A stretch of DNA of 64,000 nt, taken from NCBI GenBank assembly GCA_951406725.2, contig OX597814.1, positions 158,472,001-158,536,000 on the forward strand, written 5' to 3'. The notes under the pieces are model-generated. The model did no database searches and was not told the origin of the DNA. It worked only from the letters and a program-made list of their open reading frames with translations. Of the stretch, positions 1 through 64,000 are shown one piece after another (the stretch's first letter is position 1; every line of letters begins with the position of its first letter). This stretch comes from Octopus vulgaris (lineage: Eukaryota). A program made the translations under genes and the position numbers.

Positions 1-24
1 GCTCCTCTTTGGTGTCACGTCTCA

Positions 25-608
25 CGAATGAACTTTTTTTTAACCGAATAGGGACTAGTGACGAGAAGTGGGTTCTCTATAAAAATGTCAAGCGCTGATG
101 GCAGTGGCTAGGGAAAGGAGAAACACCGGCATCCCAGGCTAACCAAACGATAACAAAGGAGATCTACTGCGAGCAATTTGGGAGGTTAAAGTCAGCGCTA
201 GAAGAAAAACGACCATCTTTTGTTTCAAGACAAAAGGTGTTCTTCCATCATGCTCGGCCACATACAGCGAAGATGACATTCCAAAGGCTGGAGCAGTTTA
301 AATGGGAAACGATGCCCCATCTACCGTATTCGCCGAAGATTGCACCATCTGATTATCATTTGTTCCGCACTCTTCAAATTGATCTGGACGGAAAAATAAG
401 AATTTTGTAGACGAGGTCAGAACAGTACTGGAGGAGTATTTTTCGTCACGGACAAATGAATTTTGAAAGTGGGGCCTTGCAAGTCTACTAGATAGATGGA
501 AGAGCTTTGTAGAAAATGAAGGAGAGTATATTTGAGATAAACAGAATTTGTTTATCTTAATTTTAAAAAATATAAGTATAAAGACCGCATTATTTATGGG
601 ATGACCCC
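25..608 (+). mobile_element. Degenerate mariner (DD34D) transposon, 3' half with internal deletion and 3' TIR remnant
   Basis: Translates to FLNRIGTSDEKWVLY (TGDEKW motif), HARPHT, PYSPKIAPSDYHLF and a C-terminal ENEGEY, with stops and frameshifts; mariner-type end CGCATTATTTATGGGATGACCC near 586-607. Confidence 0.85.
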
Positions 609-738
609 GGTGCCCCGGTACGGCCGCAGCCTCAAGGCTGAAACATGAAAGAATTAAAAAAATGAAAGTATATATGTGTGTGTGTTTGTGTATGTGTGTG
701 TGTGCGCGCGCGCGTGTGTGTATATGTATGTATGTATA

Positions 739-1997
739 CAGGGGATGGATAAACTAATAGAAACACGTTAAAATTTCAAACAAATCTAATTTAATATGGG
801 ACACGACCGCCTTTGGCAATAATTACAGCTTGAATTCTACAAGCTATGGATTCATACAGAGTTTGAATTGATTCCAAAGGAATTCTTCAGCTAAAACCGT
901 CTCCAGTTCTTGTAGTGATGATGGTGGAGGATATTGACTCCTTACTTGTTTTTCTAAATGCACCGTAAAGGTTCAATAATTTCGATATCTGGGGACTGTG
1001 GTAGCCAGATAAGATGTTCAACGTCACTAGAATGTTCCTCGTGCCATTCAGTAACATCTTTAGCTCTGTAATTGGTGCATTATCATCCTGAAAGATTGCG
1101 TTTTCTTCCGGAAACAGTTCCGCAACTATAGGATGAATTTGATCAGAGAAAATGTTTTAATAGTATTGACTATTAATTCTGCAATGAAGGAAAACCATTG
1201 GGCTAGCGGATTTCCATGATATAGCTCCCCCATCCGCCAGATCATCACCAATCCTCATCCCTGTTTAACAGTTTGAAGAAGGTAGTCTGGGTCAAATGCT
1301 TCTTTTAGCTGTCTCCACACGTAAGTCGGCCGGTGGTCATAAATAAGCTAAAGAATGACTCGTCCGAAAAAATAACATTCTTCCACTTGCTCTAGGAATC
1401 AATTCTGCAGGTTTTACTCCACTCTAAATACTTTGCAACGTCTGTTTTTGAAAGTAGTGGTTTTCTGATAGCAGCCCTCCGTGAAATCCGGCTTTGTGCA
1501 GCTCCCGGCGAACAGTCTTTGTTGAAACTGGGTTCTCAAGGTGGCCATTAAGCACTGCAGTAATTTTGGGAGCTGTACTTTTTGGTGCTTTCTAACAATT
1601 CGCGTAAGAGTCCTATGGTCCCTATCTGAAAGTTGTCTTCCGGAGTTCTGTTTCGACGAGGAGGGTTTTCTGTCTTTCTCAAAGGCTGTCATTACTTTCG
1701 AATCAGTACTTCTTGATATACCAAACATTTCGGCTGTTTTCGTTACACTGGCGCCTGCCATATGAGCACCAACAATTTGACCTCTTTGAAAGTCTGATAG
1801 ATCTGTCATTTTCATGAATTTTAATTGCATTTTTCTAATGATATCTGAACAAAAAACAGCAAACATATTAAGCAACACTAAAAATGAATAAAAGAAACAT
1901 AAAATAAGCAAAATACAAACTTTTGACGGGTTTTATAGATATTTCAAAGTTATGATGCCATGATGCTAGGTGTTTCCATTATTGTGTCTAACCCTTG
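739..1997 (-). mobile_element. Tc1-like DNA transposon, full length, inactivated
   Basis: TIRs: CAGGGGATGGATAAACTAATAGAAACAC at 739 (after TA) versus GTGTTTCCATTATTGTGTCTAACCCTTG ending 1997. Minus strand gives MTDLSDFQRGQIVGAHMAGASVTKTAEMFGISRST (HTH), NVIFSDE, IFQDDNAP and WLPQSPDIEIIE (DD34E), frameshifted. Confidence 0.92.
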
Positions 1998-2047
1998 TGT
2001 GTGTGTCTGTGTATGTGTTTGTGTGTGTGTGTACGTATATATATATG

Positions 2048-2166
<119 letters not shown>

Positions 2167-2417
2167 GTATATTAATAGATAGATAGATATAACATATAAC
2201 CGTTTAGTTTACTTCGGGCAAAAGTTTCGTAATGCGCTCTTAAAAGATTCCCTACTACTTGTTGTCGGGTACCAACTGTTAATTCTACTCTACAGAGTAA
2301 TCTGATAGTATGGTTATACACGTGATACCTCTTTCAGATTATGATAAATATAATAATAACAATAACATGCGGTTGGAAATTTCTAAGCTCTGTTAACTTA
2401 TATAATATATTCTTTAG

Positions 2418-2457
<40 letters not shown>

Positions 2458-2459
<2 letters not shown>

Positions 2460-3053
2460 TTAACATCTAATTTAGGATTAAATTTTTCGAAAAAAATCCC
2501 CTCAATGGCCAGCATATTAAAAAATACCTTAAAAAGTTAAATTTATAAACAATTTATAAGTAAGGGCAAAAGAAAAAATTTGTAATGCCAAAATATGCCG
2601 AAAATAGACACAACGTCAATAACCACATAATTTATCATTACAAGCACGCGTTTCGAAGAAAGGCGACAGATTTTTCTAAAAAATCACGTTATTGGCATAT
2701 CGGACCCGATTTCAGAGTTAGTTCATAAGAACCTTCCCTTCATCAGTGATAAATGCGGCAAAGAAATAAGTGAAATACTTACTTATACCCATGGAAGAAG
2801 TGAACACTAAGTCATGAGCACAATTAAGTACCCCAAATATATCCAAAAGAGAACCTCTCTAGCCCATCTCAAGACACATGCGATTCGAACTGAAAAACTC
2901 TCGTAAAGTGAGAGTGTCCGGAAGTGAACACTATTAAATTAACATCTAATTTAGGATAAAAGTTTTCGAAAAAAATTCTATCAATGGCCAGCATATTAAA
3001 AAATACCTTTAAAGGTTAAATTCATAAACAATTTATAAGGAAGGCCCTTACTT

Positions 3054-3060
<7 letters not shown>
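2458..3060 (-). mobile_element. Non-coding, terminally redundant hammerhead-containing element (Penelope pLTR/retrozyme-like) within (TA)n
   Basis: About 110-bp direct repeats at 2458-2567 and 2937-3045 (period 479); 3044-3060 is the exact reverse complement of 2551-2567; flanked by (TA)n; hammerhead motif at 2699-2750. Confidence 0.75.
2699..2750 (-). ncRNA. Minimal hammerhead ribozyme motif
   Basis: Minus strand: atca-CTGATGA-agggaaggttc ttat gaactaactct-GAAA-tcgg-GTC-cgat; stem II pairs, stem I has one mismatch. Confidence 0.65.
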
Positions 3061-3094
<34 letters not shown>

Positions 3095-3096
<2 letters not shown>

Positions 3097-3676
3097 AATC
3101 GTTAAACAGGACGTCAAACATTAAGGCAAGGCAAACATCTCAAGTCATAATCAATATTATTACAGGAAGAAATTCAAAATCTTACACCTCTTTCTAGGAT
3201 ATCCTCGAGTATGGAATATTCCGTCATCAGCGGCAAATTAGGGAAAAAAATATGGAAAATGAAAATGGTATATATATATATATAAGATGATAACATAGAG
3301 GAAGGGAGTAAAAGAATTAGGAGATGGAAAGAGAGAAGAAAAGAAGCATAAGAGTTTAGAGTTCAACTTTCCGAAGTTACAGAAACCAAAGCATGAGTAA
3401 TTAGGTGCAAGCCTGTGTATATCCATGAGTGTAAGTCCTTAGGTGCAATCCTGCGTATATCCATGTGGGTTAAAGTCCTTATATAGTAGACATCCCAAGA
3501 AAATGACACGAACATATCAAGCTTCAATATGTTTTCTGTAATTTGTCTCTGATGACGAATATCCATACTCGAGGATATCCCAGAAACAGCTGTAAGATTT
3601 TGAATTTCTTCCTGTAATTATATTGTATATAACTTGCTTTGCCTTCATGTTTGACGGCCTGTTTAACAATTATATA
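3095..3676. repeat. Inverted-repeat module (arms ~3095-3240 and ~3538-3676), each arm carrying a hammerhead motif
   Basis: gttaaacagg...tacaggaagaaattcaaaatcttaca...tcatcag is the reverse complement of ctgatga...tgtaagattttgaatttcttcctgta...cctgtttaac; the spacer contains a ~38-bp tandem duplication at 3401-3480. Confidence 0.85.
3545..3598 (+). ncRNA. Minimal hammerhead ribozyme (intact core)
   Basis: gtct-CTGATGA-cgaatatcc atactcga ggatatccca-GAAA-CAGCTG-TA-agat; palindromic stem III ACAGCTGT, GUA cleavage triplet, stem I gtct/agat. Confidence 0.85.
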
Positions 3677-3799
3677 TCCGCTGCATCGGAGATCTGCAAT
3701 GGGTCCATAACTACCGTCTCGGCTATAACCCTGGAGCCCTAGTAATCCGTTACAGCACTTACCTAGCGTATCTAATCCCCATACTAAATCCCCATACTT

Positions 3800-3902
<103 letters not shown>

Positions 3903-4109
3903 GTGTGTGTGTGTGTTTGTATACACTCATACACACATACATACATAAATTTATCTGCATGCAAGTTCATGTGTGTAAATTATGCATGTATTCAGATATT
4001 TACATTGGATGTTTAATTATGTGCTAATGTGCATACACTCACACATGCAAACACGCATATATGTATGTGTGTGTGCCTGTGCGTGTGTGTGTGCATGTGT
4101 GTGTGTACG

Positions 4110-4141
<32 letters not shown>

Positions 4142-5009
4142 TGTACAAACGACATAAAGGGTCATTCTACTCATGTAGGTACTACGTATATTAGAACTTA
4201 AAAGTTTGATGCAGCTTCATGCAACTTAAAGTTTTGTAGAGTCGTGGCAAAACAATGGTGAATTACACGCGCTCCATTAGCTAACGCAAGTTTAAGATAG
4301 ACGGACAAATGGCATAATTCTGAGATGAAGTTATCATGCATATTTATCAACCCTTTATTTGATCGACTAAGGTTCCACATGTGCTGAGAAATTTAACACC
4401 ATCGTGCCATAGTGTTTGGAAGCAGTGATATTAGAAAATCTAGGAATATTTGACCAAATGAGGTTATAGGGAAGAATACGAGCCGATCTAGTTTCATATT
4501 TTATTAGATCATGGCAAAAATGTAACATGTTGCGGAAAAATTCCTACCACATGTAAACTATAATTGACCCTTTCAAATACACGGAAGAAACATTTATATG
4601 TAAACTGCTCGTAGATATATTATTTAGGCTGCAATGCAAATTGCATTTGATCAGTATCAACTATGCTCATAAACTATACTTAGAATGAACACTGATGAGA
4701 TGATTTTGATCCCGTCAGAGTACTTTTAAAGTATTCGCCTCAATTTTTCCCTTTGTAAAATATGTATGTATGTTTATATGTACTTTTGTTTCAAGATTTC
4801 TTGCCAATAGAGAAGGAGCCGATTTCTAATCTACATCCAAGGTTACTTCATTGGAATTTCAACATCAACCACAGGGTATTATTGTATGCATGTATGTATG
4901 TATGTACGTATGTATGTATACGTGCAGATTTGTATGTTTTATTTTATCTACGTCTTCTCATGCATATACTTGCATATGTATGCTCATATATACTTAAATG
5001 ATAACTTCT

Positions 5010-5260
5010 AGAAAGTTCTAGAGATTTTTACAGTTCCAGTGATGGATTAGATCTGTAGTTTTCGAATCAGCTTTTTCCTTTCTGATTCTGAGAAACCTAA
5101 TTTCTCAAGACTGGTATTTAGGCACTGTGTTACATATCCCAGTGTCACAATAATTACAATTATAAATCTGAACCTGTAATCTGGATAGAGTAATTGCAGA
5201 TTTCTCAATTGTTCAGCATAGGTATTCTCCTTTTCATCGATCTTTAGTTTTATATTAACG
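5010..5260 (-). mobile_element. 3' end of a restriction-like-endonuclease (REL) non-LTR retrotransposon next to (ATAC)n
   Basis: KIDEKENTYAEQLRNLQLLYPDYRFRFIIVIIVTLGYV...LEKLGF resembles a REL C-terminus (K..Y..L...PIIVGALG). Confidence 0.6.
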
Positions 5261-5349
5261 TACATACGTATGTATGTATGTATGTATGTATGTATGTATG
5301 TATGTATGTATGTATGTATGTATGTATGTATGTATGTATGTATGCAACA

Positions 5350-5640
5350 TTCATAGAGTTTGAGTGAAAAGTTGCAATATCAGAAGGTGTGCGCAAGATG
5401 TGTCCCACGAATGCTCATAGAAGATCAAAAGCGGCAACCTACCTTATAGTCCGGACTTGGCACCAAGTGACTACCATCTGTTCCCTAAGTTGAAAGAACA
5501 TTTGGCCAGAATGCGCTTCAGCAACGACGGCGAGGTGAAAGATGAGGTTCAACGCTTCTTCAACGACATGGCGGTGAGCTGGTATTACCTGGGCATACAA
5601 AATCTGCTCTAGCGCCTACATCAGTGCATCGATCGAAATT
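5350..5640 (+). mobile_element. Internally deleted mariner fragment
   Basis: KVCARCVPRML (WVPRLL motif) joined directly to PPYSPDLAPSDYHLFPKLKEHL. Confidence 0.85.
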
Positions 5641-5725
5641 ATATATATATATATATAGCTTATGAGAGGTAATGGTGTCAAATGTTCGGAAATCTTACAC
5701 AGCCTTGGCTTTTTATCTCATTCTG

Positions 5726-5846
<121 letters not shown>

Positions 5847-6069
5847 GAAATAACAATTTATAAACAATTAATGCAACGCTACGCGCGTTTCCACAAATCT
5901 CATGCTTCTTATGATCACAGTCCGTATTTCTGGGATGGCTACAGCGTAGTTCGTAGTATCCATACGCATTGGGTTGATGATTTTCATGGACTTATTTCTC
6001 CAGGCGATATAACATTAATTGATGTTTAACAGAGGGATATTTATTCCTTTGCGAAAGTTGATTTAGTTA

Positions 6070-6560
6070 TATCTCAATACTTTTTCAGGAGAGACATTTA
6101 TTAATTTCAAAGAAGTAAAAGTTTTAATCTTCTTCAAAATAAGATTCTCTGTCTTCAATACATTTTTTTGTAGCGCTTCAGCCTCTCTGTGATCACCTCA
6201 TACAAGTCCTTCAAAATGCAGATGTTCAGGACCCTTATCGCAGCCTCCATAATCTTATACTTTAGCATGGGGACGCAACCAAATGTGAGAGGAAGCAGAT
6301 TCTAAACGAAGGATGACGGATAGTTTTGATGCTGTTCTCTGTCAAGTAGTTGGTTACCAGAATGGAATTGTGGATTTGTGCATTGCCCTAATGCAAGTCC
6401 TCTAACATTTTGGGACTAAATCTCTTGCTGAATTCCCTCAAAATTTCCATAAATTATTTTTTGTTTACCGTATGTCCAGAGGAAATCCGGTGGATATAGA
6501 CGTTGTCCTTAGTGTTGATAAAGATCATGATGAACTTCCCAGTGGACCTGTATGGTTGCC
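6070..6560 (-). mobile_element. Highly degenerate mariner remnant
   Basis: Minus strand LH*GNAQIHNSILVTNYLTENSIKTIRHP resembles HDNAPxH...L....HP. Confidence 0.5.
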
Positions 6561-8371
6561 CGCTTCTGCCAGCAAGAAACACATGCTCGGATAATATAAG
6601 TTAACTTAATCTATAATCTGGTCAGCTAATCTATATCTATAAAATAGTCCTTGGATGAAAATTGTATGCACGTTTTGCTTTGACGGTTAATGGCGGCCAA
6701 ACCGAGGTTACGATCTAGCTGAAAATTGGCAGGGATACTAAATGCGTGGTGAGGATGACACCTGCGATGGATAAAATTCGCAAGCTATAAAGATATGGTT
6801 GCTATGGCAAAAAGAGTGATTTTTTATCGATTCAAGGGGGCCCAGAGCCTCTCTAGGTTTGTGCGATTGACTTTTAATGCCCAGCGGCATGCACTGCAGT
6901 CTGTTGTGCTTAATAACCATACATTTTGTCGCAAAATTCCGGCTACTAGGAAACGATTTTTCATTGTGAAAAAACGAGTGCTTTTTGCCCTCATTTTCTT
7001 TTTAATCTTTTTATAAAAGTGAAAGGATTTCGTCTATTTATTTCTGCTGTCCACTTACGACGGTGATTCAGTTGACTAGGAAAACTATAGGTAATGAATA
7101 TCCAATACCAAACTATCTTAATCTACATATTGAAACTGCATTAAACTTTGGCAAGCTTACCTTTGCCTATTCTGAGTTGGTGATGTTTCCTTCCCTCTCT
7201 TCTGATTGTTGATACCTTTTGTTTTTACCTTTGATACCGTTCTTTCACTTTAAGGATGCTTCTTTACCCAGCCATTATGATATTTCGACTACTGTCCATT
7301 GTTTCAAATAGTTTTTATCATTGTCATTGTAGCCTTTTTTAAACACTCACATATGATTCGTCCCAAAGAATTAACCTTTAAATAAGAGTTTTGCTTCCAC
7401 TAGCGAAAGGTATACGTATCTTTCAGGAAGTTCCATACCAATTTAACCTTATGCAGCATTCGCGGTTAGTTTATGTGCGCGCTATGTGGGAAGATAGAAT
7501 AAAATAGCTCCCTTTGCTGTTGAAAAGAATAAACTCGAATAGGGGTAGTTTCAACATCTTCCTTCAATTTCCTTACACCATTTATGTGGCTGTTTCTGAC
7601 AAGACATTTCGCTTTCATGTAAAAGAACTATATTTTGTGGTCATTATCTGTAATCTACTCCCAGAACACTTCAGTAGCTCTACTTTACATCGCTTGCAAA
7701 CTTATATGTTCTATGATAATCAAATTGCAACGGCCTCCACAATAACCAGCCTTCAATTTGATTTTCCGTTCCTAGGTTAATCGGAAACAGATTGCCATGC
7801 TACACATAAACCTTCTAGGTAGGTCAATTATTTTGTGAGAAAAATACCACGAAAGCAACTTAAACCGTCCAAAGTATGGGTACGTTTGCTTGTTAAATGT
7901 ATATTAATGGTATACAAAAATTACAATAATCAAGGACATTTATAACCGTGGCTCCTAAAAAAATTCTCAAATCTTTTGGAATGCATCTCTTACACACATA
8001 CACACACACATACACATACATATATATGTGTGTGTGTGAGAGTGTGTGTGTGTGTGTATGTGAAATAAAGATAGGAAGTAGCACTCAATACGTGTGTCAA
8101 GTTATATACATATAATAATTTTATTCAGTTCAACATTACTAAAAGTTTCGGGAGCACGTGGGATACATCTTAATCGTCAGATGTTCGTCTCCAGTTTCCA
8201 AAGAACCGACAAGTGACGTCTTCTACGCATTCTCAAAATTAAGTATCGTGGAAGAAAGTTAAACTTCTATGATGTATGTATGTATATAACCATATATGTA
8301 TGTGTCTGTGTGGATGTGTGTGTATGTATATACATATATGTATATATATGTATGTATATATATATATTTAT

Positions 8372-8418
<47 letters not shown>

Positions 8419-8800
8419 CGTGTATACGCGTTCTTTTATATACACACATATACGAACGTGTCAGTGTGTTTGTGTGTGTGTGTGTGTTAGCTACGCATAT
8501 TTCTGTATGTTGCTATAAAAAGTACATAACCAAAGAATTACAGGATTATAGATAGTTTTATATGAAGTTCATCCTCTCAAAATCGTTTGAGTGGTGCTTC
8601 GCTAACCATTTCTGAGGAGGAGTCTCAAAATAAATTATTAAGTAGGTCACTTAATACACATACACACACACATAAGCACACCACACATACGCACAGACAC
8701 ACGCCCGCGCACACAGACATGCGCGCACACACACAGGAATATATATATATACAAACGTAATTATATATATATATACATGTACACACATATACATATATGA

Positions 8801-8837
<37 letters not shown>

Positions 8838-8840
<3 letters not shown>

Positions 8841-8972
8841 CTATATTTAAGAGATGAGGAGTTATGTACACTATTTGCATTATTTACATTTGACGGATAG
8901 TTGTCCTCATCTTGTTTGTTGTTAACACAACGTTTCGGTTCATATATGCCCCATCCTTCTTCAGGTGTCAGG
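8838..8972 (-). ncRNA. Short (TA)n-embedded repeat with a minimal hammerhead motif (8924-8969)
   Basis: Minus strand: gacac-CTGAAGA-aggatggggcatatatgaacc-GAAA-CG-TT-gtgtt; stem I gacac/gtgtt, AACGTT palindrome; same family as 61290-61390. Confidence 0.75.
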
Positions 8973-9012
8973 TATATATATATATACGTATGTATGTATG
9001 TATACATACATA

Positions 9013-9078
<66 letters not shown>

Positions 9079-9493
9079 TATCATAGTATGTATATTCAAT
9101 AAACTTTTAATTGAATGTGTAAATCACCTATATGCAAATTCATGAATATACCAAATATATAGATATGACATTTCTGATTGCCAGATAACACACAAACACG
9201 CACACATGCCTATACATATATATACATATCGTTCCTATTACGTTAAACTGACGTATGTCTAAATTTGGCCAGATCCGTTTTCTTCAATATTCATTGTTGC
9301 TTGCAATTGCCAGTTCTTTTGGTCAAACTATCGTTTCTCATGTTGCTTCAGATGCTAAGATATCAACAAATGTCAAGTGTATTAACACGTTTTTACAATG
9401 GAATCGTGAAACTAATTTTTCGATTCCTGTTTTTCTGCAAAAAGCAACGTTTTGAACTTACGACATTTTTTGCATAATAGTAACGATATACAC

Positions 9494-9616
<123 letters not shown>

Positions 9617-9732
9617 ATTGGTTTCCAGAAGATCCAGGTGACAGGTAGCGTTATGTTAGTGCTAAGGAAGGACTGAAGTTAAACTCTCAGTTCGATAATG
9701 ATGCGAGTGAGGAGTGTAATTTGGGTCTTGTA

Positions 9733-10012
9733 TGAGTATGTATATGTTAAATAAAATGAGACAACAAAGCAAAGTGTGTATGGAATTTTCAGGGCACTTA
9801 TAAAGGGAAGTTAGTCTTGCAGCTGTTTCTACGATATTAGGGATATCCCTTCATCAGAGAGGATGTGAAATGGTTAAATAGAGGGAAATATTAGAGTTCA
9901 ATACAAGGAGCTATTGTGGAAAAAGAAGGAGTAAAGAAGGAAATAAGAGAATGAATGTAGAAATAAAAATAAAAATATATAAAGATGTTATTATTTCAGT
10001 TCCATTATCTGA
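9733..10012 (-). mobile_element. pLTR-like repeat with hammerhead motif (9815-9860); paralog of 58981-59260
   Basis: Alignable over ~270 bp with 58981-59260; minus strand tct-CTGATGA-agggatatccctaatatcgta-GAAA-CAGCTG-CA-aga (cleavage-site U changed to C). Confidence 0.75.
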
Positions 10013-10576
10013 AGATTTGAGGAGTCAGAGAGAAAGAAAGAAGTGTATATTCATATACGCACGCACACACACACGCACACATATGTATGTGTGTATGCAC
10101 TATTATATAGGCCTGCATACTAATGTATTTAAACCCATATGCATGCATGCATATACATATTTACATATACACATATATACATATACATATATATATACAT
10201 ATGCATATATACATATATATATACATATATATACATACAGACGCATGCATGCATACATATATACATACAGACACATATACATATACATGCACACACACAC
10301 ATACCCACAAATATATGCATATACGCATACACGTGCGTACATATATACGCATACATTCACACGTCACACACATACATGCGCGCGCACACACATGCACATA
10401 CATGCATATTGTTATATAAAAAAAAACAATTATTATTATTGTAATATTTGCGTAACAACTATTTCATAATGGTTAGATAAACATAAGTAACGTGGCAATC
10501 ATATGAAATTATATAAATATGGGTGATATGAGAATATAAATACAGCAACATAAATTCATATATATATATATATAAT

Positions 10577-11878
10577 GCGTCCCACATTATAAGGCAAATA
10601 AATTTCCTCTCGATAAATAAATGTATATTCGTTCAAAACCAGTTGTTTTCCTACTGACTGTTAGCAACACCTCTCTGCGCACATTCTGTTAAAATACATC
10701 GGATCTGCACACACGCCAACAAATGACGGCCATTTTTGTAATTGGGCAACATTTTCACCATCCCAAATTCTTAGGTAAGTATAATAAAAATGATAATTGT
10801 GTCAGAATAAACATTTATTTAATTCAACAGTAAAAGTTAACAAAAAATTATTCATGAAGAACTTAATGGTAAGCACAATAATACGTTCGAATGAAAATAA
10901 TCATGGGATTATGAAGTCATACAGCACCTGTTTGGTGTATGGTCCTCCACATGCAATAACCTTTTTTCTTTCGCGCTTATCCATTCAATTTGTCATGATG
11001 GTGTTATCCTCTTGTGTCATGCTTTGAGCAGCATCTACAATCGTATCCCAGTAGGCAATTTTATATGAAAATAGACTGACCATCATAGAACCAATGATGC
11101 CAGCCCAATACAAGACCCCCCCCCCTGTCGGCGTCTCAAACGATGAAGACGGTTCCCGCTGATTGATACCCAACCTTTACTCCAGACATCTGGTTCGTCA
11201 AAGGTAGCACGGCGTTCAACAATGAACAGAACTGTTCAAAAATCTATCTACATGTATTCTTCTGCTCTTTCAGTCTCTTCTGCTTATGAACAGCCTTCAG
11301 TGGTGGCGAGAGGCTTGTAACAGTTTTAACATTCCTGACTACCTGGTTCAAGAGGCAAACCCTAGTAGTTTTCGAAACGTCTTCCCTGCTACAACGTTTG
11401 AAGACTTCTCTACTTGTCAGACGTTGTTTCCGCACAACTTCGTTTTTCCCACTAGACAAAGTACGATCCGAAGCAACATTCGACTTACCCTTATCTGCCC
11501 TCGACCGGACAGAAATAGATGAATGCACCAATTCCTTCACTGTTCGGTGATCTCTTCCCAGTATTTTTGATATTTCTATGGTTGTTTTTCCTTTTCCAAG
11601 CTCTGACACGATGGTAGACTTTTCATTCAAGATAATGTCACGTTTCAGACACCCTAATGACAATTAATTGGGCACCTGCTTAATAATTTGGGACAGCAGG
11701 AATGTTGTTGCTACGCGGTAATAGCCGCCGTTTGTGTCTGTCTGCGCAGATCCGATGTATTTTAACAAAATTTATGCAAATAGGATTTGCCAACAGTCAG
11801 TGGAAAAATAACTGGTTTTGAAAGAATATACATTTATTTATTGACAGGAGGTTGACTTGCATAATAATGTGGAACGCA

Positions 11879-11879
<1 letters not shown>
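10577..11879 (-). mobile_element. Tc1/Tc3-like transposon with long (~150-180 bp) TIRs, internally deleted
   Basis: TGCGTCCCACATTAT...TTAAAATACATCGGATCTGC mirrored by GCAGATCCGATGTATTTTAA...ATAATGTGGAACGCAG, within (TA)n; ORF 11244-11663 HTH (EISKILGRDHRTVK); downstream RATFDEPDVW and GGGVLYWAGI. Confidence 0.88.
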
Positions 11880-11912
<33 letters not shown>

Positions 11913-11915
<3 letters not shown>

Positions 11916-12772
11916 AGGTCTGATCAAAATACGTATCAGGACTGTCGCCATAGTAGCGAATCTAAAGCACGTAGAGTAAAGCCGCTTTGAATCTGCTGTG
12001 CAGGCGCACAGAGTTTCAACGTCCTAGCAGACTTCCGGTGTGTTTGGAAGGAAAGTGTGCAGCGTGTGATCGTCGCATTGACCATGACAGAGAAAGTTGT
12101 CATGGCGATACCTGCTTAGAGGTTTACGCAAGGTTGCAGAAAGTGTATGGAGAGGAAAGTGTATGAGTCCCACACATATGTACTGTACAAATGATTTAGA
12201 GACGTTTCAAAGATGGCCGAAAATATATCAATAGTGACGGACGGTTTGGGAGACCTGCAAGCAGCAGAACTGAGAAAAACATCGCAGATGTGCGTGCAGC
12301 TGTGAGGGGAAATCATCGAATCTCTATCTGTGAGTTATCAGAGGATGTGCAGATAAGTTACGGTTCAGTTTGGTCCGTTATAACCGAAGATTTGAGTATG
12401 AGACGCGTAGGCAACAAATTTGTGTCAAAACTGCTTTCAGCTGACCAAAAGGACACTCGGATTTCAGTTGCACAAGATCTCCTTGATTGTGCCGAGAAGG
12501 GTGGAAACTTTTTGAAAAAGTTTGCTTAGGCCACCGAGCAGGTATCGCCGAGCTTTTGGCAAAATTTGATGTAGATTTTCTGCTCAATTTCTCTGTGATT
12601 GTCAATGCGACGATCATACGCTACACACCTTCCTTCCAAGCACTGCTGTAAACAGCAGAAGCAAGCTAGAACGTTAAAACAGAGTTCGTAGTCGATCTGC
12701 GCTAATCGGCTTAAATTCTGCGTGCTTTAGCTTCGTTACTATAGCAACAGTCCGGAGACCTATTGATAAGTC
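11913..12772 (+). mobile_element. Mariner derivative with two 5' ends (long inverted repeats)
   Basis: 12084-12525 encodes a degenerate mariner N-terminus (RISICELSEDVQISYGSV...KFVSKLLS); 12535-12770 is an inverted copy of the 5' region including the start of the transposase (IKFCQKLGDTCS). Confidence 0.8.
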
Positions 12773-12829
12773 AACTTATATATTTCGGTGCGTATTGTTT
12801 TGTTATGCAGTGCCGAGATTTAAAATCCT

Positions 12830-13290
12830 GTAAATAATAATAACGGTATTTATATAAGCTTAAAGCAATCACAGTGCAAAGACTAAGGAAGATAGTCTAA
12901 TAATGGGGCATATAATCCCCTCGAAAGACAGATGTAGGCTTTCTCATCCGCATGGGACTCGAGCCCACATCCATTTAACGCGAACCCACATCCCTTTAAC
13001 GCTACTGTGTGTTACCATTACACTAGCGAATTAGCCTCCCTGTCACCGTCAAATTTAAGAACTATATTAGTTCGTAGTTGTTTTTTGTAAACAAACTACT
13101 ATGTGCTGGTGTAATGGTAACGCACTTAGTCGTTAACAAGGGGATGTGGGTTCGAATCCTACGCGGATGGGAAAACCTACTTTTTTCTGTCGAGGGCTTA
13201 TATGCCCTATTATTCCACCATTTTCCTCAGCCTTTGCATGGTGATCTCTATAAGCTTTAAGCTTATATCAATACCATTGTTATTATTTAC
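12830..13290. repeat. Fold-back element whose ~190-bp arms each contain an outward-facing tRNA-like head
   Basis: 12830-13026 is the inverted copy of 13105-13290; right arm GCTGGTGTAATGGTAACG (A box)...GGTTCGAATCC (B box). Confidence 0.8.
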
Positions 13291-13314
13291 ACTATGTATA
13301 TATATATTGTGTAT

Positions 13315-13771
13315 GAGTCACTGAACAATTGATGGACTTGTTGATATGACTGGCATGCTCTTGAGCTCCTGCCAACGAATTTTGTGCGAGGAATTGCAAA
13401 TGAAAATAGGTGTAGCAAAATTTCTGTCTCGCTTGCTCAAGGAAGATCAAAAGCAGTCACGACTTAATGCGTGTCGTGAATTGAAAGAACAGTTGGAAGT
13501 TAATCCGGACCTTTTTTCGAAGGTCATCAGGAGTAAGGAAAGCTGGTGCTACGGAATTTGCCGATGTGGAAGAAGTGAAGCAAAAACGATGGAGGCATTA
13601 AAAGGCATAATTTCTCAAGGGCTTTAGCACTGCTACGAATAGTGGAAAACGGGTTTGGACCGGTGCATTGCTTTAAATAGCAAATACTTTGAAGGCCATA
13701 AAAGTTTAAACATGTAAAACTAAGTGAATAAGATAATAATGCAAAATTCCGGTTTCCTTTGAGTACCCCTT

Positions 13772-13772
<1 letters not shown>
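13315..13772 (+). mobile_element. Internally deleted mariner fragment with 3' end
   Basis: AKFLSRLLKEDQK...LFSKVIRSKESWCYG fused to FADVEEVK...WKTGLDRCIALNSKYFEG. Confidence 0.8.
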
Positions 13773-13804
<32 letters not shown>

Positions 13805-15543
13805 ATTAGCAGCGAATATTGTAAATAAAATATCCCCTCAGCTTCATATTTTATTTATTATTCTCATAACTTTTATACTTTTTATATCGTTTTATTAACC
13901 GCCTTTTAGTATCTACTATGTTATTGCTTTAATTACTTTCTGTGATATCTACTTATCTCCTTCAATAATTCTGACATATTATTTACAAAACATATTCTAT
14001 CATAAAGTTTATATACAACTAACCATTTATGATTGCTTTTAAATATGCTTTCTAATTTATAAATAAGCCATAATAATTATTAACGGTTAAATATAAATTT
14101 CAGTCTCCAGTATTTAAAATTCCGTACTTCCTTATTTGGATATTCTTTTTTCAGCCCCACTTCTTACTTATTATATGGGAGTTTTAAATTAGCTCCTTTA
14201 TAGTAATCTAAAGAGTGAAAGTTAAATATATTTCTATATCATATATATCATCAGCTATCCGTTACTCGATAGTCGTGTTTTAAACAGACATGATTCCAAA
14301 AACAATTACACATTACAAAAATTAGTAAGAGCACCATACCCATGTAATTCTAAAGTATCCCTTTTTTCTTTATTCAGTTTTTATTTTTTTTTCATATTGT
14401 GCTACTGAATTTATTCTCTTTCTGTACGAAACGATCGTATAGCGAAATGAATAAAAAATATTTTATTCCATATTAACATCTAATCTCCTCCATTTACGAA
14501 ATATATGATTGAATTTGTTGAACTTCGTTCTATAACTTAAATCATATACTTAATATATATGTGTGTGCGTGTGAGTTTTGTGTGTGTGTGTGTGCGCGCA
14601 CGCACACATATTCATGGAGCTAATGCAAATTTTTATCACATTTTGTAGTGGAGAAAACAGTCTCGAGAGCAGTGTTTCTGCTCGTATAAATTCTGCTGTT
14701 AGATAAAATATAAAAAGAAAACTGTCTTAGAAGCATTATGGAGAGAATATGGAAGAAGCAAGTAAAATACTATGAAATCAGAAAAGATTAATAAAATTCT
14801 GAAGAATGGTTAAAGGATCGATATAATTTACAAAGACATATTCAGAGATATGGAGTTTATAAAAAAAAATACATTGAGGGCATAGAAATCTATAACATAA
14901 CAAAAGAGTAGCATTATTGAGTTATATATAATAGAGAGAAGTAAAAAGGAAATCAAATAAGATATGAAAGATATTAACCGTTGGCAAGACAGTATTATTT
15001 TCTATACCAAGAGTGGAGTTAAATTTGTTTGTTAAAGGAAAATAAGTGTAAAGTAAAATCAAATATAAAAGTATTGTACACAAATACAGAAAAATAAATT
15101 TTAACAGTTTTACATTAAAAAAGAAATCGAGGGAAAATCACGTAAGTAAATAGAAGAGTATTTGAGAGAGACGGAAGAGTAATGCTCGAAGAAATGCAAA
15201 CAAAAGTTTAGCGATTATGAGAAATACTTCATGATGAGTTCTAGGCGTATGAATTGGGGGTAAACAATGTATTCAGAAAAAGAAACGTAATGTTAATAGG
15301 GAAATTTTAATAGAAGCATTTTAGAATACTGATTGAGCGTCATAAGTTGATAGTGGGTGCCATAATAAAAATGGCAACAAACGAATAAATTATTCAAGGG
15401 TAGCAATGAAAGATACGTGATTCCAACGACCACACATTCAAGCAAAAGTATACATGCATCCATACAAACATAAACACAAAAACAGCCCCCACACTCACAC
15501 ACATATGCACGTACATTCACGCACACGGATGCATATAACTATT

Positions 15544-15615
<72 letters not shown>

Positions 15616-15971
15616 TGATGTACTATTTCGTGCTGCTAAGATTAACAAAAAAAAGTACTCCATCTGGTGATATATAAATATATCTCACAGTATATATTTT
15701 TATGGGCCACTAATAGTTTCATGCGATGAAAACAAATCAGACAGCATTTTATAACATGTCTGGTGCTTTCACGGAATCCTACGGCTCTGCCCACATGGCA
15801 ACGTCCTGTTTTGCTTGCTATGCTATGTGGGTAGAGCTTCAGGGGTGCCTAAAGGCACCACTGTGTTACAAAATGCTCTCTGAGTTATTTTCATCACATG
15901 AAACATTTAATAGCTCATAAAATATATATATATATATATATTTGTAAAAGAGAAGTTTGAAAATGCCACTA

Positions 15972-17260
15972 CGAGGGGCGTTCAATAAGTAATGCCTCTG
16001 ACCCACTTGCATTATTTGATCTAGCATGAAATTTTGCATGTGCAATTATCGATATCTCTATAGATTAAGTGGTAAATTACAGCTCTGAACTAATTGTGGT
16101 TTCTGATTTACAGGTGTTTCAACTGAGTCAAGTGTGAAATGGAGCCTGTTGAGTGTCGGGCAGTGATCCGCTTTTTATATTTGAAAGGACGCACACCACG
16201 GGAGACTTTTGATGAAATGAAAGTAACTTATGGTGATGATGCCCCATCATATGACCTTGTAAAACGCTGGCATTGTGAATTCAAACATGGTCGGAACTCT
16301 GTGGAAACAGCTCCCAGATCTGGTCGCCCCCCTACTGCTATTGATGAGGCATCTGTCCATCAAGTTGCCATTTTGGAAGATCGACGCATAACTATTCGCC
16401 AAATAGCCCATGAGGTCAAGATTAGTACCGGGTCTGTGGAAACCAATCATTCATGACAATTTGCATATGCAAAAGGTGTCTGCCAGATGGATTCCCAGGT
16501 TGCTCACACCTTTCCGGAAGCAAGAACGCGTCGAGTGCTCGAGGATGAATTTGGAGATGTGCCAAGAAGATGAGTCAACATTTTTCAAAAGACTGATTAC
16601 ACAGAATGAAACCTGGGTCCATCACTATGATCCAGAGACAAAAGCCCAGTCAATGCAGTGGAAGCACCGTGACTCACCTCCTCCAAAGAAGAAGGCAAGG
16701 GTGCAGCCCTCCACTAGCAAGATCATGCTCATAGTCTTCTGGGACCAGGACGGAGTAGTGATGACAGATTTCCTGGCAAAGGGCACCACAATTACAGGAG
16801 CCTATTATGCTTCACTTTTGATGAAATTAAGAGAAGCTATCAAAATCAAGAGGCGGGGCAAGATCAGCAAAGGCATCCTCCTCCTGCAGAACAACGCTCC
16901 GGTCCACAACTCGATGGTCGCCAGATCAGAAGCACAGGCGTGCGGCTATGAACTCCTTCACCATGCCCCTACTCTCTTGACCTTGCACCCTCGGACTTTC
17001 ACCTCTTCCCAGCCATGAAGTTGTTTTTGAAAGGAAAGAGTTTCCCAGATGATGCAGCCTTGATTTCTGAAGTCACGTCGTGGTTGGAGGACCAAGCTGG
17101 GGTCTTCTACAAAAACGGTCTCCAGAGCTGCATCAAACAATGGAAGAAATGCGTAACTCTGGGTGGTTTCTATGTAGAAAAAGACTAATAACTGTGCCAA
17201 GTTTCGTTGCTCTACTGGTATGGGAAGTGGTCAGGGGCATTACTTATTGAACGCCCCTCG
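15972..17260 (+). mobile_element. Full-length mariner element (1289 bp, irritans-like), TA target-site duplication, frameshifted transposase
   Basis: TIRs CGAGGGGCGTTCAATAAGTAATGCC and GGCATTACTTATTGAACGCCCCTCG, both flanked by TA; transposase 16139-17188 with WIPRLL, ITQNETWVHHY, LQNNAPVH and DLAPSDFHLF, split by frameshifts. Confidence 0.97.
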
Positions 17261-17347
17261 TATATTAGATAAATTTTAATTTTTACATGTTTCGGTTCTT
17301 GAAATAACGAACCTTATCAAAAAGTATTTTTTTATAATAAAGAGTAA

Positions 17348-17482
17348 AATGGAATAGTTCATAATTGTTTCATACATTCAATAGAGTCCATGCTATATAC
17401 ATAAAAAGTATAATGGAACAGTTCATAATTGTTACATACATTCAATAGAGTCCATGCTATATACATTCAATAGAATCCATGT
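17348..17482. repeat. Local tandem duplication (~65-bp unit, 2+ copies)
   Basis: aatggaa(t/c)agttcataattgtt(t/a)catacattcaatagagtccatgctatatacat occurs twice, plus a partial third copy. Confidence 0.9.
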
Positions 17483-17529
17483 TCTTGAAAAGGCGAAAAA
17501 TATATTATAAGGTGTATGTCGTTCCTTAC

Positions 17530-17559
17530 TGTTTTGTCAAGTGTAGTGCAGGACTTCAT
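17530..17559 (-). CDS. Putative first coding exon of an unidentified host gene (MKSCTTLDKT, phase 0)
   Basis: Minus strand ctataATG AAG TCC TGC ACT ACA CTT GAC AAA ACA|gtaagg, a good donor consensus, inside one of the few non-repetitive islands; no homology evidence. Confidence 0.4.
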
Positions 17560-17949
17560 TATAGATTTTACCTTGTGTTCCGATGGGAGCAACAGTAGTG
17601 ATTCTTGGTTGTTGACTGTTAGCGTATACGCTAACAGTCGACAACCAAGAAAAACTAAGACGATGACAGGTGCAGGACCAAGTAGCAAGTGTATTTATGT
17701 GATGCTCGAGAAAAATGGAAAAGTCTTTTACGTTTCGTGCCTACGCTCTTCCACAGAGAGGAATAAGATGAAATAAATAGAGAGAGAATGAAAAAAACGT
17801 GTTGAAGTCAGTGGTCTAACCTGGCAAATGTTTGGGAAAAAAGAGGTTGAATGAAAAGGAAATAATAATAATAAAGTGAGGTTGAAAAAAGGGGAGATAA
17901 TTCAGGGTGATTCCAACAAAAGGAGGTGCGCAAACGTGTGCGTGTATGT

Positions 17950-18200
17950 GAGAATGGTGTATGTGAGTGTGTAAGTGAGTATGTGTGAATGGAGGCGTGT
18001 GAGTTTGACTCTCTCTCTCTCTCTCTCTCTCGTGCGCGTGTGTGTCTGTGTGTGCGCGTGAGAGACTTAAACTCAGAGAGGGAACTAAGCCCGGAATCTG
18101 CCGAGCGAGTGGTCTTTGCTGATAACGCTACGGAAACAGCCGAAACTGATTGGTCAGTAGAAAGAATTCTCAATCGTTGTTTGAGCGATTACAGTCTCTT
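17950..18200 (-). promoter_or_regulatory. Candidate promoter for the minus-strand gene
   Basis: Unique, locally CpG-richer sequence with a CCAAT box (GACCAATCAG on the minus strand, ~18146-18155) and a (GA)n tract upstream of the putative exon. Confidence 0.3.
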
Positions 18201-18385
18201 TCAGCATATATGTATACAATTATGTACTTTAACTACACCATGAGAGCAATTTAGCTATTATTTCTAGAAATGTAGTGTTCTAACATCCTCGTCGCATTTA
18301 GTGACATTTATAGTTTTCCTCCTTTTTGGTAACACATTGCGCATGGATGTTTAATTAAAATTCTATATGTATGTATATATATGTA

Positions 18386-18419
<34 letters not shown>

Positions 18420-18466
18420 CATAGATATATGTATACATATATACATACATATATATATGTATATAC

Positions 18467-18513
<47 letters not shown>

Positions 18514-18556
18514 GATATATGTATACATATATACATACATATATATATGTATATAC

Positions 18557-18610
<54 letters not shown>

Positions 18611-18637
18611 GTATGTATGTGTGTTTGTGTGTGTATG

Positions 18638-18886
18638 AAGGAGCGAGTTCTAGTGGCCAGGCTGTTCCACTCACGATCGCTAGATCGTGGTTCGAACTCC
18701 ACTCCGAGTGGCGCATTGTGTTCTTGAGCAGAGCACTATATTTATTGAACTCCTGCCCCACTTCCGATCAGGAGGAACTGTTGGCCTGCGCAACTAGCCG
18801 GCAGAGTTCTGTCATTCGAAGGCTAAACGCAAAGCGCATAGCGCCCAGCAATGTTTATCACCGTCCCATAGTGTGTTTGGTCACGT
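18638..18886 (+). mobile_element. tRNA-derived SINE (degenerate)
   Basis: CTAGTGG A-box-like, GGTTCGAACTCC B box, followed by GTGTTCTTGAGCA as in the 58122 SINE. Confidence 0.65.
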
Positions 18887-19534
18887 GAGATATATGTTAG
18901 TGTATGTGTGCGTGTATACGCATACATATATACATACATGCATATATACATAAAGAGAGACAGACACAGAAAAATCAGACGGAGGAGGATAAAGATACAT
19001 TAAATAACAGAAGATGAATTCTGGATTCATCGAATACATTTTCGCTTCCACAAACGCAAGCGCGTAAACCAACTACAACTGCCACCAAATAATGAGGCAG
19101 ATAATCTCAGGAATTAAAAAAATTCTACAATTGATTTGCTATTTAATGAAAAGCCTGTTCGAAAATGTATAATTGCTTTAAACATTTACACATACGCATA
19201 TCGCTTACAACAGATTTCTGAAATTTTTAAATAATGAATTATGAACAACACAGTGTTAACAACAGCCTTCACAGAAGCGTTACAAATGGATAAGGGTATG
19301 TGCACTTTTATTCTCACATACAAACACACTCACGCACACGCACACACACACACACACATATATATAAATATAGGTACGTTCATATGAACTACATACTAAT
19401 GTATAGATATCTATATGATCATAAATACACACACATGTGTGTGCACATAAATGCCTATACATTGTCATATATTTTATAATAAATATTGTAAGTAGCAATT
19501 ATTCAAATTTAAGTAGAATATGTGGGGGTTTTTT

Positions 19535-20002
19535 TTTCAAATTTAGGCACAATGCCTGAAATTTCGAGGTGAGGAGGCTAGTTGATTAAATCGGCACCCA
19601 ATGCTCGACTGATACCTATTTTTACCGACCGCGAAAGAATGAAAGGCAAAGTCAATTCCGCGGAATTCTCACTCAGAACGTAAAGACGGAAGAAATGCTG
19701 GTGTTCATTTTTCACAGCGTACCAGCGACTCTGCCAATTGGCCGCCTTGACTCTGCCAGCTCACCGACTTTCATCTATATAAAAATGTTGATTTCAAATT
19801 TTTGCACAAGGCCAAAATTTTGGAGGAGTGAGTAAGTCGTTTACATCGACACCAGTGCTCATCTGGTATTTATTTTATCGACTTCGACAGGATGAAAAGC
19901 AAAGTCGACTTCGGCAGAATTTGAATTCAGAACGTAAAGACAGATAAATTGTTGCTAAGCATTTTATCTGGCGCAGTAACGATTCTGCCAACTCGTCTCC
20001 TT
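19535..20002 (-). mobile_element. Two adjacent copies of a SINE with a Nin/Deu-like central domain
   Basis: Both contain the reverse complement of GGCGAGCTGGCAGAATCGTT...GAGTTCAAATTCCGCCGAGGTCGACTTTGCCTTTCATCC; related copies at 35640, 43754, 47165 and 54026. Confidence 0.8.
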
Positions 20003-20519
20003 AACCTAAACTTATATATTAAAATGTATATCTGTTAGTAAACAAACTATAGGTTAATATGGTAAAAAAAGTCAACAGTAAAATGTATATAGTGACAAGA
20101 ATAGAAAAAGCAAACGATTTAAGAAATGTAATACACAGTCTTTATGGCATGTACAATTAAGTTTGAATAAGGTCGAATGAAAAAGAAAATAACTAAGAAA
20201 TAAAAGTAATCGTATTAATTTATAGAAGTAGCAGAAATAATTAGTAGCTCATTAGTGAATATATTTACTTTATATTAAGACGATGCATATATGACTGACA
20301 GTTATTCGAGAAATTGATAGAATTGAAGTACTTTAGACTCTTAGATTTGGTGAATTAAATAACAATAAAATACTGTTGAATAATTATCAGCGACAGAAGC
20401 AGTTTTAATCTTCCCCGTGAGGCTAATCTTCAGCCCAAAATAGTTGAAGATTAGCCTCACGCTTGAAACCTAGAGTACCAGTGAATTTGAATCAAACTGT
20501 TTTGATCCATATATATGCA

Positions 20520-20682
20520 TAGACTTCGCTTAGCTTTGTGGTAAGAAGTATGCTTCCCAACCACATTGTCCCGGGTTCAGTTACACTACGTGGAACCTTG
20601 GTCATGTGTCTTCTACTATAGCCTCGGGCCGACTAAAGTCTCGTGAGTAGATTTGGTAGACGGAAACTGAGAGAAGGCCGAC

Positions 20683-20770
<88 letters not shown>

Positions 20771-20978
20771 ATGCGTGTGTGTGTTTGCGTCTTTGAGTCT
20801 GTGTTTATCCCCTACAATCCCTTGACAATTGATATTGGTATGCTTACATCTCTGTAACCTAGCGGTTCGGTGAAAGATCCAATAGAATAAGTACCAGGCT
20901 TACAAGGAATAAATCCTGAAGTCGATTTCATCGACTAAGAGGTGGTACTCTAGCATAGCCGCAGAAAATAAATGAGAC
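20520..20978 (+). mobile_element. Major tRNA-derived SINE with internal (TA)/(TG) microsatellite
   Basis: GTGGTAAGAAG...CCGGGTTCAG...GTGTCTTCTACTATAGCCTCGGGCCGAC...GGTAGACGGAAACTGA; same family as 31676 and 44309. Confidence 0.85.
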
Positions 20979-21321
20979 AGAGAAATGCATCTCAAAATTC
21001 TATTTAATGAAAGCTCATTTTCAAATGAAAACTCATGCAAAATTTTAAGGAAAAGAAACGAAATGAATTTAGAAAGTTCGAAAATATATCAGACGAGAAT
21101 ATTCTATTTTTATTTATATTTTTGCTTTCTTATATTCCTTTTCTATTTATTGCTAACTTTATAATTCTTCTTCGTATACTCATAGCATTCATCCAACTCA
21201 CCAACAATCGTGTCTTTTTAATGTTGTAATGCGTAATTTAACATGCCCGATGTGAACTAGCTGATACATGCACACTGAGCTATAAAAATTCTTTTTCCTT
21301 CATTCTTTACTGATTATTTAA

Positions 21322-21360
21322 TGAGCTGATGATTTTCTGTTGAGACGAAACCAGTCACTC
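21322..21360 (+). ncRNA. Degenerate minimal hammerhead motif
   Basis: gag-CTGATGA-ttttc tgtt gagac-GAAA-CCAG-TC-actc; stem III is one change from the palindrome ACCGGT. Confidence 0.5.
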
Positions 21361-21460
21361 TCTATTCAGAATTGCAACTTAAAAAGGATTAAAATCATTC
21401 TCACGCATTTAACCGCATCAATTAGCAATCCACTAACGAATATATTTACCGAGCCCGGAG

Positions 21461-21517
<57 letters not shown>

Positions 21518-21520
<3 letters not shown>

Positions 21521-21791
21521 AATCTAAAAACAGAAACAATTCCTATCATAGTAGGTGCATTAAGCATGATAAAAAAAATATTCAGACAAATACATAACAA
21601 AAACACCAGGACTTACAAACACATATAACATACAGAAAATTGCACTACTAGGCACTGCACACATCCTACGCAGAACACTTTCCATACAATAACCATCAGA
21701 GCATCACAACAAATTACAGCACATACCCAAGGCACACAGAACTGCGCTCGGTAGTGAAGTGAAAGCACGCTATAAAAAATAAAACTACTGA
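21518..21791 (+). mobile_element. R4/Dong LINE 3' fragment (family A) in (AAT)n
   Basis: Near-identical to the 3' end of the 51213-53970 element (ETIPIIVGAL...QKIALLGTAHILR plus 3' UTR); flanked by (AAT)n. Confidence 0.9.
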
Positions 21792-21812
21792 ATAATAATA
21801 ATAATAATAATA

Positions 21813-21905
<93 letters not shown>

Positions 21906-21964
21906 AAGAAGAAGAAGAAGAAGAAGAAGAAGAATCTTTCTGGCGTCACGATCATTATTATTAA

Positions 21965-22550
21965 TCCAGAAAGAATATAACACACGTTATGACAGTATTG
22001 CAAGGATTGTCCATTGGACACTTCGCAACAAGTATGGACTTGACTGAGCAAAACATTGGTATGAACGTAACACCGAAGGCGTCATCGAAAATGAAAATGC
22101 AAAAATTCTATAGGATTTTATGATTCAGTGCGACCATGAGATTGAGAATAGGAAGCTAGACATAGTGTTAATTGAGAAAGAAAGCAAACGATGCTGGATC
22201 ATAGATATAGCATACCCAGCAGACAACAAGGTATGCGATAAGGAAGAAAGAAAAGTCGACAGATATGAAAAGTTAGCTCGGAAGGTTAAGCAGTTGTGGT
22301 CGTTGAAAAAGTTGGTAGTAGTACCAATAATTGTCGGAGCCCTAGGAACAGTGAGTAAATATCATGAGAGGTACATGGAACAAATAGGGTTGCAATAAGG
22401 ATGGAGCACTTGCAGAAAACAGCACTACTTGGAACCGCTCGAATACTCCGGATGGTGTTCGAAAAATAAGGGATGTTACCTTACTTCAGTGGGAGTGAAC
22501 AGCTGACACCGTAGTACATCTCCAGCGTTAGAAGCTGTGCAAAGAAAATA
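21965..22550 (+). mobile_element. R4/Dong LINE 3' fragment (family B)
   Basis: ENRKLDIVLIEKE..CWIIDIAYPAD..K..Y...VVVPIIVGALG REL endonuclease; paralog of 50116-50870; (AAT)n tail. Confidence 0.9.
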
Positions 22551-22575
22551 GATAATGATAATAATAATAATAATG

Positions 22576-22609
<34 letters not shown>

Positions 22610-22686
22610 TAATAATAATAATATTAATAATAATAATAATAATGAGGAGGAGGAGGAGGAGGATAATAATAATAATGATAATAATG

Positions 22687-22762
<76 letters not shown>

Positions 22763-22779
22763 AAATGATCACATTTCAC

Positions 22780-23062
22780 TCATTTGGAACTTTACCGTTG
22801 AAATTGAGAGAAAGCTAGATGCAAATAAGCCAGACATTATATTGAAGAATTTCAGACAAAAATCATGCCGCCTCATCGATAGGACTGTCCCAATCGACAT
22901 AAATCTTCCAGTCAATAGTTACCAAAAAGTGATCTTGATATAGAAATTGGCAAAATGTGGGACTTCAAGACTAAAACAATGCCTGTTGTCATAAGTGCCC
23001 TAGGAATGATAGCAAAAGGGGCTGATTGCTACCTCGCTCAGATACCAGGAATTCCAAAAATG
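22780..23062 (+). mobile_element. R4/Dong LINE REL fragment (family C)
   Basis: ANKPDII...IDRTVPID...EIGKMWDFKTKTMPVVISALG. Confidence 0.8.
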
Positions 23063-23500
23063 TATCTATCCTCATGTCTTTCAACCTTGTCCACCAAACA
23101 AGCTATTTCGCCACAGCCATCAGGCAAAGAAAAACTGCCTAGCCTGCCCGGTTAAAGGAAGGCATTGGGGCAGTCATCACTACAGACTCAACACATGGAC
23201 GGATCCGTCCAACACATGATAGCAGCTGTTCAACATAACCCCATAAGTCAGCAATGTCCGGACACTGAAAGAGAGCGTGCAGAACGGTTTCTTCACTCTG
23301 CGCGCACCTCGGACAAGCCCGTCTGACAGGACATCTGTGCCTGTAGAGTTTATCTCGAACCGGTAGAGCCCCCACCCCCACCCCTAATAGCACTGCCAGG
23401 TCAAGGGCGTCTGGAAATTTCCCATGATAGTTCCCGGCCGGAACAGACTAGACAGTTTGTTTGCATCGGGGCCCAGAGTCTCTCCGAGAATAGCGATAAT
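23063..23500 (-). mobile_element. L1/Tx1-clade LINE fragment (zf-RVT region)
   Basis: ALPVRDKLYRH...CPRCAQSEETVLHALFQC: CCHC zinc motif typical of the L1/Tx1 ORF2 C-terminus. Confidence 0.8.
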
Positions 23501-23728
23501 AAATCTTTCTGCTTTAGGCGTAAGTTCAACATTATTATTTTTTTTTAGGGCAGGTGGCTGATCTCATTACTGATAGATATTTTGATCTCTGTACATGAAA
23601 AGTGATGATTTACGAGGGATTTGTATGTGTATGTATGTATGCCTCTATGTATGCATGTATGTATGTGTGTGTATGTACGTATGTATGCATGTCTGTATGT
23701 ATATATACATATATATATAATATACACA

Positions 23729-23777
<49 letters not shown>

Positions 23778-23784
23778 TATATAA

Positions 23785-23819
<35 letters not shown>

Positions 23820-26712
23820 CACACGCACACATGCGGTGTGTATGTAAATGTGTTTGTATTTAAGTAAAGTTTTATGCTTACCAGACTATTGTTATAATGC
23901 CATTTTTTAAAATTTCTGTTAATCTCATTTTATTGTATCATTTCTCCGACATTCTCAATATGGTTTTGTTTTTATGTGTTTTGCTTTCCACAGCTTTCCT
24001 CTGAAAACCAGTATAAGATTTTACTGCTTACAAAACACCATTATTTTTCTGTCCATCCACTTTTCAATTACAATGAGGACAAACAAATATTACACAAAGT
24101 CACATAGAAACAAGGTGACATATGAGCCAGAAAGAAAATGAAAAAATATTCTTCACAAGGCAGAAACCTTATGAGAATTTAAGACACCGTTGAAAAACAG
24201 GAATGGAAGTTTCTTTACAAATAATCGTAAATATGTGATGTAGAATATTTTTTTTAATTGAGGATTAAGAGAAATAGACAGATTTAAAGAATTTTGAAGG
24301 GTTATTCAGATTTGGTTAAATGAGACACGCTCGCAAGACACTGATTTCTTGCAGTTGCTAAGTGATAAACAAGTGGAAAACAAGCAGATTCGTACAAAAT
24401 CAAGCAAAATGAGATTTGTGTATTAAAAAAACTGACAATGAGAAATGCAAATCAAAAACGAGTATGAACGATATTTTCAAATTGCACTTTATAATATAAA
24501 TTTGACAAAATTGTTTGTTAGAAAGAAAAAAAGAAAGAAAGAAAGAAAAAAAGAAAGAAAGAAAGAAAGAAAGAAGGAAAGAAAGAAGGAAAGAAAGAAA
24601 GAAAGACAGAAAGAAAGAAAAAGAAAGAAAAAGAAACAAACAAACAAACAAACAAACTGAGAAACTGCTTGCTTGCTGTCATGCCTAACAGCGTCCACTC
24701 ATTTTCAACGCAACGCACATCACATATCCCACCATCTCTGTTAATCTTTCTTGGTGATTTTACATTACTATAATATAGTTAGAAATACCTTCCAAAGTTT
24801 GACCGCCTGAAGCACTTGTCCGTATGTATTTTCTATCCATAAAATGCTTAACCTTTGATCAATTGCTGAACCATTACAAAAGTTCCTATCAGCTACACGA
24901 TGGAGTAATTCTGACAGCTACGGTAACAGGCTGCTACATACAACCAGAAGACCATCAAAATGACTGGAAATCACACAGCGATCTCCAGTCCATATACGCG
25001 CTTTCATTTTCTAAGGTTATCGTATCGCTACTACAACACTTACCTCTTCACTGTACCCTATCTCCATCTAAACTCACTTGTTCCTTCTTTTGTTATCTCT
25101 GAGCCTAATGTTAACCTCTATGTTCAATCTATCTTCCCCAAAATATCGACTCTCTAGAATTTACTCTTCACCGATATATTTCTTGTCGCTACAGAGAGAA
25201 CAAATTTGTGTTTCCTCAGTTAAGTTATATTCGTCTCTTCAATCTTAGAAAGACTACCGTCATGGCGGTGGCTTTCTCTGGTGAGAATACTATTTAAAAA
25301 TAACCTGCTTTGGTACAATGCAATATGTTAGATGGTGACTGTGTCCACATGTATCAATAAAAACTATAGAAGGATAATTACATCTAAGAGCCCAAATTTA
25401 GAGACCATAAGTTTTACAGTTATAATATCCAGTCAGTTATTAACTATGAATATTATAATGTATTGTCAGTATTATAATATATCGTAAACATCCTTATTTT
25501 CATCTTAAGATATTAATTATAATCCTTTTATTATTTGTTTGTAACGTTTTTAACGATATATTGATATTACAGTTGACAAAAAATTTCTTCTCTAAACCAT
25601 TCTGTAAATCGTAAAAGAATCCTGCTTTAGTGAGAGTTTAAAATAGAACCAAAATGTCACAGAAATTTCCGGTTTGAATCTTACAAAATGTATCAATTGT
25701 AGAGCACATTAGCACATTTTTTCCGCAGGCAGTAATTTTGTATAAACTTTGATTCGAGAATTGCTTAATTTTCACTGGCTGGATTTTCACAGGCCTGCAA
25801 TTTATTAAAAAAACGTTTATGTAACAATGACAAAGAAATATTAATATTTATGTTAAAAGTTTTCAAAATAGTGGCTGAAGCCAAATTGTGGTCAACTAAT
25901 TTAAATCCCACTCTGTTTTTGATGTATTTTAACAAAAGTTGAGCGCAGATCGAGCAGATCATGATATTTCTGTTGTAGCTATCCTGTCGTTTTCGTACAG
26001 GAAACATAGGAACATATTATGTATTTTGTTCGTTTCCAAGACGATAAGGGTGTAATTTGAGAGGATTTAGCACTTATTTCTAGTACGTCGGAAGAGCATA
26101 TAGGACCTTGTTAGCAAGGATTTGTTTAGTGTTCACGATGGGTCTATTGGTTAATACATAAAACAAATGGTAATAAATTAACTTCATAAGAGAAAAAAAA
26201 ACCGGTTGTATGCTCAGTCTGGATAAAATTAGGCTAAATTAAATCCTATTTGAACGAGGTAATTAGTTGTTATTTATAATAATTAATGAAGTTTATACAA
26301 GTTATCGATTAAATTATTCTCTTTAAAGATTATATTCTGAATCATTTTATGAAAGCCGGATTAGCTATTCCAAGTGTCCCTCACGACTTAAGTCAACACG
26401 CACGAAAGAAATTCTACCCCACATTATATTTTCTATCATATTTGTGTGGGAATTTGATACTCCAGTAATAGTAAATTAGGAATAGTGGCATTCGTACCTT
26501 TTATATCCTATTTTTAATCGAATTAAACAAGAAGGAATATCGGCTGTGTAGTTAAGAATCCTGCTTTGCAGCCTTAAAGTTTTGGAGCGGTGCCATGCAT
26601 GACGTCGTCTTCTACCACTGCCTTTTGTTGACCGGTAGCTTCCCACTGAATTTACTGGAGGTAAACAGTGCGGGGCACGTCTTATACATATTTGCGTATG
26701 TGTGCGTGTATA

Positions 26713-26768
<56 letters not shown>

Positions 26769-27099
26769 TGTGTGTGTATTTGTGCGTGCGAGGGTGTGTG
26801 TGTTGTCTATATGAAAGAAGAAAGTTCTGGTAAAAATAAAACATTTTCTTGGAGCTTACCAATTATCAATTAAACGTTATAGACAATGTGGTGAAACAAA
26901 GCGATATCCTTGTCCTATTCTTTTTGACTATACTTTGCTGCAGTTCTTATGCTTTTCAAGATTTCGATTTTGATTTCTAAATGTTTAAAAGAATGAGCAA
27001 GATATATGATAAGAAGAGACTCAACTGTACCTCTAAAAACATTCAAAACATGGATTTGAGAATTAATGCAGAAGCTACTGATTTTGTAATTGAAACGGA

Positions 27100-27540
27100 A
27101 CACTGCACGAAGCTTATAATAAACTGATTCTCATCTGCATTTGTTGCATTTCGCTAGATAATATCCTTGAAGAAAACAAAAGTAATGTTCACAGAAGTTA
27201 CGGGCATACTTTTATATATTGGGAGTACCTTTGAAATAAATGGATCTGTAGACGATGAAATCCTCTCACGAATTCATATGTATGTATGGTTTTGACAAGA
27301 AAGTGTGGCGAAATTGCCGTGCCACAATTCAAACTGATTAGAGCGTCTATAAGTATGTCCTCTGATTGTCCGAGATACTCAACACTTCCAGGTTCCTCAG
27401 AGATTTCGCCGAAATATCTGAAGTGTATATCTAATATATCAGACACCGAGGTTTTCCCAACAACTATCTGTACCAAAATCAAATCAAAGATATTCGCTAA
27501 TTTTCTGTTCAGTTTCGTTTTCATCACTCCAGAGTTATAA
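27100..27540 (-). mobile_element. Possible hAT transposase C-terminal remnant
   Basis: ORF 27198-27527 followed in another frame by KSMPVTSV, similar to the hAT dimerisation motif (P-x-T-S); degenerate. Confidence 0.35.
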
Positions 27541-27879
27541 AATAAATACTAATAGTTTAATAGGGACAAATAATTATAAATATGTCCTGCAGCAATGTTA
27601 CACGTATGTAATGAACAATCATTTGACCGAGAGGTTAAGGTATTTGTTTCACAATAAAGAGGTTTCGAATTTGATACCAAAGCACGACTCATGAGGCAAG
27701 TGTCTATTTTGTCAGCCATGGGTTGACCAATACATTGTGAGTGGAATTTAACTGAGGGAAACTGTGTGAAAGTCCATCTTACCCGGTTGTGTAAAGTGTT
27801 TTCGTATTTCAATCTTTGATTAATACCTCAAGGAAAATACATACAAAAAGTCGTTATACATCGAAATATATCCCATCAT

Positions 27880-28885
27880 ATTCTATTTTCTATTCCCATC
27901 ATTGCGTCAGAAGCTCGATTTCACGCTTATACCAATTGGCTGGTTTAGAGGCAAAAAGTTCTGCGCATCCGTTTTCAAACTCGCCCACATTGTTGAATCA
28001 CTGCCCATGCAGGGAATGAGCCACAATGTGGAATGAGTGATAATTTTTGGTGGTGCAAGGTCTGGATTGTAGGCATAGTGAGCCAGCACTGCCAGCCCTT
28101 CAAGTTCCACAAGTTTGTGGTCGGTCACATTTGCAGTACGTTCTGAGATATTGTTATCTTTCAGTGCGCATCTTTGATTGACCAATGCCGGTCAGCAGGC
28201 TTTCAAAGCACCATACAATTGTTGAGCATAAAGGTTAGCATGATCATCTGGTCAAAGCATGATCAAAGTGCAACACCCGCTCGAAATTCCACCATATATA
28301 CATGACCTTTTGCTCAAACCGCCTTTGTTTGACAACAGGTCCTGAACCCTGACTGAAATGAAGCCACTGATTTCTCATCTTAGGGTTACGAAAATAGATC
28401 CATTTTTCATCTCCAACTATATTTTGAAGCCCAAAATTTGCACCATGAGGATTTTCCATCAGTTTTTACCAAATTTTTGCATGTCATTGAGCCTGGTCAT
28501 TGACCAGTTCATGAGAAGCTTTTTGATAGCGTCCTTTTACAAGGCTGAGATTATGGAGGTATCAGTCGAAGGCACTATGTGTAGGACCAAGTTTCGCTGA
28601 CAATGTACAAGTGCCTATGTTTGGCTGTTGTTCAGACATTTCAAGCAAGGCTTCACCTTCTACAGGAGAGGGTATCTTTGACCTTGGTCTGTCTTTTAGT
28701 CGGGTGTCGCCTTCATTGAAACGTCTCAGTCACTTGTGTTCCAATTATTTGTTGATAATTCTTAGCCTTCCTCATCATTAATATCTTTTACCGATGCCCT
28801 TGCACGCTAACCTTTACTCCGTGTGTGTGTTTGTTACATGAGGCAAGTATCCATGAACAAAATTCTACCCTCGCATCATTTTTCA
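27880..28885 (-). mobile_element. Degenerate mariner element
   Basis: IVGDEKWIYFRNPKMRNQW, KVMYIWWNFE and HYAYNPDLAP on the minus strand. Confidence 0.85.
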
Positions 28886-28949
28886 CCCATATTTACAACA
28901 TATAAAATGCTTAAACAGGCCTTGTGTCTGTATTCTAAGCGACAGTTTC

Positions 28950-29250
28950 TATTTAGGAAGACTTCGTTGTGTTGCCAAACGTCGTTTTAATATATAAACA
29001 AGGGTATTTCCACTCACGTTGCCCAAAGTGAATTTTGCAAGAGATGATCCGCGTAGGTCTGTAAGGCATCATCATCACTGGAAGATCTTGGCCAAGTGTA
29101 AATCTTACATCAACGGCAGTGGAAAGTACGGCCATTGCGATATGGAAAGATGGCTCATCTGGAAAAGTTCTTTAGACCCAGCTACATGTCTAAATTCAAG
29201 AACTGAACTTTCATGTCCATATGTGACAAAATACTTGTTACGTTTTTGGG
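28950..29250 (+). mobile_element. Penelope-like element, GIY-YIG endonuclease C-terminal remnant
   Basis: WKILAKCKSYINGSGKYGHCDMERWLI...CLNSRTELSCPYVTKYLL matches the PLE C-terminal pattern W.I....Y......C.LC..E...I......LN.R.E....C.H..K.LL. Confidence 0.75.
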
Positions 29251-30036
29251 CCACCCAAGATCACAGATAGGACCTGCTTTTTATATTGTGTCCAAGTACA
29301 GGCCTTTCATGTGGCTTATCATTTCTTATATATTTTATATTTTTATATGTATTTGTATGTATAAGCATATATCAGATGTGTATGTGCGCATGTGTATATG
29401 TGTACGAATGTATGTATATATACGAGTGTAAGACTATGCACATACTCTTGTATAGGTGTAGGTGTGTTGATAGACAGAAGGGTGTACTTGTGTATATATA
29501 TGCACCTCTATACATACATAATTCATATGTATATTCATGTTTGCGGAGAATGTGAATATGTATACGTTTTATGTTTTGCGCATGTTTTCATTTGTATAAA
29601 TGTCCATATATCTACGCGCGGATGATGTTGATTATGTATTTATACATATGGTTTGTGTATATTTGTCAACCCACGAGTATGTATGTGTGTGTACATATGT
29701 ATATTCATACATGCCGCGTGTGTGAATATATGCCTGCTTCGAACTTTAATACATGTATATTGTTTACGGTTTTATATGAGTACTTTTATTTAGATAAGTT
29801 CTAAGATAAATATAAATTTTTTCTATACGAACATGAAGTTATATATACATATATAAGTATGTGTGTATGTATTTTCATATTCATATGTATATATTTTTTT
29901 TATGCATGTATATGTATATGCATATCTGTGTATGCGTATAGATATGTGTATATGAGCATAACACTGCATGCATGGGCACATATACGTGTGCATGCGCATA
30001 TGTGCGTGTATGCGTGTGTATGTGTATGCACGTAAA

Positions 30037-30091
<55 letters not shown>

Positions 30092-30114
30092 ATATGTATG
30101 TGTATGTGAGTCTG

Positions 30115-30145
<31 letters not shown>

Positions 30146-30390
30146 TCGGGGTGAGTACTTGATAATTATAAGCACCTGTGTATACCGTTTGGAGGTGTAG
30201 GTGGTGTAATACACACATGTGTGTGTATGTGTGTACGTGTATGTATATATACATGTGTACGTATGTAGATTTTATGAACGAGGATTTTTATCTTTACGTG
30301 GTTGTATTTTTATAATGTCTTATATCTTTTACTTATATTTATTTTTCCACTCCTATTAGAGTAACTTCTCTTTATTCAACGTTTTTGTCT

Positions 30391-30446
30391 TAATAACTGA
30401 TGAGGAAGTCTTTTATCCCCGGCATCTGAAACTCTGAGTATTATTA
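30391..30446 (+). ncRNA. Minimal hammerhead ribozyme (intact core)
   Basis: taataa-CTGATGA-ggaagtc ttttatcccc ggcatct-GAAA-CTC T GAG-TA-ttatta; 6-bp stem I, stem II and stem III all pair. Confidence 0.85.
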
Positions 30447-30660
30447 TGAAAACTAACTGATTGTCCTATATTATTTATATAGAGTAGTGATACAGCAAAG
30501 CTCCAATGTTTACTGGAAATAGCAGTCGATACATTTACGACGCTATAGTAAAGCTTTAATGTGTGTATACCGGTGAAGACTTGAGGACAGCAAGCATAAA
30601 CAAATGTTGTCTTATCTCTAGGAAGAACATTATGTAAATTGACAACTCAGAATCGGATAA

Positions 30661-30740
30661 TCCAGAACCTAGATTTCGGGCTCTTCAAATAAGTTTGTCA
30701 TCATAAATTGATTAGTCTTCATCAGGTGGATTTACCTGGA
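30661..30740 (-). ncRNA. Degenerate hammerhead motif
   Basis: Minus strand tccac-CTGATGA-(long imperfect stem II)-GAAA-tctagg-TT-ctgga. Confidence 0.5.
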
Positions 30741-30786
30741 CAATATTTCAAATATTTACTGCGCATTTTGAAAGCGAGGCTGCATT

Positions 30787-30859
<73 letters not shown>

Positions 30860-30877
30860 ATATATACATATATATAC

Positions 30878-30934
<57 letters not shown>

Positions 30935-31008
30935 GGAGTAAACACATAAATGTGAAACAAGGTGGAAAAAAGAGTACTCAAATACCAGTGGTAGAGTAAT
31001 ATGCTTTA

Positions 31009-31059
31009 TTTTAAGCAGCAGAAAATTCAACAAAATTTTGTTGAATTTTCTGCTGCTTA

Positions 31060-31062
<3 letters not shown>
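31009..31062. repeat. Perfect 54-bp spacerless palindrome
   Basis: ttttaagcagcagaaaattcaacaaaa|ttttgttgaattttctgctgcttaaaa. Confidence 0.95.
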
Positions 31063-31129
<67 letters not shown>

Positions 31130-31183
31130 CAGTGGTCTAGCATATTTAAATATCTGAAGTTTCAGAAAAAATTATATTGCATA

Positions 31184-31622
31184 CATATAAAAGGGATGAC
31201 CTGTAGGTGGACATCCATTATACTAGAAGATCCGCTATGGACTTACCACTAAGAAAGAAATGTTCTCAAGAAAATTTAGCTAACGTAAGAACGTAAGCGA
31301 GCAAGAGAAATGAAAAAAATACAAAATATAGATTAATCACAAATCAGGTTTCGTTGTTAATGCTTACGTAATCATTTACGTAATTATCCACATATATTTG
31401 CAGAGGCGATCACACTGACGAGTTGCGGATAATTACGTAAATGATTACGTAAGCATTAACAACGATATCTGGTTTGTGATTAATCTATATTTTGTATCTT
31501 TTCCTTTGCCTTGCTCGCGTTTGCTAAATTTTTTTGCGAACATTCCCTTCTTAGTGGTAAGACCATAGCGGATCTTCTTCTAGCATAATGGATATTTATT
31601 AACAGGTCTTCCCTTTTATATA
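31184..31622. repeat. Fold-back element (~200-bp arms, ~35-bp loop) between (TA)n tracts
   Basis: 31184-31390 is the reverse complement of 31425-31622 (e.g. ttaatgcttacgtaatcatttacgtaattatcc / ggataattacgtaaatgattacgtaagcattaa). Confidence 0.92.
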
Positions 31623-31630
31623 TATGTATG

Positions 31631-31668
<38 letters not shown>

Positions 31669-31675
31669 TGATTGT

Positions 31676-32079
31676 CTCTTTACCCTTTTACTTGTTTCAG
31701 TCATTTGACTGCGACCATACTAGAGCACCGCCTTTAGTCGAGCAAATCGACCCAGGACTTATTCTTTGTAAGCCTAGTATTTATTCTATCGGTCTCTTTT
31801 GCCGAACCGCTAAGTTATGGGGACGTAAACACACCAGCATCGGTTGTCAAGCGATGTTGGGGGACAAACACAGACACACAAACATACACACACACACACA
31901 TATACACATATGCATATATACGACTCTCTTCTTTCAGTTTCCGTCTACCATATCCACTCACAAGACTTTGGTTGGCCCGAGGCTATAGTAGAAGACACTT
32001 GCCCAAGGTGCCACGCAATGGGACTGAACCCGGAATTATGTGGTTGGTAAGCAAGCTACTTAACAAAAAGCCACTCCTG
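31676..32079 (-). mobile_element. Major tRNA-derived SINE
   Basis: Reverse complement of the 44309-44701 family over its full length. Confidence 0.9.
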
Positions 32080-33300
32080 TATATAAGTTCTTTACAACGA
32101 CCCGAAGAAACCAACTGAAGATAAAATGTAAATCATTCTTACATATATTTGACTGACTAGTGCGCCTGGAATTCACTGTTTCATTAGTTTATACATGTGT
32201 TGTAATTCATATCCGAAGGACAATATTTTCACAATTGAAGAAAGTTCTCCAAGCAAAAAGGAAATAGGCCATATTCTTTGGGAGCCAACTACGTTTCACT
32301 TGATAGGCTGTCTAAAATTTTAGCTTTTACTTTTTTTGTTGAATTTCTTAGCACTACTGGTTATGGAAGTGGATTTGTCAAGTTTGCTGTTCAAACCCTC
32401 GGGGAGAAAATTTTTATTGAAGATTCCAAGATTGTATTGACATTTTTTATATAAATTCAAGATATCACTTAGGATTTTTACTGCGTATTTTGAAAGCGAG
32501 GCTGCATTTATCACGTTCCCGGACCTACATAATTATATACATTTGTAATATCTGACTAGCATTTTCTTCATTATTTACGTTCGTAGAGTTAAGTTTGTCG
32601 TTATATATAATGGAATTTTTTAGGTTTTGCGTATGTAATATTTGACTAACGTTTTCCCATTATTTATTGTTGGAGAGGTGAGTTTATCGTTATATATAAC
32701 GGAGTCTTGTCAGGTTTTCCGCCGGGGATAGTTTTCCAAAATTTTATATACCAGATACAGATAATCCCAAATATTCTATGCATAACTATCAACTTGACTT
32801 GCACACATCAACAATTCTATGAATTTTAAATATCCGTACACCTATACATACACACACAAACAAAAACATCAGAAATACTTCATCACATTGAAATAGCCAG
32901 TCCAAAATCAGTTATGTCACACTGTTTAACAATAGAAACAATTTAAATTAGTTTCTCCTTTAACTCACTTACTAATGAACATTCTTTACAAACAAAACAC
33001 ATTAAACTATTAATAATAGAACAGCTTTAACTAGATTAATAAATCCAGATTTAAAAAAGATAAAAGATAGCCAATGAAAAAAACAGTAAAGTAACAATAA
33101 ATTAGTAACAACGAAGTGCAAATCAATGAGCAAATGTATGTATGTATGTATGTATGTATGTATGTATGTATGTATGTATGTATGTATGTATGTATGTATG
33201 TATGTTCATGAATATACACTCACGTCGAATTGTGTTGAGCAAATGAGAACGATGCATTCAAAACAGTAGAGTATATAGTTTATTGATTCTGTATTTTAAA

Positions 33301-33345
33301 TTCTCACGACTCGAGTTTCACGACTTTTCAGTCTTCAGGCGAGAA
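33301..33345 (-). ncRNA. Minimal hammerhead motif (stem II shortened)
   Basis: Minus strand ttctcgc-CTGAAGA-ctgaaaagtcgt-GAAA-CTCGAG-TC-gtgagaa; 7-bp stem I, palindromic ACTCGAGT, GUC site. Confidence 0.7.
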
Positions 33346-33999
33346 CTCGGAATTTGTGGTATGTTTATATTCACTAGTGCGAGTGTAGTTTCATGCGTGT
33401 GCTTGTCATTACGTTTTCTAAATTTTCTTGAGAACATTTCTTTCTTAGTGGTAAGTTCATAGCGGATCTTCTAGTATAATGGATGTCCACCTACAGGTCA
33501 TCCCTTTCACATTGGCTAAGTTTCTTGTTTTTCTCTTTTGTCATAGCTTATGTCTTTTTGTAAGTATGGGTTTCTTAAGCTAGTTAAGGCTGTCATCCTA
33601 TTCATTATTTATTGTATTTTGTTTGCAAAGAATGTTTGTTTTATGAACGAGTTTAAACGTGAAAGTGATTAAACGCGGTTCTATTGTAAAACGGTGTTTT
33701 TTTATGGCTGAAGGATTTGGCGATGAATGCATATATTCAGCTGAAACTTTATGCAGCTAATTGTGCTTTTATAATTCCTCCATCGTTCAGTTGGCACGTT
33801 CTAATAGTAAATCTAAAACATTCTAAACTTCGGCGCTAGATCTTATTGTTTCATTAGCTAACACCGTTGACATGAGTGACATGAAAAAAAACGTGTGGAA
33901 GTTAGTGAAATTCGTTTCGAATATAATGACGTGGAAAATTTCAGTGTAGCAACTATACTTAATGATAAATATTATATTTGCAAAGAACTTGCAGATGCT

Positions 34000-35310
34000 A
34001 TTGCTACCAGTTAAAAGCTCCGCATACTGGATGCTAGCAAGATTATAGGGTCACCAGGAGAGAATGCGCGCCGTTTCGCGGCATAAGCCCCGCTCGCTAG
34101 ATCAACTGTTTATCAGGTTTCGCTCAATATTCTTCTAGCCATTGCCCATCCTTTCTTTTTAACCAAATCCAACAGTTTACCTTTTTCACTGTAGTTTGTA
34201 TATCACCCGCGGTGTTATTTGCTTTACGATGAATTAGGCCTAACGATAACAACATACGTCTCAAATTCTGTCCAACGAATCCTCTACTTCGATTTAAAAA
34301 ATGCTCCGCTTTCCAGCGTAAGTCTCCACATTCCTCTAGGAGGTTTTTATAACGGTCGGTCTTTCGAGCCCGAGCGGCATCCGTGTTTTCTTCATGAGGA
34401 ACCGTTGATACGACTAGATTTACTACTTTCTTTTACACCACATGATGTAATTCAGTTTCTTCGTAACTGGAATGAGAAAGAATCCTCGGCACCCTTGTAA
34501 ATTTGCAGCCACCTTCCAATAGCTGTTCCACTTTTCATCGCTCACAGGAGAGTTTCTTCTTCTTCAAAAGGAGATGCTGTCCTGAACTCACGAATATAAT
34601 GTAATCTCTGGTTGGTTCCGTCAGTGGTTTTTTGTCACTGTTCATGGGAGCAATTTGGTTCTTTATAGCATTGACCAGATTTTGCTTCCATGTATATCTA
34701 TTTAATGTCAGTTAACAGTTGGAAAGAAAATGTTTCCCTGTTTCAACTTTTCTGCATCTGCATTTATCGTTTTGTTACTAGGTTTGTAAGCGATGGTAAC
34801 ATGTCATAGGATGAACAAATCAGAAAACCTAGACGTGATGTTGTTCACGTCCATATTTTATTCCAAACTATTTTTCTCCCAACAATGTGTTGCTCCCACT
34901 TCGTCATCTGTCCTTGTTAAGAGTATTGAATCAAATGAAGCTCTCTTCTCACTGCTTCCCTTACTTTGACGCTGTTGCTAACAACAGATCTATATTCGCT
35001 CCGCATCATGCTTGAAAACAGCCCCTTCTAATGAATTTGCGTTGCACCCACCATATCTCGGTATGTAAGTGAAGACAGGATGTTATCAGTCTCTGCTTCT
35101 GCTTTCCACTTCCTAGCTATTTTTACATTAGGTGGATTACGCCTGATTTCTTTATCTTTCGACTTTCTCAGCATCAGCACCGTTCATACGTTTCCTACTT
35201 TATAAATTTTAACTATTGACGCTGAGCCGTTCAATATCCGCGGCACGCCTAGCCAGTTTCTAATGAACACATTACACTTTTGCTCAATGATTTGAACTTG
35301 TGACAGTCCC
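34000..35310 (-). mobile_element. HERO-clade non-LTR retrotransposon, 5'-truncated and degenerate
   Basis: Minus-strand frames give RNWLGVPR...LMLRKSKD...ARKWKAE, QGQMTKWE...RKIVWNKIW...LGFLICSSYDMLPS, LSNC..LNRYTW and TVPHEENTDAARARKTDRY..L.EC...IEV..RGF, all HERO-type motifs. Confidence 0.85.
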
Positions 35311-35639
35311 ACCTCGTTTCATTAGCTAACATCTTTGGCATGAATTGTGTGCAGATATACATACAGAAGTTACTGCAAATCGTTTCAGTGTAGCGACTGT
35401 GCTTAATGATAAATATTATATATTAACAGACGTCAAATAAATTTAACGATAAACTTAAGTACTTGAGATTTACGTCAGACTGACTGTATTAAACCTAAAT
35501 TACCTAACCAATCATGCTTTACCTGGAAGTCAAACAAGATTCTTGCGAGCTAAAAATCAGCTTAAATATTTTAATATGCAAACAGTGATAAGAGAAAGAC
35601 AATTATTTTGGTATATAAATGTAGGAAGGTAATAATGGT

Positions 35640-35785
35640 TTCAAATTTTGGCAAACGGCCAGCATTTCAGTGGAGGAGTAAGTCGGTTGCATCGAACCCA
35701 GTGTTCACTTGGTACTTTATCAAGCCGAAAAGACGAAAGGTAAATTCGACCTCGGCATTCCAACGATTCTGCTAGCTCCCCCTTA
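35640..35785 (-). mobile_element. SINE fragment (Nin/Deu-like family)
   Basis: Similar to the 19790-20002 and 47165-47360 copies. Confidence 0.65.
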
Positions 35786-37199
35786 TAGGAATGTAATAAT
35801 GATAAGAAACAATAATATTACACCAGCATAATCTAAACAGAAATAAGTCAAGTCTACGAAAGAGCGAACCTATTTGAGGCCACTCGACTCTCTAGAAACT
35901 GCAACCATATTTCCATCATGTTAAAGGAGATCACATTGGAAAATACGAAAACAGATCTAGCGAGACCGGATGATCATGGTTGGAACGATTTTAATCAAAG
36001 AATGATCAAGATCTAAATAACATAAACAACGCAAATATATATCTATATCTATATGTGTATATATGTGTCAAAGATGACAAAGATACAGCATTTTGGTTTT
36101 AAAATATTTGTTCTAATCCACCTTTCAATTCTCCTCGAGAGAATGGCATTAAGTGAAAGCTATTTAATAATGGACAGTACGTAATTTGGATATTAAATAA
36201 TGTATATACACAAAGTATATTATATGAATCGAATACACCTCGACTACAGAACAATTTAACGGAAACTTTATAAAATGTTTCTCAAACATAACTTAATATG
36301 CATTACGTTGAAATCATCGAACGAAAACATCGAACACGAAAATTAGAAATACTCCCAATAACAGCAAATCACAAGCTTGGAAGCCATAAAATAAATTTCA
36401 AATCAAGAATTTTATACCTAAATTCAAATATAAATACGTAAAATTTATTTCTATGATTATTACGATGAATAGTCAACTTCAACAGTTTCTCGATAGCTGA
36501 CTTGTTTTTTACAAAATCCAACCCGTAAAAAAATATTTACAAGATCGCTTGTCATGCCAAATATAAAAACCAAGTATCTATCAAATAACATGCTATCATC
36601 ATAAAGGTAAGGGTACATATGATAATGTAGACCAAGATACATAGTGCCTGAAAACAAACGATTGAACGTTTGTAGCTTGACTACCTTTGAGCATAGATGT
36701 ACTTGCATGTGACTCATGTGGATCTAAGTAGCTGCAGCATATACAACAATGAGCAATTTCAAAGTTATATTAAGTACCGAAAATCAAAACTAAATAGAAG
36801 GGTATTTATTTTCCACGCGTCTTGAAAAGAACAGATAAAATATTTGTCACGAATGCTAAATATATTGCAAAATATGAAACCAGCATTGTTATCTTAGTAA
36901 GAACCTAACATTAGCAGCCACACCAACAGTTTTCTGAAGTCCTGTAGTACACCTCATGTTTCCATAAAATTTTCAACTCGATAGTAACGAATGAAAATGG
37001 GGGGAAAATGTGATTTGATGAGTCTCTCCTGCACTAAAAACTGTTTCTAAAATTATTTTATCCAGAAACTAAAGCTTTCCGTTCTAATTAGGCTTATGAC
37101 ATGAATTCAAAACCGGATTTTGAACTTTTTTATTCTTTTCTTTGATAGTTCTAACTCGAGAGCTACGGCCATGCTGGAGCACTGCCGTTAGCATTGCTA

Positions 37200-37975
37200 C
37201 ATTTTGACTAAACTTTCTCCTTTATGTGGCATTTAGTGAATGAGGGAGTTTGAAGTTGCTACTTCATCGGCGTTTCTTGTCGGGGGATGGGTTCATCCGG
37301 AAATCTTGACAGGAGGAGATCCGGTTTTGTTCTGAAGACACTGCAGAATCGTGGGCCCTTGTAACACAAACTGTTGCAGTATGTGGTCCTGTATACTGAT
37401 GGCAATGTTAGGATTTTTGATACTATGGAGTGGCGCCCTGTTCTGCTGCTTGTATAACTTACAATGCCAAAATTAAGTAAAGCTCTTCTAGGATTTACTA
37501 GATATATATCATTGCATATCCTTCCCGCCATCGTTCTAGGAAACAAAGTCTTGACTTTTTTATAGTATCTTCCAGTAATTGACATGTCGATTGAAGCGAT
37601 CTTCTTTGTGTAGCTTCGCTGGATTGCTTCCAGTTCTGTCGTTAATTTTACACTGTTTGGTGACCATAGTTGGGAACAGTAATCTAAATGGCTGATGACA
37701 AACGTCTTCCACAGGATCATCATGGTTTCCTGTTCTCCCGTTCTGAAAGTTCTAAGGATCCATCCGGTCAACCATCAGCATTTTATTGCCAACTTCGTAA
37801 TATGTACCTGGAAAAATGCATCATTACTCATGTTGATGTCCAGGTCGCGCACAGATTTTGATTCAGGGACTGCAATCCTGCTTGGGTCAGTGTATCCTGT
37901 TTTCTTTTCATTCAGCTTCGCACGCTGGCAGTGCAGGGCTTGCAATTTTCTAGCATTAAATTTGTGAAGTTTTTA
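37200..37975 (-). mobile_element. CR1/Jockey-group LINE 3' fragment
   Basis: GWILRTF...LWKTFVISHLDYCSQLWSP...LEAIQRSYTKKI, the post-RT region of CR1/L2/Jockey-like ORF2. Confidence 0.85.
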
Positions 37976-38411
37976 AACAGTTCGTTTTCTGACCAAATAC
38001 ATCATGTGTTAAATATATATACTAAATGTTATACTAAATCAACACGCCATGCAATGAATGTACTTAGTTAAATATAGTCATCACCCATAATGCACAAATG
38101 AATGATTCATACATATAAAGTATCTGATAGAATATATTTTGTCCAATCTAAATGCCGGAGAGGAAATGTCATGCTTGAAACGTTTCCTGATTTCATTTTG
38201 TCTATAAATGATTTCTAATACACTCACATTTATTTTATCAACTACGAATAGATGAAGACAAAGTCGACCGGGATTGCATTTGATCTCAGAATATTCAGAG
38301 TCGTAACAAATGCACTTTCTGCGACGCTTTGGCGGTTCACCTAATTGAAATGACAAATATCTAAAATAAAAAGGACTATGATAGAACAATCGAGCTTTCC
38401 ATACGTCAAAA

Positions 38412-38790
38412 TCGTGGCACTTCGTCGGTTGCTACGACGAGGGTTCCAGCTGGTCCGATCAACGGAATAGCCTGCTCATGAAATTAACGTGCAAGAGGCT
38501 GAGCACTCCACAGACACATGCACCCTTAACGTAGTTCTCGGGGAGATTCAGCGGGACACAGTGTGTGACAAGGCTGGCCCTTTGAAATACAGGTACAACA
38601 GAAACAAGAAAGAGTGAGAGAAAGTTGTGGTGAAAGAGTACAGCAAGGTTCGCCACCACCCCCTGCCGGAGTTCGTGGAGCTTTAAGTGTTTTCGCTCAA
38701 TAAACACTTCCAATGCCTGGTCTGGGAATCGAAACCGCGATCCTACGACCGCGAGTCCGCTGCCTTAACCACTGGGCAATTGCGCCTGCG
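38412..38790 (-). mobile_element. tRNA-derived SINE, full length
   Basis: Minus-strand head GCGCAATTGCCCAGTGGTTAAGGCAGCGGACTCGCGGTCGTAGGATCGCGGTTTCGATTCCC with A and B boxes. Confidence 0.85.
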
Positions 38791-39476
38791 CGTACGTCTA
38801 AATTATATATAAAGAACATGGTATTCAACATTCTTAACAGCTTTTCTAAGGAACTAATATGTCTCTCCCAAACTTTTATTAATTTCCACGATATATCATG
38901 AGCCTGAGACAATATAGGAGCTGCTGCATAATCAATAAGACTTGTTAGCAATCAATCCAAATTTCACCTCAAGCCTCGTTACCATTTTAGGCACAGAACA
39001 ATAGATATTATAGTCCTAAACTTATTATCTCAAAATAAGACAATATATCCATGTCTAGAAAGCTTGATCATCTATTTATCTGAACCGAGCTAACCTGCGG
39101 CTAAAGAATAATACAGTTAAGTTATACAAAACAAATATTGGCATCCAAATTAAATTCAATGTTTCTGACAGTTATCAATACTTGTGAATATTCCCTCTTA
39201 ATGCTACTTTTAAAATACCAATATTTTTATATTTTATAAATTAATATAAACTTGTTTACCTTTTTACGACGATACATTTTATTGGGTTTCATAATATTTT
39301 AGTCGCAAAACTAGGCGCGAGTATGGTTGTATCAGTAAAAGTGCGCTTCACAGCCACATGATTCCATATTCGCACAATTTTAGGCAGGTGTACTTTTTTG
39401 TATCTTTCGGTTGACCAATATTTTGCGAGTTAAACTGCAATAACCTAAGTTATACTGAAGTCCTTCATATAGAGAA

Positions 39477-39525
<49 letters not shown>

Positions 39526-39529
<4 letters not shown>

Positions 39530-40298
39530 ATTAATTTATAAAATTTATAAAAATATGGTAAAGTAAAAGAATTCACTTTACCACACACCGAACTTTTCCG
39601 AAATAGCAGCCAAAAATTTGGCTATTTCTTCAACTGCAAATAAAAGTCTCCAGACAATGTATACTCAGAAAAATAACTCACATAGGAATAAGGGAAAAAC
39701 AATGAAAGATCACATCCATATACGATACCCGAGGACAGTCTGTTTCTGGATTTGTGGGTAAAACGCCACTTTTCCTTCATCAGCTCAGAGATTTCTTTTG
39801 ATTTAGATTTGAAAATACTAAGAATCAAACATACCCGTCCGATATCTGTAACATCGGACAAACTATGCCAGACATCCAGTACTAGCGAATCCAAAAATAC
39901 GAATGAGATCTATTATTCTCCCTGTCCGCCCACGTGAGTCATAGAGCATTCCATTTCTACAGAGGTAAAAACTGCAGTTTAAATTCTTGGAGAGAAAGCA
40001 TTATATTGTTATGAGAAAATGGGGGTCGAATCAATTAATTATTAATAAATTCGACCAAGCAGTATTCGGTATGTAAAGACCATTTACGGTATATTTGAAG
40101 TATTAATTTATAAAAATATGGTAAAGTAAAAGAATTCACTTTACCACACACCGAACTTTTCCGAAATAGCAGCCAAAAACTTGGCTATTTCTTCAACTGC
40201 AAATAAAAGTCTCCAGACAATGTATACTCAGAAAAATAAATTAATACTTCAAATATACCGTAAATGGTCTTTACATACCGAATACTGCTTGGTCGAAT
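39526..40298 (-). mobile_element. Non-coding, terminally redundant hammerhead-containing element within (TA)n
   Basis: Near-identical ~140-bp direct repeats at 39526-39676 and 40098-40239 (period 563); 40237-40298 is the inverted copy of 40049-40110; hammerhead at 39728-39789. Confidence 0.85.
39728..39789 (-). ncRNA. Minimal hammerhead ribozyme (intact core)
   Basis: Minus strand tctgag-CTGATGA-a gga aaa gtgg cgttttac ccac aaa tcc a-GAAA-CAG A CTG-TC-ctcggg; all three stems pair, GUC site. Confidence 0.85.
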
Positions 40299-40319
40299 CT
40301 ATATATATATATATATATA

Positions 40320-40618
40320 TTGAAATTATAAGTTAGGGAATCTACGAGATACCACCATGCTGAAAATAGCAGCCATGATCTGACTCTAAAACCACCTTAA
40401 TTGTCCATATATCAACACGGAGAGAAAACAAACAGACAAGATGAAACTAGTAAAAAATTACTAGTAAAAAATTTCCAGTAATGTTTTACTAGTTTCATCT
40501 TGTCTCTTTCTTTTCTCTCCGTGTTGATATATGGACAATTAAGGTGGTTTTAGAGTCAGATCATGGCTGCTATTTTCAGCATGGTAGTATCTCGTAGATA
40601 CCCTAATTTATAATTTTA
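40320..40618. repeat. Fold-back element, ~140-bp near-perfect arms
   Basis: catgctgaaaatagcagccatgatctgactctaaaaccaccttaattgtccatatatcaacacggagagaaaa is mirrored exactly in 40511-40583. Confidence 0.95.
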
Positions 40619-40723
40619 ATAATTATTACCTTTGAAGGTTATTTTTTCCATGCTGACCACTTGATAAAATCGTTAGTTTATTTTTAAATTAACGATCTTA
40701 TCCTTATTTATATAAATTTATAA

Positions 40724-40790
<67 letters not shown>

Positions 40791-40794
<4 letters not shown>

Positions 40795-41626
40795 GGAAAG
40801 AGGGTTTGAAAAAGCAAAGGTCTTTTAACGATGTTTATTGACTTGACCGGTTTCACTTTTTTAAAAACAGATTATCAAAAGTAAAATGTAAAGTTTTGCA
40901 TAAGCTTGTTGTGTTAAAAAATGGTTATCATAATTGTATTAAAATTGTATTTATACAGAATTTTAGGGAAATGACCAACCTTTCCATCAATCATCTCCTG
41001 TCTTGTAGTGTGTGTATGAGAAATGCTTATTTCTAAAAATAGTGTGGGAGGTTGGATGGTGGGGGAGATCATTGTGGAATCAAAAGGAATTTTTCTGGGT
41101 TAGTCTGTCCATGGCAGACTAGCCCAGAAATAAAAAGATCCCTTTGATTCCACAATGCTCTCTCTCACCAATCAACTTCCCACACTATTTCTAAAAATAG
41201 CAAGCATTTCTCATACACACTACAAAACAGGAGATGATGGATGGAAAGGTTGGTCATTCCCCTAAAATTCTGTATAAATACTTAAATATATTTCCTTCTG
41301 TATATATGTTTCTTATACAACCATGATTTTTGATTAACTTAAAATAATTATAAATTTATTTTACAGCCTATTTTGAACACTTTCATGTAAACTATTTAAA
41401 CAAAAAGCCCCTCTTAACATTTTCTTATCATTCATTGTCAAAGATTCTATTTTTTAACATCTTATCAAAGACTATAACTGTATTTTAATACAATTATGAT
41501 AACCATTTTTTAATACAACAAAGCATATAGAAAGTTTTGAATTTTACTTTTAAAAAGAAAGTGTAACCGGTCAACTCAATAAACATCTTTAAAAGACCTC
41601 TACATTTTCAAACCTTCTTTCTTATA
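40791..41626. repeat. Large fold-back (~320-bp arms, centre CCATGG ~41109-41114, ~200-bp extra segment in the right arm) with decayed hammerhead-like motif at 40841-40882
   Basis: 40947-41110 pairs with 41113-41281 and 40791-40945 pairs with 41482-41626; minus strand actt-TTGATAA...GAAA-CCGG-TC-aagt. Confidence 0.9.
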
Positions 41627-42049
41627 TATTTTCACTCGTGCGGTACCTTGCAAATTTAGTTTGTTTTATATATATATTATACATACATACATATGTACGC
41701 AGGCATGTATGTGTATGCATATGGATGTATATGCATGCAATGCACTATCTAACATATCTATGTCTTATAGCCAACACTATGCTTTACGACAGTTGTAAAT
41801 AATTTCTCGGTGAAATATGCCCGCAGACTGAAAAGGAGGGAGCTGTCATACGTGTTTCGATTTTTGGTGAATTAGTCATCAGGAACTGTGTTCCCCAACA
41901 AACATATTGAACAGATGAATTCTTTACAATTGTTGTAATATATATATGTAAGTTCTATTGTACATCATAACAAGGAAACCAAAAATGCTAGAACATCAAT
42001 AATTTACTATGCATGCACATGTGTGTGTCTGTTTATCTGTTTCTGTGTT

Positions 42050-43700
42050 GTTCGTCGATGAATGCCGGCAAACGATGTCAACAAATGAAAAATCTTCACA
42101 GGCAGTAACGTATGAACAAAGTCTGGAGAGATGTTACATGCACCCAGATTGTCAGATTCAGTAATCAAGTTATTTTGTGGCATTATCTAATTATACAGTG
42201 GTTAGATTTTCGGATTTAGAAATTACAAACCTACAAATATTTATTCGAAATATTGATAAAACTCATTAATATGCTTTTCAAACATCTGTTAGCAATTGAA
42301 ATAAAGTATTCAAGTATTCAATACAGTATTATAGCTGTGATATCCATTTTTAAAAGCGATCTTTCTTCTCGTTTTGACAAGATGTATTCCTGACATCTAA
42401 ATTGGTGATCAACGTATTCCTTTGCAGTTCAAGCAATCATTTCGTTGTGCATGTGGTTTACATTTCAACTGAAGATATTTCACTATACATTGTGTTATAA
42501 CTGAATGTTAATCGTTTCTTTAGCATCCAATCCATTGATAATGTCTAAAATTGCAAATGTCATATTATTTATATAAATTGTGTGTACTTTAATTAATAAT
42601 AACAAATATTCTATGTTGAATACTAGTAACGCAAGTAGCAGATTTTGAAACAAAAGAGAAGATACTATACTAAAAGTGGCGAATAAAAAGTTAATGAGCA
42701 AAATTATCCATATTCTCTCAGAGTACTTTATGCGGTCTGGGCGCAGAGAAAGCTTGCTATTAAAAGATTTATCTTCATAATCAAGATGTCTCTCGTTTAA
42801 TTCCGATATGAGGATTATTGGAAAAATATCTTCTGGTATAACTTCAGGTTGCTGAAAGTTTTGTTGTTGAAAATATATAGGGAAGAAACAGTAATGAATC
42901 CTTTCCAACTGCACCAATTCTCGGATAGTAGAACTAATCTGTCACCGGTTTATCCCCATCACATAGACCGTGAATGACATTAGCAGTGTCCATTTCGTTT
43001 CAAGCATTCAGAGCAGATATCTAGTTGTAGTTTACTTCTCTCTTCTCTCCAACTAGTATCAGAGAATTCTAGAAAGCAAAAGCATAAAGTCGGAAGTGTA
43101 GCCCTTCCACCTCACACTTAGTCGTAAACAAGAAACAATATACATTTTCGGTAGATATATTTTATATAGTGATTTCTACTGGCAGTATTTATATCTTTTA
43201 AATATAGTTGATCAAAATAAAAAAATATATATTTTTTCAATTATGCTACTGATCACATTACTTTGAAAGTTTCGTACTTATGTCAATAAGACGAATATTA
43301 ACATGAATTACCCAGAATCTATTTTAGAATAGCTATTTCAATATTTCTTTTGAATTCAAACATTTATAGACTTTAATATCTTCGAATAATGGATCTGTTT
43401 TGGTATCTACTGCGCTGCAATATATTAATATACTCTAAATTACTTGAAAATTAAAAAATCTGGAACTCTTCATTAGATACATTTAAAATCTTTTGTCAGG
43501 TTTGATGAACTTTTGAGATTTAAGATAAGCCATTTTAGATTTCCAGCTTATGTTAACTGCATTTAACTTCATGCTTACTATTGATTTTGTACTGATTAAT
43601 GCAATGATATTAGATTACATTGGGAAAAAGATGGCTGCAATATTTCATCGCATTCTATGTAATATTTTCAAATTACTCTGCTTGTCCCTGACAAAAAGTT
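42050..43700 (-). mobile_element. Possible very old hAT-like transposase remnant
   Basis: Scattered minus-strand motifs (LETKW resembling ETRW; YNTVLN...RF); heavily decayed. Confidence 0.3.
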
Positions 43701-43753
43701 ATCTATGATGTATACATGTATGTATGTATTATTATAATCTGTATTACCACAAA

Positions 43754-43945
43754 GCGGTGAGCAGGCAAAATCCTTAGTATACCGGACAAAATGCTTAGCG
43801 GCATTTCTTCTGGTTTCATGTTCTTAGTTCAAGCTCCTCGCTCATCGACTTAACTTTCAAGATCGGTAAAGTAAGCATCAGTTGAACACTGGGGTAAGTA
43901 TAATCGACTACCCACCTCCTCTAAAATTTCACGTTTTGTTTTTAC
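43754..43945 (+). mobile_element. SINE (Nin/Deu-like family), degenerate
   Basis: GCGGTGAGCAGGCAAAATCCTTAG...AAATGCTTAGCGGCATTTC head shared with 54026. Confidence 0.7.
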
Positions 43946-44308
43946 ATTAGACAGAAAAAATGTGTAAATTATCTCGCAGTATACTTTTTAAAAATTAAAT
44001 ATATAAAGATTCTTTTTCTTTTATATTAAGCTCGACAGCGTTTCCATTTTCAATTTCATTATAAAAATAGTTCGCCCTTTCAAATTTTATCATAAAAGGC
44101 ATCAGTCTTAAGTACAGTCATTTATAGCAGATATAATCTAGGTATAATCCTTTTAAATATCAGGCTATTGGAAACATCATAACTTAACCATCCATATGAA
44201 AATGAAAATACATCATAGATCAAGATCAATATTGGAGTATCGAAAGCTAAATCTGCAACATTATTTCGCCAGAAAATAATTAATTTTTTCATATAAATTT
44301 CATATAAA

Positions 44309-44701
44309 GGCGCAGGAGTGGTTGTGTGGTAAGTAGCTTGTTTACCAGCCACATGGTTCCGGGTTCAGTCCCACTGTGTGGCAACTTGGGCAAGTGTCTT
44401 CTACTATAGCCTCGGGCCGACCAAAGCCTTGTGAGTGGATTTGGTAGACGGAAACTGAAAGAAGCCCGTCGTATATATGTATATATATGCGTGTGTGTTT
44501 GTGTGTCTGTGTTTGTCCCCCTAGAATTGCTTGACAACCGATGCTGGTGTGTTTATGTCCCCGTTACTTAGCGGTTCGGCAAAAGAGACCGATAGAATAA
44601 GTACTGAGCTTACAAAAGAATAACTCCCGGTGTCGAGTTGCTCGATTAAAGGCGGTGCTCCAGCATGGCCGCAGTCAAATGACTGAAACAAGTAAAAGAG
44701 T
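44309..44701 (+). mobile_element. Major tRNA-derived SINE, full length
   Basis: GGCGCAGGAGTGGTTGTGTGGTAAG...CCGGGTTCAGTCCC head, ending GACTGAAACAAGTAAAAGAG. Confidence 0.92.
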
Positions 44702-46574
44702 AAATTTATCAAACAGTACACATACACATATACATATACATACACACACATTATTCTTTATCTAATACAACGCTTTCTCAAATTCACGGTATCTATTCAA
44801 TTTAAGATATTTGGTTTCAATAATTTTACTTTGTGTATTGAAAGCTTAATTGTGGAACTAACATTAAATATACTTTATAAAACATTCATGATATAAAGGT
44901 ACTAATGTAAAGTATCTTCTAATTTATGTTGTATTTTAAGATCTTTTAACTTCAGTTAGGATCACTAAGTAACACATATTAAATAGAAACATTTTTAATA
45001 ATGAAGAATAAACTGGAAGTGTTCTTGGACGTTAAAAGTGCAAAATAGTCGTTTGTATGTCATATGTATTGATGAGGTTGTGAAATTTAGTTGTACGATG
45101 AACGAATGAAGAAAAATACCAAAGGAGTATGACGTTAACAAGTGTTTGCATTGCTCAGAAGAGCAACATATTTCTAGTCATGTATTGTCTACATAGAAAT
45201 AACGTTGACACATTTGCTAGACAACTTGAGGCGATAGGAGAATTTTGGTTGTCTTGACTAAGTACTGACGTGACAATACATATGAACATTGATGGTGTTG
45301 GCTGGATTTTAGAAATGAAAACTAGATAAAGACTAACTTTCTGAGATATAGGTATCTGGGATACTTCAGGATGTGATATAAGGTCAAAAGCGAAGACAAG
45401 CCATGTGTATCGAATTCACTGAGTATGATGACTACAGAGACAGACAAACAGACAGAAACAAAAAGAGAGGTGATTTGATGGATCTTGAAACACGCCAAGA
45501 ACTGTGGACAGTAGAATTTCGAAGAGCATGAACAGCTGAAACTAGTGAATTAATTTAAAGTCACTGTTACTGACGAGGCGGTTAATAAGAAACGTGGATC
45601 CTACGTAAGCTCAATAATGACATTTTAAACAGAATGCTAAATATAAGCGTGGCCTTGATTTCGGGGGCTGGTTAGAGGAAGACGTAGAAAAATATGTATC
45701 AGAATGAACCATATGACCTAAGTCTTACTATAGGGTACTGACTAGGAAAGGACTAAACTACACTAAACAAGGCAATTTGTCTGGTGCTCTACTGGTTCTG
45801 CCATCCTCAGTTTGAAGTGGATGTTTTAAATTTTAGACTAGAATTATATAATGAAAATCTGATTGCGTAAACAAAAATATTAATTGTATCCTTCGCAGAC
45901 AAATGATTTTATCAAATGAATGATGAATGCCATTTTTATTTCAATATTTATGCACATTTCTAAGATTTCCAAGAATTTCACTTACAAGTAATACAATTAT
46001 TTGATAAATAAAATCCAACGATTAAATTACAGCAATGTAATGAAACCTGAAAAGGCCAAAATATATAGATACTATTCATTGCAGTTGTGTTAATATGGAG
46101 ATAGATTCAGAATTGTGGATTTCTCTTTTCAGCGGAACATGTAGTATGGTATGTATACAAGTAACAAAGAGAAGCCTTAAATACGCTGTTAGAAGCACAA
46201 CCTATTTCACTCACCATCTTTCTTGTTTGTCAGCCAACCTCCGGTTTTCTGCCACTTTGTTCCCTGTCTACGCATGATACTTTATAACCTGTTAAGTAGT
46301 TTGCTTTACATTTACAGGAAAAGTTATATCAAATCTACTAACATTATTTTGCGCAATAGATTTATTGCACCAGATATTCATAAGCATTACAAGGACATTT
46401 CCAGTTCGCACACCTACCCACGCACACGTGCTCACACACAGAAGCATATTTAATGAAACGTTGCTTAGCCTGTAAAACATAGCTACCAATTATCCATCAA
46501 ATCATGTTATACAGTCTTAAGGCAAACCGAACTGTATAATAAGGTCAATAGTTTTGAGATACACCTTGCGAATG

Positions 46575-46942
46575 TCCTGGGATGCACCGTCAGTGGTGTT
46601 TCTAGTCTTAGGGTGTTTCGGTTATTTCAACATCGGACCCTCTCGCTCAGTTGTCCCAGATGTGGTTGATCAAATTCCAGCTTGCAACACTTATCTGCCC
46701 CTTTTATCTTAAGCCACTTAGTGGCATTCTCTGCAGCTTCAGTGATGGAATGTATATCCCTCCTCTTTTCTGCACAAGTAATTCCAGGTCCAGTCAGAGC
46801 TTTCAATAATGAGCGATCCGTAAAACCTCGACAACCCATTTCTGTTGCCTCACAACGTTCCTTCCATCTCCGATTTCTGCACTGCTCTAGCAGCCTCTGG
46901 AATTTGGTAAGCTTCTTCTCATAGGCTTCCTCTATGTGTTTA
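46575..46942 (-). mobile_element. HERO-clade LINE 3' end
   Basis: EEAYEKKLTKF..L.EQCRNRRWKERCEATEMGCRGF..RSL...ITEAAENATKWLKIK. Confidence 0.85.
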
Positions 46943-46944
46943 TG

Positions 46945-47098
46945 GATAGAGGAAATAGGCATAAAATCCAGTTTAGTACAGCTCCAGAAAACAGTATTAC
47001 TAGAGACTGCTAAGATACTTATGAGGATTCTTGGAATCTAAGTTTAATTGTAGCCCAATGTTAGTAATTTCTTTTCCAACAGTCTAACCTGTTGTGTG

Positions 47099-47102
<4 letters not shown>
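46945..47102 (+). mobile_element. R4/Dong LINE extreme 3' end with (TAA)n
   Basis: EIGIKSSLVQLQKTVLLETAKILMRIL then a short UTR and (TAA)n. Confidence 0.7.
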
Positions 47103-47164
<62 letters not shown>

Positions 47165-47360
47165 CTTTACTATAGACACAAGGCCTGAAATATGGTGGGA
47201 AGGGACTAGTTGATTACAGCAACCCCAGTGTTTCTCTGGTGCTTAATTCATTGACCCCGAAAGAATGAAAGTCGACCTCGGTGATTTTCAACTCAGAACG
47301 TAAGGACGGACGAAACGCCGCTAAGCATTTCGCCCGGCGTGCTAACGAGTCTGCCAGCTA
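47165..47360 (-). mobile_element. SINE (Nin/Deu-like family)
   Basis: Same family as 19535-20002 and 54026-54230. Confidence 0.8.
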
Positions 47361-47589
47361 AAGATAATTATAATAACCACGATGATGATGATGATGAGGA
47401 TGATGAGGATGAGGATGAGGATGAGGATGATGACGACGACGACGCTACTTCCTTCATACACGATTAAGGTTTAACAAAAACCGTTAGGGATGGTACATAA
47501 ATTGTACATAAATTGAAGCGTGTAACCTGTAAAAAATAGTGATTATAAATTTAAACAACAAAAATTTCTACAAAATAGTGTAATTTGCT

Positions 47590-48300
47590 AGTACTGTTTG
47601 TGGAGACCCCACAAACCCACGGTCACCCGAACCACAAGGGCAAGTGTCTTCATTATATCGTCTTCCTGTTCACGTGGACCAATCCTCCCACATTCAGCCA
47701 CATTTCAATAAAATTGCAGGGAACCAGTACTCTCCTCTCCACCATTACCTTCTTTTTGAAATGAAACTTAAATAGATTCATAAAGTGAAGTCGTCGTCCA
47801 GAACCAGCAATGGTCCCTGGTAGCACTGCGATGTCAGGGATTTCTGGAAATTATTCTTGGGCCCTGGGCTGAAAATCCTCCGGAATAGATCAGCCTGTTG
47901 ATTCTTGACGACATTTAGGGTCTCTCCGAGAATATCGTAACACTTGTTCCCGGCAAACCCTTTATTGACCGCCAATCTGAAACTTCCACCGACTGACAGA
48001 GAACTGTGAGCGTCTGACGAAACTTTAGGTTCCATGAGCCCTGTCTCAGTCTACGTTCGACACAGCGCTACAGATTTGTCAAAGAGACGAGCTGCGGAAG
48101 CTTGTAGGGCACGTCATCCCAACCAGGCAATTTGATCTCCGTGCACCCCATCATCAAATCCCGTTTCAGCAGCAGTTATCAGCTTTTCGCAATGCTCTGT
48201 ATCCTTTGCCAAGAGCCGTAGCATACCGTCCATCTTGCCATCTGGACTACCATTCGTCGCTGTTGAGCGAAGGGCAGCTGATATGCCTAACCCATTTGTT
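47590..48300 (-). mobile_element. L1/Tx1-clade LINE fragment
   Basis: YDILGETLNV...LFRRIFSPGPKNNFQKSLTSQCYQGPL; shares TCTCTCCGAGAATA context with the 23063-23500 fragment. Confidence 0.6.
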
Positions 48301-48321
48301 CAGACTAGAACAGATATGTGC

Positions 48322-48398
<77 letters not shown>

Positions 48399-48403
48399 CA
48401 TCA

Positions 48404-48440
<37 letters not shown>

Positions 48441-48460
48441 TATTATTATTATTATTTTTA

Positions 48461-48492
<32 letters not shown>

Positions 48493-48898
48493 GAGTGAGA
48501 GAGCAGTGCCGGGGACGTTTAAGATGTGAGAACGATAAAACAGTGCTCCTAAATCTATCCACAAACATCGAATACAAAGACATTGTATGGAGCCAAAAAT
48601 TTACTGACAAAGGATTGGACTATATCCGAGTAAGTTATACACATTGAAATTTATTACTATTTTCGAAACGAAATGATGTATTTTAAACTCGATATCATCT
48701 CCACCTCTAACACAACACATGTAAACATGCGTGGAACATTATGATCCTTCAACACCAGATCATCCCCGACCCCAAACACCATGTACAAAAAAACTAAGAA
48801 GAAATTAAATAACACCGATATTATTCAACCCAAGAATAACAATCGGGAAGTACGTACTTTAAACTTTATTATTATTATTATTATTATTATTAGTTGTT

Positions 48899-48949
<51 letters not shown>

Positions 48950-48981
48950 TCATCATCATCATCATCATCACCACCACCATT

Positions 48982-49014
<33 letters not shown>

Positions 49015-49029
49015 TTCATCACAATCAGT

Positions 49030-49440
49030 ATTGAGTGAGATAGCAGCGCATGCTATCTGAACGACGATGATGTGCAAATATACGAAGCCCAATACACCAC
49101 TGTGACTACCAGTCTCATAAGTACACACCAGGCACGTGCATAACGATCTTTTTTCTGCTGTTATTCCATAGTGTTGGCATATTTCCAGTGTATATAGGTC
49201 CCAATTCTGTCATGTCTGTGAATATATTCCTTCTTAGCCAGGTCTAGGCAGCCAGAGACCATATGATTTATTGCGTCTTCTCCATCGCCGCATATTCTGC
49301 AGTTACTTGTTCTTTTCATTGTGTGTTTTTGATGATTTCTGGTGGAAAGGCTTTGATCTTGTGCAATTAAAAATCCGTCAGTTTCTTCTTTGTGTTTTGA
49401 GCTTCTCAGCCATTGTTGGGTTTTTTTTATTCTATTTCTT
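49030..49440 (-). mobile_element. R4/Dong LINE fragment (CCHC region) fused to a different 3' UTR
   Basis: CRICGDGEDAINHMVSGCLDLAKKEYIHRHDR on the minus strand, paralog of 51780-51890; 49030-49140 resembles 49765-49870. Confidence 0.8.
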
Positions 49441-49478
49441 TTCTGTTATTATTATTATTATTATCATTATTATTATTA

Positions 49479-49551
<73 letters not shown>

Positions 49552-49631
49552 CATTATTATTATTATTGTTATTATTGTTGTTGTTGTTGTTGTTGTTATT
49601 GTTGTTATTATCATTATTATCGTTATTATTA

Positions 49632-49662
<31 letters not shown>

Positions 49663-49726
49663 TATTATTATTGTTATTATTATTGTTGTTGTTGTTGTTG
49701 TTATTGTTGTTATTATCATTATTATC

Positions 49727-49762
<36 letters not shown>

Positions 49763-49765
<3 letters not shown>

Positions 49766-50869
49766 TGAGAGAGCAGTGCATGACATCAAAGTGACACTAG
49801 GGTAAAATATATGAAGCCCAGTATACCCACTAAGACTACCCGTCTGATAAGGGTACACTAGACACATGTCATCACAACCATATGTGCACGAGACGGTGAT
49901 CTCTTATCAAGATAAACAACACATGACCTTGCAGGTGGGGTCCAGTTAGAATTTTCTTCTGGTCGAGTAACCCATCCTGCTCAAAAGGTCCCTGAATAAG
50001 GGTTGTTTAAGGATGTTGAACGAAACTCCCATGTTTCTAAAGGTGAATTATTAAAACCCCAAAAAATCCCTCTCATCACATGGCTATGATGCTCCCCCAC
50101 TACTTCTTTTCGTGATCAGAGATGCACGAGTATTCTAGCGGTTCCAAGCAGTGCTGTTTTCTGCAAGTGCTCCACCCTTATTGCAGCCCCTATTTGCTCC
50201 ACGTACTTCTCGAGATTTTTGCTCACTGTTCCCAGGGCTCCGACAATTATTGGTACTACTGCTACCTTTTTCATCGACCACGACTCCTTAACTTCCCAAG
50301 CTAACCTGTCATATCTCTCGACTTTTCTTTCTTCCTTATCGCATACCTTGTTGTCAGCTGGGCATGCTATGTCTATAATCCAGCATAGATGATTTTCTTT
50401 CTCAATTAAGACTATGTCTGGCTTCCTATTCTCAATAACATGGTCGCATTCAAACATAAAATCCCAAAGGATCTTTGTATTTCTGTTTTCGACGATGATT
50501 TCAGGTTTGTGATAGTACCAATTTTTTGCTCTGTGAAGTCCATACTTGTTGCAAAGTGTCCAATGGATAAGCCTGGCTATATTGTCCTGGCGTCTCTTAT
50601 ATTTCCTCTGGGTTAGTGGTGTACATTGGCTGGTAATATGCCATACGGTTTCACCGTTTTGTCCACAGATTTTGCACTTATCACTTTCTGCTGTGTTGTC
50701 TATTCTATATTTTATGTAGTTTGTTCTTAGTGCTTGCTCTTTTGCAGCACAGACTAGAGCCTCCGTTTTCGGTCTCAAATCACTTTTAGTCATCCACAGC
50801 CATCTTTTTCTGTCTGTCTTATCTTCAACATCCCTATTAAATTGACCATGCATTCTTTTCTTTACCCAC

Positions 50870-50870
<1 letters not shown>
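49763..50870 (-). mobile_element. R4/Dong LINE 3' portion (family B) in (TAA)n
   Basis: ORF 50116-50853: CKICGQNGETVWHITSQC (CCHC), RKPDIVLI...IIDIACP...K..Y (REL), PIIVGALG; flanked by (ATT)n. Confidence 0.93.
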
Positions 50871-50935
<65 letters not shown>

Positions 50936-51172
50936 CATCATCATCATCATCATCACATCATTATTATTATTATTATTAGGAATTCTCTTTATTTATTTAT
51001 TATTTATTTCCCCACTTTCTAATATATATCTGCTGTTATATCCTTTAATGTGGTAGTATCTATCCTTCATTGATGTTAACTCAACATATTTTTCTTTTTG
51101 TAATTTTTTCTGTGCTGTAACTCGTCCTTCGATATTGTCTTGGGCCCTTGTGGCCAATAAAAGAAATCATTA

Positions 51173-51212
<40 letters not shown>

Positions 51213-51216
<4 letters not shown>

Positions 51217-53972
51217 TAGTTTTATTTTTATAGCGTGCTTTCACTTCACTACCGAGCGCAGCTCTGTGTGCCTTGGGTATGTGCTGTGATTTGTTGTGAT
51301 GCTCTGATGGTTATTGTATGGAAAGTGTTCTGCGTAGGATGTATGCAGTGCCTAGTAGTGCAATTTTCTGTATGTTATATGTGTTTGTAAGTCCTGGTGT
51401 TTTGTTATGTATTTGTCTGAATATTTTTTTATCATGCCTAATGCACCTACTATGATAGAGATTGTTTCTCTTTTTAGATTCCACATTCTGGTTACCTCTA
51501 TTTCCAGGTCTTTGTACTTTGAAAGTTTCTCCATTTCTTTTAGAGACACGTTGTCATCTGCCGGTATTGATACATCAATTAGAAAGCATTTTTTTTCTTC
51601 ATGATCTCTGACAACTATATCTGGTCTGTTGGCCTTAATTTCTCTATCAGTGTGTATCGGCATATCCCAGAGTATGGTTGCTTTCTCGTTTTCTGTGACC
51701 TTTTCTGGTGTGTGCCTATACCATCTTTTTTCTGTTGTTATTCCATAATGTTGGCATAGCTTCCAGTGTATGTAGGTTCCAACTCTGTCATGTCTGTGAA
51801 TATATTCCTTCTTAGCCAGGACTGGGCAGCCAGAGTTAATATGATTTATTGTTTCTTGTCCATCTCCACATATTCTGCAGTTACTTGTTATATTTCTTTT
51901 CATTACATATTTTTGCTAATTTCTGGTGGGGAGGCTTTGGTCTTGTGCTGCAATTAAAAATTCCTATGTCTCTGCTTTGAGTCCTGAGCTTCTCAACCAT
52001 TGCTGGGATTTTTCTTCGTCTATTTCTTTTGCATTTAGTTTAGTCCAATATTTACCATGAAGGGGCTTTTCTTGCCATCGTTTTATCATGGTTCGTTGCT
52101 GTTCTAGTTTTAGTTTGGATTTCATTTGTTTAATAGCTTTTGTTGTTTCTTCATCTACTTCTTCTTCATATTTGTTAGGTGGTATGATTTCTTGTTTGTA
52201 TTTGTCAGCTTTCTTAAATACTGAGAACAGTTTTTTGTTTTGCTCGTGTTTTGCCGCTATTTGTATCAGTTTTCCTTCCTTCTGAAGTAGATATTTTTGC
52301 AGTCCTATGGTGGTTATTTTATAGTAGTTTTCCAGCTGTATAAGGCCTCTACCACCTTCTATACGTTGTATATATAGTCTTTCTATATCAGGTTTTGCGT
52401 GATGCATCCTAGATCCTGTCATTATTTTTCTTGTTTTCCTATCTATTTTGGTCAGTTCATTTAGTGACCAGTTAAGGATATTGTAGCTGTAACTTATAAC
52501 TGGGACAGCTAAAGTGTTAATACCTATTATCTTGTTTTTAGCACTGAGCTCTGTTTTTAGTATTCATCTAACTCGTCTATAATTTTCTTTTTTTATTTTG
52601 TCTTTCATTTGTATGTGTTGTGTCTTATCTAGTTCATGGATTCCTAAGTATTTGTAAGTTTGGCTTTGGTCTAATTCTTTTATTTCATTGGTTTTATCTA
52701 GTGTGATGTTGCCACTCTTAACTAGTTTTCCTCTTTTCAGGGTTACTTTGGCGCATTTTTCTAATCCAAATTTCATATCTATTTCTTTGGTAAATCCATG
52801 AACTGTCTTTAATAGTGTTTCCAGCTGTTTGTCATTTGCAGCATATAGTTTTAGGTCATCCATATATAAAAGGTGGCTGATCGTTTTGCCGTAACATTTA
52901 TATCCGCATCCAGTTCTATTTAGCATATCAGATAGAGGTGACAGTACCAAGCAGAAAATGAGTGGAGAGAGCGTGTCTCCCTGGAATATTCCTCTTCTAA
53001 TGGGGATGGCTTTGGTTTTCATGAGTCCCTCTTTTGTTTGGAGGTGTAGGACTGTTTGCCATTTATTCATAGTGTCCTATGAATTTTATAATTGTTGGTG
53101 CTACTTTGTTAATGGCTAGCGTTTCGAGGATCCATGTGTGGGGAATGCTATCAAACGCCTTTTTGTAGTCGATCCAGGCCATACTGAGGCCTTTCTTCTT
53201 TCTGTGGCTGTCTTCAGTTATGGCTTTATTGATCATTAGTTGATCTTTACAGCCATATGAGCCTTTGCGGCATCCTTTCTGCTCTTCTGGAAACAGGTTG
53301 TTTTTGTCCAGGTGCTTGTTCAACCTTTGCGATATCACTGCAGTAAATGCCTTGTACATTGTAGGGAGACAGGTTATTGGTCTGTAGTTTTCTGGTTTTG
53401 CTGTCTCATTTGATTTGGGAATTAAGATGGTTTTCCCCTTCGTGAGCCATTCTGGCATTGCCTCTGGCTCTGCTAGTATGTTGTAAAGTTTTCAGCCAGC
53501 TTTTTGTGCATTCCTGTTAGATATTTCAACCAGAAGTTGGGGATCTTGTCATGCCCAGGTGCCTTCCAGTTGCTTAGTTTTTGCAGTGCCTGGGTGACCT
53601 GTTCAGTTGTTTTGGGGGTTCAAAGTTGCTCAGATGCTGAGTTTGTTGTTTTAATACTCCTTTTTTTTTTGTTGTTCGTTCGCCGACCATATTTCTCTCC
53701 AGAATTCTTCCACTTCTTCTGCCGTTGGTGCTGCAGTGATTTCTATTTTATTTTTGCCCAGTTCTTGGTAGAACTTTTTGGGGTTGGAGTTGAACTTTTT
53801 GTTTTGTTCAAAGAAGCGCTGGCGTTTCTCGTACCGGCGGATCCTTTGTGCTTTGGCAAGGATATCTTGCTTTAGCTTTTCTTTTATCTCAGGTAAGTCT
53901 TTTTCTGTGATGTTGTATTTGCGGAGTATTTTTGTTTTTTTTTTGTTGCTCAGTAGCGTTGATTGTCTACTG
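51213..53972 (-). mobile_element. R4/Dong LINE (family A), 5'-truncated, with RT, CCHC and REL domains; frameshifted
   Basis: YRPITCL, AWIDYKKAFDSIPH, GIFQGDTLSP, LLYMDDLKLYA, YKYLG, CRICGDGQETINHINSGC, NRPDIVV...IDVSIP; both ends in (ATT)n. Confidence 0.97.
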
Positions 53973-54025
<53 letters not shown>

Positions 54026-54026
<1 letters not shown>

Positions 54027-54230
54027 GGCAGCGAGCTGGCAGAATCAATAGCACGCCGAGCAAAACGCTTCGCGGTATTTCACCCGTCATTACGTTCTCA
54101 GTTCAAATGCTGTCGGGTTCGACTTTGCTTTTCATCCTTTCTAGGTCGACAAAATAAGCACCGGAATTGATGAAACCGACTTCGCCTATCACCCGAAATC
54201 TCAGGCCTTATATTTATAGTAGAAAGAATC
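54026..54230 (+). mobile_element. SINE (Nin/Deu-like family)
   Basis: GGCAGCGAGCTGGCAGAATC...GACTTTGCTTTTCATCCTTTCTAGGTCGACAAAATAAG. Confidence 0.8.
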
Positions 54231-56377
54231 ATTATTGCTGTTATTGTTCTTGTTGTTATTAATAATAAGTGTTGTTGTTATTTTTGTAGTTGTTGTTATT
54301 ATTCTTACTCCGCATCTATATCTAACCTTTCCATTATTCTTTTTTTATCATTCAAACACCAAGGGCTTTGAGAGTCTATGGTTGTTATTCTTGAGACTGT
54401 AACAAATTTCAGAAGGTCGAAAACAAATTATAGCACAGTTCACAGAAGATTATTGGCGAGAGTTGTGACGAGAATGCTTATCTTCAATCTATTCAAAGCC
54501 ATAACATCTTTGAAAGTTAACATTGACATATTTCAATCGAATTTTATTCTCGTACCTGCTGTTTGCATTTAAGGAGAATATATCACTTTGAATCCATGAC
54601 ATATAAAATGCCCAAATTTGAAGTTCAGTATCAAATTCGATATTTTAACTAGTAAAGTATCACCGATAAATTTTATTTTGAGTGCCTTGAATTTAGATTA
54701 GACACCAGAAAATAATTTAGTGGGACTCAAAATTGTAAAATGATCATTAAAATAAAGTCTTTTATGTCTGCATTTAATTAATACCATTGTGTTTTACATC
54801 ATATTACAGTGACGTCACGCACTAAAAATCAGATATAAAAGAAAGCTGTCTCTTTATATTGATTTTGAAACAGAGTATCTGGTATTAATAATAAGTGCAT
54901 TATATTTCTATTTTTATACTATCTAGTAATTTAATGGAGAAAATAAATTACATTTAAACAACAGCAAGGTTTATTTGAAGGAAAAAGTTACCAAGATATA
55001 TAGAATTAATTTTTCCTTAAATAGTGGCAAATAGAAACAATCTGCATCATACAAATATTATTTTGGAGACTTTCAGCTATTATTAATCCTAAGACCACGC
55101 AATACATTTCATTTCAAATTCTTCACCATCGTTTTTACTTTACGGATTTCTTTTCGTATTTTATATTTAAAATCTTTCTTTACTTGAATATATTTGTGGT
55201 TTTAGTCTCATTTCAAAATAAAACTAATAATTTTCATCGAAAATCTTGCCTAATAAATTATGAAACCATTAATACAATTTCAACATGTTGATCTATGGAA
55301 TGAAGTTCTGGAGTAACAAAATACATTCTGAATGCAAAGCAGGAATATTTATGATTACTTGATATAAGCAATGCATTACAAATACTTGTCAGAGGCTTTT
55401 CAAAATATTGATTATCTCGCTTACCAGTATATCTTCGACAACTTAAAGGAAGCCACACATAATAATATCAACAAATGGTCTAAATGAAAATCATGAAATA
55501 TCTATTCGTTAAGTGTGGGACTATTAGAATAAACAACCAAACAAGGAAGCTCTTAAGATGTTCATATGGTTCTAGTGTTATTTAGACAAATATGTATTGT
55601 ACACAGGACGAATTTGTTATATATTTAACAGACATTTCTGCATAAAATTAGTAAATAAATATTTGAAGATATCAACATTAAAAATGACATGCGTAAGAGG
55701 GAAAAGTTAAAATAAACGGAATGTGTGGAGCTGTAATCAAACGGTAAAATTCTATTTGACTATCAAATTACAAAAGCCATAATGAGAAAAGTCAGCATTT
55801 GATGCTTCAAGATACAAATTATCTATAATTTCTGATGTGTAAAATTTGTCGTTATCATATTCATGCTTTTATTGAAAGTATTAGCGCCATAAATAAATAA
55901 AATTCTCAAAAGCAAATGCAACAGTGAGGTTTGACAATTATAATGCTCTAGGAGAGGCACTCGTCAGTGAAGAGATAAGTAGATATGATGGATTATTACT
56001 GTCAAAGTTATTGTTTAGCTCCAAGTCATCTATGCTCCAGCATAGCTACAATGAAATATGCTTCCACTGCGACGATTTCGTCGTTTCGTATAAACAATGT
56101 ATCTAAGACGACATTATTCAATATATTATTACTACTTTTGCGATTTTAGGAAGATTTTAGGAAGATTTTTCATTGCAATTCAAGCAACCGTAACACGACA
56201 TTTTCTCTTGAGTGTTGTGTAGGTGTATTACCAAACCAAAGCATTATCAATATTGGATAACCAAGGAAAAAGAATAGTGGCGAGTGGAGTACAATGTGTA
56301 TGCAAGCTGATTGATGAAACTTAAAACCAGTGAGATTTTTAGAAATTTTAACTGAACTACAATAATATATATATATA

Positions 56378-56604
56378 CAGAGTGAGTCAAAAGTAGCGCC
56401 CATTTCCTGTTTTAGGGTTGATGTGTATGACTTCCTAATTGATGATACTTTTTACTCCTGACTCTTGTTTTATGGTTTGGGATATCCAAGAGTATTAATA
56501 TAACATGATCCAGATCCAGTAACTTTCAAAACCGTCTGTAATAACCTGCAAAACAACTAATACATGACGTCCCAGAAACTGGACACTACTTTTGACTTAC
56601 CCTC
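56378..56604. mobile_element. Tc1/mariner-type MITE (227 bp)
   Basis: TIRs CAGAGTGAGTCAAAAGTAGCGCCCATTTCCTG and CAGAAACTGGACACTACTTTTGACTTACCCTC, both flanked by TA. Confidence 0.8.
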
Positions 56605-57123
56605 TATTTTATTTGACTCGCAAGGATTATGCGCATATAAAAAAGTTTCATCTACAGAAAAAACTTTTGGGTAGGGATAATAACACAAAGACATTTAACT
56701 ATCTGTGCATATAAAGAGATGTTTTACTATAATTTAATGAAATGGAATTAACTCTCGTTTAAATTGTATTAATAGAAAATTATAATCTTGATGAAATAGC
56801 GCACGTTAGTTTCTTCATTAGAGCCTTCGTTAGATCCTACTCTCATTTTGCTCAGTGAAATCGACAAAATGAAAGGGTCAGATGGACTAAGTACAGAAAT
56901 GGTCAGTCTTCTTCACTTTATCACTTTATTATCTGTAAACGCTTAATTGTATTCTTTATTCTGTTTTACACTAGTCAACCTAAACCTCATATTTTAGTAT
57001 TTTTTTTATTTCTGTCTTTTGATTATAATTGTATTTTGTCTGCCACTATATCTATGGGTTTAGTTTTGTCTGTAAACTGCTGAGGTGGCAGTAGGATTTA
57101 ACGAAGAACACAATCACCTGTGA

Positions 57124-57519
57124 AGGAGCATTTTACACCTTGGATAATGATTACACAACATCTCTACTCTGTTATGCGAAAATATGTTGAAACAAGTGTA
57201 GAGATTTTTAAATAATGTTGTTCATTCCACATTCTGTCACTCTCTCTCCTTCTCCCTCCCTCTCTCTCCTCCTTCTCTCTTTCTCTCTCTATCACTCTAC
57301 ATACACTCACACTCACACATATATATATGAGTGTGAGTGTATGTAGAGTGATAGAGAGAGAAAGAGAGAAGGAGGAGAGAGAGGGAGGGAGAAAGAGAGA
57401 GAGTGACAGAATGTGGAATGAACAACATTATTTAAAAATCTCTACACTTGTGTCAACATATTTTCACATAACAGAGTAGAGATGTTGTGTAATCATTATC
57501 CAAGGTGCAAAATGCTCCT
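57124..57519. repeat. Near-perfect fold-back (~195-bp arms) centred on a short (AT)n
   Basis: aggagcattttacaccttggataatg...ctacatacactcacactca mirrored by tgagtgtgagtgtatgtag...cattatccaaggtgcaaaatgctcct with few mismatches. Confidence 0.97.
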
Positions 57520-57528
57520 GTATATATA

Positions 57529-57560
57529 GAATTACATTCTATATATACATATATAAAAGA

Positions 57561-57623
<63 letters not shown>

Positions 57624-57662
57624 TATACACTCTTTTATATATGTATATATAGAATGTAATTC
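57529..57662. repeat. Second fold-back (~40-bp arms) around (AT)n
   Basis: gaattacattctatatatacatatataaaagagtgtatat / atatacactcttttatatatgtatatatagaatgtaattc. Confidence 0.95.
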
Positions 57663-58121
57663 ATACACATTTACACACATGCACATGTGTAAGTATGTGT
57701 GTGTGTCTACGCGTGTGTAACTAAAAGAGAGAGGTGATCACATATTCAACATTCTACATTGATTTTTCACTGCCTGCATAAACATTGTCAGCGCGGAATT
57801 AATTTGATTTATCTGAATTTATCGAACAGTTTTGTAATAGATTATCTCCAACCAGTCTGCTTCCAATACAATGGTTTGGTTACTAATATTCTTAGTTGAA
57901 TAAGTGGTTATGATATACAGAGCAAATGTTGGACAAAATTACAATAAATAAACACAAGTTGTATCATTTGTACTCTACGTGCATGTCATAGTTGCGGTTA
58001 TTTTGAACATGTGCATTCAAAGTTCCAAGAGCAATTCACCTGAATCATTTATTGCAGAGGCTCCTAACAACCACAACAATGAAACTTATGTGTAGTATCA
58101 TATTCAATATGTGTGTGTGTG

Positions 58122-58372
58122 TGGAGGTGCATGGCTTAGTGGTTAGGGTGTCAGCATCATGATCGTAAGATTGTGGTTTCGATTCCTGGACCGAGCGACG
58201 CGTTGTGTTCTTGAGCTAAACACTTCATTTCGCGCTACTCCAGTCCACTCAGCTGGCAAAAATGAGTAACGCTGCGATGGACTAGCGTCCCGTCCAGCTG
58301 GGGAACACATACGCCATAGAAATCGGGGGAACTGGGCCCATGAGCCTGGCTAAACTTTAAAAGGGCGCGTTT
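58122..58372 (+). mobile_element. tRNA-derived SINE
   Basis: TGGCTTAGTGG A box, GGTTTCGATTCC B box, GTGTTCTTGAGC...CTCCAGTCCACTCAGCTG central domain. Confidence 0.85.
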
Positions 58373-58980
58373 ATTTATTTCATATATATATATATGGAGA
58401 AAAAATTAAAAAGATGCTTGTTTTTTTCTTTATTTGTATTACAATTGAAAAAGCCATGCAAATTAAAAGATGAAAAATATACCTATAAAAGTATAGAAAA
58501 TACAACAAAATAACTCAAATATATCCAAAAGAAAGAGATTCTACATACATATATAATTTTTGATATAACAATATTTAGGAATCATCAATAATTATAACTT
58601 TGAAATGTTTATATATCTAAGCATTGTCTTCAGATAAGTCAAATAAGTTATTTCGTAAATCAAGACTAAAATACACTTATTTTTCATGAAGAGATCTAAC
58701 AATATACAGATTATTGCATCTTTTAAAGTTATAATTATTGATGGTTCTTAAATATTGTTATATCGAAACATATATATGTATGTAGAATATCTGCTTTTTT
58801 TAATATCATGGGGCCCTTTTGTTGGTTGGGGCGGTTTCATTTATACTCTTAAAGGTATATTTTTCATCGTATAATTTGCATTACATTTCCAAATGTAAAA
58901 CAAATAAAACAAACCAAGCATTGTTTTTAATTTTTCTTCTCCATTTTCTTTTATTGACTTTTTAATTACATATATATAAT

Positions 58981-59262
58981 AAAATGAGACAACAAAGCCA
59001 AGGTAGTGTGGAATTTTCAGGACATTTATAAAGAGAAAGTTAGTCTTATAGCTGTTTCTGGGACATTAGGGATATCCCGTCATCAGAGACGATGTGAGAT
59101 GGTTAAATAGAGAGAAATAGTAGGATTCAATATGAGGAGTTATTTAGGAAAAGGATGGAAATAAGAAGTATAAAGGGAAATAGCAGAATAAAAATTTTTT
59201 AAAAAAATATAAATATAAAAAATATATGTAGGATGTTATAGTCGCAGTTTCATTATCCGAGG
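58981..59262 (-). mobile_element. pLTR-like repeat with hammerhead motif (59044-59090)
   Basis: Minus strand gtct-CTGATGA-cgggatatccctaatgtccca-GAAA-CAGCTA-TA-agac; paralog of 9733-10012. Confidence 0.78.
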
Positions 59263-59569
59263 GAATCCTATTTAACTTTCCACTGTCTCAGTTCTTAATT
59301 CTTAAGTTTTTAATCGTATTTTTAATTGTTTGATATTACATATATGGAATGTATATATGTGTGCATGCATGTGTACGGATGTATATATATGTATGTGTGT
59401 GTATACATGTTTATGTGTGTATGTTTATGTGTGTATATGTGCACGAGTGTATATGTGTATGCATATATCTATGGGTGTGTGTGCGTGTGCGCATATATAT
59501 ATATATATACATATATGCGTATTGGTTTAAGTACATAAAGCTTGGATTCACCAATCGGGATACCTAAAT

Positions 59570-60470
59570 TCACAAAACACTCGGACCTAGGGTGCTCTCT
59601 ATCCTCACGAGTTTGTCGAATCATCCTTACATGCAGTGAAGATTGGTGTATGGATGGCTATCACCAGATGAAGAACAATAGGACCGATTTTTTTCCAAGA
59701 AACCTTGAATTCGGAACGTTATTGATCAGTTTGTTGAGCAGCTTTTAAGCTCCCCTTTCTCTTTTCGGTCTAACACAGAGATTTCCTTCGAGAGTATGTC
59801 TAACCCTGCCTGGATTCTTCTTTTCCACCATGGATCTTTTCTTTTGTCACTCCCATTATGTTTCTTTTTCTTGACATTGACACCCACATTTTCTGCTACA
59901 ACAACAGTTGCTGCCTTGATCAAATTATTTGTTTCTGTGATGTTTGTTCTGATGCATTTCAGAATTTCATTGACATTTTTCATTTCTTGGTTCAATTTCC
60001 ATCGATCAACAGTTTTAAGGTTGCAAATAATGTCGCTATCGTTCTCCTGTAGTCTTACATTTAGTCTGTCGTAGATTGCCTTTTGTTTATCTGTCATGTC
60101 GCTATTAGTTTTATCTTCTTTTAGATCATCTATATGTCTCTCATCAAGTAAGCTACCACTGCTCCTTTCCTGTGCTCTGAGATTACTCTTATTAGTAAGA
60201 ACTGTATTGTCATTCTTATCTATGCTGCTGTTGTCCATGACCCGTGTTTTCATAGCTTCGAGCTCTACTTCTGTGAGCCAACAAATTTTCCTTATTGCTC
60301 TAGCTTGATCACATAGTTTCTGTTCCGTGAGTTGAAACAATCCCTTTTCTCTCCAATGATCATACATACGTTATCGGTAACCCCTAATTCAAGCACCATT
60401 TTCATCTACCGGGCTGCTCAGGGTGTAACAGTCACCATCATTGACTTCAGTTTCATTACCACCGTTATTC
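59570..60470 (-). mobile_element. N-terminal part of an R4/Dong-type LINE ORF
   Basis: MYDHWREKGLFQLTEQKLCDQARAIRK..WLTEVELE...PWWKRRI, characteristic of the Dong/R4 N-terminal region; next to (ATT)n. Confidence 0.75.
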
Positions 60471-60537
60471 ACATTATTTTGTTTTTTCATTGTCACTCAT
60501 GTGAGGTAGCGATTATCAGGTTGCACAATTACCAGTG

Positions 60538-60588
<51 letters not shown>

Positions 60589-60594
<6 letters not shown>

Positions 60595-60751
60595 TACTAC
60601 CTGGAGTCGAACTCGGATTCTTGGGGTTAGTGGCCCACGCTCTTAACCACTACGCCATACCTAAATTCGCAAACCCCTCGCACTTGGAGTGTTTAAGAGC
60701 GCGGGCTACTAACCCCAAGATTCCGAGTTCGAGTTCGATTCCTGGCAGTGA

Positions 60752-60757
<6 letters not shown>
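60589..60757. repeat. Head-to-head pair of tRNA-like SINE heads, each ending in (AAT)n
   Basis: Minus: TGGCGTAGTGGTTAAGAGCGTGGGCCACTAACCCCAAGAATCCGAGTTCGACTCC; plus: AGTGTTTAAGAGCGCGGGCTACTAACCCCAAGATTCCGAGTTCGAGTTCGATTCC. Confidence 0.85.
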
Positions 60758-60833
<76 letters not shown>

Positions 60834-60842
60834 AACAATAAC

Positions 60843-60906
<64 letters not shown>

Positions 60907-60908
<2 letters not shown>

Positions 60909-60982
60909 TGGTACATCACACGTATATTGTCTTAACTTGTACATCACACGTATATTGTCTTAACTAGTACATCACACGTATT
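60907..60982. repeat. 28-bp tandem repeat, ~2.7 copies
   Basis: actNgtacatcacacgtatattgtctta repeated. Confidence 0.92.
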
Positions 60983-61289
60983 GAGAAGAGCATTGTCGAT
61001 GTGAGAACTGTTGCTGCTCATGTATTTTAATTTAACTTAAAAAAAAAAATATAAAAAATAAAAAATGAACGAACTATTGAGTTTGGTTTAATGGCCTACC
61101 AATGTATACTATGAGTTTCTTTGCCCTAGGAGTCGGGAAGACACTCGGCAAGAAATGGAAGCAAATTTGAAAGAAGAAGAAAAAAGTAATAATAATAATA
61201 ATAATAACAACAACAACAACAACAACAACAGCAACAACAACATCGAAAAATACCTTAGGAATAAGAATCCAGGTTCGAAATTTCCCCAA

Positions 61290-61335
61290 GACATCTGATG
61301 AAGGCTGGAGGATATATCAGCCGAAAGGTTGTGTT
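61290..61335 (+). ncRNA. Minimal hammerhead motif
   Basis: gacat-CTGATGA-a ggctg gaggatatat cagcc-GAAA-GG-TT-gtgtt; paralog at 8924-8969 has GAAACGTT. Confidence 0.75.
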
Positions 61336-61399
61336 AACAAGATGAGGACACATATCCGTCAATTGTAAATAATGTAAATAATGTAAATAATTTCATTTT

Positions 61400-62140
61400 G
61401 TCTTGAGAGTTTGGGGCTGTCCAGGTCAACTTCTTTCAGGTACTTCTTGCATACACAGTTCTAAATGTAAAGTTCCCTTCTTTCTACCACGATAACCAAA
61501 CATTCTCCTCTTTTGTTTCTCTATCCTGGTCTAAACTTACCAACATATTTTTCTTCCTGTCATCCTTTCACATCTTTGCCTTGAAAAGGTGGGTTTGTGA
61601 GGCAGCACTTTCTCTAGCTTCAAGCTGAATTTTCCCACTTCGTCGTCTTCGTTCACATTTGTGGGAGCATAGGTCTGAATGGTATTTCTTGAGAGACAAA
61701 AGTTTAGCTCTCTGATGTGTGACGAAGGCATGTGACAAAAAATTTCCGAAGCCCATTCTTTACTTACAATAAACCCTATACCATTTGTTGTTCTTGCACC
61801 TTCTTCTTTTGCCACACTCATGACACTTCCATCTGTCTATCTCGCATTTATTTATTTTCTTCGACGTATTTCACAGAGACCTAGAACATCGCATTTGATT
61901 TCCTCTTTCTCTTTCATTGTGGTTCTCTCTGAAAGCCCCACACGTTTAAATACATATGGCAAAGGTTGTTATCCGATTCCTTGGTGGCCTATGGGTACCT
62001 GAGATCCGGATTTCGCTTTACTTCAATGATTGGTCCGACTGACCTGCAGGATATTGAACTCATTTCCTCGCATCGCTTCAACTTCCACAATGAAGTCATC
62101 CCGCTGGCTAGGCGGGCAGGTCATTTAATACCACTTCAGT
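61400..62140 (-). mobile_element. RTE-clade LINE 5' fragment (AP endonuclease)
   Basis: NGIGFIVSKEW...IQTYAPTNVNEDDEVGKF matches the APE motifs GVGF and QxYAPT. Confidence 0.75.
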
Positions 62141-64000
62141 TTACCTAGTTTCCAACCTCTAACGAAGAGACCATGTGCTCACTTCCCTGAGGCAGACCTT
62201 CCGTAGGGTCAATATTCCGGTATATTTGTACATATCTATATGTATATTTGTAATATTTATATGTATATATATATCTGTGTGTGTGTGCGCGCGTATATGT
62301 GTACACACATATGTATATATGTATGTGTATATTATCTGGTAACGCTTCAACAAGTAGAAAAATACTCAATCAGCTTAGAAAGTAAAGATAATCTTAAAAT
62401 AAAATCATATATCTGTTAATACTGCTACCCAGAGTTTCCTGGTTTAAATAATAATTTACTCCGGCATTTATCAAGCAGATAACGTTTAAGACTAATATAT
62501 ATATATATATACATATATACGATTATGTGTATGCAGATATATATAACGAGCAATATCTCTCCTGATGACGTAATATGAATCATGTATGTACTGACACCGT
62601 TAAACTTAAAATTACGGTGCGTGTGTGAGTGTGTGTGTGTATGACTATGTGTTTGCATGTATGTGTGTAAGGGTGTGTGCGCGTGTACAAGAGTATTTAG
62701 TGATTTGTAAAATGTTATAGGAGATCAAAGAACTAATTATTGGTGATCGTTTATTTTTTAGGAAAATATGATCATTACAATTCAGTTACAGATATATAAC
62801 ACGTAGCTTCTACAGATTCTTCAAAGAAGACGTTATACGTCATTAGGATAGCAGTTATTACTTCGTATCCTTTTACGAGTCTGGATGCTATCTCGTTGTG
62901 GTCAATGATCTGAATCAATGATTCGCAAGCTGGAAACATGTAACAACCGACCCTGCTGTTCATAAGTTTCATTACAAAATCACAATTGTGGGCATTTCTA
63001 GAACATAAATTATCAAAACCGCATTCACATGAAGTACCCAATGTAATGTTCTTATGGCAATTATTGCTTAATCCTCGGTTGTTCTTGAGTGACCAAACCA
63101 TGACCAAATGTTTTCTAGCCATGATTATCACATCGTTTTTAAAGTATATTGCATTAAAGAACATATGATTCAATCTGATGTATCGAACTATATCTGAAAC
63201 GATAAGGTATTTTAATGAGATTTAAGGAGTTTTTTTAACAGTGGGAAAAGACGCCCTGGAGACTCCACCATTGTTTGAAAAGTATTGTAAATTTAGCAGT
63301 GTCAATATGCAAATATAAGATCATTTGATCAAGATATAGTAACTGCCAAAAATATATAAATAAGTAAATCAAATTAAAAGAGAAAATAAAGATGAAATCA
63401 GAAAATATGCCCATTGGTGTCAAGTGAAAACAAGGACTTCAAGCAAACGGCACCTTAATAGGGGACCACAGATTCACAATTGCTCCTCCATATACTACAT
63501 GGAAGTGGCGGTGCTGCAAAGTCGCAAATGTATATAATATCTGCCATGAAACGTCCACCAGCTATGATCAATGAAGATCATAACTGTCTACTAAACACCT
63601 CAAGAAGGGATGCACTCACGTGGGGATTCAAGAGATTGCAAAAGCTCTTGTCTAAACTACATGTCACGGGCTTCTGAACTATAGAAGTTCTAATATGTCA
63701 TTGTTGCAGAATTGTGGATTACCCCAATCACCACAACAAAGACTATTTGTCCCCTAGTCCTAGTTGTTGGTGTGTCAGTTATGTACCACACAGTTTTATC
63801 CACTAGGGATGCATACTAAACTTGCACAAAGGTCTTTTAAAGTGAGAAATATCTGCGTGGATATCCTCCTCATCCTCCTGTTCTTGCACAATATTGTCAC
63901 TATCAAGATAAAGTTCGACAACTGAGCTTGTAAGCGGATGCATGAGATTATCAAAGTGACTGCAATACTAACTCACCTAGTATGTATCCAAACCATAAAA

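What the first reader, a model, noticed from the sequence alone, without database searches (positions are those of the whole stretch)
39526..40298. 1.25-unit, circularly permuted element: 563-bp monomer, internal hammerhead, terminal redundancy and inverted tail
Seen: (TA)n, then ~140-bp repeat, unique part with an intact minus-strand hammerhead, near-identical repeat, 62-bp inverted copy of internal sequence, then (TA)n; no ORF with recognisable homology. The ribozyme lies inside the unit rather than at its boundary. Inference: this is what reverse transcription of a circular or tandem ~563-nt RNA past one full round would leave, followed by a template switch giving the inverted end known from Penelope insertions. 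The near-identical repeats suggest a young insertion.
Basis: partly seen in the sequence, partly recalled or inferred. Interest (0 to 1): 0.75.

Follow-up and report, generated by a model that had tools for sequence, protein, structure and literature searches.

The report
Penelope-pasted hammerhead retrozyme, two-armed copy
This is one young copy of an abundant non-coding jumping repeat whose 563-base unit carries a self-cutting RNA motif; the kind is known, and the ends and shared mutations of its copies suggest that a Penelope-type transposon enzyme likely copies a small, probably circular, RNA from both sides of a DNA cut.

Summary
In detail: 1.25 units of a 563-bp monomer, a minus-strand type I hammerhead and a 63-bp inverted arm, between (TA)n runs.

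It is one copy of a dispersed young family (1,816 first-look candidates; 65 loci analysed, 1-5 units long, no ORF): an animal non-LTR retrozyme.

Copies are not freely permuted. 82 of 93 mapped (TA)n-flanked starts lie in one 140-nt AT-rich zone, while 5' ends scatter and ignore the cut site. The inverted tail starts at a site used by 9 arms, so it is likely a second primed cDNA, not a template switch.

Units within an insertion differ by 0.5% (2.5% between loci), and 18 private variants recur in every pass. This favours repeated copying of one monomer, probably a circle.

Three sister families share the layout and a fold around the start. Three young Neptune-type Penelope families leave the same footprint, but none is homologous, so the helper is unidentified. 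Cleavage and circles are untested.

The circle model was already proposed in print, and this scan found the same pattern before on other DNA. Verdict: new member of a known kind.

The parts
39482..39525 (.). (TA)n target, left half; inferred primer for the main arm
   Evidence: sequence; 94 of 103 arms start at a TA run
39526..39541 (-). Start of the main arm at the major initiation site, with a 9-nt stutter duplication (39533-39541 repeats 39542-39550)
   Evidence: a similar repeated start in 5 of 65 loci
39542..40104 (-). One full 563-nt monomer (sense = minus strand), non-coding, strongly self-paired when folded as a circle
   Evidence: period 563; z -7.8 sense, -3.5 antisense, 0.0 for flank; longest open frame 95 codons
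39728..39791 (-). Type I hammerhead motif, predicted dimer-dependent; predicted cut between 39734 and 39733
   Evidence: CUGAUGA and GAAA invariant in 111-118 passes (that sample is partly selected for identity here)
40066..40174 (-). Conserved domain around the start site: an 11-nt motif, an 8-bp closing helix (40147-40154 with 40066-40073), a hairpin and an A/U linker holding the main start. It is intact only across the unit junction.
40105..40239 (-). Second, 5'-truncated pass (135 nt, one substitution); stops about 50 nt short of a second hammerhead
40236..40298 (+). Inverted second arm starting at monomer position 504-507; 4-nt microhomology with the main arm
40300..40319 (.). (TA)n target, right half; inferred primer for the inverted arm

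Best explanation
This is a young, likely dead-end genomic copy of a non-autonomous animal retrozyme family, likely pasted into a (TA)n run by a Penelope-like (Neptune-type) reverse transcriptase-endonuclease acting on a probably circular 563-nt RNA. Shown: the family, its tandem 1-5-unit copies, the (TA)n target, clustered starts, scattered 5' ends, two-armed insertions and near-identical units within an insertion. Inferred steps: (1) a source locus with two or more hammerheads is transcribed; (2) the paired hammerheads cut out a monomer that is ligated into a circle; (3) the helper protein binds the conserved domain about 120 nt downstream of the cut site; (4) it nicks both strands of the palindromic (TA)n; (5) it primes at A/U-rich patches just downstream of that domain; (6) one strand is copied 1.25 times round, the other primes at a second site and is copied for 63 nt; (7) the two cDNAs are joined through a 4-nt microhomology. 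This copy has one hammerhead and so would not release a monomer itself.
For: Family: 1,816 candidates, 40 scored; the main matches are about 90-100% identical. 65 distinct loci gave 103 arms. Starts: 94 of 103 at a TA run, and 82 of 93 mapped starts in monomer 452-28 (p 8e-38), against 27 of 103 5' ends. Equally good TA patches elsewhere (119, 177, 301) are not used as starts. Two arms: 36 of 65 loci; the shorter arm starts in the zone in 25 of 36; 24 of 34 simple junctions overlap by 1-22 nt. Template continuity: 1 of 103 5' ends within 188-197, and 0 of 117 crossings of the cut site carry an indel within 5 nt. One template per insertion: successive passes differ at 100 of 18,558 sites, opposite arms at 116 of 12,596, different loci at 2.5%; 172 of 182 widely shared variants occur in all passes; 18 variants private to one locus (16 loci) occur in all passes, in 5 loci in both arms. 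The longest array among 40 scored of 1,582 candidates is 5.17 units and has an ordinary start. Selection on the sense RNA: z -7.8; 24 of 35 shared substitutions fall in unpaired positions against 35% expected (p 5e-5). Sister families of 601 and 493 nt and a third have their own hammerheads and start at homologous distances from the motif. Three young autonomous families with RT, GIY-YIG and the C-x2-5-CxxC linker are present; two of them (A, B) end in (TA)n at two sites about 40-46 nt apart, and their inverted arms start at the same ends. In vitro, a Penelope protein nicks and extends both strands and starts internally (PMC11167929).
Against: Neither cleavage nor a circle was observed. No sequence link to a helper: local alignment to family A scored 64 against 65 +/- 10 for shuffles, and the BLAST hits near families B and C lie at no constant position relative to the ORF. 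Hammerhead positions are not significantly depleted of shared variants in the less biased subset (3 of 70 against 32 of 493, p 0.60). Covariation of the start-site fold does not exceed its shuffle control (54-407 of 500 shuffles reach the observed values), and 2 of 7 single folds do not show the closing helix. Ten of 182 shared variants are not in all passes, and locus L098 has arms from different templates. 'Private' means private among 65 sampled loci; a homogeneous unsampled source array would give the same pattern. Eleven of 36 shorter arms start outside the zone. All samples are the best-scoring 40 per search and lean to young copies. Only 1 of 9 predicted Xenopus retrozyme dimers cleaved in vitro (10.64898/2026.07.22.740005), and hammerhead cleavage was dispensable for insertion in vitro (PMC11167929).
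Confidence: 0.7

Rival explanations
1. Same family and same Penelope machinery, but the template is an uncut linear read-through multimer from a few homogeneous source arrays; there is no circle and the hammerhead is a passenger.
For: No 5' ends pile up at the cut site and there are no scars there, which fits uncut RNA as well as a ligated circle. All helices of the circular fold can also form locally in a multimer (my reading). Cleavage is not needed in vitro (PMC11167929). Arrays of 3-5 units exist.
Against: Linear copying can only shorten arrays and would pass on new mutations in one unit position only. Instead, 172 of 182 shared variants and 18 private ones are in every pass, across subfamilies up to 7% apart. 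No long master array was seen in 40 of 1,582 candidates.
Confidence: 0.18
2. The template is a hammerhead-cut linear monomer, and the reverse transcriptase jumps from its 5' end back to a 3' end to make tandem copies.
For: It explains homogeneous units as well as a circle does. End-to-end jumping is known for R2 reverse transcriptase (recalled, not checked here).
Against: No excess of ends at the cut site (1 of 103) and no indel in 117 crossings. Jumps usually leave scars (recalled).
Confidence: 0.06
3. One reading: after 1.25 rounds the enzyme switched template or folded back, making the inverted 63 nt as part of one cDNA.
For: There is a 4-nt microhomology at the junction; 11 of 36 shorter arms have outer ends outside the start zone.
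Against: A switch predicts an arbitrary outer end. This tail's outer end is shared with 8 other arms, 25 of 36 shorter arms end in the start zone, and read from the outside both arms are the cDNA strand.
Confidence: 0.05
4. The copies are just truncated pseudo-LTR ends of an undiscovered autonomous Penelope element, not a self-standing monomer.
For: Published phylogeny links retrozymes to Penelope pseudo-LTRs (10.64898/2026.07.22.740005). Only three young autonomous families were examined.
Against: Copies run up to 5.17 times round a closed 563-nt unit with no exit into other sequence, and no ORF-linked copy was found among 65 + 7 loci.
Confidence: 0.03

Closest known systems
Animal non-LTR retrozymes (Cervera and de la Pena 2020, PMC7229834; Li, Clavereau and Pollet 2026, 10.64898/2026.07.22.740005)
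   Same: Non-coding tandem monomers with one type I hammerhead each, low GC, strongly self-paired predicted circle, weak palindromic helix III and an irregular base of helix II as in the axolotl motifs, co-occurring with Penelope-like elements.
   Different: The unit is 563 nt against 150-450 nt in the 2020 paper (within the 51-972 range of the 2026 preprint). Copies are mostly dispersed 1-2-unit insertions, about half two-armed, in (TA)n, with discrete start sites. The parts I read do not describe insertion ends. RNA circles and cleavage are shown there, not here.
EN+ Penelope-like elements, Neptune type, and their insertion anatomy (PMC8557442 passages; PMC4209133; PMC11167929)
   Same: Partial tandem, inverted 5'-truncated arm, microsatellite target, hammerhead upstream of an internal start, alternative 3' ends some tens of nucleotides apart, both target strands extended.
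   Different: No ORF and no detectable homology to the three autonomous families found here. There are four or five start clusters over 140 nt rather than two. The starts sit on short TA-like patches (perfect microhomology of 1-5 nt in 50 of 93), whereas the Poseidon protein started at a site not homologous to the cut DNA.
Non-autonomous Chlamys elements such as MRC1 (PMC8557442, passage)
   Same: Non-autonomous Penelope-like elements forming pseudo-LTRs and multicopy head-to-tail insertions.
   Different: Those resemble their autonomous partners at the 3' end, and most Chlamys lack canonical hammerheads; here there is a hammerhead and no partner homology.
L1 twin priming
   Same: An inverted arm primed from the opposite target strand and joined by microhomology.
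   Different: In L1 the two arms cover different parts of one linear RNA. Here the arms often overlap in template coordinates, up to a full unit each, which needs a circle, a multimer or two RNAs.

Membership tests
Animal non-LTR retrozyme | Tandem monomers of a few hundred bp, each with a type I hammerhead | tested here: met
   563-bp period; 22 of 65 loci carry two or more same-strand hammerheads; this locus has one
Animal non-LTR retrozyme | No protein coding | tested here: met
   longest stop-free frame 95 codons; LTR-type primer and polypurine sites were not searched for
Animal non-LTR retrozyme | Dispersed multi-copy mobile family | tested here: met
   1,816 candidates, matches on many contigs
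Animal non-LTR retrozyme | Strongly self-paired predicted circular RNA | tested here: met
   65% paired, z -7.8 on 20 shuffles; shared variants avoid paired sites
Animal non-LTR retrozyme | Self-cleavage at the hammerhead | not testable with these tools
   motif complete; activity needs an in vitro assay
Animal non-LTR retrozyme | Expression as linear and circular monomer RNA | tested here: inconclusive
   only contigs of runs guessed to be RNA were available; they cannot show strand, ends or circles
Penelope-type insertion product | Fixed internal 3' ends, variable 5' truncation, partial tandem | tested here: met
Penelope-type insertion product | Inverted 5'-truncated arm and microsatellite target | tested here: met
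   36 of 65 loci two-armed; 94 of 103 arms start at (TA)n
Penelope-type insertion product | Sequence kinship to the pseudo-LTR of an autonomous partner | tested here: not met
   no homology to families A, B, C; other families may exist
Autonomous Penelope-like element | RT plus GIY-YIG ORF | tested here: not met
   none attached in 72 loci
Satellite DNA spread by unequal crossing-over | Long arrays | tested here: not met
   longest 5.17 units among 40 scored of 1,582 candidates

The most novel reading that the evidence does not exclude
A superfamily of at least four 490-600-nt circular RNAs has evolved its own folded landing pad (an 11-nt motif plus a three-way junction) that captures a Penelope enzyme with no sequence kinship to it and fixes where copying starts on an endless template. 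Each insertion is a rolling-circle record of one RNA molecule copied from both sides of the break, which makes these loci direct genomic proof of the circular intermediate.
Probability: 0.3. Interest if true: 0.7.

Novelty: new member of a known kind. Interest (0 to 1): 0.42.

Why it matters
Whether retrozymes and Penelope-like elements are copied from hammerhead-made circles has been proposed since 2014 (PMC4209133), and the 2026 preprint still calls the mobilisation mechanism unresolved. This family supplies genomic evidence (units homogeneous within an insertion, unscarred cut sites, paired primed arms). It also supplies a compact test system: a 563-nt RNA, mapped start sites, a candidate binding domain and three currently amplifying candidate helper proteins in the same genome. 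The kind of element is known, and this scan has noted the same footprint in other families, so the gain is mechanistic detail rather than a new class.

Tried and rejected
Rfam scans gave no hammerhead hit. The minimum-energy fold of the 131-nt hammerhead region alone was unremarkable (z 0.38).

Free circular permutation was rejected. Priming set by TA microhomology alone was rejected: patches at monomer 119, 177 and 301 are unused. Excess hammerhead conservation looked strong, but that sample was partly selected for identity there; it was not significant in the 38 loci picked by the full-length query.

The helper search by homology failed for three families. A candidate autonomous copy of the neighbouring family (two hits 3.2 kb apart) had no RT-sized ORF between them.

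Expression: no RNA holder is listed on record. Contigs of seven runs guessed to be RNA cover most or all of the monomer at depth about 3-140 and none of the unique flank. In X1, X3, X10 and X9 they run into a (TA)n junction or stop at the same place, as read-through of genomic copies would. No verdict on circles. The likely DNA run X15 shows very high summed depth over the monomer; I did not use it as a copy number.

Literature searches for Penelope with twin priming (2 unrelated papers listed), octopus with Penelope and hammerhead and non-autonomous Penelope in microsatellites listed no paper on this family or on retrozyme insertion ends. The library lacks most subscription papers, and the preprint's supplements were not seen. 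A look-up of earlier scan notes by this sequence found nothing.

Rows dropped: alignments under 85% identity; 10 of 103 arms with no mappable start; 27 of the 30 loci as duplicates of places already held; 2 indel rows in the paired/unpaired count.

Full report
Observation. The window lies in a 2.8-Gb, 227-contig, AT-rich, microsatellite-rich eukaryotic genome. The taxon was not determined; 'cephalopod' is an impression and a label in earlier scan notes. The described anatomy is real: (TA)n; a main arm 39526-40239 of 1.25 units with a 563-bp period; an inverted arm 40236-40298; (TA)n. The minus strand holds a type I hammerhead at about 39728-39791 with a complete core and a predicted cut after 39734. 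Rfam misses it. A structural descriptor finds 3 in the window against 1 in 20 shuffles. Stem III is near-palindromic and favours a dimer, as described for metazoan hammerheads (PMC4209133, parts 1-2 of 4 read). The extra A before GAAA is invariant in the family and recurs in a sister family, so it is a family trait and not decay.

Family. A genome search gave 1,816 candidates, of which 40 were scored. Two mid-monomer queries and fetched stretches brought the set to 65 distinct loci with 103 arms of at least 85% identity. Below, monomer position 1 is window 39542, the RNA sense runs towards lower numbers, and the cut site is at 193/192. Arms run from 0.05 to 3.6 units. A later query with a 2.9-unit array found at most 5.17 units, again with an ordinary start in (TA)n. 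No copy leaves the 563-nt loop into an ORF.

Ends. 94 of 103 arms begin at a TA run. Of 93 mapped starts, 82 lie in positions 452-28, a quarter of the circle (p 8e-38), in clusters at 546-9, 507-510, 463-480 and 18-28. Only 27 of 103 opposite ends lie there. Equally TA-like patches at 119, 177 and 301 are unused, so position matters beyond microhomology. The far ends ignore the cut site: 1 of 103 within 188-197, and no indel in 117 crossings. So the copies are permuted only at their 5' ends. These samples are the best 40 of each search and lean to young copies; the full-length query also favours starts at or before position 1, but the mid-monomer queries and the second arms do not.

The inverted tail. 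36 of 65 loci have two opposed arms. The shorter arm's outer end lies in the start zone in 25 of 36, and 24 of 34 simple junctions overlap by 1-22 nt. This locus's tail begins at 504-507, as do 8 other arms. Read from outside, both arms are the cDNA strand. That is the pattern of priming from both nicked strands of a palindromic target (twin priming is recalled from L1). It matches the Poseidon protein, which cleaves and extends both strands and starts inside its template (PMC11167929, parts 1-2 of 4 read). A template switch predicts arbitrary outer ends and fits worse, though 11 of 36 fall outside the zone.

Template. Successive passes in one arm differ at 100 of 18,558 sites. Opposite arms differ at 116 of 12,596, of which 77 come from one chimeric locus (L098). 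Different loci differ at 2.5%. Of variants shared by four or more loci, 172 of 182 are in all passes. 18 variants seen in one locus only are in all passes, in five loci in both arms, while 101 private variants are in only some passes, as post-insertion changes would be. The single difference between this locus's repeats is such a change. Lineages therefore seem to pass repeatedly through one monomer that is copied several times. A ligated circle explains this and the unscarred cut site. Homogeneous unsampled source arrays or seamless jumping are not excluded. Only 22 of 65 loci, and 1 of 27 picked by mid-monomer queries, hold two same-strand hammerheads; this locus does not and is likely a dead end.

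RNA structure. The sense monomer folded as a circle gives z -7.8, the antisense -3.5 and the flank 0.0, on 12-20 shuffles each. 24 of 35 shared substitutions are at unpaired sites against 35% expected (p 5e-5), and 7 of the other 11 keep pairing; the fold was derived from this copy, which biases the test somewhat. Hammerhead positions are not significantly more conserved in the less biased subset (p 0.60).

Sister families. Diverged matches led to families of 601 nt and 493 nt and a third of undetermined period, each with about 1,800-2,100 candidates. Each has its own hammerhead with different stem I and III sequences. In the three units measured, a shared 11-nt motif lies 99-127 nt after the cut. 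Their insertions start about 45-70 and 135-170 nt past the motif; this family starts at 42, 66, 79, 126 and 167 (the distal counts are inflated by the queries). Eight variants share an 8-bp helix that encloses the main start (98% of cells paired, 7 sequences scored), but the covariation does not beat the shuffle control, and 2 of 7 single folds lack it. I take it as a candidate binding domain, not a shown one.

Helper. A GIY-YIG search and two protein searches revealed three young autonomous families with ORFs of 781, 775 and 776 aa, 47-57% identical to each other, with the C-x2-5-CxxC linker that PMC8557442 (passages read) associates with Neptune. All 76 scored copies of family B match at 100%. 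Families A and B end in (TA)n at two AT-rich sites about 40-46 nt apart, and their inverted arms use the same ends. None is homologous to the monomer, so the helper is inferred from footprint only.

Expression could not be judged.

Comparison. The element meets the testable criteria for an animal non-LTR retrozyme (PMC7229834, parts 2-4 of 6 read; 10.64898/2026.07.22.740005, parts 1-3 of 5 read, supplements not seen). Those papers and PMC4209133 already propose circles as templates for more-than-unit copying by Penelope enzymes. Three searches listed no paper on such insertion ends. Earlier scan notes describe the same two-armed footprint in other families, one in this genome; I looked them up after forming this reading (stated) and do not count them as support.

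Verdict: real, a new member of a known kind, with good genomic evidence on mechanism. Interest 0.42.

Noticed in passing
window 40321-40712: The adjacent 155-bp-arm palindrome is a two-armed insertion of a sister hammerhead family (493-nt unit, 2,073 candidates), truncated just before its hammerhead, sharing the 11-nt motif.
   Followed up: yes
window 40790-41680: Two-armed fragment about 70-79% like the pseudo-LTR end of autonomous family C, with a U3-A8-type hammerhead-like core near 40845-40880 on the minus strand.
   Followed up: partly
window 30389 (+) and 33346 (-): Two further type I hammerhead motifs of other families.
   Followed up: no
window 39526-39550; L044, L051, L081, L101: The first 9-17 nt at the main start are copied twice in 5 of 65 loci, like a restart at initiation; of interest given the kinship of Penelope RT with telomerase.
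   Followed up: partly
L134, L238, L227: Three young two-ORF Penelope-like families with many intact, near-identical copies; A and B carry variant hammerhead cores (U3-A8 type; CCGAAGA) in their pseudo-LTRs, read by eye.
   Followed up: partly
L098: The second arm is partly identical to the first arm and partly from a different subfamily, suggesting two RNA templates in one event.
   Followed up: no
window 50116-53491 (-), 16407-17018 (+), 1414-1932 (-): Decayed LINE-type RT frames and Tc1/mariner-type transposase fragments, judged by eye from translations.
   Followed up: no
window 13100-13170 (+): tRNA-like match above the Rfam gathering score (32 bits), possibly a SINE head.
   Followed up: no
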